A stretch of DNA of 64,000 bases from NCBI GenBank assembly GCA_045629745.1, contig JAZQRU010000045.1:9051-73050 (forward strand). The letters run 5' to 3'. Below are positions 1-64,000 of this stretch, piece by piece (positions within the stretch are counted from its first letter, which is position 1; each line of letters begins with the position of its first letter). The notes below the pieces were generated by a model. It searched no databases. It saw nothing but the letters and a program-made list of their open reading frames with translations, and had not been told where the DNA came from. The translations under genes and the position numbers were made by a program. Source of the stretch: Eubacteriales bacterium (GTDB taxonomy: Bacteria > Bacillota > Clostridia > Oscillospirales > CAG-272).

Positions 1-557
1 CCGACAGCGTCTGCCTTTTCATTCTTGAAGCCTTGATAAAGAAAAAGAAAGACAAAGAGAAATACTATAATCTGCGCGCCCGAATAGATAAGATTTTTAT
101 AAGTCCAAGCGCTAGAGAATGCGCCGTTCAAAAGCAGTGCGCCCGAGAAAATGAGAAGCGGAAAAAGAAGAGGTGTCTTTTTTATGGAAAGTCCAAGGTA
201 AAGCTTGTTTCTCACTATGAAGTAAACGAGAAATGCAAGCAATGCTACCGCCGAAAAAATTAACACGGGTAGGCGCCAACCGCTTGAATAATGGTTTGAA
301 TAATTAGGGTAAAAGGGAGAATTTTTAACCGAAATCTGAAAAATGAACGTGCACAAATTTGCAACTATAGGGCGCACGGTGTCCGAGATAGCAAGCGACA
401 GACACGCAAGGGCTACAAAAACAAGATTAAAGAGAACCTCAAGTCCCGCAAGAGAGCCAAGAAGAACGATTACAGCAAGAGTCACAGGATAAAACGGGCC
501 CTCGCAAAAGTTTTTGATTTTTTCCTTATTTAAGATGCTTAAAATCTCACTTTTCAC
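1..557 (-). CDS. Polytopic membrane protein, probably O-antigen ligase/polymerase-like (runs off the window edge)
   Basis: Not in the ORF track. GTG at 557 with GGAGG upstream, overlapping the stop of the sugar transferase. Open frame MKSEILSILNKEKIKNFCEGPFYPVTLAVIVLLG... with several hydrophobic helices. The family is inferred from the polysaccharide-locus context only. Confidence 0.6.
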   Translation of the reverse strand, partial: MKSEILSILNKEKIKNFCEGPFYPVTLAVIVLLGSLAGLEVLFNLVFVALACLSLAISDTVRPIVANLCTFIFQISVKNSPFYPNYSNHYSSGWRLPVLIFSAVALLAFLVYFIVRNKLYLGLSIKKTPLLFPLLIFSGALLLNGAFSSAWTYKNLIYSGAQIIVFLFVFLFLYQGFKNEKADAV

Positions 558-3144
558 TCGCTGCCTCCGTTATAATCTGAAGAGTCTCTTCAAAGACCTC
601 GTTATACGAGAATTCTTCACCGCGCGCTTTTATTGCCGCCTCGTCAAGCTTCTTGATTCCGTCGTGAATGAGCTTCACGCTTTCCGCAAACTCGTCTGAC
701 TTGTCAAGCTCGAAAAGATAACCCGATTTGTTGCTTACGATAATATCCTCTTGTCCCTTGCATCTTGATGCAAGAACGGTTTTTCCGAGCATAAGAGCTT
801 CAACGATATTAAAGGGCAAGCCCTCGCTCTTCGACGCGCTTACGTATATATCCGCTGCATTTACGTAGTCGCCTACGTTTTCGCGCTTGTCGAGGAACAA
901 AACGTCGTTTTCAAGCTTAAGCTCCTTTACGAGAGCCTCAAGCTCACCTCTCTTGTCACCCTCGCCTATGAGCCAAAGTCTTGCGTGAGGAATGAACTCT
1001 TTAATACGGGGCATTGAAGAAATAAGGAATTTCTGGTTCTTTCTTCCCGAAAGCTCGCCCGCAAACGCAAGGTTATAGGTATTCTGCGAGTCAAGCTCTT
1101 CTCTGACTTCCTTCGGCGTTCTTTCCGCAAGCTTCGGCTTTACGCCCATACCGCGGCAGTAATAAACCTTGCCCAAGGAAAGACGGTTTCTTTTTGCAAT
1201 GCGCATATCGTCTTTATTCATAACGATAATTGCGTCGGTTTTTCTGCGAACGATTTTCTCGCATAAAAGCAAAATATTCCTCTTGATAAAGCTCGAGTTC
1301 TGAGAAAAGAGATATCCGTGTACCATATTTACGATTCTCGGGCGCTCTCTTGACGCAACAGCAAGTCTTACGTGGAATGCCGCAAGTGTCGTGTGAGTTA
1401 TAATAACGTCAAAGTTTCCTGCAAGAACTATCTCGCGGATTTTCTTTCTTGCTTCCGTGTTTTTCTTTGAGAAGAAGTGCTTTTCAAAGGGAACGTTGAA
1501 GTCCGCACCCCCGCCGCGCGCCATAACGAGAACAATGTTTCCTGCCTTGCGAAGCCTGTCTATATATTCGAGATGGAAAGAGTTGATGTGATTCATACTT
1601 GACGCTGCATAGAGAATTTTCTTGCCTGTAATTAAGTGAGATTCGTCAAGCGCGGCTAAAGCGGGCGCAGGTGCGTGTGCTCTGGCAACAGGAGCAGGTG
1701 CGGGTTCCGCAGCTTCCTTAGGTTTGTTTTTGTCAACGTATTTTTCGTTTTTATTAAATGCCTTAAAGGGCGTTTTCAAAAGTATCGTAATATCAAGCCA
1801 GAGTGACCAATTTTCGATGTATGCAATATCCTCTTGAATTCTGTCTTCAATAGAGGTGTCGCCGCGAAGTCCCTTAACCTGCGCAAGTCCCGTTAAACCG
1901 GGCTTTACGTAGTGCTTTACCATATAAAGCGGGATTTCTTCCTTGAAATGCTCAACGAAAACGGGAAGCTCGGGGCGAGGTCCAACTAGCGACATACTGC
2001 CGCTGAGAACGTTGAAAAGCTGAGGAAGCTCGTCTATCGCGGTGCGGCGAAGAAACGTTCCGAATTTTGTTTTTCTTGCATCCTCGTCGGTTGTCCACGT
2101 ATCGTCAGAGCCTGTGTTCACTCTCATTGAACGGAATTTGAGCATAGTGAATTTTTTGCCCATTTTTCCAACTCGCGTTTGCTTGAAGAAAATCGGTCCC
2201 GGGGAGCTTATCATAACGCCTATTGCCGCAAAAATCATAAATGGAGCAGTGAGTATAATCAAAGCAAGCGAGCCAACGATATCAACAAGACGCTTTATCA
2301 TTGCGTTTGCGCCGTTGTCGAGAGGTGTTGAGTGAATATTGATAATAGGAACGCTTCCTACTGTTTCTATCTGGCGCGAATGCTTGAAAAATCCGTAGAT
2401 AACGGGGAGGAAATAAACCTTGATGCAACGGTCGTCACACATATTGACAAGCTTGATAAGGCGCCATTTATCGTAGGAGTCTATTGCAAAAACTATGTCT
2501 GTCGGATGGTACTTATCGAGTATTTTTGCAAAATCCTTGAATGTACCGAGCTTTTCCGTACCAACTATGGGGTCGATTTTATCACCGACGTGACCGAGAA
2601 CCATAATGCCGTAATTGGGGTTTGACTGAACCTCTTTCACGTAATCTGCGGCAGTTTTTGAGTTATCCCCGACTATTATAACTTTTTTGAGGTGATAATT
2701 TTTATTGTTTCTCGACTTCAAAATGACTTTAATGGTGTGGCGCTTGAAAGTAATAAAAGCGGTGCTTAAAACAGCGGTAAGGACAAGCCATATGATAACG
2801 AAGTGCCCGAAGCCCTCGCGTATATCCCAAAGCGCCGAAATAAGCGTTACAATTCCGAAGTAAATGAAATTGACCTTAAAAATTTCAAAAAAACTATGGA
2901 AATTTCCCATATATCTTGTTCTTCTGTAGATATTGAAGGCGTGATATACGAACGACGCGACAAGCACGTTTGCAAATATAATAATCACTGTATAAGGCGA
3001 CTCAAAGCTGAGGGTTGCTTCTCCCTCTATAAGAATAGTTAATACGTAAGCTACTAAAAACGCAGCGAGGTTTATGAGAATATCAAGATACGTTTCTATC
3101 GTGGATAAAAATCCGCGGTTTTCGTTGTTCATATCCGTCTCCAT
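547..3144 (-). CDS. Undecaprenyl-phosphate glucose phosphotransferase (WcaJ-like) fused to a C-terminal GT4 glycosyltransferase
   Basis: N-terminal TM helices, CoA-binding-like domain and sugar-transferase motifs (FKQTRVG, KFRSM, DELPQLFNVLSGSMSLVGPRP, VKPGLTGLAQV). An Ala/Pro linker follows, then GT-B motifs (HTTLAAF, RKNQ, SKSEGLPFNIVEA). Confidence 0.9.
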   Translation of the reverse strand: METDMNNENRGFLSTIETYLDILINLAAFLVAYVLTILIEGEATLSFESPYTVIIIFANVLVASFVYHAFNIYRRTRYMGNFHSFFEIFKVNFIYFGIVTLISALWDIREGFGHFVIIWLVLTAVLSTAFITFKRHTIKVILKSRNNKNYHLKKVIIVGDNSKTAADYVKEVQSNPNYGIMVLGHVGDKIDPIVGTEKLGTFKDFAKILDKYHPTDIVFAIDSYDKWRLIKLVNMCDDRCIKVYFLPVIYGFFKHSRQIETVGSVPIINIHSTPLDNGANAMIKRLVDIVGSLALIILTAPFMIFAAIGVMISSPGPIFFKQTRVGKMGKKFTMLKFRSMRVNTGSDDTWTTDEDARKTKFGTFLRRTAIDELPQLFNVLSGSMSLVGPRPELPVFVEHFKEEIPLYMVKHYVKPGLTGLAQVKGLRGDTSIEDRIQEDIAYIENWSLWLDITILLKTPFKAFNKNEKYVDKNKPKEAAEPAPAPVARAHAPAPALAALDESHLITGKKILYAASSMNHINSFHLEYIDRLRKAGNIVLVMARGGGADFNVPFEKHFFSKKNTEARKKIREIVLAGNFDVIITHTTLAAFHVRLAVASRERPRIVNMVHGYLFSQNSSFIKRNILLLCEKIVRRKTDAIIVMNKDDMRIAKRNRLSLGKVYYCRGMGVKPKLAERTPKEVREELDSQNTYNLAFAGELSGRKNQKFLISSMPRIKEFIPHARLWLIGEGDKRGELEALVKELKLENDVLFLDKRENVGDYVNAADIYVSASKSEGLPFNIVEALMLGKTVLASRCKGQEDIIVSNKSGYLFELDKSDEFAESVKLIHDGIKKLDEAAIKARGEEFSYNEVFEETLQIITEAASEK

Positions 3145-3392
3145 TCTGCCTTTTGGCGAATAATTATTGCGCGCGAAATTATATTAAATAATATGATACC
3201 ACCTTTTTATGTATTTGTCAAGTTTTGGCCCTTTTGCGATTTATTTATCTTGACAATCCACTTTAAAAATGCTAGAATAGCGTTAGTCAGGCTTTATGTA
3301 TTTTGCGACGGCTAGGAACAATCCGAACTCATAGGTTTTCTGCTATGCGCCAAATATATAGCGTCCGACCAGTAAAATTAAAAGGAAGACGT

Positions 3393-4460
3393 ATGAATTT
3401 TGAAAAAAACATCGACAAAATCGAAAAAACGGTAGGCTATGTTTTTCGTGACAAATCGCTTTTAAGGCAAGCCTTCACGAGAACGAGCTTTTGCAATGAA
3501 AACAGTACAAGGGAGCGCGAATATCAGTCAAACGAGGTGCTTGAATTTTTCGGCGACAGCGTGCTTTCCTGCGCTATCATAAGCATCTTGCTTAACGGAT
3601 ACACGAAAAGATACCCTTACGGAATAAAAACAGAGCTTACCGAGGGCGATTTTTCCAACATAAAATCGAGCCTCAGTGATAAAAAGAAGCTCTCGGAAAC
3701 GACCGAGGCTCTCGGACTTCAGAAATATCTCATTATGGGCGAGGGTGACTTGAAGCTCGGCATAGAAAACGAGCCGTCAGTTATGGAAGACCTTTTTGAA
3801 AGCATTATAGGCGCGGTTTATATTGACTGTGACGGAAGCTTTAAAACGGTTATAAGCGTTGTTTCAAAAATGCTCGACGTAAGCGGATATCTATCCAAAA
3901 AAGCCCCAAGGCAAAGCGCGAAAAATTCGCTCCAGGAATGGTGCGCGGACAAGGCGCACAGACTTCCCGCCCCCGTATATAAAACAATTTCCGAAAGCGG
4001 CCCCGACCACAAGAAAATTTTTGAGCGCGCCTGCTCCATAGGCGACAAAATATATGGTACTGGTATTGGCAAAAATCAAAAAATTGCAGATGCTCTCGCG
4101 GCAGAAGCCGCGCTTGAGAAGCTTCGTGCGGAAGAGGAAGAAAGATTAAACCCAAAGCTTGACCCGAAGCTCGTTATGGAAAAGCTCAAGGCCCTCGCAA
4201 AGAAAAACAAAAAGCCAAGCCCTGAATTTCGCGACCTTGGCGAGAGCGACGGTAAATTTGCGGTTGAGTGTCGTTTTATGGGAAAAAGCGCTGTGGGAGA
4301 AGGCGTTGGAAAGCGAGACGCAAAGGAAGCCGCTGCCGAAAAAATACTTAAGCTCCTTTCTGAGAGCGAGCCTAAAAAAGAACCAAGAAGAAACGTACAA
4401 AAGCCTGCGCCCTCAAAGCGCAAGTACAAAAAAACTGAAAAAACAGTAAAGCTTTGTTGA
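3393..4460 (+). CDS. rnc: Ribonuclease III with two dsRNA-binding domains
   Basis: AFTRTS, NEVLEFFGDSVL and EDLFESIIGAVYID motifs; dsRBD 1 (KNSLQE...GPDHKKIF...G.GKNQKIA) and a second dsRBD-like segment. ATG at 3393 follows AAAGGA. Confidence 0.88.
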   Translation: MNFEKNIDKIEKTVGYVFRDKSLLRQAFTRTSFCNENSTREREYQSNEVLEFFGDSVLSCAIISILLNGYTKRYPYGIKTELTEGDFSNIKSSLSDKKKLSETTEALGLQKYLIMGEGDLKLGIENEPSVMEDLFESIIGAVYIDCDGSFKTVISVVSKMLDVSGYLSKKAPRQSAKNSLQEWCADKAHRLPAPVYKTISESGPDHKKIFERACSIGDKIYGTGIGKNQKIADALAAEAALEKLRAEEEERLNPKLDPKLVMEKLKALAKKNKKPSPEFRDLGESDGKFAVECRFMGKSAVGEGVGKRDAKEAAAEKILKLLSESEPKKEPRRNVQKPAPSKRKYKKTEKTVKLC

Positions 4461-4590
4461 CAAAAAAGAGCAATCAAGCAAGAATTTCTAATGCGCCGCT
4501 GTCAAGTAGGCAGACTAAAAAACAAAAAGAATTTGTCAATTGAATAAGATTTTTTTACTCCCCCTGCTACGCAGCAGGGGGAGATTTTCG

Positions 4591-5553
4591 TTAATTTTTA
4601 ATGTAAATTTCAATATCGCCCGTATCGGTTATAATCTCGCATATACCGCCCGTCGCGGTTCTCGGAACGTTGATATCGCCCGTATCGGTTTTGACTATGA
4701 ATATCTTTTCGGAAAGCAAAGTTCCCGTGACCTCGCCCGTGTCGGTTAAAATATAGATTTCCATAGCGTCGCAGGCTTCAAATTCTAAGTCGCCGGTGCT
4801 TCTTTCTATTGACCATTTGCCTGAGGCTACAACGCCTGACATTTTTAGTTCGCCCGTGCTTCCCAATGTAATGAGGCTTTTTAAACTTGTATTACGTATC
4901 TCAACGTCACTGGTTGAAACCTTGATTGCAACGTCATCGGCTTCAATATTAGAGAGTGTCATATCACCGGTAGAAGACGTAAGATTAAGCTCACCCGTCT
5001 TCGCGTCGGATAAATTTATTCTGCCTGTTGAAACCTTGATTTTTGTACTTACAGCGGCACTTGCGCGTGATACAACGTCACCTGTTGAAAGAGAAATATC
5101 AATGAAATCAAAGTTGAAATCTTTTGCTATCTCAACGTCGCTCGTATCAGCGTTTATTATGAGAGAGGAATAGCTCCCCTCTGGCAGATAAAGAGTGATG
5201 CTGGTTTCGGCGAAGTTGAAAATATAATTGTACCATTTTCTCGTATCTTCAACGGAAATTGATGCCTTGCCGCCATCGCAGCTAACGGTGTGCTTTAAGC
5301 TTTCGCTCTCCTTAAAAACGAATTTCGTTTTGCCGTCGCTTGACGGTAGAATAGTTATATCCTCAGTGTCTAGAAAAATAGAAACATCGGTGATTTTTTC
5401 TTCACATTCATAGCTCCTTTCAAGCGTATTTGAGCTTGAGAGCTTTGAAAAATCCCAGCCGTTTGCCGTCATTGAAATTGTGAAAATCAAGAGTCCCAAA
5501 AGCATAGCGACTGACGCTATAAGGCATATAAAAACAACGGAAAGCTTTTTCAT
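4591..5553 (-). CDS. DUF4097 beta-strand repeat membrane-anchored protein
   Basis: N-terminal TM helix, repeated STGD/TDTGD motifs; third gene of a PadR-DUF1700-DUF4097 operon. Confidence 0.8.
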   Translation of the reverse strand: MKKLSVVFICLIASVAMLLGLLIFTISMTANGWDFSKLSSSNTLERSYECEEKITDVSIFLDTEDITILPSSDGKTKFVFKESESLKHTVSCDGGKASISVEDTRKWYNYIFNFAETSITLYLPEGSYSSLIINADTSDVEIAKDFNFDFIDISLSTGDVVSRASAAVSTKIKVSTGRINLSDAKTGELNLTSSTGDMTLSNIEADDVAIKVSTSDVEIRNTSLKSLITLGSTGELKMSGVVASGKWSIERSTGDLEFEACDAMEIYILTDTGEVTGTLLSEKIFIVKTDTGDINVPRTATGGICEIITDTGDIEIYIKN

Positions 5554-6152
5554 TTTCGCGTCTCCTTTTTAGTAAATAAGGTTTTTACGTATTTTGCGGA
5601 TATTACGCTTACAGCCGTTAATTTTTTCGTAAGCCAAAGGCATCCGAAAAAGCTGAAGATTGCCAAAGAAAAGGATACCAGCGCTGCGCTTATTGAAATT
5701 GCGGCAGCAAGAGATAAGTCATTAAAAAACAGAGCCATGCTGAGAATCAATCCTGCGGGAACTGATACTGCGAATGCCGCAAATACCGACCAAAAAGAAG
5801 CGATAATTGCCCACGCGGATGCGTAAAGTGAGAAAATAATCGTCAGGGCTGCAATAGCCAACGGCGCCCAAAGCGGTGAGCCTGCAATTATAAGCGCAAG
5901 CTTTCCGTAGTCGCGCTTGTCATTTTTCTTTTTTTCGCCTTGCGCAAGCTTCTCGGAAATCTCCTCACCGAGCTTTTCTTTAGTGATTTTATTAACGTCA
6001 CCGACTGCCGAAACGGCGTCACACTCGGAAAGTCCCTCTTCAATTCTGTCGTCTATCATTTCGCTGTAAAAGCTAAGACATTCTTCTACTTCTTTTTTCG
6101 GGAGTGCTTTAAGCTTCGTGCGAAGTTTATCTAAAAAATTCTGTTTCGTCAT
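5550..6152 (-). CDS. DUF1700 (HAAS-domain) membrane protein
   Basis: MTKQNFLDKLR...FYSEMIDDRIEEG N-terminus followed by TM helices. Confidence 0.85.
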   Translation of the reverse strand: MTKQNFLDKLRTKLKALPKKEVEECLSFYSEMIDDRIEEGLSECDAVSAVGDVNKITKEKLGEEISEKLAQGEKKKNDKRDYGKLALIIAGSPLWAPLAIAALTIIFSLYASAWAIIASFWSVFAAFAVSVPAGLILSMALFFNDLSLAAAISISAALVSFSLAIFSFFGCLWLTKKLTAVSVISAKYVKTLFTKKETRK

Positions 6153-6463
6153 TATAGCGTCTCCTTAGTTACAAATTTATAAATTGACATAACTTCGCGC
6201 CACTCTTCCTTAAATGCTTCAATGCGCGAAAGCCCGGCTCTCGTAATATTATAATACTTTCTTAATCTTCCGCAGTGTTCCGCTGCGCGAACCGTTAGCA
6301 TTTTAGCCGCCTCAAGTCTTTTTAAAATCGTATAAAGCGTAGACTCCCACATTTCAAGATAAGTCTTCATATCCTTAATTATCTTATAACCGTAGGACTC
6401 TCCGTCTTTTATCGCGGCAAGCACGGAAACGTCGAGAAGTCCTCGTTTAAGCTGTCCGTCCAT
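6152..6463 (-). CDS. PadR family transcriptional regulator
   Basis: QLKRGLLD, SYGYKI, ESTLYTILKRLE and GRLRKYY motifs. Confidence 0.92.
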   Translation of the reverse strand: MDGQLKRGLLDVSVLAAIKDGESYGYKIIKDMKTYLEMWESTLYTILKRLEAAKMLTVRAAEHCGRLRKYYNITRAGLSRIEAFKEEWREVMSIYKFVTKETL

Positions 6464-6727
6464 ATAATACCTCCTATTGCGTAATACATCATATCACGAA
6501 GTATTGCCTTTGTCAATAGATTTTGAAGAAAAATGAAAGAATTTTTGCAAAACTGCAAAAAAGCACCGCAAACAAAATTGTTCGCGGTGCGAGAGTCACT
6601 TATTTTAACTTTTGAATGATTAAAAATTTCGGAATGAAGTCACTTTGTAATTAAGTCCGCCTTTGGCAAATGCCTTGTTCGCATTCGCTTACAAAAAACT
6701 TAAGCTAAACAATTTTCTATCGTTTTA

Positions 6728-7612
6728 TTAAATTCCGTAGGAGGCGATGATGGAGCCGGCGATGACTTCACCGATGCGGCGATAGCCGGCGGTAGACTTA
6801 TGGAGATGATCGGCGCAATAGGGATAGGGAGTGGTGCCGGTGTATTCTTCGAGGACCACTTTTCCGTCGCGGAATTGGTAGTAGGAGCGTCCTCGCTCGT
6901 AGCGAATGCGCTCAGCGCTCAGGGGATAGCCTTCGGCATTGAGCAGATAGGGGGTGTAATTCAGGTTATCCGGATAGGAATCTTTTCCAAAATAGGCCCA
7001 GGTATACGAATTGATGCCGGAGGTGTGGAAGAGATCACAGCAGGCAATTCCGTTTCGAGCGGCAACGGCTTTTTGCATATTCGCCAAAGCTTCCATAGTT
7101 CTGCCGGTGCCGGGCGTCGATTCGCCGTAGCCGTCTGCGTCAACCCAGGGATATCTGCCAACACAGTCTACCGTAACGATCAGTAGGCGCGCAGTCATGT
7201 TTCCGGCAGCGTAAAGCGTTTCGTAGATGCGATTGATGGCATACTGCATAAAGCCGGCAATAGTTGTCTGTCCGCTGCCGTCGGGCTTGTAGACATCGCC
7301 AATCTGACCAATATCAACGTTGCGGTTGTTGTAGCCGCCAAAAAAGACGATAAGATCCTTCTCTGCGACGTCTTCTACGGAAAGCGGACGCAAAACACCT
7401 TGTGCGTCGGTTTCGTTGTCGTAATCGCCGCCGAGTCCGTTGTCACCGTCCACCATGCTTCTCAGGCTTGCGCCGCCCTTGCAGTGATAAAAGGTCTGAA
7501 TGCCCAGAATTTCTTTAACCACTTCGGGATAAACTCTTCTTGCCGTCAGCGAGTCACCAATGAAGAGAACCTTTTTGTCCTTCCATCTGCCATAAAGCGC
7601 GTTATCATTCAT
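6728..7612 (-). CDS. SGNH/GDSL hydrolase
   Basis: FIGDSLT (block I), GGYNN (block III) and DHLH (block V). Confidence 0.8.
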   Translation of the reverse strand: MNDNALYGRWKDKKVLFIGDSLTARRVYPEVVKEILGIQTFYHCKGGASLRSMVDGDNGLGGDYDNETDAQGVLRPLSVEDVAEKDLIVFFGGYNNRNVDIGQIGDVYKPDGSGQTTIAGFMQYAINRIYETLYAAGNMTARLLIVTVDCVGRYPWVDADGYGESTPGTGRTMEALANMQKAVAARNGIACCDLFHTSGINSYTWAYFGKDSYPDNLNYTPYLLNAEGYPLSAERIRYERGRSYYQFRDGKVVLEEYTGTTPYPYCADHLHKSTAGYRRIGEVIAGSIIASYGI

Positions 7613-7804
7613 AAGAAAGCCCTCCTTTTCAAGGGATCAATTTTTCTATTTCATTATACATCATGAAAAAAGAAATGTCAAGAGCCGTGCGGCTGATGTA
7701 AAAATTTTTTTGCACTTTTTCGCACAAACTACTTGACTTTTCAGTCACGATATGCCATAGAAAATGCGATAGTTTGGGTTGATTAGTATATAACAAATAC
7801 ACAC

Positions 7805-9079
7805 TCACTGTTGAATATCGTCCTTTTTCTTAAAAATTACATTTTTAGCTGTTTCGTACATTGTTATGGTTAAGTGCTCATCAACCTTTAACTGCATTTC
7901 AGTATCTTTTAGTTCATCAAAAGTTACAGTTTGTATAGACTTCTCAAGATCTAATCTTTGTAATACTTTCTTTGTATAAGGTCGCTTAGCATCCTTGAAA
8001 GAAATGCTATATAAAAACTCTTGTACTTTTTCACTATTTAGCAATAACATACAAACATATGCAATTTCGTAATTATCAAAAGAAAGGAAGTACGAAGTAT
8101 CATCGAGCATTATTGGTTTATCCAGATTGACTTTATTGTACAACAAAGAGAAAAGAGGTTTTTTATAAAATCCCGATATACCCACCTTGAATTTAGAGTA
8201 TGAATAATCACCTACACCAAACATACTAAAACTCGGTGCTCCATTATAAATACTGCTTTTTCTATTATAAAAAAGTTCTTTATTTTGGATTAAGTATTCC
8301 CAAGTTTTTGGTGCAACTCCAGAAATAGAAGATGTATCTTCACGAGCCTTTTTTTGAGTAACAATTACATATTTGATAAAACCATCATCAATAATTGCCT
8401 TTTTGAAACTACTACTTTTCATCAAAGGAAACACGTAATCATCTTCCAATTCAATAATTTCTTTTCGTTTGTTTTCGTATGTGTTGGGAGCGACCAGTTT
8501 TAGTTCCATAACAGGAGAACAATCGTGTTTTACGCCCTGTCTCCACTCATATTGACATATACCGCTAAAATCACAAACTCCATCGTTTAATGATGTGAGA
8601 ACTCCATTTTCACATTTAATAAAACTCGAAAAATCTCTATTATCAATGTCGGTGACCAAACAATTTCCGCACTTTTTGTCTTCTGAAGTCAATTTCAATA
8701 TTAGCAAACAAGCCGAGGCACTTATCCCAAAAACCTTGTTTGCGTTGAAATTCATCATTTCTATATACTCTGCCAAATCATTATAAACAATTTCATCACC
8801 AGGAACATTTCTATCAATCAAAAAGCCAATAATATCTTCTTTGTTTGCTCCGTCATCAATCATTTCTCTTAACCGCTTTGTAATGGTATAATCTGCGGTT
8901 CTGGAATTATTTATAAAAGTACAATACTTAAAGTTTAGTGTACACGTATCGTGAGTATCGTGTTTTTCATATACAAATACAAGCAAATTATATCCTAAAC
9001 CATAAATCTTCTGTCTTGCATTTTTGAAAGGACAAGAAGATTGGGGTTGAGTAATAGAAGTTACTTTTATATCTGTCAT
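7805..9079 (-). pseudogene. Chimeric remnant of an NspV-like type II R-M system: endonuclease mid-section fused in frame to the methyltransferase C-terminal part
   Basis: DIKVTSITQPQSSCPFKNARQKIYGLGY and RTADY match R.NspV-type endonucleases as I recall them. The distal part (WRQGVKHDCS.VMEL, FSMFGVGDYSY, MLDDTSYF, DAKRP) resembles the NspV-type MTase C-terminus. No SAM-binding or NPP motif. Visibly AT-rich. Confidence 0.75.
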
Positions 9080-9130
9080 ATTATACCACAAAATAACCAA
9101 TGTTGCATCTTAATATAACGGCAATCAAAC

Positions 9131-9150
9131 TGTTGTCAAAAGTGTTGTCA
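9131..9150. repeat. TGTTGTCA direct repeat (12-bp period), possible integrase arm-type sites next to the guaA 3' end
   Basis: TGTTGTCA at 9131-9138 and 9143-9150, between the guaA terminator and the AT-rich R-M remnant. Confidence 0.5.
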
Positions 9151-9171
9151 CTTAAATTTGCCAAACGATCA

Positions 9172-9206
9172 AAAAGTGGCTTGGAATAAGGCTTCCAAGC
9201 CACTTT
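9172..9206 (-). terminator. Intrinsic terminator after guaA
   Basis: Stem aaagtggcttggaa / ttccaagccacttt with a U-run on the minus strand. Confidence 0.75.
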
Positions 9207-9220
9207 GAATTTTTAATGAA

Positions 9221-10237
9221 TTATTCCCACTCGATAGTTCCCGTAGGTTTTGGAGTCAAATCGAAGAGCACGCGGTTGATGCCTTCAACCTCGCTTGTGA
9301 TTCTTGCCGTGATTTTGTGGAGCACGGGGTAAGGGATTTCTTCTATAGTTGCGCTCATTGCATCCTTGGTGTTAACGGCGCGGATAATTGCGGGCCAGCC
9401 TTCGTAGCGGGAGTCGTCCTTAACGCCAACGCTCTTAACGTCGGGAACTGCAATGAAGTACTGCCAAACCTTTTCGGCAAGGCCACATTTATCAAACTCG
9501 TCGCGGAGTATTGCGTCTGCTTCGCGGAGCGCCTCTAGTCTATCCTTTGTAATTGCGCCAAGGCAACGAACACCAAGACCGGGGCCGGGGAACGGCTGAC
9601 GGTATACCATTGCGTGAGGAAGTCCGAGAGCCTCACCGACAACTCTTACCTCGTCTTTAAAGAGAAGCTTTATAGGCTCAACGAGCTCGAACTGAAGGTC
9701 CTCGGGAAGTCCGCCTACGTTGTGGTGCGACTTGACTGCCTTTTTGCCCTCCGCCTGCTTAATGCTTTCAAGAATATCGGGGTAAATCGTGCCTTGAGCG
9801 AGGAATGAAATTCCCTCGAGCTTAGAAGCTTCTTCTGCAAAAACGTTGATAAATTCAGCGCCTATGATTTTTCTCTTCTTTTCGGGCTCGGAAACGCCTG
9901 CAAGAAGATTTAAGAAGCGCTCGCTTGCGTCAACGTAAATGAGGTTTGCTTTAAGCTGGTTTCTGAAAACCTCGATAACCTGCTCGCTTTCGCCCTTGCG
10001 CATAAGTCCGTGGTTAACGTGAACGGACACGAGCTGATTTCCGATAGCCTTGATAAGAAGTGCAGCAACGACGGAGCTGTCAACACCGCCGGAGAGGGCA
10101 AGAAGCACCTTTTTGCCACCGACTTGCTTACGGATAGCGGCAACCTGCTCGTCGATAAAAGCGTTTGCAAGCTCAAAATTGGTTATACGAGCCATTGAAT
10201 CAGGTCTTTTGTTGGAATCCATATTTGTTTCTCCCAA
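9221..10237 (-). CDS. guaA: GMP synthase, ATP-pyrophosphatase/dimerisation part only (no glutaminase domain)
   Basis: LSGGVDSSV, QGTIYPDILES, KSHHNVGGLP, RQPFPGPGLG and KPTGTIEWE motifs; only about 335 aa. Confidence 0.93.
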   Translation of the reverse strand: MGETNMDSNKRPDSMARITNFELANAFIDEQVAAIRKQVGGKKVLLALSGGVDSSVVAALLIKAIGNQLVSVHVNHGLMRKGESEQVIEVFRNQLKANLIYVDASERFLNLLAGVSEPEKKRKIIGAEFINVFAEEASKLEGISFLAQGTIYPDILESIKQAEGKKAVKSHHNVGGLPEDLQFELVEPIKLLFKDEVRVVGEALGLPHAMVYRQPFPGPGLGVRCLGAITKDRLEALREADAILRDEFDKCGLAEKVWQYFIAVPDVKSVGVKDDSRYEGWPAIIRAVNTKDAMSATIEEIPYPVLHKITARITSEVEGINRVLFDLTPKPTGTIEWE

Positions 10238-10375
10238 TATATAAAGAATTTTTTAACGTGGAATTTAATAGAAATATTATACACTATTTTATTTCCTTTT
10301 ACAATATGTTTTTTGACAAAATTTTAAAAAAACTCATAAAATATTTGTGAACGATTTATCTGAAGGGAGAAACTT

Positions 10376-11104
10376 ATGCTAGCAACAAAACCGTATCAGA
10401 GGGAAAGGGCTCTTATGTACGCGGAAAGGTACGCGTTTTCGCAAAATCCGGTCTTCGCAAGCTTTATGGGCTTTGGCGGAAATTGCACGAATTTCGTTTC
10501 GCAATGTATATATGCAGGCTCGTGCATTATGAACTACAAGCCGACTTTCGGTTGGTATTACATATCTCTTGACGAAAGAGCGCCCGCTTGGTCGGGTGTT
10601 GAGTATTTTTATAACTTTATAGTGGGTAACGAGGGAGTTGGACCTTACGGGCGCGAGGCAGGCAGCGACGAGCTTGAAATCGGCGACGTAATTCAGCTCG
10701 GCAGAACGGGCGAGGGCTATTACCACACGCTTCTCGTCGTCGGCTTTGACGGTGAGGATATTCTCGTTGCCGCGCAGACTGATAACGCGTTCGCGCGCCC
10801 TCTTTCAAGCTATACCAACGACTACGCGCGCTATATAAAAATTCTCGGTGTAAGATTTAATTCCGCAGTCGGCTCGGATTGCTTTGACAGCGTTTATAAC
10901 GGAATTGCGATAATCGGTGACGGCTCTCAGAATTCCGCACCGTCCGAGCCTGCTCCCACTCCGACACCCGCGCCGACACCCACTCCGACACCCGAGCCGA
11001 CACCCACTCCGACACCCGAGCCGACACCCACTCCGACACCCGAGCCGACACCCGAGCCGACACCCGAGCCGACACCTGCGCCGGAGGACGCGCAAACACC
11101 ATAA
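10376..11104 (+). CDS. Putative amidase-domain protein (Amidase_6-like) with a Pro/Thr/Glu tail
   Basis: YAERYA...[11 protein letters not shown]...W...GDVIQL...YYHTL...AAQT pattern; C-terminal PTPTPE repeats. Confidence 0.8.
10955..11074 (+). repeat. Coding tandem repeat: four 24-bp units (cccactccgacacccgagccgaca) plus two 12-bp units
   Basis: Directly visible; encodes (PTPTPEPT)n. Confidence 0.9.
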
Positions 11105-11179
11105 CCCCTCTTGACAAAAGCCCCCTGCTTATGTTAAAATCTATCGTAATTTCTTAAATTAAAGGTACGATTTTGCGTA

Positions 11180-12112
11180 ATGGAAAAATTTAAAAGGTTT
11201 TTATCACCCGCTATTCTTTTCGTAGCGGCTATGTTGTGGGGCTTTGCCTTTTCGGCACAGGATGCGGCATCAAACGTTCCGCCCTTCACGCTCGGGGCGG
11301 CAAGAAGCCTTTTAGCCTCGGTTTTTCTTCTCTTTTTGATTCCCATTTTCGATAAGGCGAAAAAATCCGAGCGACGTCTTTTTTCAAGATGGGGTATTGA
11401 TTTCAATAAATATGAGCTTATAAGCGGTGCGATATGCGGTGCAGCGCTTGCCGCAGCCTCATTTTTTCAGCAAACGGGTATAAATCAGGGCACCGACGCG
11501 GGAAAAGCGGCATTTATAACCGCACTTTACGTGGTTTTAGTTCCCGTCTATGCGCTCGCTCTTAAAAGACGCTCGCCCGTAAGAGTCTGGATAAGCGTAG
11601 CTATCGCTATAGTCGGCTTCTATTTCCTCTGCATTGACGGTGAATTTCGCATTGCAGCGTCAGACGTTTTAGTTCTTCTTTGCGCAGTCGTTTTCCCCGT
11701 GCAAATTCTTACGATAGATAATTTTACAGACAGATGCGACGGAGTCAGAATGTCGGCAATTCAGTTCATTTCAGCAACCGTTATAAACGCAATTCTTGCG
11801 CTTGTTCTTGAAATGCCTATCGCCTTTTCCGAAATCGGAAGCTCCATCGGCGCAGTACTTTTCCTAGGTATCGTTTCAAGCGGTATTGCCTACACTATGC
11901 AGATAATTGGACAAAAGGGTACGAATCCCGCCGTTGCTTCCGTTATTATGTCGCTCGAGTCCGTCTTTGGCGTTATCGGCTCGGCAATATTCTTAAATCA
12001 GACGCTCTCACCTCGTGAATACGCGGGCGCGGCAATAGTTTTCGCCGCCGTAATTCTCTCTGAGCTTGACGTTAAAGCTCTTTTCAAGAAAAAAGAAAGC
12101 AAAAATGCCTAA
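11180..12112 (+). CDS. DMT/EamA family transporter
   Basis: About 10 TM helices; AMLWGFAF, GKAAFITALYVVLVP and SLESVF motifs. Confidence 0.9.
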   Translation: MEKFKRFLSPAILFVAAMLWGFAFSAQDAASNVPPFTLGAARSLLASVFLLFLIPIFDKAKKSERRLFSRWGIDFNKYELISGAICGAALAAASFFQQTGINQGTDAGKAAFITALYVVLVPVYALALKRRSPVRVWISVAIAIVGFYFLCIDGEFRIAASDVLVLLCAVVFPVQILTIDNFTDRCDGVRMSAIQFISATVINAILALVLEMPIAFSEIGSSIGAVLFLGIVSSGIAYTMQIIGQKGTNPAVASVIMSLESVFGVIGSAIFLNQTLSPREYAGAAIVFAAVILSELDVKALFKKKESKNA

Positions 12113-12172
12113 GGCAAACATTTTTTGAGCAGAAAGCGAAAAAAGATAATTTAAAAGCGAGCTTATCGGTTT

Positions 12173-12214
12173 TGAAGTGAACCCAAAAGTGTCTAACTTT
12201 TAGGTTGCATATCA
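12173..12214. mobile_element. 42-bp IS3-family end-fusion footprint (IRL+IRR only) with a TTT target duplication
   Basis: TGAAGTGAACCCAAAAGT joined to GTCTAACTTTTAGGTTGCATATCA; TG...CA termini; TTT on both sides; lies in the loop of a gcgagctt/aagctcgc hairpin. Confidence 0.7.
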
Positions 12215-12237
12215 TTTACGGCAAGCTCGCTGTTTTA

Positions 12238-13383
12238 TTAAATTAAAGGTCTTTGCTCGAGTGCGGCAAGCGCTATTCTGAATGCCTTTGCGGCTCTCAT
12301 ACTGACTGCCTCGTCGTCGCTCTTCATTTCGGGAAGAAGCTTTCTGTATATCTCTCCGCGCACGCTCATATCGCGGCGTAGCTTTTCCGTGCCGTAGAGC
12401 GGCAGGGTTTTGTCGCGGAGCTGGAAGAAATAAAGTCCGAAAGCGTCGCTTTCAATGTTCTTCGGGATAACGAAATCGGGAGCAACCGAGCCGACAAGAT
12501 TAACGCGGAGCGCGGTTTCGTGGTCGTATTTTTTGTCGCTTATCATACGGCTTATACGGTTTATAATTTCATTTCCCGTATTAACTCCCGTTATATCGAG
12601 GGTTTCGGTCTTGAATCTTACGTGGCCGAAGGAAATGCTCTTATTATCTATCGAAAGCTCACCGTTCTGATAATCTATCGAAATGAGATTTGCGCCGCCT
12701 AGCCCCGGCTCGTCAAAGCCCGTGCATTCAAGCGCTCCGCAATACGCATACTTCGACGTGCCGATAGACATAAATTTGCCTGTCTCGTGGCGAGAGCCGA
12801 GCGCATAGAAATCCGCGCCGAATTTTTTAAGGTCCTGGCTTGAAATAGGGCAAGCATCGGAGTCAAGCGCACCGTTGAGGTCTGCGTAAGCGCAGAGAAT
12901 ATTTATTCTTGAACTGTCGTCAACGCGGCGGTCCTTTATGGGATTAGTTTGCATTGTGTCACTCATAAAAGCCCAACCGTAAACGGTTATATTATTGTCC
13001 TGAAAATCGAAGCGCGACAGCGTGTCCGAATTGAATACGTAGCAATTATCGGGAAGTCTGCCCGAGGTATAAATGGGGTTGTCCGTATAAAAATCGTGCT
13101 TACCGGGGGAGATTATAAAATGGGTATCGGGGCAGTTTTTAAACTCACGGATAAGAACCTCAGCCGTGGTATTCGTTGCGTATTTCGTGTCGAAAATATC
13201 ACCGCTCATAAGTACAACGTCAATATTCGATTCTCTTACGTATTGCATAAGGCGCATAAAAGAATTTCTGAGTATTCGTCTTCTCTCCTCACTCTTCTCT
13301 GCGGAAAGTCCCGTTATCGGTGAGTCGAGGTGGATATCGCTGCAATGCAGAAATCTCAAATGCGATTTTGTTGTTTTGCTCAT
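12238..13383 (-). CDS. Mre11/SbcD-family metallophosphoesterase (DNA repair exonuclease)
   Basis: HCSDIHLD, SGDIFD, PGKHD, DFYALGSRH and YCGALECTGFDEPG motifs. Confidence 0.85.
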   Translation of the reverse strand: MSKTTKSHLRFLHCSDIHLDSPITGLSAEKSEERRRILRNSFMRLMQYVRESNIDVVLMSGDIFDTKYATNTTAEVLIREFKNCPDTHFIISPGKHDFYTDNPIYTSGRLPDNCYVFNSDTLSRFDFQDNNITVYGWAFMSDTMQTNPIKDRRVDDSSRINILCAYADLNGALDSDACPISSQDLKKFGADFYALGSRHETGKFMSIGTSKYAYCGALECTGFDEPGLGGANLISIDYQNGELSIDNKSISFGHVRFKTETLDITGVNTGNEIINRISRMISDKKYDHETALRVNLVGSVAPDFVIPKNIESDAFGLYFFQLRDKTLPLYGTEKLRRDMSVRGEIYRKLLPEMKSDDEAVSMRAAKAFRIALAALEQRPLI

Positions 13384-13555
13384 ATTCAGGCGCTCCCTAA
13401 ACTATCTTTAAAGCTAGTATATCATTTATTTTATGCTTTTGCAAGATTTTTGAGCAAAAAACTTTAAAAACACTTGAATATCGAAAAAATTTGTGATAAA
13501 ATAACATCAAGAAAAAACAAGGCAGAATTTTAATTTTGCAAAAAGGACATTATAT

Positions 13556-15067
13556 ATGTTAAATCTTGCAGTAAGAAATACGGCAAAGCTCGTCAGAGAA
13601 AAATCAAAGAGCGAAAACGTAAGGCTCGGCAGACTTTTTACGAAAAAGGATACGGCGAAAATTATGGCTTCGGCGTTTTCGCTTGATATGGAAAAAAGCT
13701 CGTATACCATTCTTGACCCGGGCGCTGGAACGGGTATACTTACCGCTGCGCTTGTAGAGAAAATTTGCAAGGAAGCGCCTGCCTGTCGGCAGATTTTCGT
13801 CACCTGCTATGAGAATAACTCCGAGTTTGCCGATATGCTTGAGGATAATCTTGAAAGAATACGCAAAAAATGCCGCCACGACTATGACGTGCGCCTTTTC
13901 GTAAGCGTTTACCGTGAGAATTATCTTACAGAATCAAAAAATCACTATACAGTCACCTTTTTTGACACGATACCCGACAAGTACGACTTCATTATATGCT
14001 CACCGCCAACCGAGCTTTACGAAAAGGATTCCGAGGAAGCTCTTTCAACGGGAGGTGTAACTCAGCTTAAATTTGGCGCGCCCTACCTCTTTTTATCTCA
14101 GGCGGCGAAGCATCTTGAGCCGTCGGGCGAGCTCGTTATTATGCTTCCCGTAAGCTTTGCGAGCGCCTCGGGTGTTGCGCCCTTAAGACTTGAGCTTGCT
14201 AAAACTCTTTCTATTGAGTCTCTGCACCTTTTTGTCGGCAAGCAGAAAAATTTAAAAAGAGCGATACCTCTCAAAAAGAATTTTATCGTCGCATATAAAA
14301 ACGCGTCGAAAAACAGTACGGTATCAATATCAACCTCAGAGGATAACGGACAGAAAATAACCAAGCTTCCGAGCCTTGAATACGATTTTGTCGTAGATAA
14401 GGAAAGCGGCGCGCTCACGCTTCCTAAGAGTGTTGAGGATACTATGATAGTGCGCCATATCTCGCGCCTTGCCGAAACGCTTACGAGTCTCGGACTTAAA
14501 ATGTCAACGGGACTTATTATCGACTCCAAATGTCAGGGTATGATATTCTCGGAGCGACGCGAGGGAACGATTCCTCTCATAAGGCAAAATGCGATAAAAA
14601 ACGGTGTTATAGCTTTCCCCTCTAAAATTTCGGGACAGTATCTTGCGCCCGTTAAAAATGCGCTTATGCAGAAGAACAAAAATATGATAATCATAAAGAG
14701 AATTCCCGCAAAGAGCGATGCGAGATTTATAAATTCTGCAATTTATCTTGCGGCGCAGCTCCCCGGGGAAGCTTATATAAGCACGCACAATAAGGTTAAC
14801 TTTATCGACACCGCAAACTGTGATGCCGAAATGTGCCCCCGTCTTGTTTTCGGACTTTTCGCGCTTCTTAATTCAACGATTTACGACAGATACCTCTCTA
14901 TCGTGTCAAAGTCGAAGCAAATTAACGCAAAGGAATTCAAATCCTTGCCGCTTCCCTCGAGAAACGTAATCGAAAGCATAGGCGTGCGCCTTATGTCGCT
15001 TCGCCAAACGAGCGTTAAGGCTTGTGACCAGATTGTAAACCCGACTTTACATATAGTAGAAAAATAA
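13556..15067 (+). CDS. BsuBI/PstI (Eco57I-domain) adenine methyltransferase-like protein with a degenerate catalytic motif
   Basis: LGRLFT, ILDPGAGTGIL (motif I), IICSPPT in place of NPPY, STGLIID, GLFALLNSTIYD and QINAKEF.SLPLP. Confidence 0.75.
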   Translation: MLNLAVRNTAKLVREKSKSENVRLGRLFTKKDTAKIMASAFSLDMEKSSYTILDPGAGTGILTAALVEKICKEAPACRQIFVTCYENNSEFADMLEDNLERIRKKCRHDYDVRLFVSVYRENYLTESKNHYTVTFFDTIPDKYDFIICSPPTELYEKDSEEALSTGGVTQLKFGAPYLFLSQAAKHLEPSGELVIMLPVSFASASGVAPLRLELAKTLSIESLHLFVGKQKNLKRAIPLKKNFIVAYKNASKNSTVSISTSEDNGQKITKLPSLEYDFVVDKESGALTLPKSVEDTMIVRHISRLAETLTSLGLKMSTGLIIDSKCQGMIFSERREGTIPLIRQNAIKNGVIAFPSKISGQYLAPVKNALMQKNKNMIIIKRIPAKSDARFINSAIYLAAQLPGEAYISTHNKVNFIDTANCDAEMCPRLVFGLFALLNSTIYDRYLSIVSKSKQINAKEFKSLPLPSRNVIESIGVRLMSLRQTSVKACDQIVNPTLHIVEK

Positions 15068-15163
15068 TTTAACACGGGTTGCCAATAATCCAAAAAACAG
15101 TAGGGGCACGGTTAATTCAGTGCCTCTACGTTTGATTTTTGAAACAAAAAGAAAGGAGAAGCT

Positions 15164-17740
15164 ATGAAACGAATTGTTTTAGGTATACTTGCGCACGTTG
15201 ACGCGGGTAAAACGACTCTTTCGGAAGCCCTCCTTTTTTCCTCGGGAGCTATAGAAAGGCTGGGAAGAGTTGATAAGCGCGACGCGCATCTTGACACCTT
15301 TTCGCTTGAACGCGAAAGGGGTATCACCATTTTTTCAAAGCAGGCGGAGCTTATATTCGGAAATACGGAAATAACCCTTATCGACACCCCCGGGCACGTG
15401 GATTTTTCCTGCGAGGCGGAAAGAGCGCTTTCCGTAATTGATTACGCGGTGCTTGTAATCAGCGCGTCCGAGGGCGCAACCGCGCATACCAAAACCCTCT
15501 GGCAACTGCTTCGGGGGCGAGGTATACCAACCTTTATTTTCATTAATAAAACGGATGTTGCGATACACACGCGCCGCGAGCTTGTCGCTTGTTTACGCGA
15601 CTCTCTTTCACCCGCACTCGTTGATTTTTCGCACGTTGAAGCGAGAGAAGAAAACGCGGCGGCGGTTGACGAGGCTCTTATGGCGGAGTTTTTTGATACG
15701 GGCGCGCTTTCCGAAGATTCCATAAAAGACGCAATTGCCGAGTGCCGCATTTTTCCCTGTTATTTCGGCTCGGCGCTTAAAACGCAGGGAGTCGTTGAGT
15801 TTCTCGCTGATTTTGATGCTTTCACTAAAGAAAAGCTCTACCCCGAAAGGCTTTTCGGCGCTAAGGTTTATAAAATAGCGCGTGACGAAAACGGAAGACG
15901 CCTCACCTATCTCAAGCTTACGGGCGGAACTTTAAGAAACAAGGACCTTATAAAATATCTTGATAAAGACGGCAATACCGTCGAAGAAAAGGTGGAGGAA
16001 ATACGCATTTATTCCGCTGATAAATACAAGCCGAAAAAGGAGATTTCGGCGGGCACGGTTGCCGCTGTTTTAGGTCTTACGAAAACCTACGTCGGCGAGG
16101 GACTTGGAGTTGACACGTCGGAATCCCCCGTTTTAACACCCGTTCTCGATTATAAAATGATACTTCAAGGCGGTGTGTCGGTTTACGAGGTCTATACCAA
16201 GCTTCTCGCACTCTCTGAGGAAGAGCCGACTCTTTCGCTTTCCTACAGAGAAAGAACGAAGGAAATCCGCGTGCGCCTTATGGGCGATATTCAGACAGAG
16301 ATTTTGCGCCGTATAATCAAGGATAGATTTTCACTTGACGTTTCCTTTGGCGAGGGTGAAATTCTTTATAAGGAAACGGTATCGGGGGAAGTGTTCGGTT
16401 ACGGACATTTTGAGCCACTGAGGCACTATGCCGAGGTTCATTTGCATATTGAGCCTATGCCGCGCGGAACGGGAATTATTGCAACGAGCGAGTGCTCGAG
16501 TGACGTTTTGTCGAGAAACTGGCAGCGTCTTATAATAACGCATATTGAAGAAAAGCGCCATAAAGGCGTACTTATCGGAGCGCCGCTTTCTGACGTTAAA
16601 ATAACGGTTGTCAACGGAAAAGCGCATAACAAGCATACCGATGGCGGCGACTTCAGGCAAGCAACGTACAGAGCCGTAAGGCAAGGACTTATGAAGGCGG
16701 AGAGCGTGCTTCTCGAGCCTACATTCGATTTTAAGCTCGAATTGCCTCTTGATAATCTCGGTAAGGCTATGATGGATATTGAAAATATGCACGGTGCGAG
16801 CGATGCTCCCGAAATTATAGGCGACACGGCAATTCTTACGGGTAACTGCCCCGTTGCCACTATGCGCTCATATGCAAACGAGCTTCGCGCTTATACGAGG
16901 GGTGACGGCAGAATTGCGCTTTCCGTCGGAGAGTACGCGCCCTGCCATAACACCGACGAGGTTATCGGAAAATACGCATACTCGCCAGAGCTTGACGAGC
17001 GAAATACACCGAACTCCGTATTTTGCAAAAACGGTGCCGGATTTGTCGTTCCCTGGTGTGAGGTTGAAGACCATCTTGACCTTGGAACAGAGGATACGGG
17101 TGTCGAAAACGAAAAAGAAGATAGCGTTCCCGAAAGAGCAAAGGCATACGTTTACAGGGGTACCGAAGCCGAGGATAAGGAGCTTACAAAAATCTTCGAG
17201 GCGACCTACGGAAAGATAAAGAAGAGAAGCTTCAACGAGCGCGAGGAAAATCGCGCGGAAAACTATACCGAGAAAAAAGAAAAGCCAAGGAAGCTTAAGC
17301 CCCTTGGCGACGAGTATATTTTCATAGACGGGTATAATTTTATTTTCGCGTGGGACGAGCTTCGCAAAGCAAGTGAAAAGGATTTTTCCTTAGCGCGTGA
17401 TATTCTCGTTCGCCTTATGTGCGACTACAGCTCTTTCAGAAAATGCAAGAGCGTTATAGTCTTTGATGCGTACAAGCGCCGCGGCGGCGAGGGCAGCACC
17501 GAAAAATACGGCGACGTTACGGTAGTTTATACGAAAGAGGGCGAAACTGCCGACTCGTATATTGAAAAGGAAACTAAAAAGCTCACCGAGCACAACCGCG
17601 TGCGCGTCGTAAGCTCGGACCTTGAAGAGCAAAGAATAATACTCGGCAACGGCGGACTTCGCGTCAGCACAAAGGAGTTCTCTTTGGATCTTAAGCAGCT
17701 CGAAGCCGATATTAAGAAAATGATTGACGTAATGAAATAA
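15164..17740 (+). CDS. TetM/EF-G-like translational GTPase fused to a C-terminal NYN (YacP/Rae1-like) RNase domain
   Basis: AHVDAGKTT, ERERGITI, DTPGHVDF and NKTD motifs; C-terminal IDGYN...VFDA...ETADSYIEK...VVSSD. Confidence 0.9.
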   Translation: MKRIVLGILAHVDAGKTTLSEALLFSSGAIERLGRVDKRDAHLDTFSLERERGITIFSKQAELIFGNTEITLIDTPGHVDFSCEAERALSVIDYAVLVISASEGATAHTKTLWQLLRGRGIPTFIFINKTDVAIHTRRELVACLRDSLSPALVDFSHVEAREENAAAVDEALMAEFFDTGALSEDSIKDAIAECRIFPCYFGSALKTQGVVEFLADFDAFTKEKLYPERLFGAKVYKIARDENGRRLTYLKLTGGTLRNKDLIKYLDKDGNTVEEKVEEIRIYSADKYKPKKEISAGTVAAVLGLTKTYVGEGLGVDTSESPVLTPVLDYKMILQGGVSVYEVYTKLLALSEEEPTLSLSYRERTKEIRVRLMGDIQTEILRRIIKDRFSLDVSFGEGEILYKETVSGEVFGYGHFEPLRHYAEVHLHIEPMPRGTGIIATSECSSDVLSRNWQRLIITHIEEKRHKGVLIGAPLSDVKITVVNGKAHNKHTDGGDFRQATYRAVRQGLMKAESVLLEPTFDFKLELPLDNLGKAMMDIENMHGASDAPEIIGDTAILTGNCPVATMRSYANELRAYTRGDGRIALSVGEYAPCHNTDEVIGKYAYSPELDERNTPNSVFCKNGAGFVVPWCEVEDHLDLGTEDTGVENEKEDSVPERAKAYVYRGTEAEDKELTKIFEATYGKIKKRSFNEREENRAENYTEKKEKPRKLKPLGDEYIFIDGYNFIFAWDELRKASEKDFSLARDILVRLMCDYSSFRKCKSVIVFDAYKRRGGEGSTEKYGDVTVVYTKEGETADSYIEKETKKLTEHNRVRVVSSDLEEQRIILGNGGLRVSTKEFSLDLKQLEADIKKMIDVMK

Positions 17741-17794
17741 TTTAAAAAAGCAAGATTTTAATGCAAGTCTTGCTTTTTTGTTTTTGGTAAGCTT

Positions 17795-17944
17795 TTAGGA
17801 TTCGCTTGCGGCTAATACAATGCTGTTATTTTCCACCTTGATTTCAATTTTATCACCGACGCGTAAATCAAGCGTTGTTCTTACGTCTTTGGGAATTACT
17901 ATGCGCCCTAATTTGTCAATTGTGCGAATAATTTTAATTTTCAT
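17795..17944 (-). CDS. Small AbrB/MazE/SpoVT DNA-binding protein (49 aa)
   Basis: Not in the track. MKIKIIRTIDKLGRIVIPKDVRTTLDLRVGDKIEIKVENNSIVLAASES, with an AAGGAG RBS. Confidence 0.85.
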   Translation of the reverse strand: MKIKIIRTIDKLGRIVIPKDVRTTLDLRVGDKIEIKVENNSIVLAASES

Positions 17945-18076
17945 TTGTTTTCTCCTTTTATTTCGTACTTTTGGTTTAAAAATCGAACTGTAAGTACATT
18001 ATATCACATATCATTTGTCAAAAAAACTCGAAATATGCGTTAAAGGAAAAAAGAAGAACCAATTTTTAGGTTCTTC

Positions 18077-18400
18077 TTAATCAAGATATTCGATATAAGT
18101 ATCTATCAAAGCTTCAAGTGCCACTCGCTGCTTTGGAGTTAATCTCTCAAGTCTTGAGCCGATTTGCTTATCTCCGTATAAATTTCTCGTTGAAATGGAA
18201 TCGCGGAGAATATAATCTGCGGATACGTCCAAAATTTCAACAAGCTTAATAAATACTTGCATACTCGGCATTTTTAATCCGCGTTCTATCTGGCTTATGT
18301 ATTCTAAGCTTATATCTACCTTTTCCGCCAACTGCTCCTGTGTTAAACCTTGCAACTTTCGAGTTTCTTTTATCCTATCGCCCATTGTAAGCTTATCCAC
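18077..18400 (-). CDS. XRE family HTH regulator
   Basis: GDRIKETRK..GLTQEQLAEKV.IS..YISQIERG..PS. Confidence 0.9.
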   Translation of the reverse strand: MDKLTMGDRIKETRKLQGLTQEQLAEKVDISLEYISQIERGLKMPSMQVFIKLVEILDVSADYILRDSISTRNLYGDKQIGSRLERLTPKQRVALEALIDTYIEYLD

Positions 18401-18562
18401 GTTTCTTCCCCCCGTGCTATCAGTTTTAAATTCATACTAATATTATAAACTGGTAAAAGGAAGAAATGAACGAACTTATAATATGAAAATCATACCAACA
18501 GTGCGAAATTGAAATTGTCAAATATAAATAATGTCTTTTAAAAAAACAGGCGAAGTAAATTT

Positions 18563-19456
18563 TCAATGGAAAATGGAGTAACAAAATTTAACACGGGTGT
18601 CCTCTTCGGCTATTATTTCCATAAGATTTCCGCAATATTTGAGAGATGCCGTATTTCTTTTGTCAACGTAGGCGAAAAGTCTTGTAAGCCCTGTGCTTTT
18701 TGCGTATTCGGAAAGCGCTTTAAACGCCTTGTTGCCGTGTCCCTTGCCTCTTGCCTCGGGGAGAAGTCTTATCGCGATTTCAGCGCCGCCCATACCGTCA
18801 AAGGCGTAAAGCGTTGCCTCTCCTATAAAAGCTTCACCGTGTTTTACCGCAAGGGTAATTGCCGCACCGCGCAAAAATTCCATTTTGGCATTTTCAATGA
18901 AAACCGAATCGGAGGCATTTTCCGAAAAATCCTCGCGGAAGTCGTAGCCCCAGAATTCATTTGTTTTTTCGTCGCGAAGAAGTCTTGCATAGTCCTCGGC
19001 GTCCCCGTCACTTAGTGGTGCGAGAGAAATTTCGTCAAAGACGCGGGTGGGGATTTCGTCAAGAAGCTCGCATTCGGTTTTTATCCTCACTCGGAAGCTT
19101 TCTCCCTCGGGGTTCTCCGCGTCAATATCAAGGTGGCGGAAGCTTTCGACAAAAAGAGAAACGGACTCCTTAGGCACGTCGGTGAAAACTCTTTCGATTT
19201 CTTCGCGCATTGCATATTCGTTAATTTTGAAGAGCGCCGCCTTTTCGTCACCTCTTTCAGAAAGTGCGATAGGGTAAATAAACGAATATCTGCCAAGGTC
19301 AAAAATACGAACTAAAAGGCAAAAATTTTCTACCGTGTACGCGATTTCGCATTCTTCGTCAAGTGTGATTCCGATATCGCTTTGTAAGTCGTGGAGATAT
19401 TCAAGCTCTTCGTTTGTAAGCCCTTCAAGATTTGGAGATTTTTTAAAAGAAATCAT
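18563..19456 (-). CDS. GNAT (RimJ/RimL-like) N-acetyltransferase
   Basis: C-terminal AEIAIRLLPEARGKGHG...N.AS motif. Confidence 0.75.
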   Translation of the reverse strand: MISFKKSPNLEGLTNEELEYLHDLQSDIGITLDEECEIAYTVENFCLLVRIFDLGRYSFIYPIALSERGDEKAALFKINEYAMREEIERVFTDVPKESVSLFVESFRHLDIDAENPEGESFRVRIKTECELLDEIPTRVFDEISLAPLSDGDAEDYARLLRDEKTNEFWGYDFREDFSENASDSVFIENAKMEFLRGAAITLAVKHGEAFIGEATLYAFDGMGGAEIAIRLLPEARGKGHGNKAFKALSEYAKSTGLTRLFAYVDKRNTASLKYCGNLMEIIAEEDTRVKFCYSIFH

Positions 19457-19491
19457 TTTCCACCTATAGTTAAAGCTGTCAAAAGGAAGAC

Positions 19492-20214
19492 TTAAGACAG
19501 CTTTAAATTATCGTTTAAATATTTTTGAAGCTCGTCACAGCGCGCGCGGCTCATTGCTTCGGTATTTTTTAATTTATTCTCCGCGCCAAGAGCCTCATAC
19601 TTGAAGAAACCGAGCGTATGAAAGGGTAAAAGCTCGTGTTTTTTGACTGACACGTACGGCTTCGCAAGTTTTGCATATTCTAGCATTTTTTCTTCCGTGT
19701 CGTTTATTCCTGGGATTACAACCGTTCTTAAAACAACGGGTTTTTCGTTTTCTTCAAGAAAGTTCAAAACAGCGCGTGTTTTTGAAAAATCGACACCCGT
19801 ATAGCGCAAATATTCCTCGTTTGTGGGGAATTTTATATCGAGAAGCACGCATTCGGCGCCGAGAAGCGCGCGCTTTACGGAGTCCGTAAGAACTACCGCA
19901 CCCGACGTGTCAATTACGTAAGAAATGCCTGCGTTTTTCAAAAGGGGCGCGCACTCTGCGATAAATTCCGCCTGCAAAAGCGGCTCGCCGCCGGAAAAGG
20001 TAACACCGCCGCCATTTTTAAAATAGGGGGTATAGCGTGTCACTTTTTTGGCTAAATCCTCAGGGCTTATCTCTTGCCCGACACCCGTTTTCCAGGTATC
20101 CGGATTATGGCAGAATATACAGCGAAGCGGGCAACCCGATAAAAATACCGCGTACCTTAAGCCGTCACCGTCAACCCCTGCAAGACTTTCGTATGAATGT
20201 ACGTAAGCTTTCAT
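19492..20214 (-). CDS. pflA: Pyruvate formate-lyase activating enzyme
   Basis: VDGDGLRY, GCPLRCIFCHNPDTW, GGVTFSGGEP and ELLPFH motifs; immediately downstream of pflB. Confidence 0.95.
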   Translation of the reverse strand: MKAYVHSYESLAGVDGDGLRYAVFLSGCPLRCIFCHNPDTWKTGVGQEISPEDLAKKVTRYTPYFKNGGGVTFSGGEPLLQAEFIAECAPLLKNAGISYVIDTSGAVVLTDSVKRALLGAECVLLDIKFPTNEEYLRYTGVDFSKTRAVLNFLEENEKPVVLRTVVIPGINDTEEKMLEYAKLAKPYVSVKKHELLPFHTLGFFKYEALGAENKLKNTEAMSRARCDELQKYLNDNLKLS

Positions 20215-20224
20215 AAACTTTTGT

Positions 20225-22450
20225 TTACATTTTTTCGTGGAAGGTTCTCGAAATAACCTCAAGCTGCTTGTCTTTCGTGAGCTTGTTGAAGTTAACCGCA
20301 TATCCGCTTACACGAATTGTGAGAGAGGGATATTTTTCGGGATTTTCCATAGCGTCGATAAGCTTTTCTCTATTAAGCACGTTAACGTTTAGGTGATGCG
20401 CCTTCTGTGAGAAATATCCGTCAAGAACGCTGACAAGATTTGAAATTCTGCCCTCGTCGTTGCTGCCTAAAGCGTCGGGCGTTATAGAAAATGTGTTGGA
20501 AATTCCGTCTTGACAGCAGTCGTAGCAAATCTTAGCAACGGAGTTAAGAGAAGCCAAAGCGCCCTCAGAATCGCGTCCGTGCATAGGGTTAGCGCCGGGA
20601 GCAAAAGGCTCGCCCTTCTTTCTTCCATCGGGGGTTGCGCCTGTCTTTTCACCGTAAACAACGTTTGAGGTGATGGTAAGAATTGAGAGCGTGTGCTTCG
20701 CGTTTCTGTAGGTTTTCGTCTTGCAAAGCTCCGAGTAGAAAAATTCCGTTATCCATTTTGCGATAGAGTCAACTCTGTCGTCGTCGTTGCCGTATTTCGG
20801 GAAATCACCCTCGCACTTGAAGTCAACTATTATGCCTCTTTCGTCTTTTTGAGGCGTAACGCGCGCATACTTAATTGCCGAAAGGCTATCCGTAAGAACG
20901 GAAAGTCCGCTTATACCGAATGCCATAAGGCGCTCGGGCTCAACGTCGTGGAGCGACATCATAAGGCGCTCGTACGCGTATTTATCGTGCATAAAGTGAA
21001 TGACGTTCATAGTGTTTACGTAAAGCTTTGCCATCCAAGACGCGTAGGACTTAAAGCTTTCGAGAACCTCGTCGTAATCAAGAGGCTTTTCCTCGTAAAC
21101 CTTGCCTACGGGGGCTATCTGCTCTCCGTGAATTTCATCGCGTCCGCCGTTCAAGGACATGAGAAGAACCTTTGCAAGATTGCATCTCGCGCCGAAGAAC
21201 TGCATCTGCTTTCCCGTTTTCATTGCGGAAACGCAGCAGGCGATAGAATAGTCGTCACCGAAATCGCGGCGCATAACGTCGTCGTTCTCGTACTGAATTG
21301 AGTCCGTATCAATGGAAACCTTAGCGCAGTATTCCTTGAAGCCGCGCGGAAGTCCCTCTGCCCAGAGAACCGTAATGTTAGGCTCTGCGCTCGGGCCGAG
21401 ATTATAAAGAGTGTTAAGGAAGCGGAAGCAGGTTTTCGTAACCATAGTTCTGCCATCCTCGGACATACCGGCAAGAGAGCAGGTTACCCAAACGGGATCG
21501 CCCGCAAAAAGATTATTGTATTCGGGTGTTCTTAAGTGGCGCACAAGGCGCATTTTAACAACGAGGTCGTCAATAAGCTCCTGAGCCGAAATTTCGTCAA
21601 GAGTTTTTTCACGAAGATCTCTTTCAATGTATATATCTATAAAGGTAGAGATTCTTCCGATACTGTTAGCGGCACCGTTCTGCTCCTTAAGCGCACCGAG
21701 ATAACCGAAGTAGAGCCACTGAATTGCCTCTTTCGCGTTTTCTGCGGGGCGGCTTATATCGCATCCGTATTCCTCCGCCATCGTAACGAGCTGCTTCATA
21801 AAGTCGAGCTGCTTTTCAACGTCCTCGATAAGCTGAATCGTCTCGGCGCTCATATCGCGCTCGCCGAGTCTTCTCTTATCCTCCTGGCGCTCCTCGATAA
21901 GATACTTCATTCCGTAAAGGGGGATACGGCGGTAGTCGCCGATAATTCTTCCTCTTGCGTAAGCGTCGGGAAGTCCCGTGAGAATACCCGCGTGGCGAGC
22001 CTTTTTCATAGTGTCAGTATAAGCTCTGAAAACGCCCGTGTTATGAGTGGTTCTGTATAAAAATTTCTTCTTTATATCCTCGCTTAACTCATATCCGTAA
22101 GCGCGGCAGGCCTGAAGCGTATTTCTGTATCCTGCAAAGGGGTTAACTGCTCTTTTAAGCGGCTCGTCGGTCTGAAGACCGAGGATTATATCCTTGCCCT
22201 CTATAACGTATCCGGGCTTGTAGCTAAGGATGGAAGAAACGGTATCGGTGTCAATATCGAGCACACCGCCCTTCTTCATTTCCGCAATAAGAAGCTCCTC
22301 AAGGCGCGCCTTAACGCACTCGGTGCGCTCGGTTGTTCCCTTAAGGAACGAAGCATCGCCAAGATAAGGCGTATAATTCCTTTTTATGAAATCCGCAACG
22401 TCAATAGAGGACGTCCAAGCTCCTTCTTTAAAGCTTCTCCAATAATTCAT
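20225..22450 (-). CDS. pflB: Formate C-acetyltransferase (pyruvate formate-lyase)
   Basis: IACCVS active site, TIRVSGYAV glycyl-radical motif, [17 protein letters not shown]. Confidence 0.97.
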
Positions 22451-22526
22451 ATTTTTCTCCAACTTTCTTTTTTCTATATTGCCAAATTGCCATTTTAATA
22501 ACAAATTTCCATATTTTACCTAAGCA

Positions 22527-22651
22527 AAACAAAAAGGCACCACACGGTGCCCAGACGGTCGGCCGTAGCCGAAGAGAGCTGAACTAACAAGTCTTTCGGC
22601 TATAAAAGCCCTGTTCCACCATAGTTATCTATGCTCCGTCAGTTGCAGGGC
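22527..22651 (-). promoter_or_regulatory. ZTP (pfl) riboswitch with overlapping intrinsic terminator
   Basis: Minus strand GCCCUGcaACUGACGG...GGAACAGGGC (P1/P2), a linker hairpin, then GCCGACCGUCUGGGC (P3/pseudoknot) overlapping the terminator GGCACCguguGGUGCC-UUUUU. Directly upstream of pflB. Confidence 0.9.
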
Positions 22652-22802
22652 GCAGAAATATTATACTATATATTGATGCCTTTGTCAATAATTTTCCTAT
22701 ATTTTGTGTTTAAAAAATTTTTTATCGGTAGTTCATAAAAGAATCTTGAAAAAGGAAATAAAAAATGTTAATATTTATATATAATGAATTCGGAGGAAAA
22801 CT

Positions 22803-23741
22803 ATGTCCGATCTTAATCTTGAAGTTTTGAACGAGAGGGCGCAAAATGCGCCATCGGAGCTTATTTCCGGCGCGGAAAAAAGCTATCATAATATTATTTC
22901 AGAGATAGCCGAAAGAATTTTATGTGATTCGGAAATCAGAATAGTTCTCCTTGCAGGCCCCTCGGGCTCTGGAAAAACCACAAGCGCCAATCTCATTTCC
23001 GACGCGCTTAAGTCACGGGGGCGCGAATCAATGGTAATATCGCTTGACGATTTTTACAGAAATTCAGACGACGAAAGCTACCCCCGTCTTGACTCGGGCG
23101 AGAGGGATTTTGAATCTCTTGACGCGCTCAATATCCCCGAGCTTCAAAATATGCTTATGAACGTTTCCGAGGGCGACGCGTTTTTAATTCCGAAGTACGA
23201 CTTTAAGATAGGAAGAAGAAGAAGCGGTGTTACGCGCCACGTGCCGATGCAAGACGGCGTCGTTATAATAGAGGGCCTTCACGCGCTTAATCCGAGAGTT
23301 TTTTCGCTTTTGCCGAAGAAAAGAGTTTTCAAAATATTCATAAGTGTTTCAACGAATATAAACGATGCGGGCGAAAGAATACTCTCAGGAAGAAAAATTC
23401 GCTTCGTAAGACGAATGGTGCGCGACAGTATATATAGAAACGCAGATGCCAGCCACACGCTTTCTATGTGGAAAAACGTTTTAAGGGGAGAGGATATTTA
23501 TCTCTATCCGCACAGAGATAACGCGGATATTTCCTTTAATACCTTTCACGAGTTTGAGCTTGGCGTAATGCGTAAGTTTGTTTTAAATCTTATTTCAGAA
23601 GAGCTTGCAGAGGAAGACGTTTACGCAAAAACCGTAAGAAATGCCCTTTCTTTTGTATATCCTATAGATATTTCTCTTGTTCCCGAAAGCTCGCTTATAA
23701 GAGAATTTATCCCTGGCGGAATATATGAAAATCTTTACTGA
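22803..23741 (+). CDS. Uridine/nucleoside kinase family P-loop protein
   Basis: LAGPSGSGKTT, ISLDDFY, IIEGLHALN and RRMVRD motifs. Confidence 0.85.
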   Translation: MSDLNLEVLNERAQNAPSELISGAEKSYHNIISEIAERILCDSEIRIVLLAGPSGSGKTTSANLISDALKSRGRESMVISLDDFYRNSDDESYPRLDSGERDFESLDALNIPELQNMLMNVSEGDAFLIPKYDFKIGRRRSGVTRHVPMQDGVVIIEGLHALNPRVFSLLPKKRVFKIFISVSTNINDAGERILSGRKIRFVRRMVRDSIYRNADASHTLSMWKNVLRGEDIYLYPHRDNADISFNTFHEFELGVMRKFVLNLISEELAEEDVYAKTVRNALSFVYPIDISLVPESSLIREFIPGGIYENLY

Positions 23742-23767
23742 AAAAATTGATTTTTTTGAAAAAACTA

Positions 23768-23835
23768 TTGACAAATGAGCTTTCTTCTGTTAAAATAGTT
23801 TTAGAATGGTTCTAAAAAAATTAAAATCGTTCTAA
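23768..23835 (+). promoter_or_regulatory. SigA promoter with two Per/Fur-type boxes
   Basis: TTGACA(23768)-17 bp-TAAAAT(23791), then 7-1-7-like boxes TTAGAATGGTTCTAA (23801-23815) and TTAAAATCGTTCTAA (23821-23835). Confidence 0.75.
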
Positions 23836-23846
23836 AAGGAGTTGTT

Positions 23847-24224
23847 ATGACGATACAAAGAGCTGTGATTCTTGAAGTCATACGCAGAGGTAAGCATCAT
23901 AGCACTGCAGAAGAAATTTTTGAAATGGCAAAAAAGAAGCTTCCCACGATTTCAAGAGCGACAGTTTACAATAACCTGCACGGAATGGAAGAAGAGGGGC
24001 TTGTCCGCAGAATAAGCGGCGAGGGCACGTCGGACAGGTATGATAAGAATATAGCACCGCACGGACACCTGTTCTGCAAAAATTGCGGAGCCATTTTAGA
24101 CGTTATGCTTCCCGATATTGAAAAGCTTATTGAGGAAAGCTCGAAATCGGAGCTTATCGAATACGAGCTTAAGGTAAATGGAATCTGCAAGGCTTGTTTA
24201 GCCTGTGAATTTGACAAAAATTAA
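23847..24224 (+). CDS. perR: Fur family regulator, PerR-like
   Basis: TIQR...HSTAEEIF...[10 protein letters not shown]...[10 protein letters not shown]...GICKAC; upstream of rubrerythrin. Confidence 0.8.
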
Positions 24225-24264
24225 AATCAAAATAAAAACTAAAACAATATTAAGGAGAAAAACT

Positions 24265-24798
24265 ATGAATCTCAAGGGAACAAAAACAGAACAGAATCTT
24301 ATGACTGCATTTGCAGGCGAATCTCAGGCAAGAAACAAATACACTTATTTCGCATCCGTTGCTAAAAAGGAAGGCTATGAGCAGATAGCTGCTATTTTTG
24401 AAGAAACGGCAAACAACGAAAAAGAGCACGCAAAGCTTTGGTTTAAGGCTCTTGGCGGACTTAGCGACACCGCAGGAAACCTCCTTGCAGCAGCAGAGGG
24501 CGAAAACTACGAGTGGACCGATATGTACGACACCTTTGCTAAGGAAGCAGAGGAAGAGGGCTTCACCGCGCTTGCATTCCAGTTCAGAGCAGTTGCTGCT
24601 ATTGAAAAGGCTCACGAGGAAAGATACCGCAAGCTCCTTTCCAACGTTGAAATGAAGGCAGTTTTTGAAAAGGCAGAGGAAACTATGTGGGAGTGCCGCA
24701 ATTGCGGTCACCTCGTAATCGGCAAGAAGGCTCCCGGCGCTTGCCCCGTATGTGCGCATCCTCAGAGCTTTTTTGAAGTTCGCAAAGAAAATTACTAA
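24265..24798 (+). CDS. rbr: Rubrerythrin
   Basis: [25 protein letters not shown] and WECRNCG...CPVCAHP motifs. Confidence 0.95.
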
Positions 24799-24844
24799 TT
24801 CGCGGCTTTGATATTTTGGTAAAAAGCGCAAATAAAATGAATTT

Positions 24845-24875
24845 AGGTAGAGGTTAATGTTAGCCTCTACCTTTT
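24845..24875 (+). terminator. Intrinsic terminator after rubrerythrin
   Basis: Stem aggtagaggttaa / ttagcctctacct followed by T's. Confidence 0.7.
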
Positions 24876-25156
24876 CTCTATGCTTATCTTGTTTATTTAA
24901 GGTTGAAAAACTCCGTTTTTATCCAATTTAATTAAGATTTTATTTGCTTCGCCGTTTCCTCGTTCAGCGTACTCTTGTACGCTTATCACTCGTCAGCCGA
25001 CGATTTTTCCTCAAAATCTCTTTGCCGCGGCTTCGACTTTTTGGTAAGACCGAAAACCAAATGAATATTTTAAGGTGGGTTGCTTTGTGCCCCGCCTTTT
25101 CATTGTTCTGATTTATTTTATCAAGGTTGAAAAGCTCTGCTTTTCTCAACTTTCAA

Positions 25157-26161
25157 TTAACCTAGCTCCGATTTTAAATCCCTTGCCATAAGCTTTTTCA
25201 TAGCTTCCTTTGGCGATTTGTTTTCCATTATTACTTCGTAAACCGCCTCGGTTATGGGCATTTCAACGTTGTACTTTTTCGCAAGAGCAATTCCTGCCGA
25301 AAGGGCGTGATAGCCCTCGACGACCATTCCGATTTCGCGCGAGGCTTCTTCATAGGAAAGTCCACGTCCTATAAGCTCGCCGCAACGGTTGTTTCGGCTA
25401 TGGCGCGAGGTGCAGGTAACTATCAAATCGCCGATGCCCGCAAGGCCCATAAAGGTTCTTCTATGGCAGTCCATTGCAAGTCCGATGCGGGTGATTTCTG
25501 CGATTCCGCGTGTCATAAGCATAGCAAGCGCGTTATCTCCGAAGCCCATTCCGCGCGTAATTCCTGCGGCAAGAGCTATTATGTTTTTGAAAGCGCCGGC
25601 AATTTCAACTCCGAGAATATCTGTGTTCGTGTAAGCTCTCATATATCCGTTTGAAACTATCTCGGCAAGCTTCATTGCAACCGTCTCATTTTTTGAAGCG
25701 GAAACTATTGAGGTCGGCATTCCTTTTGCAACCTCTTCTGCGTGAGTCGGGCCCGAGAGGGCGGCAATATGGAATTTTTCAATTCTGTATTTGCTAATTT
25801 CGTCCTCGATAATCTCGCTCATAGTAAAGAGTGTGCCTTTTTCAATTCCCTTTGTTGCCGTTGCGAGAATTGTGCCGGGCTTTAAGTATGGCGCGGCAGC
25901 CTTTACCGTCGCGCGAAGATACTCCGAAGCAACTACGAAAAGCAAAACGTCGCAGTCGGAAACGGCGCTTTTTATATCCGTTTCGTATGTAATACCCTCA
26001 GACATTTTAGCTCCGGGCAGATTTTTATGCTCGCCGGTTTCGCGAAGCATATCTATTTCTTTTTGGAGAGCTGACCAAAGAGTAAGGCTGTGTCCGTTAT
26101 TTTTGAGAAGCGAGGCAAGTGCTGCGCCCCAGGTGCCTGCGCCTAAGACCGTAATTTTCAT
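25157..26161 (-). CDS. gpsA: NAD(P)H-dependent glycerol-3-phosphate dehydrogenase
   Basis: GAGTWG, TKGIE, SGPTHAEEV, KNIIALAAG and GIGDLIVTC...SRN motifs. Confidence 0.95.
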   Translation of the reverse strand: MKITVLGAGTWGAALASLLKNNGHSLTLWSALQKEIDMLRETGEHKNLPGAKMSEGITYETDIKSAVSDCDVLLFVVASEYLRATVKAAAPYLKPGTILATATKGIEKGTLFTMSEIIEDEISKYRIEKFHIAALSGPTHAEEVAKGMPTSIVSASKNETVAMKLAEIVSNGYMRAYTNTDILGVEIAGAFKNIIALAAGITRGMGFGDNALAMLMTRGIAEITRIGLAMDCHRRTFMGLAGIGDLIVTCTSRHSRNNRCGELIGRGLSYEEASREIGMVVEGYHALSAGIALAKKYNVEMPITEAVYEVIMENKSPKEAMKKLMARDLKSELG

Positions 26162-26189
26162 AAAATTCTCCTGTTTTTGCTTATGTTCT

Positions 26190-26376
26190 TAAGAGATTCG
26201 CGTATTTTGAGCGTAACGGGAGCTGTAATCTCCGAGTGCTCCTTATAGTGCTTGTTTTCGATTTTTTGAAGATAAGGTCTGCTATAAAATCGCTTTTTTC
26301 TTAAGGCCCGCCCTTAAATGCCTTTGAAACAGTACCGGCGGAAACGCCCCCTCTTTCGCAATATTTTCAAGTGTTA
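26190..26376 (-). pseudogene. LacI-family regulator remnant: HTH start joined directly to the extreme C-terminus
   Basis: Minus strand ITLENIAKE/(frameshift)GVSAGTVSKAFKG, then DFIADLIFKKIENKHYKEHSEITAPVTLKIRESL. Confidence 0.65.
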
Positions 26377-26678
26377 TAACAAAACCCTTAAGTTTTTTGT
26401 ATATTTTACCACAAAAGCTTTTAGTAATCAAGACGAAAAATCAATTTACGAAAAAAATTCGTAAAAAATGTTGCCGAAAAATATTCAGTGACGTTAAAGT
26501 AGGCTTGAAGGCACGCTTGCGCGCAAGGGCGCGCACGTGAAAATTACCGGCATTGAGTGCAAATGCGGCGCTAAAATGTTCCGCGACGACATAGGAAAGG
26601 AACAGACCGACAACGGAACAGTCTATACAAAAGACAAGAAGTGGTAATATATGCACGCAAAAAAGCAGGCATTTCGCC

Positions 26679-27322
26679 CAATGTCATTAAGTTAAAAATA
26701 TCCGAGTTCAGAAATTGAGCTCGGATATTTTTTTACAAAAAAAGTTTAAGATTTTTTTAAAAAAGCTTGACAAAGAGAAATTTAACATTGCTGAGTTGAA
26801 AGAGCTTTACGCTATGCGTTGGGGGATTGAGACCTCTTTTCGTGATTTGAAATATTCTCTCTCTTTATCTTATTTTCATTCTAAAAAAACGGAGCATATT
26901 CTCCAAGAAATCTTTGCAAGACTTACTATGTACAACTTTGCCGAACTGATTACCTCGCACGTAGTCATTAAGCAGAAAAACAGAAAGTATTCTTACAGAA
27001 TTAACTTCGCTGCTGCAGTACATATTTGCCGCAATTTCTTCTTGAAAAATATATCTCCGTCAGACATTGAAGCCTTGTTGCTTATGCATCTATTACCTGT
27101 TCGTCAAAGGTCCGCCAACCCACGAAGAGAATCTCCAAGAGCTGCTCCAAGCTTCATATACAGAATACCATAAATTTGTCTTTTTTTCAATACTTTTTTC
27201 GACAGACTCTTACGTCTGTCTTTTCGTCCTGCTTTTTTACAAGAAAAATGCACTCAACTTCGCTTTCTTGGCTTAGTTAAGTGCATCTTCCTTTTTGCCA
27301 TTATTTTAACTTAATGACATTG
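26679..27322 (+). mobile_element. Internally deleted IS4-family element (644 bp)
   Basis: Perfect 19-bp terminal inverted repeats CAATGTCATTAAGTTAAAA (26679-26697 / 27304-27322) enclosing a transposase C-terminus. Confidence 0.85.
26770..27173 (+). pseudogene. IS4-family transposase, C-terminal fragment
   Basis: ELYAMRWGIETSFRDLKY (YREK signature) and QEIFARLTMYNF; the N-terminal DD region is missing. Confidence 0.85.
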
Positions 27323-27427
27323 GTCTAAATACTTTTCTTTTCATTCTCTTACCTCGCTTCCATTTTTTCATATGCAAAAAGCTCCCCTTAGTTGCCTAAA
27401 GAGAGCTTTTGTTTATTGGCAAATCAA

Positions 27428-27697
27428 AGGCAAGAGTAAATAATCCGAATTCGTTTTTGAGAGGCGAATTATCCGTTATACATCGGTAAAAATTCTTATA
27501 ATATTTGCATATTATCTCAAATTTTAACCTCGTCTTACGAAAAATTCGTTCTCTCGAAAATTCGAACAACTCTGTGCCTTAATTTTTGTTTGATTTTGAT
27601 AATTGGTTCTCGCAGGCATATGCGGATTTTGCAAGAAATAGTCGAAAGCTCTGAAAATTAAGGATACAGAGCGAATCCGGATTATCTACTCTTGCCT
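27428..27697. mobile_element. Non-autonomous MITE (270 bp)
   Basis: 26-bp imperfect TIRs aggcaagagtaaataatccgaattcg / cgaatccggattatctactcttgcct (2 mismatches); no ORF. Confidence 0.75.
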
Positions 27698-27804
27698 AGG
27701 CAGAAGCCCTTGATAATTTTGTCAATTTTATACTGTATTTTCAGAATATCATAAATTCTAAAATTTGTCAATTTTTTTATTGTCGAAAAAGTTTATTTGA
27801 AGTT

Positions 27805-28326
27805 TTATTTCTCAGGCACGATAAGTCCGTAACTACCCTCGCGTCTTTTATAAACCACCGAGGTGTCACCAGAGTCTGCGTCAAGGAATACGAAGAAATC
27901 GTGACCCGAAAGGTTCATTTGGAGTATTGCCTCCTCTGCCGTCATAGGCTTTAAGGAGAAGGATTTTACTCTTATATCAAATTCGCCCTCTTCCGCGTAT
28001 TCGTCTTCATATTCGTCGTCGCAAAAAGCGCCCTCGCGTATGGTTTTTTCAAGGCGCGTTTTATTCTTGCGGATTTGTCTTTCAAGGCTTTCCATTGCTC
28101 TGTCGAGGGCAGTAATAAAGGTTTCGTTTTCTTCTTCGCTTCTGAACGTCGTGCCCCCGTAATTTACGGTAATTTCAATAATTTTGTCACCCTTTCGCGT
28201 CTTGCAGGTGACAAACGCTTCTGTATCGGCGCCGAAGAATTTGTCAAACTTTGAAAGCTTTTTCTCAATTGCCGACTTAAGACTTTCTCTGACTGTCATT
28301 TGTTTTCCGTAAATCGTGATTTTCAT
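27805..28326 (-). CDS. hpf: Ribosome hibernation promoting factor (long HPF)
   Basis: KKLSKFDKFF...LERQIRKNKTRL...KPMTAEEAILQMNLSGHDFFVF...VVYKR..G.YGLI. Confidence 0.95.
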   Translation of the reverse strand: MKITIYGKQMTVRESLKSAIEKKLSKFDKFFGADTEAFVTCKTRKGDKIIEITVNYGGTTFRSEEENETFITALDRAMESLERQIRKNKTRLEKTIREGAFCDDEYEDEYAEEGEFDIRVKSFSLKPMTAEEAILQMNLSGHDFFVFLDADSGDTSVVYKRREGSYGLIVPEK

Positions 28327-28440
28327 AACTATCTCCTTTTGCGTATTGCAGAGGAAGCAGGGCTCCCCTGCAAATATATTTTACCATATTATATGTGAAA
28401 AGTAAATATATTTTTCATAAATTTTAAAGAAAATTTGGTT

Positions 28441-28667
28441 TTATTTCACAAAATCCTCCTTGAAAATCTCCGCGCAATCTCTCCTATAGAGCTTTGCTAT
28501 TGTAAAAAGCATTTGAATATCAAGTCTTAGCGGTATTTTGCCTTTTTCCAAAAGAGTGAGAGAATAAAGACTTATTTTTAATTTTTCCGCCATTTTTTCT
28601 TAGATAAGCCCTCTTTTGCTCTTAGTTTTTTTAGATTTTCACAGAAAATGCGAGTTTCAATTGCCAT
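28441..28667 (-). pseudogene. XRE HTH regulator with a single-base frameshift in an A6 run
   Basis: MAIETRIFCENLKKLRAKEGLSKK / MAEKLKISLYSLTLLEKGKIP...FVK*. The span is 227 nt; one more A restores a 75-aa HTH. Confidence 0.7.
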
Positions 28668-28744
28668 AATTTTCCCCTCTTTAAAACAAATTATAACACA
28701 AAATTGTGCGATTGTGTATAATATAGTTTGTTGGGGGGATTTCT

Positions 28745-28960
28745 TTGGAAAAGCATAAAAATCGTTTGCGTGATTTAAGGCAAGATATGGATTTAACTCA
28801 AGCACAAGTTGCTGAAAAGTTTTTTCTACAGTTGACTCAATATAGGAGATATGAAAATGGAGATAGTGATTTGCCTCTTTCGTGGGCTAAAAAATTTGCT
28901 TTATTTTATAATGTTTCTATTGATTATATTGCTGGGTTGACAAATACCCCGAGAAAATAA
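28745..28960 (+). CDS. XRE family HTH regulator
   Basis: RLRDLRQD.DLTQAQVAE...QYRRYENG...YNVSIDYIAGLT; TTG start with a G-rich RBS. Confidence 0.85.
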   Translation: MEKHKNRLRDLRQDMDLTQAQVAEKFFLQLTQYRRYENGDSDLPLSWAKKFALFYNVSIDYIAGLTNTPRK

Positions 28961-29002
28961 AAAGGCACGAGCAGTCAAACTCGTGTCTTTTTTGCGTTTT
29001 TT

Positions 29003-29111
29003 ATAATCAGGCGTAGCCTACATCATTTGCCGAAAGGCAAGCATCATTGCAGAGTGAGCGGCATTGCGCTTGCGCTCGGCTCATTCAATCGGGCTTCGGT
29101 TTTCTGATTAT
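29003..29111. repeat. Orphan hairpin-spaced repeat element
   Basis: Bounded by ataatcag/ctgattat; CATCATT x2 next to mini-hairpins aggc-gta-gcct and ttgcc-gaaa-ggcaa. Confidence 0.55.
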
Positions 29112-29168
29112 TCTTGACTTTTTCCGACTACAATGGTAAAATGGATAAAAATGCAAAGAGGGAAGAAT

Positions 29169-29723
29169 ATGTCAAATCTTTCGGAAAAATTTTTGAAAAG
29201 AGAAAAAATATATAAGGGCGCGGTTCTTGATGTCGTAAAGGACACTGTAGAATTACCGGATGGCAAGGAGGCCTTGCGTGAGGTTTGTCTTCACGTGGGC
29301 GCGGTTTGCGTAATTCCGCTTCTTCCCGACGGGCGTGTTATTATGGAAAGGCAGTACCGCTACGCGCACGGAAGAGTCTTTTTTGAAATACCCGCAGGCA
29401 AGTTAAATTACAAAGAGGAAAACCCTCTTGAAGCGGCAAAGCGCGAGCTGCGCGAGGAAACGGGAGCCTTGGCAAAAGCTTACACGCCCCTTGGCATAAT
29501 GGTACCCTCGCCCGCAATTTTGAGCGAAAGAATATATATGTATCTTGCCGAGGATTTGACTTTCGGCGAGAGGGAGCTTGACGAAGACGAATTTCTTGAC
29601 GTTGAATTTGTGCCGCTCGATACTCTTTACGAAATGGTTATGCGCGGCGAAATTGAAGACGCAAAAACGCAAATTGCGGTACTTAAAGTCAAATCAATAC
29701 TTGAAAGCAGGAAAAAAGCTTAA
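29169..29723 (+). CDS. NUDIX hydrolase (ADP-ribose pyrophosphatase-like)
   Basis: RQYRY, EIPAGK...AAKRELREETG (Nudix box), DEDEFL and IEDAKT motifs. Confidence 0.9.
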   Translation: MSNLSEKFLKREKIYKGAVLDVVKDTVELPDGKEALREVCLHVGAVCVIPLLPDGRVIMERQYRYAHGRVFFEIPAGKLNYKEENPLEAAKRELREETGALAKAYTPLGIMVPSPAILSERIYMYLAEDLTFGERELDEDEFLDVEFVPLDTLYEMVMRGEIEDAKTQIAVLKVKSILESRKKA

Positions 29724-29808
29724 TTTTCGATTTCTTTATATTGACAAATCTTCAATATTGTGCTAACATATCCTTATAAAAATTTTAACTTTGAGAGGTA
29801 TTTTTTTA

Positions 29809-31419
29809 ATGGGTGACGTAAAAAGTATTGTCAGCATTGCGCTCATTGCTATCGTTGGTCTCCTTGCCCTTATCGGTATGCTTAAGGGACTCCGCCGCGG
29901 TATCAAGCGCCAGACTGTCAGAACCATTAGTATAATTTTGTCTATCGTTTTAAGCTTTATTGCGGTAAAAATTATTTACGGCGTAGTTCTCGGATTTTTC
30001 GAGGGCGCAACAATGCCTGAAATCTTCACTAAGCTTGAGGGCTTTGGATTAGCTCTTGACGCAGAAACGAAGGATATGCTTGCAGAATTTGACCCCGTAG
30101 TCATAGAGTATATACTCGCAATCGTTCTTGCTCTTGCAGTAGGTCCTATCCTTTTTGTGCCCTTGTTTATCATAATAAGCGCGATTATGCTGATAGTTCA
30201 CGCAATAGTTTCGGGTGTTCTCGGCTTCAGAAAGAAAGAAAACACCAAGGCAACAAGGCTTCTCGGTATGGCACTTGGCTTCGTTCAGGGCGTTTTGGTG
30301 TCTATAGTTCTTCTCGTTCCCGTTCTCGGTATAGCTACAACTGTTTCGGGCGCGGTTGATACCATTCGTGAAAAGCCCGAAAAAACCGAAGCGGAAACCG
30401 AGCTTCTCGGAACGTATGACGAAACGCTTAAGGATATAGTCGAAAATCCTATGGTTAAGGTTCTCAGCTCCCTTGGCGGAAATCTTACCTATAAATCCCT
30501 TGCAACCATAAAGGTTGAGGATAACCGCGTTAAGATGGTAAACGAAATCGACACCGTTCTTGCGGTTTACTCCGAGCTTGACAATATCAAGTCAGAATTT
30601 ACCGAGCTTACTCCCGAAGAGCAGGCATCTGTAAAATCTATGATAAATACTCTCGGTGACAGTAATTACTTTGCGCCCCTTCTTTCAAGTATTGTTAAGA
30701 GCGCGGCTTCTATGCTCGAGGGCGAGATGGTTGCGGAAATGGAAGAGCCCATCAAAACCCTTATGGTTGACATTATCGCTATTTTCAAGACCTCGTCTCA
30801 GGAAACTCTTAAAACCGACCTTAATACTTTCTGTGATTTCTACTTCTACCTCATTAACAGAGACGTGCTTAGCGCGGCTATGGGCGGAGAAAGCTCCGAA
30901 GAACCCGAGCCCGATATAATGGACGTTCTCTTCAGAGTTGACGAAACGAATAATAAGACTACTATAGATAACGCTATCGCAATTCTTGATTCCAACGAGA
31001 GAACAAAACCTATTATTTCCTCTCTCGTCAAGATTTCCGTAGCTTATGCAAAGGAAAGCCTTAAGGACAGTGCATCAGGCGATATGCCCGAGCTTGAGGG
31101 ACAGGATATCGAAAAGATTTACGAAGACGTTAAGGCAGGCATTAACGAGATAGTTCAGATAGACCCTAACGCTTACACAACCGAAGAAGAGTATAAGTCC
31201 GCAGTTTCCGCATCCATTGAAGATTTCGTTGTTAGCAACGGCTTCGTTGACCAGGCAGAAATCGACGGAAACAGAGAAGAAATGCAAGAAATCTTTGACG
31301 AGGTTTCCGACCATATCATTGAAAACTTTGGTGGACAGACGGAAGTTTCTGACGCAGAGCTTATAGGCGTTGTCCTTGAGTATTACAACTCTTATAACGC
31401 AAGCTCCCCGAATGAGTAA
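29809..31419 (+). CDS. CvpA-like membrane protein with a long acidic helical C-terminal region
   Basis: IGMLKGLRRG and RLLGMALGFVQG TM motifs, then an acidic soluble domain. Confidence 0.6.
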   Translation: MGDVKSIVSIALIAIVGLLALIGMLKGLRRGIKRQTVRTISIILSIVLSFIAVKIIYGVVLGFFEGATMPEIFTKLEGFGLALDAETKDMLAEFDPVVIEYILAIVLALAVGPILFVPLFIIISAIMLIVHAIVSGVLGFRKKENTKATRLLGMALGFVQGVLVSIVLLVPVLGIATTVSGAVDTIREKPEKTEAETELLGTYDETLKDIVENPMVKVLSSLGGNLTYKSLATIKVEDNRVKMVNEIDTVLAVYSELDNIKSEFTELTPEEQASVKSMINTLGDSNYFAPLLSSIVKSAASMLEGEMVAEMEEPIKTLMVDIIAIFKTSSQETLKTDLNTFCDFYFYLINRDVLSAAMGGESSEEPEPDIMDVLFRVDETNNKTTIDNAIAILDSNERTKPIISSLVKISVAYAKESLKDSASGDMPELEGQDIEKIYEDVKAGINEIVQIDPNAYTTEEEYKSAVSASIEDFVVSNGFVDQAEIDGNREEMQEIFDEVSDHIIENFGGQTEVSDAELIGVVLEYYNSYNASSPNE

Positions 31420-31473
31420 TAAAAAAGTAAAAAGAAGATGGCAGCCGCCATCTTCTTTTTTGAAAGGTAAATT

Positions 31474-32313
31474 ATGCCAGAGCTTTTTAAAAGAAAATCG
31501 GTGAAAATTATAGCTTTATGCCTTGCTACAGTTATCTTTATAGCCTTGGTTCTTGAAATCGGCATTCTTTTGCGCTCGCAATACGAGGTATATCTTCCCG
31601 ATTATGAAAAAACTGATATAAGCGGAATTCTTAAAAAGGAAGAGCTTTCAGACTCGGATTATGAAATTCTGTTTATGCAAACAGGGCTTACCCGTCTTGG
31701 AATTGACGGTCTGCGAGATAGAGGGCTTGAAAAAAGGATAATCAGAATTCAGGACCAGTATTTTGAAAAGCAGAATTATTATCTTAATTCCTTCGCGCCC
31801 TTTACGGGCTATTTAAGCAGAAATACAAGACCTGAGGTCGCGGAGTTTGCGTTACTTGAAAACGGCGATATTTTGTATAGCCCGACAACCTATTTTTCAT
31901 TTGTAAGACTGGGCCACACCTCGCTCGTCGTTGACGCCTCTCGGGGATATATGGCTCAGGCATCGGGATTTGGAAGTCCCGTAAAATACGTTCAGATAGA
32001 CCACTTCTTTTCCCGCCCCGCCTTTGCGATTTTAAGAGTTAATACGGAAGTCGGACAAGCGGTAACTGATTATACAAAGGGTGAGCTTATCGGAGTGCGC
32101 TACAGTCTTCTTGCGGGATTTTTCGGTGACAAAGCTCCAAAGGAGCTAAACTCAACGCATTGCTCGCACTTTATCTGGTACGCTTATATGCAAAGCGGCG
32201 TGGACCTTGATTCAAGCGGCGGGAAAATCATAACACCCGACAATATTTTCTATTCGGAAGCCGTTTCCGTCGTGCAAATTTACGGCATAAATCCCGAAAA
32301 AGTATTTAAATAA
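31474..32313 (+). CDS. Permuted papain-like NlpC/P60 (YiiX/YebB-like) protein
   Basis: N-terminal TM; LENGDIL...GHTSLV...Y...THCSHFIWYAY..GVDLD...ITP. Confidence 0.75.
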   Translation: MPELFKRKSVKIIALCLATVIFIALVLEIGILLRSQYEVYLPDYEKTDISGILKKEELSDSDYEILFMQTGLTRLGIDGLRDRGLEKRIIRIQDQYFEKQNYYLNSFAPFTGYLSRNTRPEVAEFALLENGDILYSPTTYFSFVRLGHTSLVVDASRGYMAQASGFGSPVKYVQIDHFFSRPAFAILRVNTEVGQAVTDYTKGELIGVRYSLLAGFFGDKAPKELNSTHCSHFIWYAYMQSGVDLDSSGGKIITPDNIFYSEAVSVVQIYGINPEKVFK

Positions 32314-32485
32314 AGATGTTTCGCACCTTACGGCGAATAAATTTTTTGTGGATTTTGTTGCAGTGTACCGCAGTTAAGTATAACTTAACAAGGGGCAATG
32401 TGACGAAAGACGCTAAAATTTATCGTCGCAAGGCTTGTTAGTTCGACTCTCTTACGGCTTTGCCTAAATGAAGCAAGCCTCTTTA

Positions 32486-32578
32486 TATGTGACACTGTCG
32501 TGTCACATAAACAGTGCCAATTTGTCACACAAGCTGTGCCAATTTGTCACACAATAAATAAATAATAAATAAATAATA
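32486..32578. repeat. 22-bp-phased iteron-like repeats followed by an (AATA)-rich tract
   Basis: TGTCACAyAA at 32501, 32523 and 32545; gtgccaatttgtcacacaa x2; palindrome tatgtgacac-tgtc-gtgtcacata; then aataaataaataataaataaataat. Confidence 0.7.
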
Positions 32579-32620
32579 CTTTCTTACTCTCTTACTATAG
32601 AGCGGGAGAGAACAAAGTTT

Positions 32621-33424
32621 TTATTTAAGATATTTTTTCTTAACTTCACTCGGAACCGTGCCGTAAGCTTTTTTGAATTTGTCCGAAAAATAATTAGAGT
32701 CGTTAAAGCCGCAGGCGTAGGCAATTTCGGATATTGTTTTTCCGTTTTCGTTTTTGAGCATAGCCTCAGCTTTTTGAAGCCTGACGAGAGTTATAAATTC
32801 GTTAAAGCCGATGCCCGTTTCCTTTTTGAACATACGCGAAAGATGCTCGGGGCTTACAGAATAAAGCTTCGCGATAGACGAAAGGCTCAAGGGATGCATA
32901 AAGTTCTTCTTTATGTGCTTGACGCACTCCTCAACGAGCATACTTCCGCTTGATTTATTGGTAAAGCTGTTATTATTCCTTGCCATAACGAAGAAGAGCG
33001 AATAAACGAGTCCTCTCACGGATTCCTTTGTAAACTCGTCGGGGGAATTGTATTCCATTTCGATTTTTCTGAATATCTCGTCGATTTCGGGAAGCGCTGC
33101 TTCGTTGCGGTAAAGATATACGAGCTTCGGAATATGGCTCGTAACGCTTGTCGGAATGTAATTTGCCGAAAAGTTTATAAGCAGGCGCGTGTGCGGCTCG
33201 GGCCCGTAATTCGTTTTATGTATAACTCCGTCGGGGATAAGAACTATATCGCCCGATTTTATCTCATAAACCTTGTTATCTATGAAATAATTACAGAAGC
33301 CGTCTTTCATATAGTAAATTTCAAAAAGATTATGATAATGCCTTGAGCAACCGTCACCGATGCTGTTTATATCTGTGTTGAAATAAAATATTTCGGTTGA
33401 AAGTTCCTTGAACGTAAGCCTCAC
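32621..33424 (-). CDS. AraC family regulator (cupin + HTH), divergent from uxaBAC; start uncertain
   Basis: HYHNLFEIYY cupin motif; IAYACGFNDSNYFS..FKK HTH. Confidence 0.88.
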   Translation of the reverse strand: MRLTFKELSTEIFYFNTDINSIGDGCSRHYHNLFEIYYMKDGFCNYFIDNKVYEIKSGDIVLIPDGVIHKTNYGPEPHTRLLINFSANYIPTSVTSHIPKLVYLYRNEAALPEIDEIFRKIEMEYNSPDEFTKESVRGLVYSLFFVMARNNNSFTNKSSGSMLVEECVKHIKKNFMHPLSLSSIAKLYSVSPEHLSRMFKKETGIGFNEFITLVRLQKAEAMLKNENGKTISEIAYACGFNDSNYFSDKFKKAYGTVPSEVKKKYLK

Positions 33425-33626
33425 TCCTCTCAAAAACATTCTAGCATATAAAATCAAAAAAATCAAGAAATTTCGCATTTTTTTAAAAAACCGCAAACAA
33501 ACCCAGAAAAATTGACGAAAATCAAAAAATATAAGATGCGCGGCGAAACTTAGTCAAATTTTTTAAGGCAAGGTGCTGCATTTTGCTGTAGAATATAATT
33601 AGAATAATATTATTGAGGAGTTTATT

Positions 33627-34916
33627 ATGAACTTTAATAAGACTAAAAGACCTGAGAAAATAATTCAGTTTGGCGAGGGCGGATTTCTTCGCGGCTTCGT
33701 TGACTGGATGCTTCAGAAACTGAATAATAACGGCTCGTACGAGGGAAGCGTCGTTGTCGTGCAACCCATAGAGCGCGGAATGTGCGACCTTCTTTCCGAG
33801 CAGAATTGCGTATACACCCATCTTATAAGAGGTGTTGAGGGAGTTGAAGAGGAAAAAATTGACGTAATTTCGCGTTGCGTAAAGCCCTACGACGATTATA
33901 AAGCCTATCTTGAGCTTGCGAAAAACCCCGATTTCAGATTTGTCGTTTCCAATACTACCGAGTCGGGAATTGAGTTTTCGGAGAGGGACCGGTTTGACGA
34001 TGCGCCGCCAAAAACTTTCCCTGCAAAGCTCACGCGCTTGCTTTATGAGAGATTCAGACTGAATCTTCCCGGATTCGTTTTTCTTCCCTGCGAGCTTATT
34101 GACAGAAACGGCGACGCGCTTAAAAAATGCGTTCTCAATTACGCGCGCCTCTGGTCGCTCGGCAGAGATTTTGAAAGGTTTATAAATGAAGAAAACGTTT
34201 TCACGAATACTCTCGTTGACAGAATAAATACCGGCTTCCCGAAGGACGAGGAAAATCCTCTTAAGGAGTGCGACAAAATGCTCAATACCTCTGAGTATTT
34301 TCACCTTTGGGTAATTGAAACCGATTACGATATAGAAAAGGAGCTTCCCTTCTCGACTGCGAAGCTTAACGTAATCGTAACTCCCGATAAGCTTGAAATG
34401 TACAGAACGAGAAAGGTAAGAATACTCAACGGCGCTCATACCTCGCTTGTGCCTTACGCTCTTCTCTCGGGCTTTGATACCGTAAGAAGCTGCGTGCTTG
34501 ACGAAAAAATGCGTGCGCATATCAAAAAATGCGTCTTTGACGAAATTATCCCGACGCTTGATTTGCCGCGCGAGGAGCTTGTGGCTTATGCCAATGGCGT
34601 TATAGAAAGATTTGAAAACCCGTATATCAAGCATTATCTTTCCTCTATTGCTCTTAACTCCGTAAGCAAATTCAAGGTAAGAGTTCTTCCCTCAATTCTC
34701 GAGTATATAAAGAGATATGAAAGAATGCCCGAAGCTCTTATTTTTTCCTTTGCGAAGCTTATAGATTTTTATAAAACCGATATGACAAACGACGCGCCCG
34801 AGGTTGTGGCATTTATGAAGACTTCCACCGTTTCCGAAATCCTTTCAAACGCGAGCCTTTGGGGCGAAAATCTTGACTTCCTTACACCTGAGGTAGAAAA
34901 ATATGTTAATAAATAA
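33627..34916 (+). CDS. uxaB: Tagaturonate (altronate) reductase
   Basis: IQFGEGGFLRGF, SNTTESGI, PCELI, NTLVDRI, RKVRILNGAHT and RFENPY motifs. Confidence 0.93.
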   Translation: MNFNKTKRPEKIIQFGEGGFLRGFVDWMLQKLNNNGSYEGSVVVVQPIERGMCDLLSEQNCVYTHLIRGVEGVEEEKIDVISRCVKPYDDYKAYLELAKNPDFRFVVSNTTESGIEFSERDRFDDAPPKTFPAKLTRLLYERFRLNLPGFVFLPCELIDRNGDALKKCVLNYARLWSLGRDFERFINEENVFTNTLVDRINTGFPKDEENPLKECDKMLNTSEYFHLWVIETDYDIEKELPFSTAKLNVIVTPDKLEMYRTRKVRILNGAHTSLVPYALLSGFDTVRSCVLDEKMRAHIKKCVFDEIIPTLDLPREELVAYANGVIERFENPYIKHYLSSIALNSVSKFKVRVLPSILEYIKRYERMPEALIFSFAKLIDFYKTDMTNDAPEVVAFMKTSTVSEILSNASLWGENLDFLTPEVEKYVNK

Positions 34917-36273
34917 GCTTGACAACGTCGAGGTTAATCTTAACGACGGTCACAAGTATGCCGCGCGCGATATAAAATGCGGTGAGAATATAATCAAATA
35001 CGGAAACCCGATAGGCCACGCGACAGAGGACATAAAAAAGGGCGACCACGTACATACTCATAACGTGAAAACAAATCTTTCGGGAAATCTTGAGTATAGC
35101 TATAGCCCTGAATTTTTCGATATACCGAAGGAAGACGGCAGCCGTACGTTTATGGCTTACGTGCGCGAAAACGGCGACGTAGGTATAAGAAACGACATTT
35201 GGATAGTGAATACCGTCGGCTGCGTCAATAAGCTCTCCGAGAGAATTGCGGCGGCAACGGGCGCGTTTGCATTTCCCCACCCATTCGGTTGCTCTCAGCT
35301 TGGCGAGGACCAGGAAATAACGCAGAAAATTCTTCGCGGTATGGTAAATCACCCGAATGCCGCAGGCGTTCTCGTTCTCGGGCTAGGCTGCGAAAACAAT
35401 AATATTGATGTTTTTAAAAAGGTGCTTGGCAAGTATGACGAAAGAAGAGTAAAATTCCTTAACGCGCAGGAAGTCACGGACGACTTTGCAGAGGGCGTAA
35501 AAATCGTTAAGGAGCTTCAGACTTACGCAGATAGCTTCAAAAGAGTGCCCGTTCCCGTATCGAAGCTTAGAATAGGCCTTAAATGCGGCGGAAGCGACGG
35601 ATACAGCGGCATAAGCGCAAACCCCCTCGTCGGAAGGCTCTCCGATAAAATGTCCGCTTTAGGCGCGTCAACCGTTCTCACCGAGGTTCCCGAAATGTTC
35701 GGTGCGGAGCATCTGCTTATGAAAAGATGTGAAAGCCGTGAGGTTTTCGAAAAAACCGTAAAGCTTGTTAACGACTTTAAGTACTATTATGCAAGACATA
35801 ATCAGGTTATATATGAGAACCCCTCGCCCGGAAACAAAAAGGGCGGAATTACGACGCTTGAGGAAAAATCGCTCGGCTGCATTCAGAAGGGCGGTCTTTC
35901 AAAGGTCGTTGACGTTCTTGACTACGGCGATACTTTGAAGAAAGCGGGACTTTCGCTTCTTAACGGACCCGGTAACGATATAGTTGCTATCACGAATCTT
36001 ATGGCGGCAGGCGTGCATATCATTCTTTTCACAACGGGAAGAGGAACTCCCGTCGGAAGCGCCGTTCCCACGGTGAAGATATCCACGAACAAAAATCTCG
36101 CGGAGAAAAAGGCGGGGTGGATAGACTTTGACGCAAGCCCCACGCTTCTCGGAAATCCCTTGACAGACGAGCTTTTTGAGTATATAATTAAAGTGGCTGA
36201 GGGCGCGGAAACCAAGAACGAAAAATATGGATACCGCGAAATTTCAATTTTTAAAGACGGAGTAACGCTATGA
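34903..36273 (+). CDS. uxaA: Altronate dehydratase
   Basis: GHKYA, HTHN, HPFGCSQLG, KCGGSDG, ENPSPGNKKGG and FTTGRGTP motifs. Confidence 0.93.
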   Translation: MLINKLDNVEVNLNDGHKYAARDIKCGENIIKYGNPIGHATEDIKKGDHVHTHNVKTNLSGNLEYSYSPEFFDIPKEDGSRTFMAYVRENGDVGIRNDIWIVNTVGCVNKLSERIAAATGAFAFPHPFGCSQLGEDQEITQKILRGMVNHPNAAGVLVLGLGCENNNIDVFKKVLGKYDERRVKFLNAQEVTDDFAEGVKIVKELQTYADSFKRVPVPVSKLRIGLKCGGSDGYSGISANPLVGRLSDKMSALGASTVLTEVPEMFGAEHLLMKRCESREVFEKTVKLVNDFKYYYARHNQVIYENPSPGNKKGGITTLEEKSLGCIQKGGLSKVVDVLDYGDTLKKAGLSLLNGPGNDIVAITNLMAAGVHIILFTTGRGTPVGSAVPTVKISTNKNLAEKKAGWIDFDASPTLLGNPLTDELFEYIIKVAEGAETKNEKYGYREISIFKDGVTL

Positions 36274-37628
36274 GCTTTATTAAAGATAACTTTATGCTTA
36301 AAACGAAAACCGCAGAAAAGCTTTACGCTATGGTAAAGGATTTGCCTATCATTGACTATCACTGTCACCTTTCGCCCAAAATGATTGCGGAAAACTACAA
36401 ATTCAAAAACGCATACGACCTTTTCTTAGGCGGCGACCATTACAAATGGCGCCAGATGCGTACCAACGGAGTTGACGAGGAGTATATTACGGGCAGTGCC
36501 GACGAATACGAGAAATTCTTGGCATTTGCAAAAACTATGCCTTATCTTATCGGCAACCCGATTTACCACTGGACCCACCTTGAGCTCAAAAGATATTTCG
36601 GCATTGACGAGGTTCTTACGGAAAAGAGCGCAAAAAGAATCTGGGACATTTGTAACGAGTGCCTTGCAAAAGACGAATTTCGTGCAAGGGAGCTTATAAA
36701 GCGCTCAGGCGTTGAGGTTATCTGCACGACTGACGACCCTATTGACACTCTTGAATACCACGAAGCGCTCGAGGGCTTTTCAACGAAGGTTCTTCCCACC
36801 TTCCGTCCCGATAAGGCGGTTGAAATAGGCAAGGAAACCTTTATCCCTTATATCGAGGCGGCAGGCATAAAATCTTACAGAGAGCTTGAAGCGTTTATAA
36901 GAGCGAGAATTGCGTATTTCGACGCGCACGGGTGTAAGCTTTCCGACCACGCGCTTGAATACGTACCTTATGCAGAGGGAGATGCGGAGGCCGCGTTCAA
37001 CAAGAGAATGGCGGGCGAAGCTCTTACCGAATACGAAATAGACTCCTTCAAGACCGCAGTTCTTAAGATTTGCGCGGAGGAGTACACGAAGCGCTCATGG
37101 GCAATGCAGCTTCATATAGGCGCTCTTCGTAACAACAACAGACGTATGTATGAAAAGCTCGGCGCCGACGTCGGCTTTGACTCTATAAACGACCTTGCTA
37201 TAGCAGAAAAGCTCTCTCTTTTCTTAAATTCTCTTGAATACCACGACGTTCTTCCGAAAACCATACTTTATACCCTTAACCCTAAGGATAACTACGTTCT
37301 CGGAACTATGCTCGGAAACTTCCAGAAAGCACCCACGGCAGGCAAAATTCAGTTTGGCTCTGGTTGGTGGTTCAACGACCAGCGCGACGGAATGGAAGCG
37401 CAGATGCAGGCGCTTGCAAATCTCGGTATGATTTCTCGCTTCGTAGGTATGCTCACCGACTCGAGAAGCTTCGTTTCCTACACCCGTCACGAGTATTTCA
37501 GAAGAATTATGTGCAACCTTATCGGCAAGTGGGTTGAAGACGGAGAATATCCTGAGGATTATGAAGTTCTTAAACAAATCGTTACGGGAATTGCTTACTA
37601 CAACGCAAAGAGCTATTTTGGCTTCTAA
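36270..37628 (+). CDS. uxaC: Uronate isomerase
   Basis: IIDYHCHL, GDHYKWR, WWFND and GMLTDSRSF.SY.RHEYFRR motifs. Confidence 0.95.
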   Translation: MSFIKDNFMLKTKTAEKLYAMVKDLPIIDYHCHLSPKMIAENYKFKNAYDLFLGGDHYKWRQMRTNGVDEEYITGSADEYEKFLAFAKTMPYLIGNPIYHWTHLELKRYFGIDEVLTEKSAKRIWDICNECLAKDEFRARELIKRSGVEVICTTDDPIDTLEYHEALEGFSTKVLPTFRPDKAVEIGKETFIPYIEAAGIKSYRELEAFIRARIAYFDAHGCKLSDHALEYVPYAEGDAEAAFNKRMAGEALTEYEIDSFKTAVLKICAEEYTKRSWAMQLHIGALRNNNRRMYEKLGADVGFDSINDLAIAEKLSLFLNSLEYHDVLPKTILYTLNPKDNYVLGTMLGNFQKAPTAGKIQFGSGWWFNDQRDGMEAQMQALANLGMISRFVGMLTDSRSFVSYTRHEYFRRIMCNLIGKWVEDGEYPEDYEVLKQIVTGIAYYNAKSYFGF

Positions 37629-37774
37629 CAAAGCACTTATTTAAATTCAAATAAAACTAAAAGAGGGTGGCTCGGATTTTACCTTGAGCTGCCCTCTGAA
37701 TTGTCAGAGAAGTCCGTAGACGTGTTAAAATTAACACGTATTTTTGCAAATAATTATTTACAGAAAGGAATCTT

Positions 37775-38275
37775 ATGTACGACGAGCTTACCAAAGTTGA
37801 TATACAAAAGATGGAAGAGGAAATAGCCTACAGGTCGGGCGCTTTAGCGCAGGAGCTTGGAGCTGAGCTTAAAAGAACGCGCGAGTTCGGCGACCTTTCC
37901 GAGAATGCGGAGTATAAGGAAGCGAAGCGCGCAAAGAGAAGAAACGAAGCTCGCATAAGATACCTTCTCAATATGATAAGAACCGCTAAAGTAATAGAAA
38001 TCAAGGAAAGCGACGGTGTTTCTCTTTTCGATAAGGTGGCGGTCTTGAATGAAAAAACGGGCGCAGAGAAAACCGTGCAGATAGTTACGACCTTAAGGCA
38101 AAACGCGCTCCTCGGATTTGTCAGTAAGGAGTCACCCTTAGGTATGGCGCTTATGGGGCGCAGAGTCGGAGAAAGCGCTCTTGTAAAAGTCAGTGATACT
38201 ATGAGCTACACCGTTAAAATTCTCAAAATAGAGAAGGGCGAGGACAATACCGAGCTTCCCATAAGTGAGTATTGA
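37775..38275 (+). CDS. greA: GreA/GreB family transcription elongation factor
   Basis: FGDLSENAEYKEAK and SKESPLG.AL motifs. Confidence 0.85.
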   Translation: MYDELTKVDIQKMEEEIAYRSGALAQELGAELKRTREFGDLSENAEYKEAKRAKRRNEARIRYLLNMIRTAKVIEIKESDGVSLFDKVAVLNEKTGAEKTVQIVTTLRQNALLGFVSKESPLGMALMGRRVGESALVKVSDTMSYTVKILKIEKGEDNTELPISEY

Positions 38276-38369
38276 TTTAAAATATTAAAAAAATAAATGC
38301 ATACGTCTTGACAATAGCGCTTGCGAGTGTTATAATAAAGCATAAACTTTTAATCGGAGGTATACCGAA

Positions 38370-38519
38370 ATGAAACGTATCGAAACAATCGAAACCCGTA
38401 ACCTTTGCGAAAGCGCAAAGAATGGCGGATGCGGCGAATGCCAGACTTCCTGCCAGTCCGCTTGCAAGACCAGTTGCGGAATTGCTAACCAGCAGTGCGA
38501 AAGCAAGGAAAGCAAGTAA
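38370..38519 (+). CDS. scfA: SCIFF ranthipeptide precursor (49 aa)
   Basis: Not in the track. MKRIETIETRNLCESAKNGGCGECQTSCQSACKTSCGIANQQCESKESK, with a GGAGG RBS. Confidence 0.95.
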   Translation: MKRIETIETRNLCESAKNGGCGECQTSCQSACKTSCGIANQQCESKESK

Positions 38520-38601
38520 TCCTGTTTTGATAGTAGGGATGGCGCAAAACAAGCGGCATCCCTCTTTTCTCGTAGTTTGATTTTTATTTTTTGGAGTTTT
38601 T

Positions 38602-39990
38602 ATGATTCATCAGTATAAGCTTCTTGGTTTGAATATAGTTCTTGACGTCGCCTCGGGTTCGCTGCACGTCGTTGACGACATTGCTTACGATATAATCGAG
38701 CTTTTTGAAAAATGTACGGAAAACGAGATAATCGAAATTATAAAAGAAAAATACAAAAACGAGCCCGGCGTTAACGAAGAGGAAATAACCGAGTGCTACG
38801 GTGACGTTAAGTCGCTTTGCGAGGCAGGCAAGCTCTTCGCCACCGATACGTTTGAGGCTATGGCAGGCAAGCTTAAGGAAAAGAGCGCGGGTGTTATTAA
38901 GGCTCTTTGTATGCATATCGCGCACACCTGCAACCTAAACTGCTCCTATTGCTTCGCAAGCCAGGGTAAGTATCACGGTGAGAGAGCCGTTATGAGCTAT
39001 GAGGTTGGCAAAAGAGCGCTTGATTTCCTCGTTGAAAATTCAGGCTCAAGACACAATCTTGAGGTGGACTTCTTCGGCGGTGAGCCTCTTATGAATTTTG
39101 ACGTTGTTAAAAAACTTGTTGAATATGCAAGAAGCATTGAGGGAAAATATAACAAGAATTTCCGCTTCACACTTACGACAAACGGAGTTCTTATTGACGA
39201 CGACGTTATAGATTTTGCAAACCGCGAGTGCTCTAACGTAGTTCTGAGCCTTGACGGAAGAAAAGAGGTTCACGACAGATACCGCGTTGACTATGCAGGG
39301 CGCGGAAGCTTTGACAAAATCGTGCCGAAATTTCAAAAGCTCGTTGAGTCGCGCGGTGGAAAAAATTACTATATGCGCGGAACCTTCACGCATAAAAATC
39401 CCGACTTTCTTGAGGATATAAAGGTAATGCTCAACCTCGGCTTCAAGGAATTAAGTATGGAGCCCGTCGTTTCGGCTCCGGGTGACGAGGGTGAGCTCAC
39501 GGCGGAGGATATGCCGATAGTCTTCGAGCAGTATGAAAAGCTTGCCGAGCTTATGAGAGAAAAGCGCCGCGCAGGAGAGCCGTTTACGTTCTACCACTAT
39601 ATGATAGACCTCACGGGCGGTCCTTGCATTTATAAGAGAATTTCCGGCTGCGGCTCGGGAACGGAATATATGGCGGTAACCCCGTGGGGCGATTTGTACC
39701 CCTGCCATCAGTTCGTCGGTGAAGAAAAATTCAAGCTCGGCGATATTTATAACGGTGTAACGAATACGGAAATGCAGGGCGAATTTGCCGCTTGTAACGT
39801 GTATGCAAGAGAAGAGTGCCGTGACTGTTGGGCAAGGCTTTATTGCTCGGGCGGCTGCGCGGCAAACGCATATCACGCAACGGGCTCCGTCAAGGGCGTT
39901 TACAAATACGGCTGCGAGCTTTTCAAGAAGAGAATGGAATGTGCAATAGCTCTTGCCATATCCGAAAAGCTCGACGGTAAAAATCAATGA
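38602..39990 (+). CDS. scfB: SCIFF radical SAM/SPASM maturase
   Basis: AHTCNLNCSYCFA, DFFGGEP, GCGSG...YPCHQF and CRDCWARLYCSGGC motifs; follows scfA. Confidence 0.95.
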   Translation: MIHQYKLLGLNIVLDVASGSLHVVDDIAYDIIELFEKCTENEIIEIIKEKYKNEPGVNEEEITECYGDVKSLCEAGKLFATDTFEAMAGKLKEKSAGVIKALCMHIAHTCNLNCSYCFASQGKYHGERAVMSYEVGKRALDFLVENSGSRHNLEVDFFGGEPLMNFDVVKKLVEYARSIEGKYNKNFRFTLTTNGVLIDDDVIDFANRECSNVVLSLDGRKEVHDRYRVDYAGRGSFDKIVPKFQKLVESRGGKNYYMRGTFTHKNPDFLEDIKVMLNLGFKELSMEPVVSAPGDEGELTAEDMPIVFEQYEKLAELMREKRRAGEPFTFYHYMIDLTGGPCIYKRISGCGSGTEYMAVTPWGDLYPCHQFVGEEKFKLGDIYNGVTNTEMQGEFAACNVYAREECRDCWARLYCSGGCAANAYHATGSVKGVYKYGCELFKKRMECAIALAISEKLDGKNQ

Positions 39991-41327
39991 AAACACCTAT
40001 CTTTGACTTTTTAAACGAATACAGAAAAAAATCACCCGAAAGATTCCATATGCCAGGTCATAAGGGCGCGGAAAATCTTTTGTGCGAGGAATACGACATA
40101 ACCGAAATTGACGGTGCTGACAGCCTTTTCAACGCTACGGGTGTCATTTTTGAGAGCGAAAAACTCGCCTCGGAGATATTCGGAGCGCACACACTTTATT
40201 CGACGGAGGGCTCTTCTCTTTCGATAAGAGCAATGCTTTATCTCGCGGCACTTCACGCGAAAGAAAGCGGCAAGCGGCCCTTGATACTCGCAGGGCGAAA
40301 CGCACATAAGAGCTTTATTTCTGCGGCGGCGCTTATAGATTTTGACGTGGAATGGATATATCCCGAGAAAGATGCGTCTTATCTTTCCGCAAAAATTGAT
40401 ACCGAGTGGCTCAAGGCTCGCTTCGCATCAAAAAATGCGGCACCTACGGCGCTTTATATAACCTCGCCCGATTATCTCGGAAACGTTGAGGATATACGGA
40501 GTCTTGCCGAAATCTGCCACGAAAACGGCGCGCTGCTTCTCGTTGATAACGCCCACGGTGCGTATCTTAAATTCTTAAATCCATCGCGCCATCCTATTGA
40601 CCTTGGCGCAGATATTTCCTGCGATTCGGCCCATAAAACTTTACACGCCCTCACAGGTAGCGCGTATTTGCACCTTTCAAGGCACTTGCCTGAGTACTTC
40701 TTTCAAAGGGCGAAGAGGGCAATGTCACTCTTTGCCACGACAAGCCCCTCGTATCTTATACTCGCATCTCTTGATAAGCTTAACGAAAGGCTTGAAGGCT
40801 ACGAAGCCTCGCTTTCCGAGTTTTTGCCAAAGCTTTCCGCTCTTCGCGCGCGCCTTTCGGCACTCGGCTTTGAATTTCTCGGAAACGAGCCACTTAAGCT
40901 ATGCTTCGCTGCAAAAAAATACGGCTACTTTGGCTTTGAGCTTGCGAGAGCCCTTATTGAGAAAAATATTTATCCCGAATTTTACGACAGTGATTTTCTC
41001 GTTTTGATGCTTACGCCCGATAACAGTGTAAGGGCGCTTGAATATCTTTTCTCGGTTCTTTCGAGAATAGAAAGAAAACCCGAAATTTCAGAAAATGCGC
41101 CCAAGTTTTTTTCACCCGTGTGCAAGATTTCGCCGCGTGAGGCGGTTTTTTCACCGTTTGAAATGCTAGAGGCAAAGGATACAGTCGGAAAAATACTCGC
41201 GCATCCCGGTGTTTCCTGTCCGCCCGCCGTGCCTATCTTGGTGCCGGGTGAGGTTATAGATAAAAACGCGCTCTCCGTCTTTGAATATTACGGAATTGAA
41301 AAGCTGCCCGTTGTAAAAGAGGTTTAA
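39987..41327 (+). CDS. PLP-dependent Arg/Lys/Orn decarboxylase family protein
   Basis: FHMPGHKG, RNAHKS, VDNAHGA, SAHKTL, TTSPSY and PPAVPILVPGE motifs. Confidence 0.88.
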   Translation: MKTPIFDFLNEYRKKSPERFHMPGHKGAENLLCEEYDITEIDGADSLFNATGVIFESEKLASEIFGAHTLYSTEGSSLSIRAMLYLAALHAKESGKRPLILAGRNAHKSFISAAALIDFDVEWIYPEKDASYLSAKIDTEWLKARFASKNAAPTALYITSPDYLGNVEDIRSLAEICHENGALLLVDNAHGAYLKFLNPSRHPIDLGADISCDSAHKTLHALTGSAYLHLSRHLPEYFFQRAKRAMSLFATTSPSYLILASLDKLNERLEGYEASLSEFLPKLSALRARLSALGFEFLGNEPLKLCFAAKKYGYFGFELARALIEKNIYPEFYDSDFLVLMLTPDNSVRALEYLFSVLSRIERKPEISENAPKFFSPVCKISPREAVFSPFEMLEAKDTVGKILAHPGVSCPPAVPILVPGEVIDKNALSVFEYYGIEKLPVVKEV

Positions 41328-41328
41328 T

Positions 41329-41541
41329 ATGAAAATAAAACTGGGAAAATACAGACACTTTAAGGGTAACGTTTACGAGCTTGTGGCAATAGCGAAGCAC
41401 TCAGAAACTCTTGAAGATATGGTCGTTTATCGCTCCCTTGAAGACGAAGCTCTCGTGTGGGTGCGCCCTCTTTCGATGTGGTGCGAAACTGTCGAAAAGG
41501 ACGGAAAAACTGTCCCCCGTTTCACGTTTATTGAAGACTAA
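41329..41541 (+). CDS. DUF1653 domain protein
   Basis: GKYRHFKGN.Y...AKHSET.E.MVVY...WVRP..MW...PRF. Confidence 0.9.
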   Translation: MKIKLGKYRHFKGNVYELVAIAKHSETLEDMVVYRSLEDEALVWVRPLSMWCETVEKDGKTVPRFTFIED

Positions 41542-41551
41542 AGGAGATTTT

Positions 41552-42499
41552 ATGAAGTATTATCTTGGCATTGACGTCGGAGGCACCTTCGTCAAAGGCG
41601 CTCTGGTTGCGGAAAACGGTGAAATTCTCAACAAGGGAAAAATACCTACGGATTCAAAAATCGGCGGAGAAAAAATTATCCGCGATATAGCCGCGTTTTG
41701 TGAAAGCCTTGCTGCATCATACGGAATAAGACTTTCCGACGTCTCGGGTATAGGTATGGGCATTCCGGGAATAGTTGACGGCGCGACGGGCGTTATTATC
41801 TACGTTCCAAACCTCAACTGGCGCAATTTTCCCGGAGCAAAGCTTCTTTCTGAGCTTACGGGGCTTCCCGTTAAGCTTTCCAACGATGCAAATGCCGCAG
41901 CTCTCGGCGAAACCAAATTCGGCGCAGGTAAGAAATATAAAAGCACCGTTATGCTCACGCTCGGAACGGGTGTTGGCGGCGGAGTTATAATAGACGGAAA
42001 GCTTTTTGAGGGCAATATGGGCGCAGGCACCGAGCTTGGACATATAGTAATTGCCAGAGGCGGAGAGAAGTGCAACTGCGGACGTCGCGGCTGTCTTGAA
42101 GCTTACGCATCCGCAACGGCTCTCATACGCGACACGCGCCGCGCAATGCAGAAAAATCCTAAGTCTAAGCTTTGGCAGATAGGCTCGCTTGAAGCGGTTG
42201 ACGGTAAGCTTGCGTTTGACTTATACGACGAGGATTCCGATGCGCGTGCGATAGTTGATAATTACGTTGAAAAGCTCGGCGCGGGTATCGTAAATTTCGC
42301 AAATATATTCCGCCCCGAAGCGATAATAATAGGCGGCGGAGTTTGCGCGCAGGGCGAAAGTTTAAGAGCGCCTCTTGAGAAAATACTTAAAGAAGAGCTT
42401 TACGCAGGCGACGTAGGCCCTGCTGTTGACCTCATTATAGCAGAGCTTAAAAATGATGCGGGCTCACTCGGAGCTGCCGCGCTCGTTATGGAGAGTTAA
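41552..42499 (+). CDS. ROK family glucokinase
   Basis: GIDVGGT, NDANAAALGE, TLGTGVGGG and ELGH...CNCGRRGCLEAYAS motifs; ATG at 41552 follows AAGGAG. Confidence 0.92.
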   Translation: MKYYLGIDVGGTFVKGALVAENGEILNKGKIPTDSKIGGEKIIRDIAAFCESLAASYGIRLSDVSGIGMGIPGIVDGATGVIIYVPNLNWRNFPGAKLLSELTGLPVKLSNDANAAALGETKFGAGKKYKSTVMLTLGTGVGGGVIIDGKLFEGNMGAGTELGHIVIARGGEKCNCGRRGCLEAYASATALIRDTRRAMQKNPKSKLWQIGSLEAVDGKLAFDLYDEDSDARAIVDNYVEKLGAGIVNFANIFRPEAIIIGGGVCAQGESLRAPLEKILKEELYAGDVGPAVDLIIAELKNDAGSLGAAALVMES

Positions 42500-42518
42500 A
42501 TTTAAAGGAGATATAAAA

Positions 42519-43139
42519 ATGGCAGAAAAGTTAGGCGAATTTTTAGTAGAAGTTTTTGGGAATCCTTATATAACGGTATTTTTTATCTCAATGATACCGC
42601 TTATTGAGCTTAAGGGCGCTATCCCTGTCGGAATGACACCCGCTTTTGGACTCGGACTTCTTGAAACGGCAGGTGTTGCTTACCTCGGCTCAACTCTTAT
42701 AAGCTTTCTTGTTTTCTTCCTTTTGAAGCCTATTTTCGCGCTTCTTAAGAAAATCAAAATCTTCAACCTTGTCGTAAGAAAATGCGAGGGGCTTTTTATT
42801 CATAAGGCAGAGGAAATAGCCGCGAAAACCAACGGAAGCGTTGAAAAAGAAGCTAAGCGTATAATGATTATAAGTCTTCTTATATTCGTTGCCGTGCCTT
42901 TCCCCGTAACGGGCGTATGGACAGGCACTGCGATAGCAGTATTCTTAGGGCTCAGATTCCGTGAAGCCGTTATGCCTTTGGCTCTCGGAAATCTTATCGC
43001 AGGCTCAATAATAACGCTTTTAACCTTCTTGTTTGAAGCTTACGTTGATATTATCATATACGCGCTCTTCGCGCTTGCAATTATAATGCTCATCGTAACC
43101 ATTATAAAGATAGCAAAAAGCAAGCCCAGCGAAAAATAA
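42519..43139 (+). CDS. COG2426 small multi-drug export family membrane protein
   Basis: SMIPLIELKGAIP and FVAVPFPVTGVWTG motifs. Confidence 0.88.
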   Translation: MAEKLGEFLVEVFGNPYITVFFISMIPLIELKGAIPVGMTPAFGLGLLETAGVAYLGSTLISFLVFFLLKPIFALLKKIKIFNLVVRKCEGLFIHKAEEIAAKTNGSVEKEAKRIMIISLLIFVAVPFPVTGVWTGTAIAVFLGLRFREAVMPLALGNLIAGSIITLLTFLFEAYVDIIIYALFALAIIMLIVTIIKIAKSKPSEK

Positions 43140-43244
43140 GAGCTTGAGGCGGTAAAAAACGCAGAAAAGAACACGACAACTGATAGTCGTGTTCTTTTTT
43201 ATAGCGTTTAATATTCGGAATAATTCTCAAGAATGAGCCGACCT

Positions 43245-43476
43245 TTAATACTGCGACTTTACCTTTGAAATACAGTCGTTGCATAGTCGAATTTTTTGCT
43301 TTTCTGCTTTTTTACCGCAAAGTGCACAACGGTTGCTTGCGGGGGGATATCAAAATCGTATCGTTTTCCAAAGATATAAAAACCCTTGAACTTGATGCAA
43401 TTCCGAGCCTTTTTCTAAAACTCATAGGTATCACTACTCGACCTGCGGCATCAATATCTTTTTCTATTTTGTTCAT
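43245..43476 (-). pseudogene. AbrB-family regulator with C-terminal CxxC/CxxC, frameshifted in a C6 run
   Basis: MNKIEKDIDAAGRVVIPMSFRKRLG...ILISP / ASNRCALCGKK...RLCNDCISKVKSQY*. The span is 232 nt; removing one G at 43341-43346 restores 76 aa. Confidence 0.75.
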
Positions 43477-43557
43477 TTTTACCTTTTGAAAATGTTTTTT
43501 TAAATAATAACATAAATTTCAGCGAAATCTTCGTCATTTTTTATTTCAAGGCGAATG

Positions 43558-44031
43558 TTAATATAAGTTTACAAGCGGCTTAACAAAGCCCGAGGGGTCC
43601 TGAGAGGTGACGTCGCAGGCGATAATTTTGTTTCTGTAAACGATAAGATTTATAAATACGGGGACCTCTTCTTCACCCCATTTTTCGACTTCATAGGTAT
43701 ACCGTGTGACTTTTTTATTCTTGTATTTCGTTATATCAAGGCCTTGCGACTTCTGAATTTCGTTGTATGCGAGCATTATTCTGTCGAAGTCCTCTGGCAC
43801 GGAAAAGCTGACTGTGGCGCTTGGCTCGCCCGTGACACCGTGGGTGAATTTGGAAATAAAATTTAATCTGTCCTCGTTGGTTTTTATTCCCGAAAAATTG
43901 ACTTCCGTCGAGGCGGTGTAAGCCGTGGCTTCGTTTCTTCCTAAAAATATTATTCCGAGAAGCGCCGCTACAGTAAGAGCTATGACCGCAACAAAGCGCA
44001 ATGTCGATGCGCGTACCGAATATATGAACAT
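43558..44031 (-). CDS. DUF4830 domain protein
   Basis: TNEDRLNF...VPEDFD....YNEIQKSQGLD...YK.KKVTRYTY...NKIIACDV. Confidence 0.8.
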   Translation of the reverse strand: MFIYSVRASTLRFVAVIALTVAALLGIIFLGRNEATAYTASTEVNFSGIKTNEDRLNFISKFTHGVTGEPSATVSFSVPEDFDRIMLAYNEIQKSQGLDITKYKNKKVTRYTYEVEKWGEEEVPVFINLIVYRNKIIACDVTSQDPSGFVKPLVNLY

Positions 44032-44186
44032 AAAAGTCCTCCGTATTCTTTTTGTAAATCATACGCGGTACAGAGCCTTAATATTACAAAAGACCTCAAA
44101 AAAACAAATGAAAAAAGCGAAATAGGTACTGAAAAACGTGCCTATTTCGCTTTTTCCTCAGGCTATCTCAAAAAGAGATTATAGCC

Positions 44187-44285
44187 TTAGTTGTTGCAGT
44201 AGCAACAGAACACAATAACTATTGCAAGGATTATAATCCAAGTGCAGTTATCGTCGAAAAGATGGCATAAGCAATTGTTATTCAT
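44187..44285 (-). CDS. Small Cys-rich hydrophobic peptide (32 aa), probably sporulation-associated
   Basis: MNNNCLCHLFDDNCTWIIILAIVIVFCCYCNN with a GGAGG RBS, a CATATGAT element upstream and a hairpin downstream. Confidence 0.65.
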   Translation of the reverse strand: MNNNCLCHLFDDNCTWIIILAIVIVFCCYCNN

Positions 44286-44358
44286 ATATGTTGCCTCCGG
44301 GAGTATTTGCGATTTTTTCGTCGCTAATACCATCATATGAAGAACGCAAAAATTGGTT

Positions 44359-46464
44359 CTAAAATTTAAAAATTGCTTTTCCGTCTTGAAGTGCAAGCTT
44401 CGCCTCAAAGGCTTTTCCGTTCTTGGAAATGAAACCTCGCATTTTTGCGGTTTCACCTGTAGCGAGAAGCCTTGCGACCTCGTTTATCGGTATCGTATTT
44501 TTGCAAATGGTGAGTCCTAAACGGAATTCGCATCCGTCTTTGTAGCCGATACAGCCGTAGCTCTTGTTTCCTCTTATAACGTTCTTTCCGCAAAGCGGGC
44601 ATTTTCCCGCAATTTCACCAAGCTTTCCGGTGTTTACGGGAGAGGGGAGAGTTGCGCTTCCGCCCGATTTGAAAATATCGGCTATTTCTTGCTCTGCTAT
44701 CTTTACGCTGTCGTCAACGCTTATCTCGCCGCGGAAAACCTTTTTAAGAGCCTTGCCCATCTCACTCGTCTTGTATTTGTCCATATTTATTGAAAGCTTT
44801 TCGAGCGATTCTATAAGGCGCTCGCCTGCCTCAAGTATCAGGTAAACGTCTTTTTTTATGTCGATATATCCGCTTTTCTTCGCATTGTTTATAATTTCAG
44901 AGCGAGTTGCCTCAGTTCCGAGCTCAAGGCCCTCGAAAATCGCCTTATAATCGTCTGCGTCGTCGATTTCGCCGTTTTCTTCAAGCTCCTTTGCGCGAGC
45001 CTTGTCGTCTTTAAAGGGATTTTTTAAGTATTTGTTGAGGGTTTCAATAGTGTAGTGGCGCGGCGGTGAGGTTTCCTTTTCGCGCGGCTTGAAATCAATA
45101 TTGACACTGTCGCCTACGGAAAGGTCGGGCAGAATTCTGTCCTTTCCGCTATAGTCGTCGAATTTTGTCCAGCCCTTTTCTACGATAGCCGTGCCCTTAA
45201 GCACGAACTCCTCGTATTCGCCCACCTTGATTTTAAGCTCGCTCTTGTCCGCGATACAGTCCTCTGCGCAGAAAACCGCTACGAAGCGGCGCATGACCGC
45301 CCCATAAACCTGCTTTTGCTTCTCGGAAAGCTTTGTCACGTCGGGAATTTTATAGGTAGGCGTCAAGGCGGAGTGAGATTCTATCTTGGAGTCGTCAAAA
45401 ATATATTTGGAATCCTTGAATTTTACGGGATATCCAAGCTTTGCGACGTTTGCGAGCACAGCCTTGATTTTATCCTTTTCCGCTGTCGCAAGATATTCGG
45501 AGTTCGTTCTCGGATAGGTAAGATAGCCCGCTTCGTAAAGCTCTTGTATAATTTTAAGGCTATCGCTCATACTCATTTTGTATTTTTTACCGAGCACGCT
45601 TTGAAGAGTTGAAAGGGAGTAGAGCTTGCCGGGGAGTATTTTGTCGCGCTTTTTATCAGCACTCGTTATAACGGCGCCTGCCTCGTTATAAAGTCTTGCC
45701 GCATCCTCCGCCTCGGAAAGCTTTTCCTTCGGAAATTTCTTCTTTCCGACAAGCTCTATCACCTCACCGTTTGTTTCGGCATTCGACTGGAGCGCATAGT
45801 AATGGTCGGGCTTGAAATTCCTTATCTCCATATCTCTGTCGTAAATCGCGCGGACGATAGGCACGATAACTCTTCCAACGCGCAAAAGCGTTCCAGTTCT
45901 TATGGTTGCGTAGCGCGTGAGATTAACTCCGTAAAGCCAGTCTATATAAGTTCTTGCAAGTCCCTCTGCGGCAAGGTTGTCGTAATCGCTCTCGTCCTTC
46001 ATATTAAGGAGCGCGTCACGCACGGTTTTCGGTGTCTGGTCGGGAAGCCAAAGCCTTTTTGCCGATTTTTTTGTTTTAAGCGCGTTTTCAACGCATATTC
46101 TTACGATAATTTCACCCTCACGGTCTGCGTCGCCCGCGTTTATTATGGTGTCAACGTCGGCTCTGTTGCAGAGTGCTTCTATTATCGAAAACTGTCTTTT
46201 AACACCCGAGTCAACCTTTTTGTCCTCGCCCTTTTTAAGCTCAAACTTGAATTTTTCGGGAAAGCAGGGAAGATTGTTAAGCGTCCAGCCAACTCTTTCA
46301 CCGCCCGTGTATTCTTCAACGTCAACGAGAGAAAAAAGGTGTCCGAAAACCCAGCTTACTATATACTCTTCGTTGATATAATAGCCGTTTTTCTTTTCCA
46401 TTTTTCCAATGCCGTCAACGATATTACGGGCCAAGGTCGGCTTTTCGGCAATAATAAGCTTCAT
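44359..46464 (-). CDS. topB: Type IA DNA topoisomerase (Topo III-like)
   Basis: IAEKP, GHL, DADREGE, GRV, TYPRT, H.ALTPT and LGTEATR motifs; C-terminal Zn ribbon and FISKNGKAFEA repeat. Confidence 0.88.
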   Translation of the reverse strand: MKLIIAEKPTLARNIVDGIGKMEKKNGYYINEEYIVSWVFGHLFSLVDVEEYTGGERVGWTLNNLPCFPEKFKFELKKGEDKKVDSGVKRQFSIIEALCNRADVDTIINAGDADREGEIIVRICVENALKTKKSAKRLWLPDQTPKTVRDALLNMKDESDYDNLAAEGLARTYIDWLYGVNLTRYATIRTGTLLRVGRVIVPIVRAIYDRDMEIRNFKPDHYYALQSNAETNGEVIELVGKKKFPKEKLSEAEDAARLYNEAGAVITSADKKRDKILPGKLYSLSTLQSVLGKKYKMSMSDSLKIIQELYEAGYLTYPRTNSEYLATAEKDKIKAVLANVAKLGYPVKFKDSKYIFDDSKIESHSALTPTYKIPDVTKLSEKQKQVYGAVMRRFVAVFCAEDCIADKSELKIKVGEYEEFVLKGTAIVEKGWTKFDDYSGKDRILPDLSVGDSVNIDFKPREKETSPPRHYTIETLNKYLKNPFKDDKARAKELEENGEIDDADDYKAIFEGLELGTEATRSEIINNAKKSGYIDIKKDVYLILEAGERLIESLEKLSINMDKYKTSEMGKALKKVFRGEISVDDSVKIAEQEIADIFKSGGSATLPSPVNTGKLGEIAGKCPLCGKNVIRGNKSYGCIGYKDGCEFRLGLTICKNTIPINEVARLLATGETAKMRGFISKNGKAFEAKLALQDGKAIFKF

Positions 46465-46478
46465 ATTTTCTCCTTGCG

Positions 46479-47402
46479 TCAGATTTTTTCTGTATACTTA
46501 ATAACTTCTTCGGATAAAAACAGAATATTTTCGTTTTTTACCTTAGTGTCCTTATTAGTATGTATTCTCGCAGTGTAGAGAATACCGTTTTTCGTTTTTG
46601 AGCAAGCCATACACAGAACCCCGAGAGGAAAGCTCTTGTGGTCCGAGTTTCCCGCGCTGTTGCTCGTTTTGTGATATGAAACGGAATAGCTTTCATTACT
46701 CTTGAAGCTTTCCTTAAAGGTCTTGTATTCGGCACACTCTCTTGCCGCCTTTTGTGATACGAAAAGAATATTGTCGCCGTTTCCTACACAGTCAAAGTTT
46801 ATAACGAGCTTGTTTTTCATAAAGTCCTTGTGGTCTTTATAATAAGCCTTTGAGCCGAGCTTGCCCTTTTCCTCGTTGTCGAAGAAAATGAATGCAAAAT
46901 CAGCGAGCCTCTCTGGCGGCAGGCTGTCAATTATTTCGAGGAGCGTCGCAACGCCCGAGGTGTTGTCGTTATAATTGTTTTTGTTAGTAAATGCAAAATA
47001 CAGAGTGTAGAAAAGTCCGAAATAGAGGACTAAGAAAATCACGGGGTAGAGAAGTTCTATTCCCGTAGCCTCGCTGATAAGGAGCGCAGGCAAAAGAGAT
47101 ACTGTGAGAATTGCTATAATGGGAAGAAAGTGGAAAAGATATAAGAGAACAATGTTTTTCGGAAGCATAAGATTTGGAACGATGCTCGTCGCGGGAGTGT
47201 CATAGTGTGCGGTGAAAACCACCTTTGCGCTCTCAGGTGTGCAGACTACTACGTTTTCATTCTTTTTATTTTTCGTAACCTCGACCGTGGCTTTTATGCC
47301 CTTTTCGTAAAGCGAGGAAATTATATATTCACGAAAAGCCTTCTTTTGTGAGGTGTTTTTTCTTATGGGATAATTTTTGTTGAGATAATCAAGATGGCTC
47401 AT
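46479..47402 (-). CDS. M28 family peptidase with two internal TM helices
   Basis: TAHYDT, NDNTSGV, DNEEKGKLGS, NFDCVG, SDH and IHTNKD motifs. Confidence 0.85.
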   Translation of the reverse strand: MSHLDYLNKNYPIRKNTSQKKAFREYIISSLYEKGIKATVEVTKNKKNENVVVCTPESAKVVFTAHYDTPATSIVPNLMLPKNIVLLYLFHFLPIIAILTVSLLPALLISEATGIELLYPVIFLVLYFGLFYTLYFAFTNKNNYNDNTSGVATLLEIIDSLPPERLADFAFIFFDNEEKGKLGSKAYYKDHKDFMKNKLVINFDCVGNGDNILFVSQKAARECAEYKTFKESFKSNESYSVSYHKTSNSAGNSDHKSFPLGVLCMACSKTKNGILYTARIHTNKDTKVKNENILFLSEEVIKYTEKI

Positions 47403-47637
47403 TCGTTTTCTTCTCTTTCTTCTTTTTCTTTATAAGATATACGAGCGCGCCGACGGCAAGCGCTGCGGCGAGGAAAATTCCAACGCCGACAAGCGCTAAG
47501 GTTTCAAAATCAAGCTCCCACGGGTTCTTTCCGAAAAGCAGAAAAAGTCCTGCTCCTATGATAAGACAAACGGCAGAAATAATCAATTCAAGGCACGCGT
47601 CTACAAGTCTTTCTTTAAAGCTCGTTTTTTGCTTCAT
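47389..47637 (-). CDS. Small membrane protein (2 TM)
   Basis: Two hydrophobic helices and a basic tail; overlaps the peptidase start. Confidence 0.6.
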   Translation of the reverse strand: MKQKTSFKERLVDACLELIISAVCLIIGAGLFLLFGKNPWELDFETLALVGVGIFLAAALAVGALVYLIKKKKKEKKTNEPS

Positions 47638-47725
47638 AAACTGTTATGAACTCCAAAAAATATAAAAATTCAAAGATTTTTCTATCAAGGAACGGCTTTT
47701 ATCCGAAGTTTTCGTAAGCTTCGTT

Positions 47726-49051
47726 TTAAATTATTTCAGCACCGCTCTCGCGGTATATAATTCTGTCGCCCGATGTGTTTTTAGAATCCTGATAAGCAAG
47801 GAATTCTTCTTTTGATTTAAACTCGGGCTTGTAATTTGCGATAATTTCCCGCGCTCGCTTCGCTCCGTTTTCAAGAAGCTTTTTGAGTATCGCCACCTGC
47901 CATATAGCACTCTTGACGCAAGCTCTTTCTGCGTCGGCTATATAGTAGTCTTTTCCGTGTCCCGTGCCGACAGCACCGCCGGCATAAGGGTGAATTACGG
48001 GCATAATTGCCGAGAGGTCGCCCATATCCGTGCTTCCCGTGGAGAATTCTTCCAGTTCATAAAGCTTTTCCTCAGGGAGAGCTTCGGTAAGAGCCTCTTT
48101 CGCAAGAGCGAGAAGAGTTGGCTCGTTGACTATAGGAGAATAACCCGGGGCGTCAATAATTTCAATATTCGCTCCAAGTGAGTATGCTGCGCCGATAAGC
48201 GCGCGGTTCACTTTTGCATTTGCTTCGTCAATTGACATGTTCGTTTTGCCTCTTACGTAGCTTTCAAGCTTTACCTCTTCGGGAATTGCGTTAACCATAG
48301 AGCCGCCGCTTGTAATTATAGGGTGAACTCTTATAAGGTCGCCCTCTTTAAAGGTTTCGCGAAGAGCATTAACCGCGTTAAGACCGCAGTTCGCGGCATA
48401 AAGAGCATTTTTTCCGTCCCAGGGAGCGCCGCCTGCATGCGCTGCCTTTCCTTTGTATATGACGTTCTTGGCAATGCATCCGACAGCCCCGGGTATTGTT
48501 GCAAAGTGATATGACGTGTGTACCATAAATGCCATATCAACGCCGTCAAAGTATCCGCGCGAGAGAAATTCGCTTTTGCCTCCGAAGTATTTGATTTTAC
48601 CCTCGCGGTGAAGCTCGCTTCTGTATTCAATTTCAAGAAGCTCCTCGGCAGGAACGGCACAGAGCCTTATTCTGCCCGAAAGCCCCTCAAGTATTTTTTC
48701 ATTTTTCAGCGCCGCGGCAATGCCGAGAAGCGACGCGCATTGCGCGTTATGTCCGCAGGAGTGAACCGCGCCCGTCGTTTTGTCTGACTCCGGGTGCGCC
48801 GGGCATATTATTGAATCAAGCTCTCCAAGCACCAAAATTTCGGGACCCACGCGGCCGGTGTCAACTACGGTATAAAAGCCGGTAATACCGTCGGCAAGCT
48901 TTATATCATAGCCAAGCTCGCGGAATTTTTCCGCCATATAGCTTGAGGTTTTAAACTCCTTATATCCCGTTTCGGGGTGCTCCCAGATATAGCGTTCCGC
49001 CTCTAAAATAAGGTTTCTTTTGCTTTCAACTGCTTCTCTTATAAATTTCAT
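47726..49051 (-). CDS. M20D family amidohydrolase
   Basis: HPETGYKE, GELD, HSCGHN, PAEE, GKAAHAG and GSTDMGD motifs. Confidence 0.9.
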   Translation of the reverse strand: MKFIREAVESKRNLILEAERYIWEHPETGYKEFKTSSYMAEKFRELGYDIKLADGITGFYTVVDTGRVGPEILVLGELDSIICPAHPESDKTTGAVHSCGHNAQCASLLGIAAALKNEKILEGLSGRIRLCAVPAEELLEIEYRSELHREGKIKYFGGKSEFLSRGYFDGVDMAFMVHTSYHFATIPGAVGCIAKNVIYKGKAAHAGGAPWDGKNALYAANCGLNAVNALRETFKEGDLIRVHPIITSGGSMVNAIPEEVKLESYVRGKTNMSIDEANAKVNRALIGAAYSLGANIEIIDAPGYSPIVNEPTLLALAKEALTEALPEEKLYELEEFSTGSTDMGDLSAIMPVIHPYAGGAVGTGHGKDYYIADAERACVKSAIWQVAILKKLLENGAKRAREIIANYKPEFKSKEEFLAYQDSKNTSGDRIIYRESGAEII

Positions 49052-49114
49052 ATTTACATCCTTTTTTAACACGGTTTGTGTCTATTATGTAATTCTGTAA
49101 ATAATTATTGTTAT

Positions 49115-49354
49115 TTATTCGTTTTCTTTTTTAAAAACGAGAGCTGAAATTAAGCTTATTGCGCTTGCGAATATGAAAAGTATTCCGAGCACACCTGCAA
49201 GAAGTGTTACTAGCGGCTTTCCCGCTTCCTCGTGCCAAACGAGAGATATGCCCTCGTCCGTAACGAAATGAAAGAAGAAAAACGTGAGCGCCAAAAGAAG
49301 AACACCGATAATAACAGTTATAAGTGAAAATTTGAGTAATTCTTTCCGTGTCAT
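49115..49354 (-). CDS. Small membrane protein (2 TM)
   Basis: Two hydrophobic helices, AAGGA RBS. Confidence 0.6.
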   Translation of the reverse strand: MTRKELLKFSLITVIIGVLLLALTFFFFHFVTDEGISLVWHEEAGKPLVTLLAGVLGILFIFASAISLISALVFKKENE

Positions 49355-49576
49355 ATTAAGTCCTTTAGTAGTTGTATCCTTAGGTATGTTCGGTTTTTAA
49401 ACCTTTCGCTTGAAGTTTCCGAAAACCTCGTTAAGCTTTTTGCAGTTTTTTTTCATAAAGACCTCAAAATAATTATAAAGTTTAGTTTACTGCAAAACTT
49501 ACTGTTTCAATTGCGATTTTCCGCCCGTTTTTGACACGGGTTCGTCAAAACCGTAATCTCAAGCACGTTGAGATAA

Positions 49577-49912
49577 TCAGCAGTCAATAACGAAGCTTAA
49601 AAGCTCACCGTCGGCAAGGGTAAGAAGTCCTGATTCGCCCTCTTTGAAGTCCTCAAAAATTTCTGCGTTTACGGAAATTTTAATTTCTTCGCCTGCCTCG
49701 TTTTCAAAAACGACGAAGTATTTTTTGCCACCTTCCGCGTCTTCGGTTAAAAGCTCCTTAACCTGCGCCTTGAATTCCGAAACCTCGGCAAGCCCTGCCG
49801 AGAGCATTTTATTTATGCGTTTTCCACTTTTTATGCTGAATATTACTGCGGCAATTGAAGCTATAAGCAAAACGATACCGCCGATCAACATAATCCATTC
49901 TTCTGTTGTCAT
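49577..49912 (-). CDS. DUF2500-like membrane-anchored protein
   Basis: N-terminal TM, then YFVVFENEAG...V..EIF....EGESGLLT...F. Confidence 0.6.
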   Translation of the reverse strand: MTTEEWIMLIGGIVLLIASIAAVIFSIKSGKRINKMLSAGLAEVSEFKAQVKELLTEDAEGGKKYFVVFENEAGEEIKISVNAEIFEDFKEGESGLLTLADGELLSFVIDC

Positions 49913-50047
49913 AGTTTTTCTCCTTGTTTTGTTTAAATGTTGTTTTCTAAGCTTTTTGTGTTCATTTTTTGAGAGTGTTATTCAGGTGCTTTATTTCGTC
50001 AGACAAACGACACTTTCGACGTGGGTCAAGAGAGCAAAAGGTATATT

Positions 50048-50458
50048 TTACTTCAAAATGCCAAATTGTATCAAAGCAAAAATGGTTATAAACGCTAATC
50101 CAAGAATGATAAAAATTATGCCGACGCCAATATATTCTCGCTTTTCTGATTTTGTCCAATCTCTTCTTGGATTGATATTTTGAAAAGGGATATGACTTGT
50201 AAGCTGTAATGAAACGAGGACATGCTTAAACTCAAGAACCGTGCCGATTATATCGTAAACACCTACGCAAAACATTGTTATGCCTGCAGATAGAAATGTG
50301 ACGAATCCTTGGATTTCGGGTTCAGTATTTACCAAATTTCAAATTCCAAAAACAATAGCAGGTATCAGCAACATAATCACAATACTGCCCCAACGCCATA
50401 AATATCCAAAAGTAATAGCTCGTCGTTCTTTTTTTGAATAAGAAGTTCCTTTTTTCAT
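50048..50458 (-). pseudogene. Membrane protein interrupted by an in-frame TGA
   Basis: ATG at 50458 with an AAAGGAG RBS: MKKGTSYSKKERRAITFGYLWRWG...VFGI*NLVNTEPEIQGF...; the stop is at 50339-50341. Confidence 0.65.
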
Positions 50459-50535
50459 ATACTCTCCTTTCGATATGTTATACTAAACTGCTGTAAAATG
50501 CACTTTCGAGTTTTGCTCAAAAGTAACATTTGTCC

Positions 50536-50889
50536 TCAATTGTTCCCCTTTGCGGTGGTGATGGATTTGACAAGCATACGACGAATAACACCACATTCTT
50601 GCAAAAGTTCTTTGGCTATTTGCTCACTAATTGCATTTGAGCCGACAAGCATTTCAATCCAATATTCTGTTTCACCACATTCTTTGAGGGCAATATGAAA
50701 TTTGTTTATAAAGTCCGCTTTGCTTGCCGCATAGTTGGCTTCGTGGATGTTTGCACCGATAGAAGTCGCACTCCTAACAATTTGATTGACAAGCACACCT
50801 CTGCCTTTTCGTGTATCTACATCGTCGCAGACGGCAATTATATGTAAGGCAAGAGCCTTTGCTCTTGTACGCAATTCGGAATCTTTAAT
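50536..50889 (-). CDS. Four-helix-bundle protein (Avd / 23S rRNA IVP / S23-like), probable ATT start
   Basis: NQIVRSATSIGANIHEA....SKADFINKFHIALKECGETEYW...IRRMLVKSI. AGGAG lies 7 nt before ATT(50889), giving 117 aa. Confidence 0.9.
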   Translation of the reverse strand: MKDSELRTRAKALALHIIAVCDDVDTRKGRGVLVNQIVRSATSIGANIHEANYAASKADFINKFHIALKECGETEYWIEMLVGSNAISEQIAKELLQECGVIRRMLVKSITTAKGNN

Positions 50890-50913
50890 TATTGTTCTCC
50901 TTTTTGGTGTTTG

Positions 50914-51090
50914 GTGAAGTTTTTGCTTCGCAAAAGTGAAGTTGCTCACTCTGTTCGTAGTGAAGTTTTGCTCGCTATGCTCGCAAAGTGAAGTTAAGTT
51001 TGCCCCACTTCGCCGTCAGGCGAAACTTCACTCACGCAGTGAACTTCACTGCCAAAGGCAACTTCACTTGCCCGCAAGGGCAAACTTAGT
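50914..51090. repeat. Bipartite array of 8-nt repeats with unique, mostly hairpin-forming spacers
   Basis: GTGAAGTT at 50914, 50936, 50960 and 50988; AACTTCAC at 51024, 51042 and 51060; a degenerate AACTTAG at 51083. Confidence 0.9.
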
Positions 51091-51091
51091 T

Positions 51092-51131
51092 GTTGAAACT
51101 ATTGTTTGCAAAGACAAACAATAGTTTCAAC
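51092..51131. repeat. 17-bp perfect inverted repeat across the rlmD stop (att-like site)
   Basis: GTTGAAACTATTGTTTG-caaaga-CAAACAATAGTTTCAAC. Confidence 0.8.
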
Positions 51132-52469
51132 GTGTCCCGTCATAGGAAACATATCCACCGTAAAGACCGTATCACCGATGTAGCCAAGCTCCTTGAATTG
51201 CAGCATATCGCGCGCAAGAGTTGCGGGATTGCACGAAACGTAGATGATTTTGCGCGGATTTAATCTAGCGATAAATTCATTAAGCTTTTTGTCGCTTCCT
51301 GCACGCGGCGGGTCTAAAATTACGACGTCGGGTATTATTTTTTCTCCGCGTTCGCGTTCTGCCGCCTCGAGTATTTTCTCAGATTCCTTTGCGTCGCTTG
51401 CGTAAAAGCTTGCGTTGTCAATTCCGTTGAGCTTCGCGTTGCGCTTAGCTCGCATAACGGCGTCGGGCACGATTTCAATGCCGATAAGCTCACGGCAATC
51501 ACTTGCCATTGAAAGTCCTATTGAGCCGAGACCGCAGTAAAGGTCGAGGAGTGTGTCGCTTTTTTTGAGGCTTGCAAGCTCGCGAGCCATACCGTATATG
51601 ATTTCACAGCTTGCGTGATTTACCTGATAAAACGACGGCGCGCTTACTTCAAGCTTCGTGCCTGCAAGGGTATCTACTATATAATCTCTGCCGTATACCG
51701 TGCGCCACGTGTCACCGAGTATTACGTTTGTTTTTTTCGTATTTGTATTTATAAGGAAACCCTTTATTTCGGGGTGCCTCGTAGAAAGCTCGGATTTGAA
51801 AAAATCTTCACCCGTGAGGGCGCTTCCGTTAATCGTAAGCGCTAAAAGCACTTCGGAAAAGTCGTCGTTTGCGCGAAGATATATGTGCCGCAAAAGTCCC
51901 TCGCCGCGCTCCTCGTCGTAAACGGAAATTTGCGTTTTTTTAAAAATGGTTTTAAGCGTATAAAGTATATCGGAAAAACCGCCCTTTGCAAGAGGACATT
52001 CTATTGCGGGGATAACGCGGTGCGTTTTTGGTGCGTAAAATCCTATAAGGTACTCGCCGTTTTTGTCTTTTGCAACGGGATACTGGGCTTTGTTTCTGTA
52101 ATGAGTGGGTAGGGGGGATGCTTTTGTGTCCATAATCTTGATTTCGGAAAGCCCCGCCTTTTTGAAAATAGCCTCGACGTTTTCTTTCTTTAAAGAAAGC
52201 TCGTCTTCATATGAAAGATTCTTATAGGGGCACGCGCGGCAAAGCTTATTTTCGCATCTCGCGTCGCAGCGCTTTTCAGATGGGAGAATCAGCTTTTCGA
52301 GCTTTCCGACGGCGTACGAAGACGTAATTTTTATAATTTTCGCAAGAACCTTGTCGCCGGGAACGGTATGACTTACAAAAATTACCTGTCCGTCGATTTT
52401 TCCAACGCCAAAGCCGAGGTTCGTTATATCGTTTATTTCAAGCTCAACGCTTGAATTCTTCTTAAGCAA
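51099..52469 (-). CDS. rlmD: 23S rRNA (uracil-1939-C5)-methyltransferase
   Basis: TRAM domain, YRNKAQYP, SFYQVN, DLYCGLG, DPPRAG, YVSCNPATLARD and DMFP.T.HVE motifs. Confidence 0.93.
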   Translation of the reverse strand: MLKKNSSVELEINDITNLGFGVGKIDGQVIFVSHTVPGDKVLAKIIKITSSYAVGKLEKLILPSEKRCDARCENKLCRACPYKNLSYEDELSLKKENVEAIFKKAGLSEIKIMDTKASPLPTHYRNKAQYPVAKDKNGEYLIGFYAPKTHRVIPAIECPLAKGGFSDILYTLKTIFKKTQISVYDEERGEGLLRHIYLRANDDFSEVLLALTINGSALTGEDFFKSELSTRHPEIKGFLINTNTKKTNVILGDTWRTVYGRDYIVDTLAGTKLEVSAPSFYQVNHASCEIIYGMARELASLKKSDTLLDLYCGLGSIGLSMASDCRELIGIEIVPDAVMRAKRNAKLNGIDNASFYASDAKESEKILEAAERERGEKIIPDVVILDPPRAGSDKKLNEFIARLNPRKIIYVSCNPATLARDMLQFKELGYIGDTVFTVDMFPMTGHVETIVCLCKQ

Positions 52470-52537
52470 GGCTGGTTCTCCTTTCAAAAAACGGGTACGG
52501 GTGTTAAAATATTTTTCAAGACGTAAACAATTATTTA

Positions 52538-53368
52538 CTATATAAAATCGTCTTTAAACTTGTTTCTGTATTCCTTAGGTGTCATACCGAAGCTTCCCTT
52601 GAAGCTCTTTGTGAAGTAAGACGCATCTTTAAATCCCGCTTCCTCAGCAATTTCACCAACACTCTTATCGGTTAGTTCAAGAAGGCGCTTTGCAAGCTTC
52701 ATTCTATAATTTATTATATATTGTCTGAGAGTTACACCCTTGCATTCCTTAAGCTTGTTGCTTACGTAAAATGGGTGATATCCGAAAATTGCTCCGATTT
52801 CGGTATTTGAAATTTCGTCGCGGCGGTTTTCTCTTATGTAGGTGTCAAGATTTTTTACCATCCTTGGCGGAAGCGCCGTCGCATCGGTAATAGCGGCAAG
52901 TCTTATTAGTATGAGCTTTAACATAGCGGAAATTTCTGCGCGCCATTCGCCCTCCGCTGAGGTAGCGATTTCCGCAATTTCCGTAAAGTTTTCTCGCTCG
53001 TCGTCGGCATCTTCAAGCCTCACGGTTTTATCAAATGGGGGAATATCGCACTTATGTATAAAAGAATCATCAAAGTTATCGGGTGTCACAGGTTTAGGAG
53101 CTTCGGTCTCCGAAAAATCTGCGGTAAGGTCAAAGCTTATCACCGCCATAAGAAAACGGCCCGTTTTAAATTTGTATTTCGTGCCAGCGGGTAAATATAT
53201 CAGGTTTCCGCTAGAAAGCTTTGTTTTTTTGCCTTCAAGCGTGAGATTCGCCTCTCCCGAAATCATATAGAAAATTCTTGCGTCGTAGGCAATGCATTCG
53301 TCGCTTCTTCTGACGACGTCAACTATACCCGCAGAGCGCACGTAGGGATTAAGCTTTGAAAGATTCAT
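52538..53368 (-). CDS. AraC family regulator
   Basis: LNPYVR N-terminus; EIAEEAGFKDASYFTKSFK..FGMTP.EYR. Confidence 0.9.
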   Translation of the reverse strand: MNLSKLNPYVRSAGIVDVVRRSDECIAYDARIFYMISGEANLTLEGKKTKLSSGNLIYLPAGTKYKFKTGRFLMAVISFDLTADFSETEAPKPVTPDNFDDSFIHKCDIPPFDKTVRLEDADDERENFTEIAEIATSAEGEWRAEISAMLKLILIRLAAITDATALPPRMVKNLDTYIRENRRDEISNTEIGAIFGYHPFYVSNKLKECKGVTLRQYIINYRMKLAKRLLELTDKSVGEIAEEAGFKDASYFTKSFKGSFGMTPKEYRNKFKDDFI

Positions 53369-53502
53369 AGACTGCCTCCATTTTAACTTACTACTGTATT
53401 CTACCACTAAAATCGGCGAAAATCAACAATAAATTTAAATTCTTCAAAAAAAGACTTGACAAAGCAAAAAAACTGTGTTAGAATAATCGAGCAACTGAAT
53501 AA

Positions 53503-53577
53503 GGCTCGTTGGTCAAGCGGCTAAGACACGGCCCTCTCAAGGCTGAAACGGGAGTTCGATTCTCCCACGAGTCACCA
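53503..53577 (+). tRNA. tRNA-Glu (anticodon CTC)
   Basis: GGCTCGT/ACGAGTC acceptor stem, anticodon arm CGGCC-ctCTCaa-GGCTG, T-arm GGGAG-TTCGATT-CTCCC, encoded CCA. Promoter TTGACA-17-TAGAAT upstream. Confidence 0.95.
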
Positions 53578-53578
53578 G

Positions 53579-53620
53579 AAAATAGATAGGCACTCCGAAG
53601 TGAGTGCCTATCTATTTTTT
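53579..53620 (+). terminator. Intrinsic terminator after tRNA-Glu
   Basis: Stem aaatagataggcactc / gagtgcctatctattt followed by a T-run. Confidence 0.85.
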
Positions 53621-53660
53621 GATGCCCCATGGGCATCATCGACCTCTGCACGCCAAACAG

Positions 53661-54308
53661 ATTATTTGCCTTTTGAATGAGTCAAAGAGGCGAACAAATC
53701 TCTCTTTTGAAAATGGTCATGGCGTGCGGAGGTCGCATATCCACGCTCAGAGAGCGAGCGTGGATATCTTGCGAGCGCGGAGCAAATAACTTTACTGTGT
53801 ATACCCGTATAAATGGCAAAGAGCAAAATCCCGCGCCGCAAATTCTCCCACGAGTTTGCCGCTCGGGTTGAAGCTAATATCAAATTACACGGTCTTACGC
53901 GGCTTTACGTATATCTCCGAGCTGGCAATATACCGCCTTTGGCGGTATGCACCATGAAGAATCATTGAAAATAATGTCAATTCTTTTTAACTTTTCTGGA
54001 AGAATCTCACTCCGCAACGAGCGCAAAGCGCGATGTTGCGGAGTCCGCATATGCCGCGCAAAGCGCGTAGTGAAACGGCGTGAAAGTGTAAGAAAACAAC
54101 TAAATGTTGTTTTCCCTTGAGCGTGACCGAGCCGTAGCGAGAACAAGCTTGATTGTAAGCGGCAAGCGAGCATATATTCGCCGTGGGAGAAATTCTCCGT
54201 AGGCATCAACGAGCTCTGCACTATTGACTGATTATTAGTTTTTTTGAATGAATTAAACAGGCGAAAGAAACTTTCTATAAGAATTCGTCATAGCGTGCGG
54301 AGTTCGCA
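53661..54308. repeat. Non-coding mosaic repeat region downstream of tRNA-Glu
   Basis: Diverged ~78-bp direct repeats (53661-53738, 54231-54308) and a 14-bp copy of the tRNA 3' end at 53842-53855. Confidence 0.6.
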
Positions 54309-54511
54309 TGGGGCTAGCTCATTAAGCTAGCCCCTCTGTTTTTTAATAAAATTCATAAAATATTTAAAATTGCTTTTTTAAAACTCAAATAATTGAAATT
54401 ATTGTATATATTCAATAAAAATTCAAAATGAAATTTTGCCTATTTGCCTATAGGTTTTTTGCGCGTTATATGCTATAATATAATAAAAAATAAAAACTCA
54501 GAGGAAAAGTT

Positions 54512-57500
54512 ATGAAAAAACTTGGCAAAATTCTCATATTCGCGCTCTCACTTGTGATAGCGCTGAGTGCTTTTGCAATTGCTTCGAGCGCTGATACTTC
54601 TCCGTTTCTTGTAGAAGGTCTTTATCGCGAGAGCTGGGAAGAGGCTATCGAAAACGCTTATATCAAGGGCGATAGAGTTGTTCCCGTAGAGCTTCTCAAG
54701 GATTACGAAGCAAACGGCGAAATTGTTGAAATCACCGAATCCGTGGTGATTTCACTTAACGGATATACTCTTAAATCGGCGGCGGGAGCACCCCTTTTCT
54801 CCGTCTCCGGAAAGGATACAACGCTTACCATTAAGGGCCCCGGTGCGATTTCTTGTGCCGGCACTTTGGTTGAGGTTCAAAGCGGTGCTCTCGTTTTTGA
54901 CGCATCGGAAGCTCTTACGATAACTTCCACGGGCAGTGACAGCGTAGCAGTTGTCGGCGGCGGTGAAGAAAAGGCTTACGCAAGCGTTAAAGGTAACCTT
55001 GATTTTCAATCAAGCGCAGGAAGCCTTTTTGAAATGGCGTCAGGCTCTGAGTTCAAGCTTGAAACGGACAACGGTGTAAGCGCAAAGCCCACCGCAACGG
55101 CAACCGACGGCTTTGCAATAGTTATCGCAAACTCAGGCTCAAAGGTTAACGTTTCCGGAGGCAGCCTTGCGAACTCCGGCGGTTACATATTTAAAATAGG
55201 TGACGACACCGAGCACGAAAATCCTGTTAGCATTAAATGTGAGAGCGCAGTTCTCGTTTCCAACTCGAGCACTTACGGCTCTATCGTTGAGGCAGGCTCT
55301 GCCTATGCAAACGTAGACGTACGTTACTCCGAGGTTTTAGCTTCGGGCGGTGCATTCACCTCGGATAATACTCTCGCTGATTTTGAGGGCGAGGGACGCG
55401 ACAAGGTTTACGCGAAGCCCACTCTCAAGGTTAACTTCGTAGTAAGCACTTATAACGTCAGCGAAAATCCGAATGCAAACGCGAGCCTTTTCTGCGGTAA
55501 CGTTACTGGTATCGTTGCCGCATCTGAAATATGGAATACCGAAAACTCCTTTATAGCTATTAACACACGTCTTTGGGACGGTGAGTGCGGCGTGCTTCTT
55601 AAGAAGGGAAACAAGCTTTCCGTAACGAGCAAAATGCCCGTATCCGATACTAAAGCTCCTGCTAAAGACGAAGACGGTGTTACCGTTTACTTTACTCCCG
55701 GTGCAGCTACCAATAACAACTTTTCCTTAGAAACTATAGACGGCAAATCCTGCGATTTATATAAAGCTACTGACGTTACGGCAGACAGCAGCCTCATAAG
55801 TTATTATCTAGTAACGAATGAGATTTCTTCTTTCGTTGACGCAGAGTATAGCTCTAATTTTAACGATCCTAACGGAATTCACCCGCTGGTGGATTCTATC
55901 ACCTCACAGTATGGCTCAATAATCTACGAGACCTCGAAGGATAAGGACGGCAAGGATAACAGATACTTTAAGTGGGAATACGACGTAAGCAAGAACGATC
56001 AGTATTCATTCGATTCGGGCGGCTCCTACTTCGACCTTGATGCAGGAGGAAGCTACGGAGCTACTCGTGGATTTAATGCAATTGTTGATAATGAGTATAT
56101 AACATGGGATTTCGATATTACTTCTTCAAACGGTACGTATTCATCCGCAACTCTTAGGATGTTCATAAGAGAAAATGGCGGAAGCAGTTATACTGGCTAC
56201 TTCGCCTCCATTACGAATAACACTTTCAAATTAAGCAATGCACCCAGTGCTGCGATTCCCAAGCTTCCGGTGACACCTTACGAGTGGGCACATATAACCC
56301 TCGTTCTTGAAATTGATTCAAGCGGTGCTTACGAGGATGGCGGAGTTACCTGCTACCCAAATCTCTGTAATTCAAAAATTCACCTTTTTTATAACGGCGT
56401 ATATTATTACTCCACCGCGATGTTCAGCGACCTTATCGAGAGCGAAGACGGAATCAAGAATAGCGCTCAATTCTCTCTTGACGCTATCCGTTTCCGTCTT
56501 AGCGCAGGTCCTTCTGTTGACAAGACTAAGTCTACCTCTATCCTCATTGACAACAGCATACTTACCTACTATCCCAAGGGATATACGGGCAACGTTTCTG
56601 AGGCTGAAAAGGCAGCATTATATGACAAGACTAAGGAATACTATAACTACAAGACAACGTGCGAAGAGAATGGTGTTCCCGTAGCAAAAAACCTTAGAGA
56701 TTTTGTCGGTGATATGAAAATCACGCTTTCAGACGTGCTTATCAACAAGTCTATAATGAGCATTAAGGATGCTTGCGACGTTGTTTATAAGAAGGGCTAC
56801 CGTATGCCCGGCGCAGGCGTTATTGACACTGACGACCGTCCTGTTAAAGCAGTTGTTGACGGAGTAAAGTACTATGAGATTGAAGAGGCCCTCAGAGCTA
56901 TTGTCGACGGCTCCGAAGTATATCTATATACAGACGTCGATATTGAATACAACGCAAACTTGTCGTTTACCGTTTATACGAAGAAAGAGGACGGCGGAGA
57001 ATATAAGTTCAACGTTTTGTCAGACTCATACTACGTCTCCGAAGTTCGCGAGAACGGTGAGGTAGTTGGATACAAAACATTGCTTGCAAATACCTTTATC
57101 ACTGTCTATTGGCAGATAAACACCGGTTACCAAACTCAAGTTCCTCTCGGAATAGTTCCGACTTACGACTGGGTAATTCCTTCACCGAGTTATGACGAAC
57201 AAGGAAGATATATAGAGCTTCTTGGCTGGTCGAGCGACAAGAACGCAACTGAGCCAGAAGAATTAGGCTCAATAACTAAAGACGACCTTATTAAAGGCTA
57301 TAAGATTTACTATCCCGTTATGGGTGTCACCAGAGTTCCCGTAAGCTTCCTTGATGCGTACGGCAATCCCGCTAAGGATACAGATGGAAACCCGGTTGTT
57401 AAGGAAATCCCCGTAGGAACTCCCGAAGCCGAGCTTAATAAGTATTTTGACGGTTCAAATATGCCTGCATTCCAGATTCCCGACAACGACTGGTATGAAA

Positions 57501-58762
57501 AATGCTTCAGCGCTTGGTCTATTCCCGGCGATGTCGTTGGCAGAGAACTTATAACGGCAACACCCGAATTTTCAGAGGTTCGCATTAAAGCGAGCGCTAT
57601 AAAAACTAGCTTCTCAATTGTAAGACTTATTGACTTCTCTCCCACACTCTACATTTTGAAGCCCGATGCGGATTCGATTCCTGCCGATTCGGTTGACAAG
57701 GTTCAGTTTAAAGGCTTCTCTTTTGACGAAAAAGATGTTTTAGATTCAAGTAACCAGTACGTTTACGATAACGTAAAAATCGGTGATAACGTTTACTACA
57801 AGCTTAATTTATCAAAATCCGGTCACTTTGGTAAACCGAGCGCCCAAAATCTTCAGGATTTCAAGGTTTACGTTCATTATACCTATGAGGGTGTTACGAA
57901 GGTTGAAAGTATAACGCTTAGCCTTTCCTCGTATCTTGAGGCGGCATTTAATGCTGGAACCAATAAGGAGGAGAAATCTGCAATTATCGAGATTATGCGA
58001 CTTATAATGGCTTATCTCGAGCTTGCAGAAAACACCGACGCAAGTGTATATGCGACCTGCGCGAAATACGTGAACGACTCGAAATATGCAGAATATCTCA
58101 GTGAGTATACTAAGGCGATAGATTCCATATCTTCTGAAAAGAAAGCTGCAAATGCGACAATGCTTGAAAGCCTTTACGAGCACGCAGAGGATAATATCAG
58201 ATGGAACTTCGTTACTAACGTTATAAGCTTTACACCTAAAAAGGAAAAATATCCGAGACTCTCAAACGATTGGACTCCTGCAAAGGAAGAAGATGACGGT
58301 GTAGTGGTTAGAATTGTTACTACGAATTCGCTGGAAATGGGCGATGCATTAGATAAGGCTGCAGGCACTTATACTTTTGGCTTAGGTTTCGATTCTGTCA
58401 AAAGCACAAGAACGTCAATGATTACGGCTTATGATACCAGTACTGCTAATAATGCGAAAGATATGATAGGCTTTGACTTCCTTAACGAATATTATGTAGA
58501 CGCAAGAACGAAGTTGCACACCCAGTACTACAACCTCACGGCTCATATCACCGAGCTTACAAGGCGTATTGACGAAATTAAAGACGATGCAGATCAAGCT
58601 GCTCTTAAGGCCGAGCTTGAAGCGGAGCTTAAGATGGCAGAGATTATCCTTTCAACTCACGTGGCTCTTCAGAAGTGCACGTTTGAAAGCAGCTCAAATG
58701 GCGCGCCTATTGAAATTCCGGGTACAGTTATTCCTCCCGCAGTTGCTTTACCTAAGCGATAA
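54512..58762 (+). CDS. Large secreted/cell-surface protein (1416 aa), function unknown
   Basis: Signal peptide MKKLGKILIFALSLVIALSAFAIASSA; beta-rich N-terminus; WAHITLV...IHLFYNG (LamG-like) segment; GWS/AWS segments resembling B-repeats. Confidence 0.8.
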   Translation: MKKLGKILIFALSLVIALSAFAIASSADTSPFLVEGLYRESWEEAIENAYIKGDRVVPVELLKDYEANGEIVEITESVVISLNGYTLKSAAGAPLFSVSGKDTTLTIKGPGAISCAGTLVEVQSGALVFDASEALTITSTGSDSVAVVGGGEEKAYASVKGNLDFQSSAGSLFEMASGSEFKLETDNGVSAKPTATATDGFAIVIANSGSKVNVSGGSLANSGGYIFKIGDDTEHENPVSIKCESAVLVSNSSTYGSIVEAGSAYANVDVRYSEVLASGGAFTSDNTLADFEGEGRDKVYAKPTLKVNFVVSTYNVSENPNANASLFCGNVTGIVAASEIWNTENSFIAINTRLWDGECGVLLKKGNKLSVTSKMPVSDTKAPAKDEDGVTVYFTPGAATNNNFSLETIDGKSCDLYKATDVTADSSLISYYLVTNEISSFVDAEYSSNFNDPNGIHPLVDSITSQYGSIIYETSKDKDGKDNRYFKWEYDVSKNDQYSFDSGGSYFDLDAGGSYGATRGFNAIVDNEYITWDFDITSSNGTYSSATLRMFIRENGGSSYTGYFASITNNTFKLSNAPSAAIPKLPVTPYEWAHITLVLEIDSSGAYEDGGVTCYPNLCNSKIHLFYNGVYYYSTAMFSDLIESEDGIKNSAQFSLDAIRFRLSAGPSVDKTKSTSILIDNSILTYYPKGYTGNVSEAEKAALYDKTKEYYNYKTTCEENGVPVAKNLRDFVGDMKITLSDVLINKSIMSIKDACDVVYKKGYRMPGAGVIDTDDRPVKAVVDGVKYYEIEEALRAIVDGSEVYLYTDVDIEYNANLSFTVYTKKEDGGEYKFNVLSDSYYVSEVRENGEVVGYKTLLANTFITVYWQINTGYQTQVPLGIVPTYDWVIPSPSYDEQGRYIELLGWSSDKNATEPEELGSITKDDLIKGYKIYYPVMGVTRVPVSFLDAYGNPAKDTDGNPVVKEIPVGTPEAELNKYFDGSNMPAFQIPDNDWYEKCFSAWSIPGDVVGRELITATPEFSEVRIKASAIKTSFSIVRLIDFSPTLYILKPDADSIPADSVDKVQFKGFSFDEKDVLDSSNQYVYDNVKIGDNVYYKLNLSKSGHFGKPSAQNLQDFKVYVHYTYEGVTKVESITLSLSSYLEAAFNAGTNKEEKSAIIEIMRLIMAYLELAENTDASVYATCAKYVNDSKYAEYLSEYTKAIDSISSEKKAANATMLESLYEHAEDNIRWNFVTNVISFTPKKEKYPRLSNDWTPAKEEDDGVVVRIVTTNSLEMGDALDKAAGTYTFGLGFDSVKSTRTSMITAYDTSTANNAKDMIGFDFLNEYYVDARTKLHTQYYNLTAHITELTRRIDEIKDDADQAALKAELEAELKMAEIILSTHVALQKCTFESSSNGAPIEIPGTVIPPAVALPKR

Positions 58763-58970
58763 TCAACTAAATTAAAAAAACTAAGGACTCTCGTTTTATT
58801 GCGAGAGTCCTTTTTATACCAGTAAAAATAAGTAAGGTAAGGCTTATATTGGAATAACATAGCTTTTTTTTTCAAAATAATCTTCGATTGGGATTTTTTA
58901 TTCATTGTAGAATCTCTTTCTTTTTGGTATTATTGTTTTGTATTTTGAAAAAAAGAAGAAAGGAGAAAAA

Positions 58971-59891
58971 ATGATTAAAACTCAAAATGCAATTTTAAAA
59001 ATCACCTCTCTTATTTTGTTTCTGTGCCTGTGCTTCCCGTTATTTTCATTTAAGTCGGGCGCAGTACATAACGAGGGGGTAAAAGAAAGAAGTGTCAAGA
59101 CTTATCTTGCCGTCAAGGGAATTCAGAACACCAAGACAAGCGCGTATACCTCGCGCGCCATAACGAAAGACGGAAAGTCGCTCGGCATAAACGCTTTAAT
59201 AATAAACGGAAGCTTTTACGTGCCCGTGAGGGCATTTTTGGGCTCTGTTGCACCGAGTATGAAGGTTAGCTATTCAAATTCCTCGAAAACGCTTACCGTC
59301 TCCGGCGCGGGACTTTATCTTACGGCTGCCGACGGCTCTTACGCGGTTTATGCAAACGACAGAATTCTTTTCGACCTGACGCCTGTAAGGCTTATGTCAG
59401 ACGGACGGATTTATATGCCTGCAAAAACGCTTGCTAAGGCTCTTGGCCTCAGTCTTACGGAAAGAAGCTCGGCACTTGATTTTTCAGGAACGGTGAGTCC
59501 AATTCTTGCGGGCGCTAAGTTTTACAGAGAGGACGCTGTATATTGGCTCTCCCGTATAATAAGCGCGGAAAGCCGTGGCGAGCCTCTTATCGGGCAGATA
59601 GCGGTTGGCAACGTAATTATGAACCGCGTCAACTCAGCAAGCTTCCCAAATACTATCTGGGGCGTAATTTTCGACAGAAAATACGGTGTTCAGTTCAGTC
59701 CCGTAGCAAACGGCACGATTTACGACACCCCAGCTTACACCTCGGTGCTTGCGGCAAAAATTTGTCTTGAAGGCTTTTCCGTATCAGAGGATATTCTCTA
59801 CTTTTTAGCTCCGCGATACGCAACGTCAAGCTGGATAGGAAATAACCGCCCTTACGTTTTCACGGTTAAAAATCACGAGTTTTACGCCTGA
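58971..59891 (+). CDS. SleB-family cell wall hydrolase with N-terminal stalk (copper amine oxidase N-like) domains
   Basis: WLSRIISAESRGEP..GQIAVGNVIMNRV...FPNTI.GVIF...QFSPV...HEF; YVPVR and YMPAK stalk motifs. Confidence 0.88.
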   Translation: MIKTQNAILKITSLILFLCLCFPLFSFKSGAVHNEGVKERSVKTYLAVKGIQNTKTSAYTSRAITKDGKSLGINALIINGSFYVPVRAFLGSVAPSMKVSYSNSSKTLTVSGAGLYLTAADGSYAVYANDRILFDLTPVRLMSDGRIYMPAKTLAKALGLSLTERSSALDFSGTVSPILAGAKFYREDAVYWLSRIISAESRGEPLIGQIAVGNVIMNRVNSASFPNTIWGVIFDRKYGVQFSPVANGTIYDTPAYTSVLAAKICLEGFSVSEDILYFLAPRYATSSWIGNNRPYVFTVKNHEFYA

Positions 59892-59971
59892 TTTTTGAAA
59901 ACACTTGAAATCCTAACACTTTTGTTGTATACTGTAGATAAGATATATAAATAAATTATAGGAGCAATACT

Positions 59972-60526
59972 ATGGTATACAACTTAAAGGTGGCGGGACT
60001 TGAGCGCGAGCTTACTCTTTGTCCTTTGACGGAAAATCTTTATATCGCGGGCTTTATTATGTTTGGTGACGTTGAGCTTACCGAAAAGTGCGCTGAAGCG
60101 CTTTATAAGCTTGCGCCCGAGCACGATTTGATAATAACCGCAGAGTCGAAGGGAATTCCCTTAGCTTACGAAATGTGCAAAATTTCAGGCAAAAACCGTT
60201 ACGTGCTTGCAAGAAAATCAGTGAAGCTCTATATGAAAAACGTAGTTAAATGCGAAACTAAATCCATAACTACTGATGCCGTACAAACTCTTTATATTGA
60301 CGGTGACGACGCAGAATTTATGCGCGGCAAGCGCGTTCTAATCGTTGACGACGTTATAAGCACAGGCGGCTCGCTTCTCTCGCTCGAAAACCTCGTTAAG
60401 ATGGCAGGCGGAAACATAGTCGGTAAAATGACGGTGCTTGCAGAGGGCGAGGCGGCGGACCGAAACGATATAATCTATCTTGAAAAGCTGCCGCTTTTTG
60501 ACAAAAACGGAAAACCGCTTGATTAA
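59972..60526 (+). CDS. Adenine phosphoribosyltransferase-like PRTase
   Basis: TAESKGIP, LARK and VLIVDDVISTGGS motifs. Confidence 0.85.
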   Translation: MVYNLKVAGLERELTLCPLTENLYIAGFIMFGDVELTEKCAEALYKLAPEHDLIITAESKGIPLAYEMCKISGKNRYVLARKSVKLYMKNVVKCETKSITTDAVQTLYIDGDDAEFMRGKRVLIVDDVISTGGSLLSLENLVKMAGGNIVGKMTVLAEGEAADRNDIIYLEKLPLFDKNGKPLD

Positions 60527-60666
60527 TCCAAACTTGCTCTGAAGCCTTAATTTTCAGCGCTTTCGTCACTTATCTCTTTAAAACAAGTTCGGTTTTCTTA
60601 CGGCTAAAAAAGAAAAAGCAAGAATTAAGATTTTTACTTAACTCTTGCTTTTTTTGTTTGGCAATA

Positions 60667-60840
60667 TTATTCTTTGTCTTTTTTAGCAGCCTTCTGCTCT
60701 TCAACCTTCTTTATAGTGAAGGAAGTGAAGTGGGTTGCTAAAATGATAATTCCGACGATAATAAATACGCCGACCATACCAAGTCCCATAAATTTAAGAT
60801 TCTTTACGAATGCCAAAAGGTCAAACTGAATGTTTCCCAT
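60667..60840 (-). CDS. OadG-related small membrane subunit (57 aa)
   Basis: Not in the track. MGNIQFDLLAFVKNLKFMGLGMVGVFIIVGIIILA..., with an AGGAGG RBS right after oadB. Confidence 0.8.
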   Translation of the reverse strand: MGNIQFDLLAFVKNLKFMGLGMVGVFIIVGIIILATHFTSFTIKKVEEQKAAKKDKE

Positions 60841-60853
60841 CTATAAATCCTCC

Positions 60854-62071
60854 TTAACCAAAGAATCCAAGCACTAAAGCGCCCGCGATAACGGAAGCTA
60901 TCTGGCCCGAAACGTTAACACCTATTGAGTGCATAAGTATAAAGTTTTCGGGATCCTCTTTGAGTGCCATTTTGTGAACTATACGGCCCGACATTGGGAA
61001 TGCGGAAATACCTGCCGCGCCTATCATAGGGTTGATAAGCTCTTTCTTGAATACCTTTGCGTAAACGTTGTAAAGCTTTGCGAAAAGAACTCCGCCTGCG
61101 GTGTCAACGATAAATGCGATAAGACCGAGCCCCATAATGAGAAGAGTCTGCACGTTCAAGAACTGGCTGGCAGTCATATTGAAGGCAATGGTGATGCCGA
61201 GGAATATCGTTACGAGGTTTGCAAGCACCTTCTGCGCAGTTTCCGAGAGGGATTCAAGAACTCCGCACTCACGGATAAGGTTACCAAACATAAGGAAGCC
61301 GATAAGCGAGCCTGCGCCGGGGGCAAATATGCATGCAACTATTGAAATGATAATGGGGAAGAGAATTTTCGTAGTCTTGGAAACGCTCTTCTGAGTGTAA
61401 GACATACGGATTTTTCTTTCCTCTTTCGTTGTAAGAGCCTTAATAACGGGGGGCTGGATAATAGGCACGAGAGCCATATAGGAGTAAGCGGCAACCGTTA
61501 TTGCGCCAACGTAATTCGAGCCGAGCTTGTTTGCAACAACGATAGATGTAGGACCGTCTGCCGCACCGATAATAGCAATTGACGCATAGTCCTTTGCCTC
61601 GGGGAAGAAGATTGACGCCATACAGAGCGTGAAGAAGATACCGAACTGAGCCGCCGCACCGAAGAGCATAAGCTTCGGATTGTTAAGAAGCGGACCGAAG
61701 TCTATCATAGCTCCGATACCGATAAAGAGAAGAAGCGGGAAAAGCTCGTTAGCGATACCTGCGTTATAAAGGGTATGTAAGGGTTCTGCGATGCCGGAAT
61801 AGTGAACGGATATAGCACCAGTACAACCGTTGTGGCCGCATATTTCCTGACCGAATTCCGCAACAGTTTTGCAAGTGTCACAAATGCGCTGTACTGTGGT
61901 GGGGAAATTCATAAGAATTGCACCAAATCCGATGGGCAAAAGAAGCGTAGGTTCCATTTCCTTTTTTATCGCAAGGTAAATAAGAACACCGCCGATTACC
62001 CACATAAGAATCATTTTCCAGGTTCCCGGCGTTTCAAAGAACGAAAGGAATCCCTCAAATAAAACTCTCAT
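60854..62071 (-). CDS. oadB: Na+-translocating decarboxylase beta subunit
   Basis: EPTLLLPIGFG, FIGIGAMIDFGPL, IIGAADGPT, AAYSYMALVPIIQPP and IGAAGISAFPMS motifs. Confidence 0.93.
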   Translation of the reverse strand: MRVLFEGFLSFFETPGTWKMILMWVIGGVLIYLAIKKEMEPTLLLPIGFGAILMNFPTTVQRICDTCKTVAEFGQEICGHNGCTGAISVHYSGIAEPLHTLYNAGIANELFPLLLFIGIGAMIDFGPLLNNPKLMLFGAAAQFGIFFTLCMASIFFPEAKDYASIAIIGAADGPTSIVVANKLGSNYVGAITVAAYSYMALVPIIQPPVIKALTTKEERKIRMSYTQKSVSKTTKILFPIIISIVACIFAPGAGSLIGFLMFGNLIRECGVLESLSETAQKVLANLVTIFLGITIAFNMTASQFLNVQTLLIMGLGLIAFIVDTAGGVLFAKLYNVYAKVFKKELINPMIGAAGISAFPMSGRIVHKMALKEDPENFILMHSIGVNVSGQIASVIAGALVLGFFG

Positions 62072-62140
62072 AAGTAAAACCTCACTTTATATAAATTATT
62101 TTAAAAACAAAAATGGACTCCTCGCGAAGATGAGCCTTCA

Positions 62141-62247
62141 CGAAAAGTCTTGTTAAAGCATTTTTTCGCCTTCGGAAAACCGAGCAGGAAATTCCTGCCG
62201 TTCTGACGGCTCCCGAGCGCACTCGCGCGCAAACTACTCCCTTTTCG
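62141..62247 (-). promoter_or_regulatory. yybP-ykoY-like (Mn2+) riboswitch upstream of oadB
   Basis: Minus strand CGAAAAG-GGAGUAG...GAGCCGUCAGAACG...CUCGG...AACAAGA-CUUUUCG: P1 pairing plus the conserved GGAGUAG/CAAGAC and CGUCA motifs, followed by a U-rich tract. Confidence 0.75.
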
Positions 62248-62371
62248 GGTAAAAATTACCTCTATTATTATAAAACAATTTGTAGCTTTTGTCAATAGGA
62301 AAAAGAGAAATTGTAAAGCTTTTGTTAAGCAAATAAAAGTTTACAAAAAATAGATTTACCCCCGCATCCGT

Positions 62372-62400
62372 GTTTATTTTTTTTAAGAAAGGGCATACTA
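62372..62400 (+). promoter_or_regulatory. SigF/SigG-type promoter of sigG
   Basis: GTTTA-N14-GGGCATACTA. Confidence 0.55.
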
Positions 62401-62456
62401 AAAACGGAAAATGCGACAGATTTTTCAAGAGATTTATCTTTTTTCGGGGGAAATTT

Positions 62457-63233
62457 ATGCGACTTAACAAGGTTGATATTGTTGGAATAGATACGTCAAG
62501 TCTTAAAACTTTGAAGGAGAGCGAAAAGCGAGAGCTTCTTATGCTTTCAAAGAACGGTGACAAAGAGGCGCGCGAAAAGCTTATAATAGGAAATTTAAGG
62601 CTCGTTTTGTCGGTTATTCAACGCTTTTCGGGGAAAGGAGACAGCGCAAACGATTTGTTTCAGGTCGGCACGATAGGCCTTATAAAAGCTATTGATAACT
62701 TTAATCTTGAGCTTGACGTTAAATTCTCAACCTATGCCGTGCCTATGATAATCGGGGAAGTCAGACGGCACTTAAGAGATAACAATTCTTTAAGAATTTC
62801 AAGGAGTATGCGCGACCTTGCATACAGAGCCTTGCAGGTTAAGGAGGAAATTTCGGGCAAAGAGGGGCGCGAGCCAGGTATTGCCGAAATAGCGCAAAGG
62901 CTTTCTGCGAGCGAGCGCGACGTCGGGGCGGCGCTTGAAGCCATAGTTGCTCCCGCCTCGCTTTACGATTCCGTCTATAACGACGGCGAGGATTCGGGCT
63001 ACGTTATTGATAAGCTCGCAGGCGAAGACGACGCAAACGACGCATGGGTTGAGAGCATTTCCTTGCGCGACGCTATGAAAAAGCTTAACGAGCGTGAGCT
63101 TGGAATTATATCGAAAAGGTTTTACGCGGGGAAAACTCAGATGGAAATTGCCGAGGAAATAGGTATATCGCAAGCACAGGTATCGCGGCTTGAAAAGGGC
63201 GCTATAGAGAAGCTCAGAAAATATATGTCATAA
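62457..63233 (+). CDS. sigG: Sporulation sigma factor SigG
   Basis: SigG-type N-terminus NKVDIVGIDTS.L; GNLRLVLSVIQRF, FSTYAVPMIIGE and GKTQMEIAEEIGISQAQVSRLEK motifs. Confidence 0.88.
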   Translation: MRLNKVDIVGIDTSSLKTLKESEKRELLMLSKNGDKEAREKLIIGNLRLVLSVIQRFSGKGDSANDLFQVGTIGLIKAIDNFNLELDVKFSTYAVPMIIGEVRRHLRDNNSLRISRSMRDLAYRALQVKEEISGKEGREPGIAEIAQRLSASERDVGAALEAIVAPASLYDSVYNDGEDSGYVIDKLAGEDDANDAWVESISLRDAMKKLNERELGIISKRFYAGKTQMEIAEEIGISQAQVSRLEKGAIEKLRKYMS

Positions 63234-63334
63234 AGTGGTGTCGCGCGTTTGGATTTTTGCGCGTTGCAAATAAAGAAAAGAGAGCAAAAGGTACTGCCCT
63301 GTGCTCTCTTTTGTGTTTATCGAGATATTTAGAC

Positions 63335-63952
63335 TTAACGAATAAAATTCGTTCTTATCGGCTTTTCCTTTTCGGGAAGTCCGTACTTTTCGCGGCCGAG
63401 GGCTATGCTCTTGATAAGGAATGACATATTGCGGGCAAGAGTTCTCATTGTCTGAAGCCCCTCACCGTCTTCTGCCGCCTCGCCGGGCTTCGCACCGTGA
63501 ACGTTATTCCAGTATTGGCTCGAGGCTACGGGCATACCGCTTATCGTGAAATATTTATTGAGCTGGTCAAAGGTTGCCGTAGTGCCGCCTCGCCTTGCAA
63601 CCGCAACGGATGCGCCGACCTTCATTCTTTTGTCAAACGGGGTACTGTAGAAGAGTCTGTCAAGAAGGGCGGTAAGGGTTGAATTTGCGGAAGCGTAATA
63701 AACGGGGCTTCCGAGAACAAGGCCGTCGCACTCCTCGAATTTTTTTGCAATTTGGTTAACAACGTCGTCAATTACGCACTTTCCCGCCTTGTAGCACTTA
63801 AGGCAGGCAAGGCAACCGCGCACGTCAAGATTTCCTACCTGCACGTAATCAACTTCAATTCCTTCCTCGAGAAAGACCGTTCTCATTTCCTTTAATGCAA
63901 GCGCGGTATTACCGTTATCCTTAGGGCTGCCGTTCAAAATTAAAACTTTCAT
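63335..63952 (-). CDS. Flavodoxin-like iron-sulfur flavoprotein / NADPH-dependent FMN reductase family
   Basis: NGSP..GNT, GCLACLKC.....C, GSPVYY and RRGG motifs. Confidence 0.88.
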   Translation of the reverse strand: MKVLILNGSPKDNGNTALALKEMRTVFLEEGIEVDYVQVGNLDVRGCLACLKCYKAGKCVIDDVVNQIAKKFEECDGLVLGSPVYYASANSTLTALLDRLFYSTPFDKRMKVGASVAVARRGGTTATFDQLNKYFTISGMPVASSQYWNNVHGAKPGEAAEDGEGLQTMRTLARNMSFLIKSIALGREKYGLPEKEKPIRTNFIR

Positions 63953-64000
63953 ATATTATCCTCCGAAAAGCTTTATATTTTTATTATATTCTAACACAGA

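Follow-up and report, generated by a model that had tools for sequence, protein, structure and literature searches.

What is the repeat array that separates an RNA methyltransferase gene from a small four-helix-bundle gene at 50536-51131 of the window (the whole 64,000-nt stretch of assembly GCA_045629745.1 analysed here), and do array and gene belong together? Both bordering genes are on the minus strand, with an RlmD/RumA-type (uracil-5) RNA methyltransferase gene (rlmD, 51099..52487; TRAM and tRNA_U5-meth_tr domains) upstream of the array and the four-helix-bundle gene (50536..50889; 117 codons plus stop), a member of PF05635 (23S_rRNA_IVP/Avd-like), downstream of it. The initial annotation reported four copies of GTGAAGTT on the plus strand (at 50914, 50936, 50960 and 50988) followed by three of the reverse complement, AACTTCAC (at 51024, 51042 and 51060), and both runs are present at exactly those positions, with start-to-start steps of 22, 24 and 28, then 18 and 18. 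There are eight copies of GTGAAGTT in the 64-kb window as against a mean of 1.74 in 100 dinucleotide-preserving shuffles of it, none of which reaches eight; these shuffles and the flank samples from both sets of relatives described below rule out chance or low complexity as the source of the array. It had also been proposed that most of the spacers between these linkers are mini-hairpins, and five of the seven are indeed the hairpins listed; the spacers at 50944-50959 and 50968-50987 fold less neatly alone. A repeat scan of 50850-51150 returned the array alone.

The arrangement is clearest on the minus strand, where a 17-bp hairpin with the rlmD stop is followed in order by CTAAGTT, three copies of GTGAAGTT, GGGCAAACTTA, four copies of AACTTCAC, GGAG and ATT AAA GAT. 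The hairpin (51092..51131, minus strand), the 5′ arm of which codes for the last RlmD residues and the stop codon, is the left end of a cassette that lies behind its host gene, rlmD. The distal half-array (51020..51092, minus strand) opens with an eighth, degenerate linker, CTAAGTT, and continues with the three GTGAAGTT linkers with hairpins between them. The centre segment GGGCAAACTTA (50995..51005, minus strand) is complementary to the array start at 51078-51088 (11 nt, 100% complementary in an inverted-repeat scan), and the proximal half-array (50914..50995, minus strand), with four AACTTCAC linkers on the strand of the gene and variable spacers between them, stops 12 nt short of the ribosome-binding site. 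Pairing of at least 9 nt between array start and centre recurs in 68 of 82 arrays compared with 63 of 820 mismatched controls; which sequence is paired varies from cassette to cassette. Half-arrays in relatives have 3–5 linkers each, and every linker within one array is the same word.

Five close relatives can be aligned with the window array, and in these, identity to the window is 97.9% over the linker columns and 71.6% over the spacer columns, with some hairpins swapped outright. On this alignment the linkers evidently stay fixed and the hairpin spacers change fast. The left hairpin was likewise followed in relatives, where it accompanies every array behind rlmD and is missing at empty sites. 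In the window it includes the sequence TTTGTCT; 26 of 97 arrays have the core of this, TTGTCT, in their left hairpin, as against an expectation of 0.013 per flank. We considered whether TTTGTCT-topped hairpins are a general terminator type and rejected this, there being 12 loose matches in the genome, none of them followed by an array within the flank covered.

The gene scores above the PF05635 cut-off (E 5.7e-24; 84.8 bits with a cut-off of 33.8; profile positions 2–105 of 106), and the product also gives profile matches to PDB entries 2rld (E 3.8e-38) and 2gsc, each of which has five chains and carries only an "uncharacterised" annotation. The conserved helix contains the motif R...S...N..E, with R37, S41, N45 and E48 invariant in the protein alignment, and the invariant polar residues overall are Q34, S38, S41, N45, E48, D57 and E71. 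Translation would begin at an ATT codon (50889-50887) located 7 nt after GGAG (50900-50897). Five aligned relatives have ATG in the column of this ATT, so we place the gene at 50536-50889 and regard its start codon as either unusual or damaged; a weak start codon may be in use, or decay may be under way, and the gene may be poorly expressed. That R...S...N..E is the conserved motif of PF05635 is described in PMC3936711, the reference list of which includes a title referring to five four-helix bundles.

The cassette lies between rlmD and a membrane-protein gene, and the wider flanking genes encode peptidases, an AraC-type regulator and tRNA-Glu. The earlier statement that no reverse transcriptase is near the locus holds for the entire assembly (94.5% complete), which has no RVT_1 match. 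An Rfam scan of the whole window returned no rRNA, and scanning 50300-51300 for promoters and terminators gave no convincing candidate within the array. Elsewhere in the window we note a pair of 68-nt direct repeats (53671-53738 and 54242-54309; 78% identical, 571 nt apart) in a 0.9-kb non-coding stretch behind tRNA-Glu(CTC) (53503-53577), a 1416-residue secreted-looking protein (54512-58762) with no Pfam match at E ≤ 0.001, and a ZMP/ZTP riboswitch match at 22542-22656 (minus strand) that scores 39.4 bits with a gathering score of 39.

The distal half-array corresponds to a motif that is already catalogued. Over 51020-51092 (minus strand) it matches Rfam Gut-1 (RF01706) at 51.6 bits (gathering score 50; model positions 1–77), and the alignment includes three hairpins and the linker GUGAAGU, a one-base variant of UGAAAU; the proximal half gives a weak match on the plus strand at 25.3 bits, below the cut-off of 50. 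The window array is a copy of this little-understood hairpin repeat of gut Clostridia. The array is thus not peculiar to this gene pairing, being both a catalogued motif and a genome-wide repeat. Gut-1 was described as a candidate non-coding RNA found in human-gut environmental sequence only, and the relevant sections of that paper give no link to a gene (Weinberg et al. 2010, PMC2864571). The window motif shares with Gut-1 its three small hairpins, the constant UGAAAU-like linker and its occurrence in gut metagenome bacteria, but differs in that its linker is GUGAAGUU, that it is one of the two halves of an inverted array that also has a closing segment, and that it is multi-copy and stands in front of a PF05635 gene. 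Literature searches on Gut-1, on the names and accessions of the PF05635 family, and on HEPN with intervening sequences returned no paper linking the motif to the protein.

That array and gene belong together is borne out by two sets of relatives. Flanks were scored for one 6-mer repeated at 12–48-nt steps and then its reverse complement, with a threshold of at least 5. Among PF05635 genes from 61 related genomes (102 of 103 matches fetched, one weak match being left out), a two-part array is present in 52 of 89 upstream flanks and in 1 of 99 downstream flanks, and random windows of GCA_045629745.1 reach the threshold in 6 of 3000 cases. A second, independent set of 80 named loci from metagenome-assembled genomes (MAGs), found with a 7-protein profile, has such arrays in 46 of 74 upstream flanks and in 0 of 79 downstream flanks; these upstream counts are lower bounds because the criterion requires exact words. 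Where both flanks are present, the array is on the upstream side only in 94 of 157 genes. Of the 24 other families of the order, 10 have both Gut-1 and PF05635, 10 have neither, 2 have only Gut-1 and 2 have only the protein; related genomes not being independent, we attach no P value to these figures. Array and gene are passed on and exchanged as one unit, and the segment 50536-51131 is one complete copy of a ~0.6-kb cassette common in uncultured gut Clostridia.

Comparison of homologues, suggested earlier as a way of asking whether the motif changes with the protein clade, reveals clade-specific linkers. The proteins of the window's type (NQIVRSAT) are accompanied by the linker word AGTGAAGTT, NQIVRSSSS proteins by TCGATATG, FQIRKSSSS proteins by TATATCATCA, NQ[VL]LRSGT...AAS proteins by CATGAATTG, NQLERS proteins by [AG]TGAAAT and NQLLRSCSS proteins by GCGATAT. 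The linker word differs between cassette types and follows the protein clade, although not one-to-one: GTGATA-type words accompany two distant clades, and the clade ISNQIGRS is accompanied by five related words. As the gene adjoins the array, shared descent of the cassette would give such tracking without recognition.

Clades without hairpin arrays have tandem heptamers or inverted heptamer arms flanking the gene, a modest signal at 11 of 63 compared with 6 of 157. Examples in the canonical PF05635 clades (L009, L010 and L012) have tandem heptamers upstream and their reverse complements downstream, as with AGTTG six times upstream and CAACT five times downstream, or CATAA and TTATG. Upstream heptamers with downstream complements mean that the gene is enclosed by inverted repeats, a layout shared with rRNA intervening sequences. 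Intervening sequences of 23S rRNA with a PF05635 ORF are known for Leptospira and Coxiella, the association of such sequences with an S23p/PF05635 ORF reportedly going back to Ralph and McClelland in 1993 (cited in PMC3936711). They share with the cassette the protein family, complementary repeat arms and insertion in or behind genes for stable RNAs or rRNA-modifying enzymes; judged by their description, they differ in that the window copy is not inside an rRNA gene and has both arms, interrupted by mini-hairpins, upstream of the ORF. Avd of diversity-generating retroelements (DGRs), which is pentameric and binds nucleic acid, belongs to the same Pfam family and is likewise a small four-helix bundle, but here no reverse transcriptase was found in the assembly and no template/variable repeat pair was seen.

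The rlmD locus was compared across related genomes for empty sites, as had been proposed, and sister genomes have different cassettes, decayed copies or none. A PF05635 gene is directly downstream in 9 of 30 rlmD loci, and within the genus there are five linker types behind rlmD, four of which occur together with a protein clade of their own. At this site G007 has an array without a gene, G018 an array with an unrelated small ORF, G019 a PF05635 gene with an internal deletion and G015 a scar; G009, G022 and the other families examined, except G038, have neither hairpin nor array, and G001 has no hairpin and no F-half, with a GCGATAT-type R-array ~0.45 kb further downstream. Sisters in the RlmD tree that carry different cassettes include G019/G021 (support 100), G023/G020 (99) and G012/G005 (97). 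The presence of different, decayed or no cassettes behind rlmD in sister genomes indicates that the unit turns over. Two functions had been guessed for the array, and "cis element of a minimal mobile unit" fits this turnover better than "autoregulatory leader". The G016 locus (L127) contains a second, partial rlmD 3′ end ~0.25 kb behind the real one and preceding a TCGATAT-type array, and looks like an insertion stacked on an insertion.

Genes for tRNAs provide a further set of sites. Among 182 PF05635 loci, scanned where the upstream flank was at least 60 nt, 29 are directly behind rlmD and 58 behind a tRNA gene, and the same terminator hairpin plus array is found behind genes for tRNA-Gly, tRNA-Trp, tRNA-Ser and tRNA-Val. 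Insertion of the integrase type at tRNA genes was rejected as an explanation, since the tRNA 3′ end is duplicated downstream (at least 16 of 20 nt) in only 2 of 56 tRNA-linked cassettes. In seven loci (L015, L027, L037, L080, L082, L089 and L097) the right flank begins with TAATTTTC, one start being slightly different; this shared flank occupies the first 70 nt after the stop, accompanies cassettes of different words behind different tRNA genes, and contains both a TATAAT-like box and a CCTTTCGG...CCGAAAGG hairpin. This flank may be part of the cassette and serve as an outward-facing promoter or leader.

What, then, reads the linkers? A reading to which we give about an even chance is that the PF05635 protein, as an oligomer, reads the linkers of its own cassette, each subunit taking one linker of a folded single strand. 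The word is constrained in a cassette-specific way, PF05635 is the sole gene of the cassette and its solved relatives have five chains, and it is these that lead us to favour reading of one linker per subunit. Each subunit would hold one of the 4–5 linkers of a half-array, the hairpins would serve as compact spacers on the single strand, be it RNA or DNA, and binding would perhaps serve the keeping or moving of the cassette, a role that we prefer to simple autoregulation; arrays that lack a gene would have decayed or be non-autonomous. TRAP on the trp leader and similar ring proteins bind spaced short repeats, and by analogy each subunit of an oligomeric ring would here recognise a short word along a single strand, although the fold of the window protein is unrelated to TRAP and there is no evidence of regulation at this locus. 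Against such a reader stand the perfect linkers of orphan arrays, the mapping that is not one-to-one, the ATT start and the lack of a known DNA-moving catalytic motif; we know of no catalytic motif described for PF05635, nor of one in it that could move DNA.

The strongest competitor, which we consider rather unlikely, is that the arrays are self-standing REP- or MITE-like repeats located by terminators and kept or spread by host factors or another enzyme, the PF05635 gene being a passenger and not the reader of the linkers. The distribution of orphan arrays speaks for it. The window's genome (1.54 Mb, 52 contigs) has 17 Gut-1 matches at E ≤ 1 and 32 clusters of at least three TGAA[AG]T words, where five shuffles give 3–10, and there are ~20 arrays as against only two PF05635 genes. 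It has 35 windows with TGAAAT three times, yet no NQLERS-type gene was found, and it also carries single arrays of the words ATGATG and CGATAT. Exact GTGAAGTT clusters are limited to two, the window and a gene-less paralogous copy on contig C42. Most array copies are without a four-helix-bundle gene, an outcome that the initial annotation had itself named as speaking against the pairing.

Related genomes give the same picture. Gut-1 matches are present in 43 of the 61, with up to 36 in each and often at contig ends; G004, G020 and G038 have 17, 7 and 28 windows with GCGATAT three times and no NQLLRSCSS-type gene was found in them; G004 has at least five identical 61-nt array pieces; and G011 contains several TGAAAT sub-words together, its only PF05635 gene being of the GCGATAT type. 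That orphan arrays need a cognate gene in the same genome is not supported, their linkers being perfect even where no PF05635 gene of the matching clade was found. The assemblies are, however, incomplete and break at array repeats, which weakens the objection from orphans and does not remove it. The passenger gene also leaves unexplained why a clade keeps its word across different hosts and insertion sites, why array-less clades have other heptamer arrays and why the array is upstream only in so many genes, and several of the orphans at rlmD are visibly decayed cassettes (the deleted gene of G019 and the scar of G015).

Some individual copies deserve mention. The second PF05635 gene of GCA_045629745.1 (C42:79634-79933) has an in-frame TAG and lies behind a tRNA gene with no hairpin array; upstream of it are pyrimidine-rich repeats of the CTCTTCAC type with a purine-rich complement, and downstream is a remnant of an ATATCA/TGATAT array. 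In G023 (C68:8828-9292) seven overlapping Gut-1 matches ~64 nt apart form a long unbroken run of linkers and hairpins, as against the usual 3–5 per half. On contig C32 (12300-13723) an IS200-type Y1 transposase gene adjoins an orphan two-part array of the word AATGATGT, which abuts a bidirectional terminator. This is the one Y1_Tnp gene of the genome, ordinary IS200-type as judged from its translation, and its position beside an ATGATG-type orphan array is a point in favour of repeats spread by another enzyme.

The closest parallel to such a distribution is the REP/RAYT system (REPINs), in which hairpin repeats are dispersed between genes, a single-copy gene stands beside inverted cognate repeats, the repeat class tracks the protein clade and orphan repeats far outnumber the gene. 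The cassettes resemble it in each of these respects. They differ in that their only gene is PF05635 and not a Y1/HUH enzyme, that the conserved part is the single-stranded linker and not the hairpin, and that the one Y1_Tnp gene of this genome is accompanied by an orphan array of an unrelated type. Extending the reader proposal, PF05635 genes with word arrays could constitute an undescribed class of self-propagating cassette in which a pentameric, non-enzymatic-looking bundle recruits host machinery, which is speculative and in our estimation unlikely. The bundle would recognise a programmable word of 7–9 nt shown several times on a folded single strand, and host machinery would insert, replace or excise the cassette behind terminator hairpins at genes for tRNAs, rlmD and rRNAs; rRNA intervening sequences, Gut-1 and DGR Avd would then be three faces of one recognition system.

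A different role would follow if the array worked only as transcribed RNA, as a 5′ leader made by read-through from rlmD, with its sense and antisense halves paired and the protein binding it to set its own translation or processing, by analogy perhaps with the excision of an rRNA intervening sequence at its stem. The position of the array just ahead of the ribosome-binding site and the absence of a T-run after the rlmD hairpin would suit such a leader, as would the inverted heptamer arms that flank the gene in canonical clades, and the sense strand of the array region folds far better than shuffles (-95 kcal/mol, z -7.4). Rfam also models Gut-1 as an RNA, with covarying hairpins according to the portion of PMC2864571 that treats it. 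But the antisense strand does equally well (-94.2 kcal/mol, z -6.7), and G-T pairs are rare and similar on both strands (32 of 828 pairs and 21 of 802). In most tRNA-linked cassettes the array is placed after an A-run/hairpin/T-run terminator, and in L021, L029 and L032 a promoter-like sequence, identified by eye, lies between array and ribosome-binding site. Autoregulation moreover gives the orphan arrays no role, and altogether we regard an RNA-only leader as very unlikely.

Two further observations concern strand and expression. The initial annotation had the polarity of the hairpin loops flip at the centre of the array, and of this only a weak trend survives among 148 hairpins: on the sense strand TTC and TGC loops number 15 in distal halves as against 5 for GAA and GCA, and in proximal halves GAA and GCA number 17 as against 9 for TTC and TGC. 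Triloops make up 99 of the 148 and are closed mostly by C-G. In RNA libraries, represented by assembled contigs that do not show strand or ends, shares are at most 0.13; four of them contain short pieces 90–95% alike that come from relatives and other array copies, and none of the pieces in these four contig-level libraries spans rlmD, array and gene.

Finally, membership of PF05635 in the HEPN clan is not borne out by the relevant passages of PMC3710099, in which the family goes unnamed, and it is highly improbable that the protein is a nuclease cutting at the linkers to free hairpin units, like Cas6 on CRISPR repeats or ToxN on ToxI repeats: the invariant polar residues, the constant repeats with fast-changing spacers that resemble a processed array, and the occurrence of the family in cas loci beside Cas4 and Cas6 (PMC3936711) would fit, but no catalytic motif is described for the family, and the annotation of its solved relatives goes no further than uncharacterised.

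Since 2010 the RNA motif Gut-1 has had no function assigned to it, and the large PF05635 family, of which two structures are solved, includes both the rRNA intervening-sequence proteins and Avd. Outside retroelements it has, to our knowledge, no known role. The clade-matched coupling described here gives each of them a candidate partner, and more than ten natural pairs of word and protein would constitute a ready-made specificity series. Turnover of the cassettes behind rlmD and tRNA genes points to movement of a small DNA unit without a recognisable transposase or integrase.
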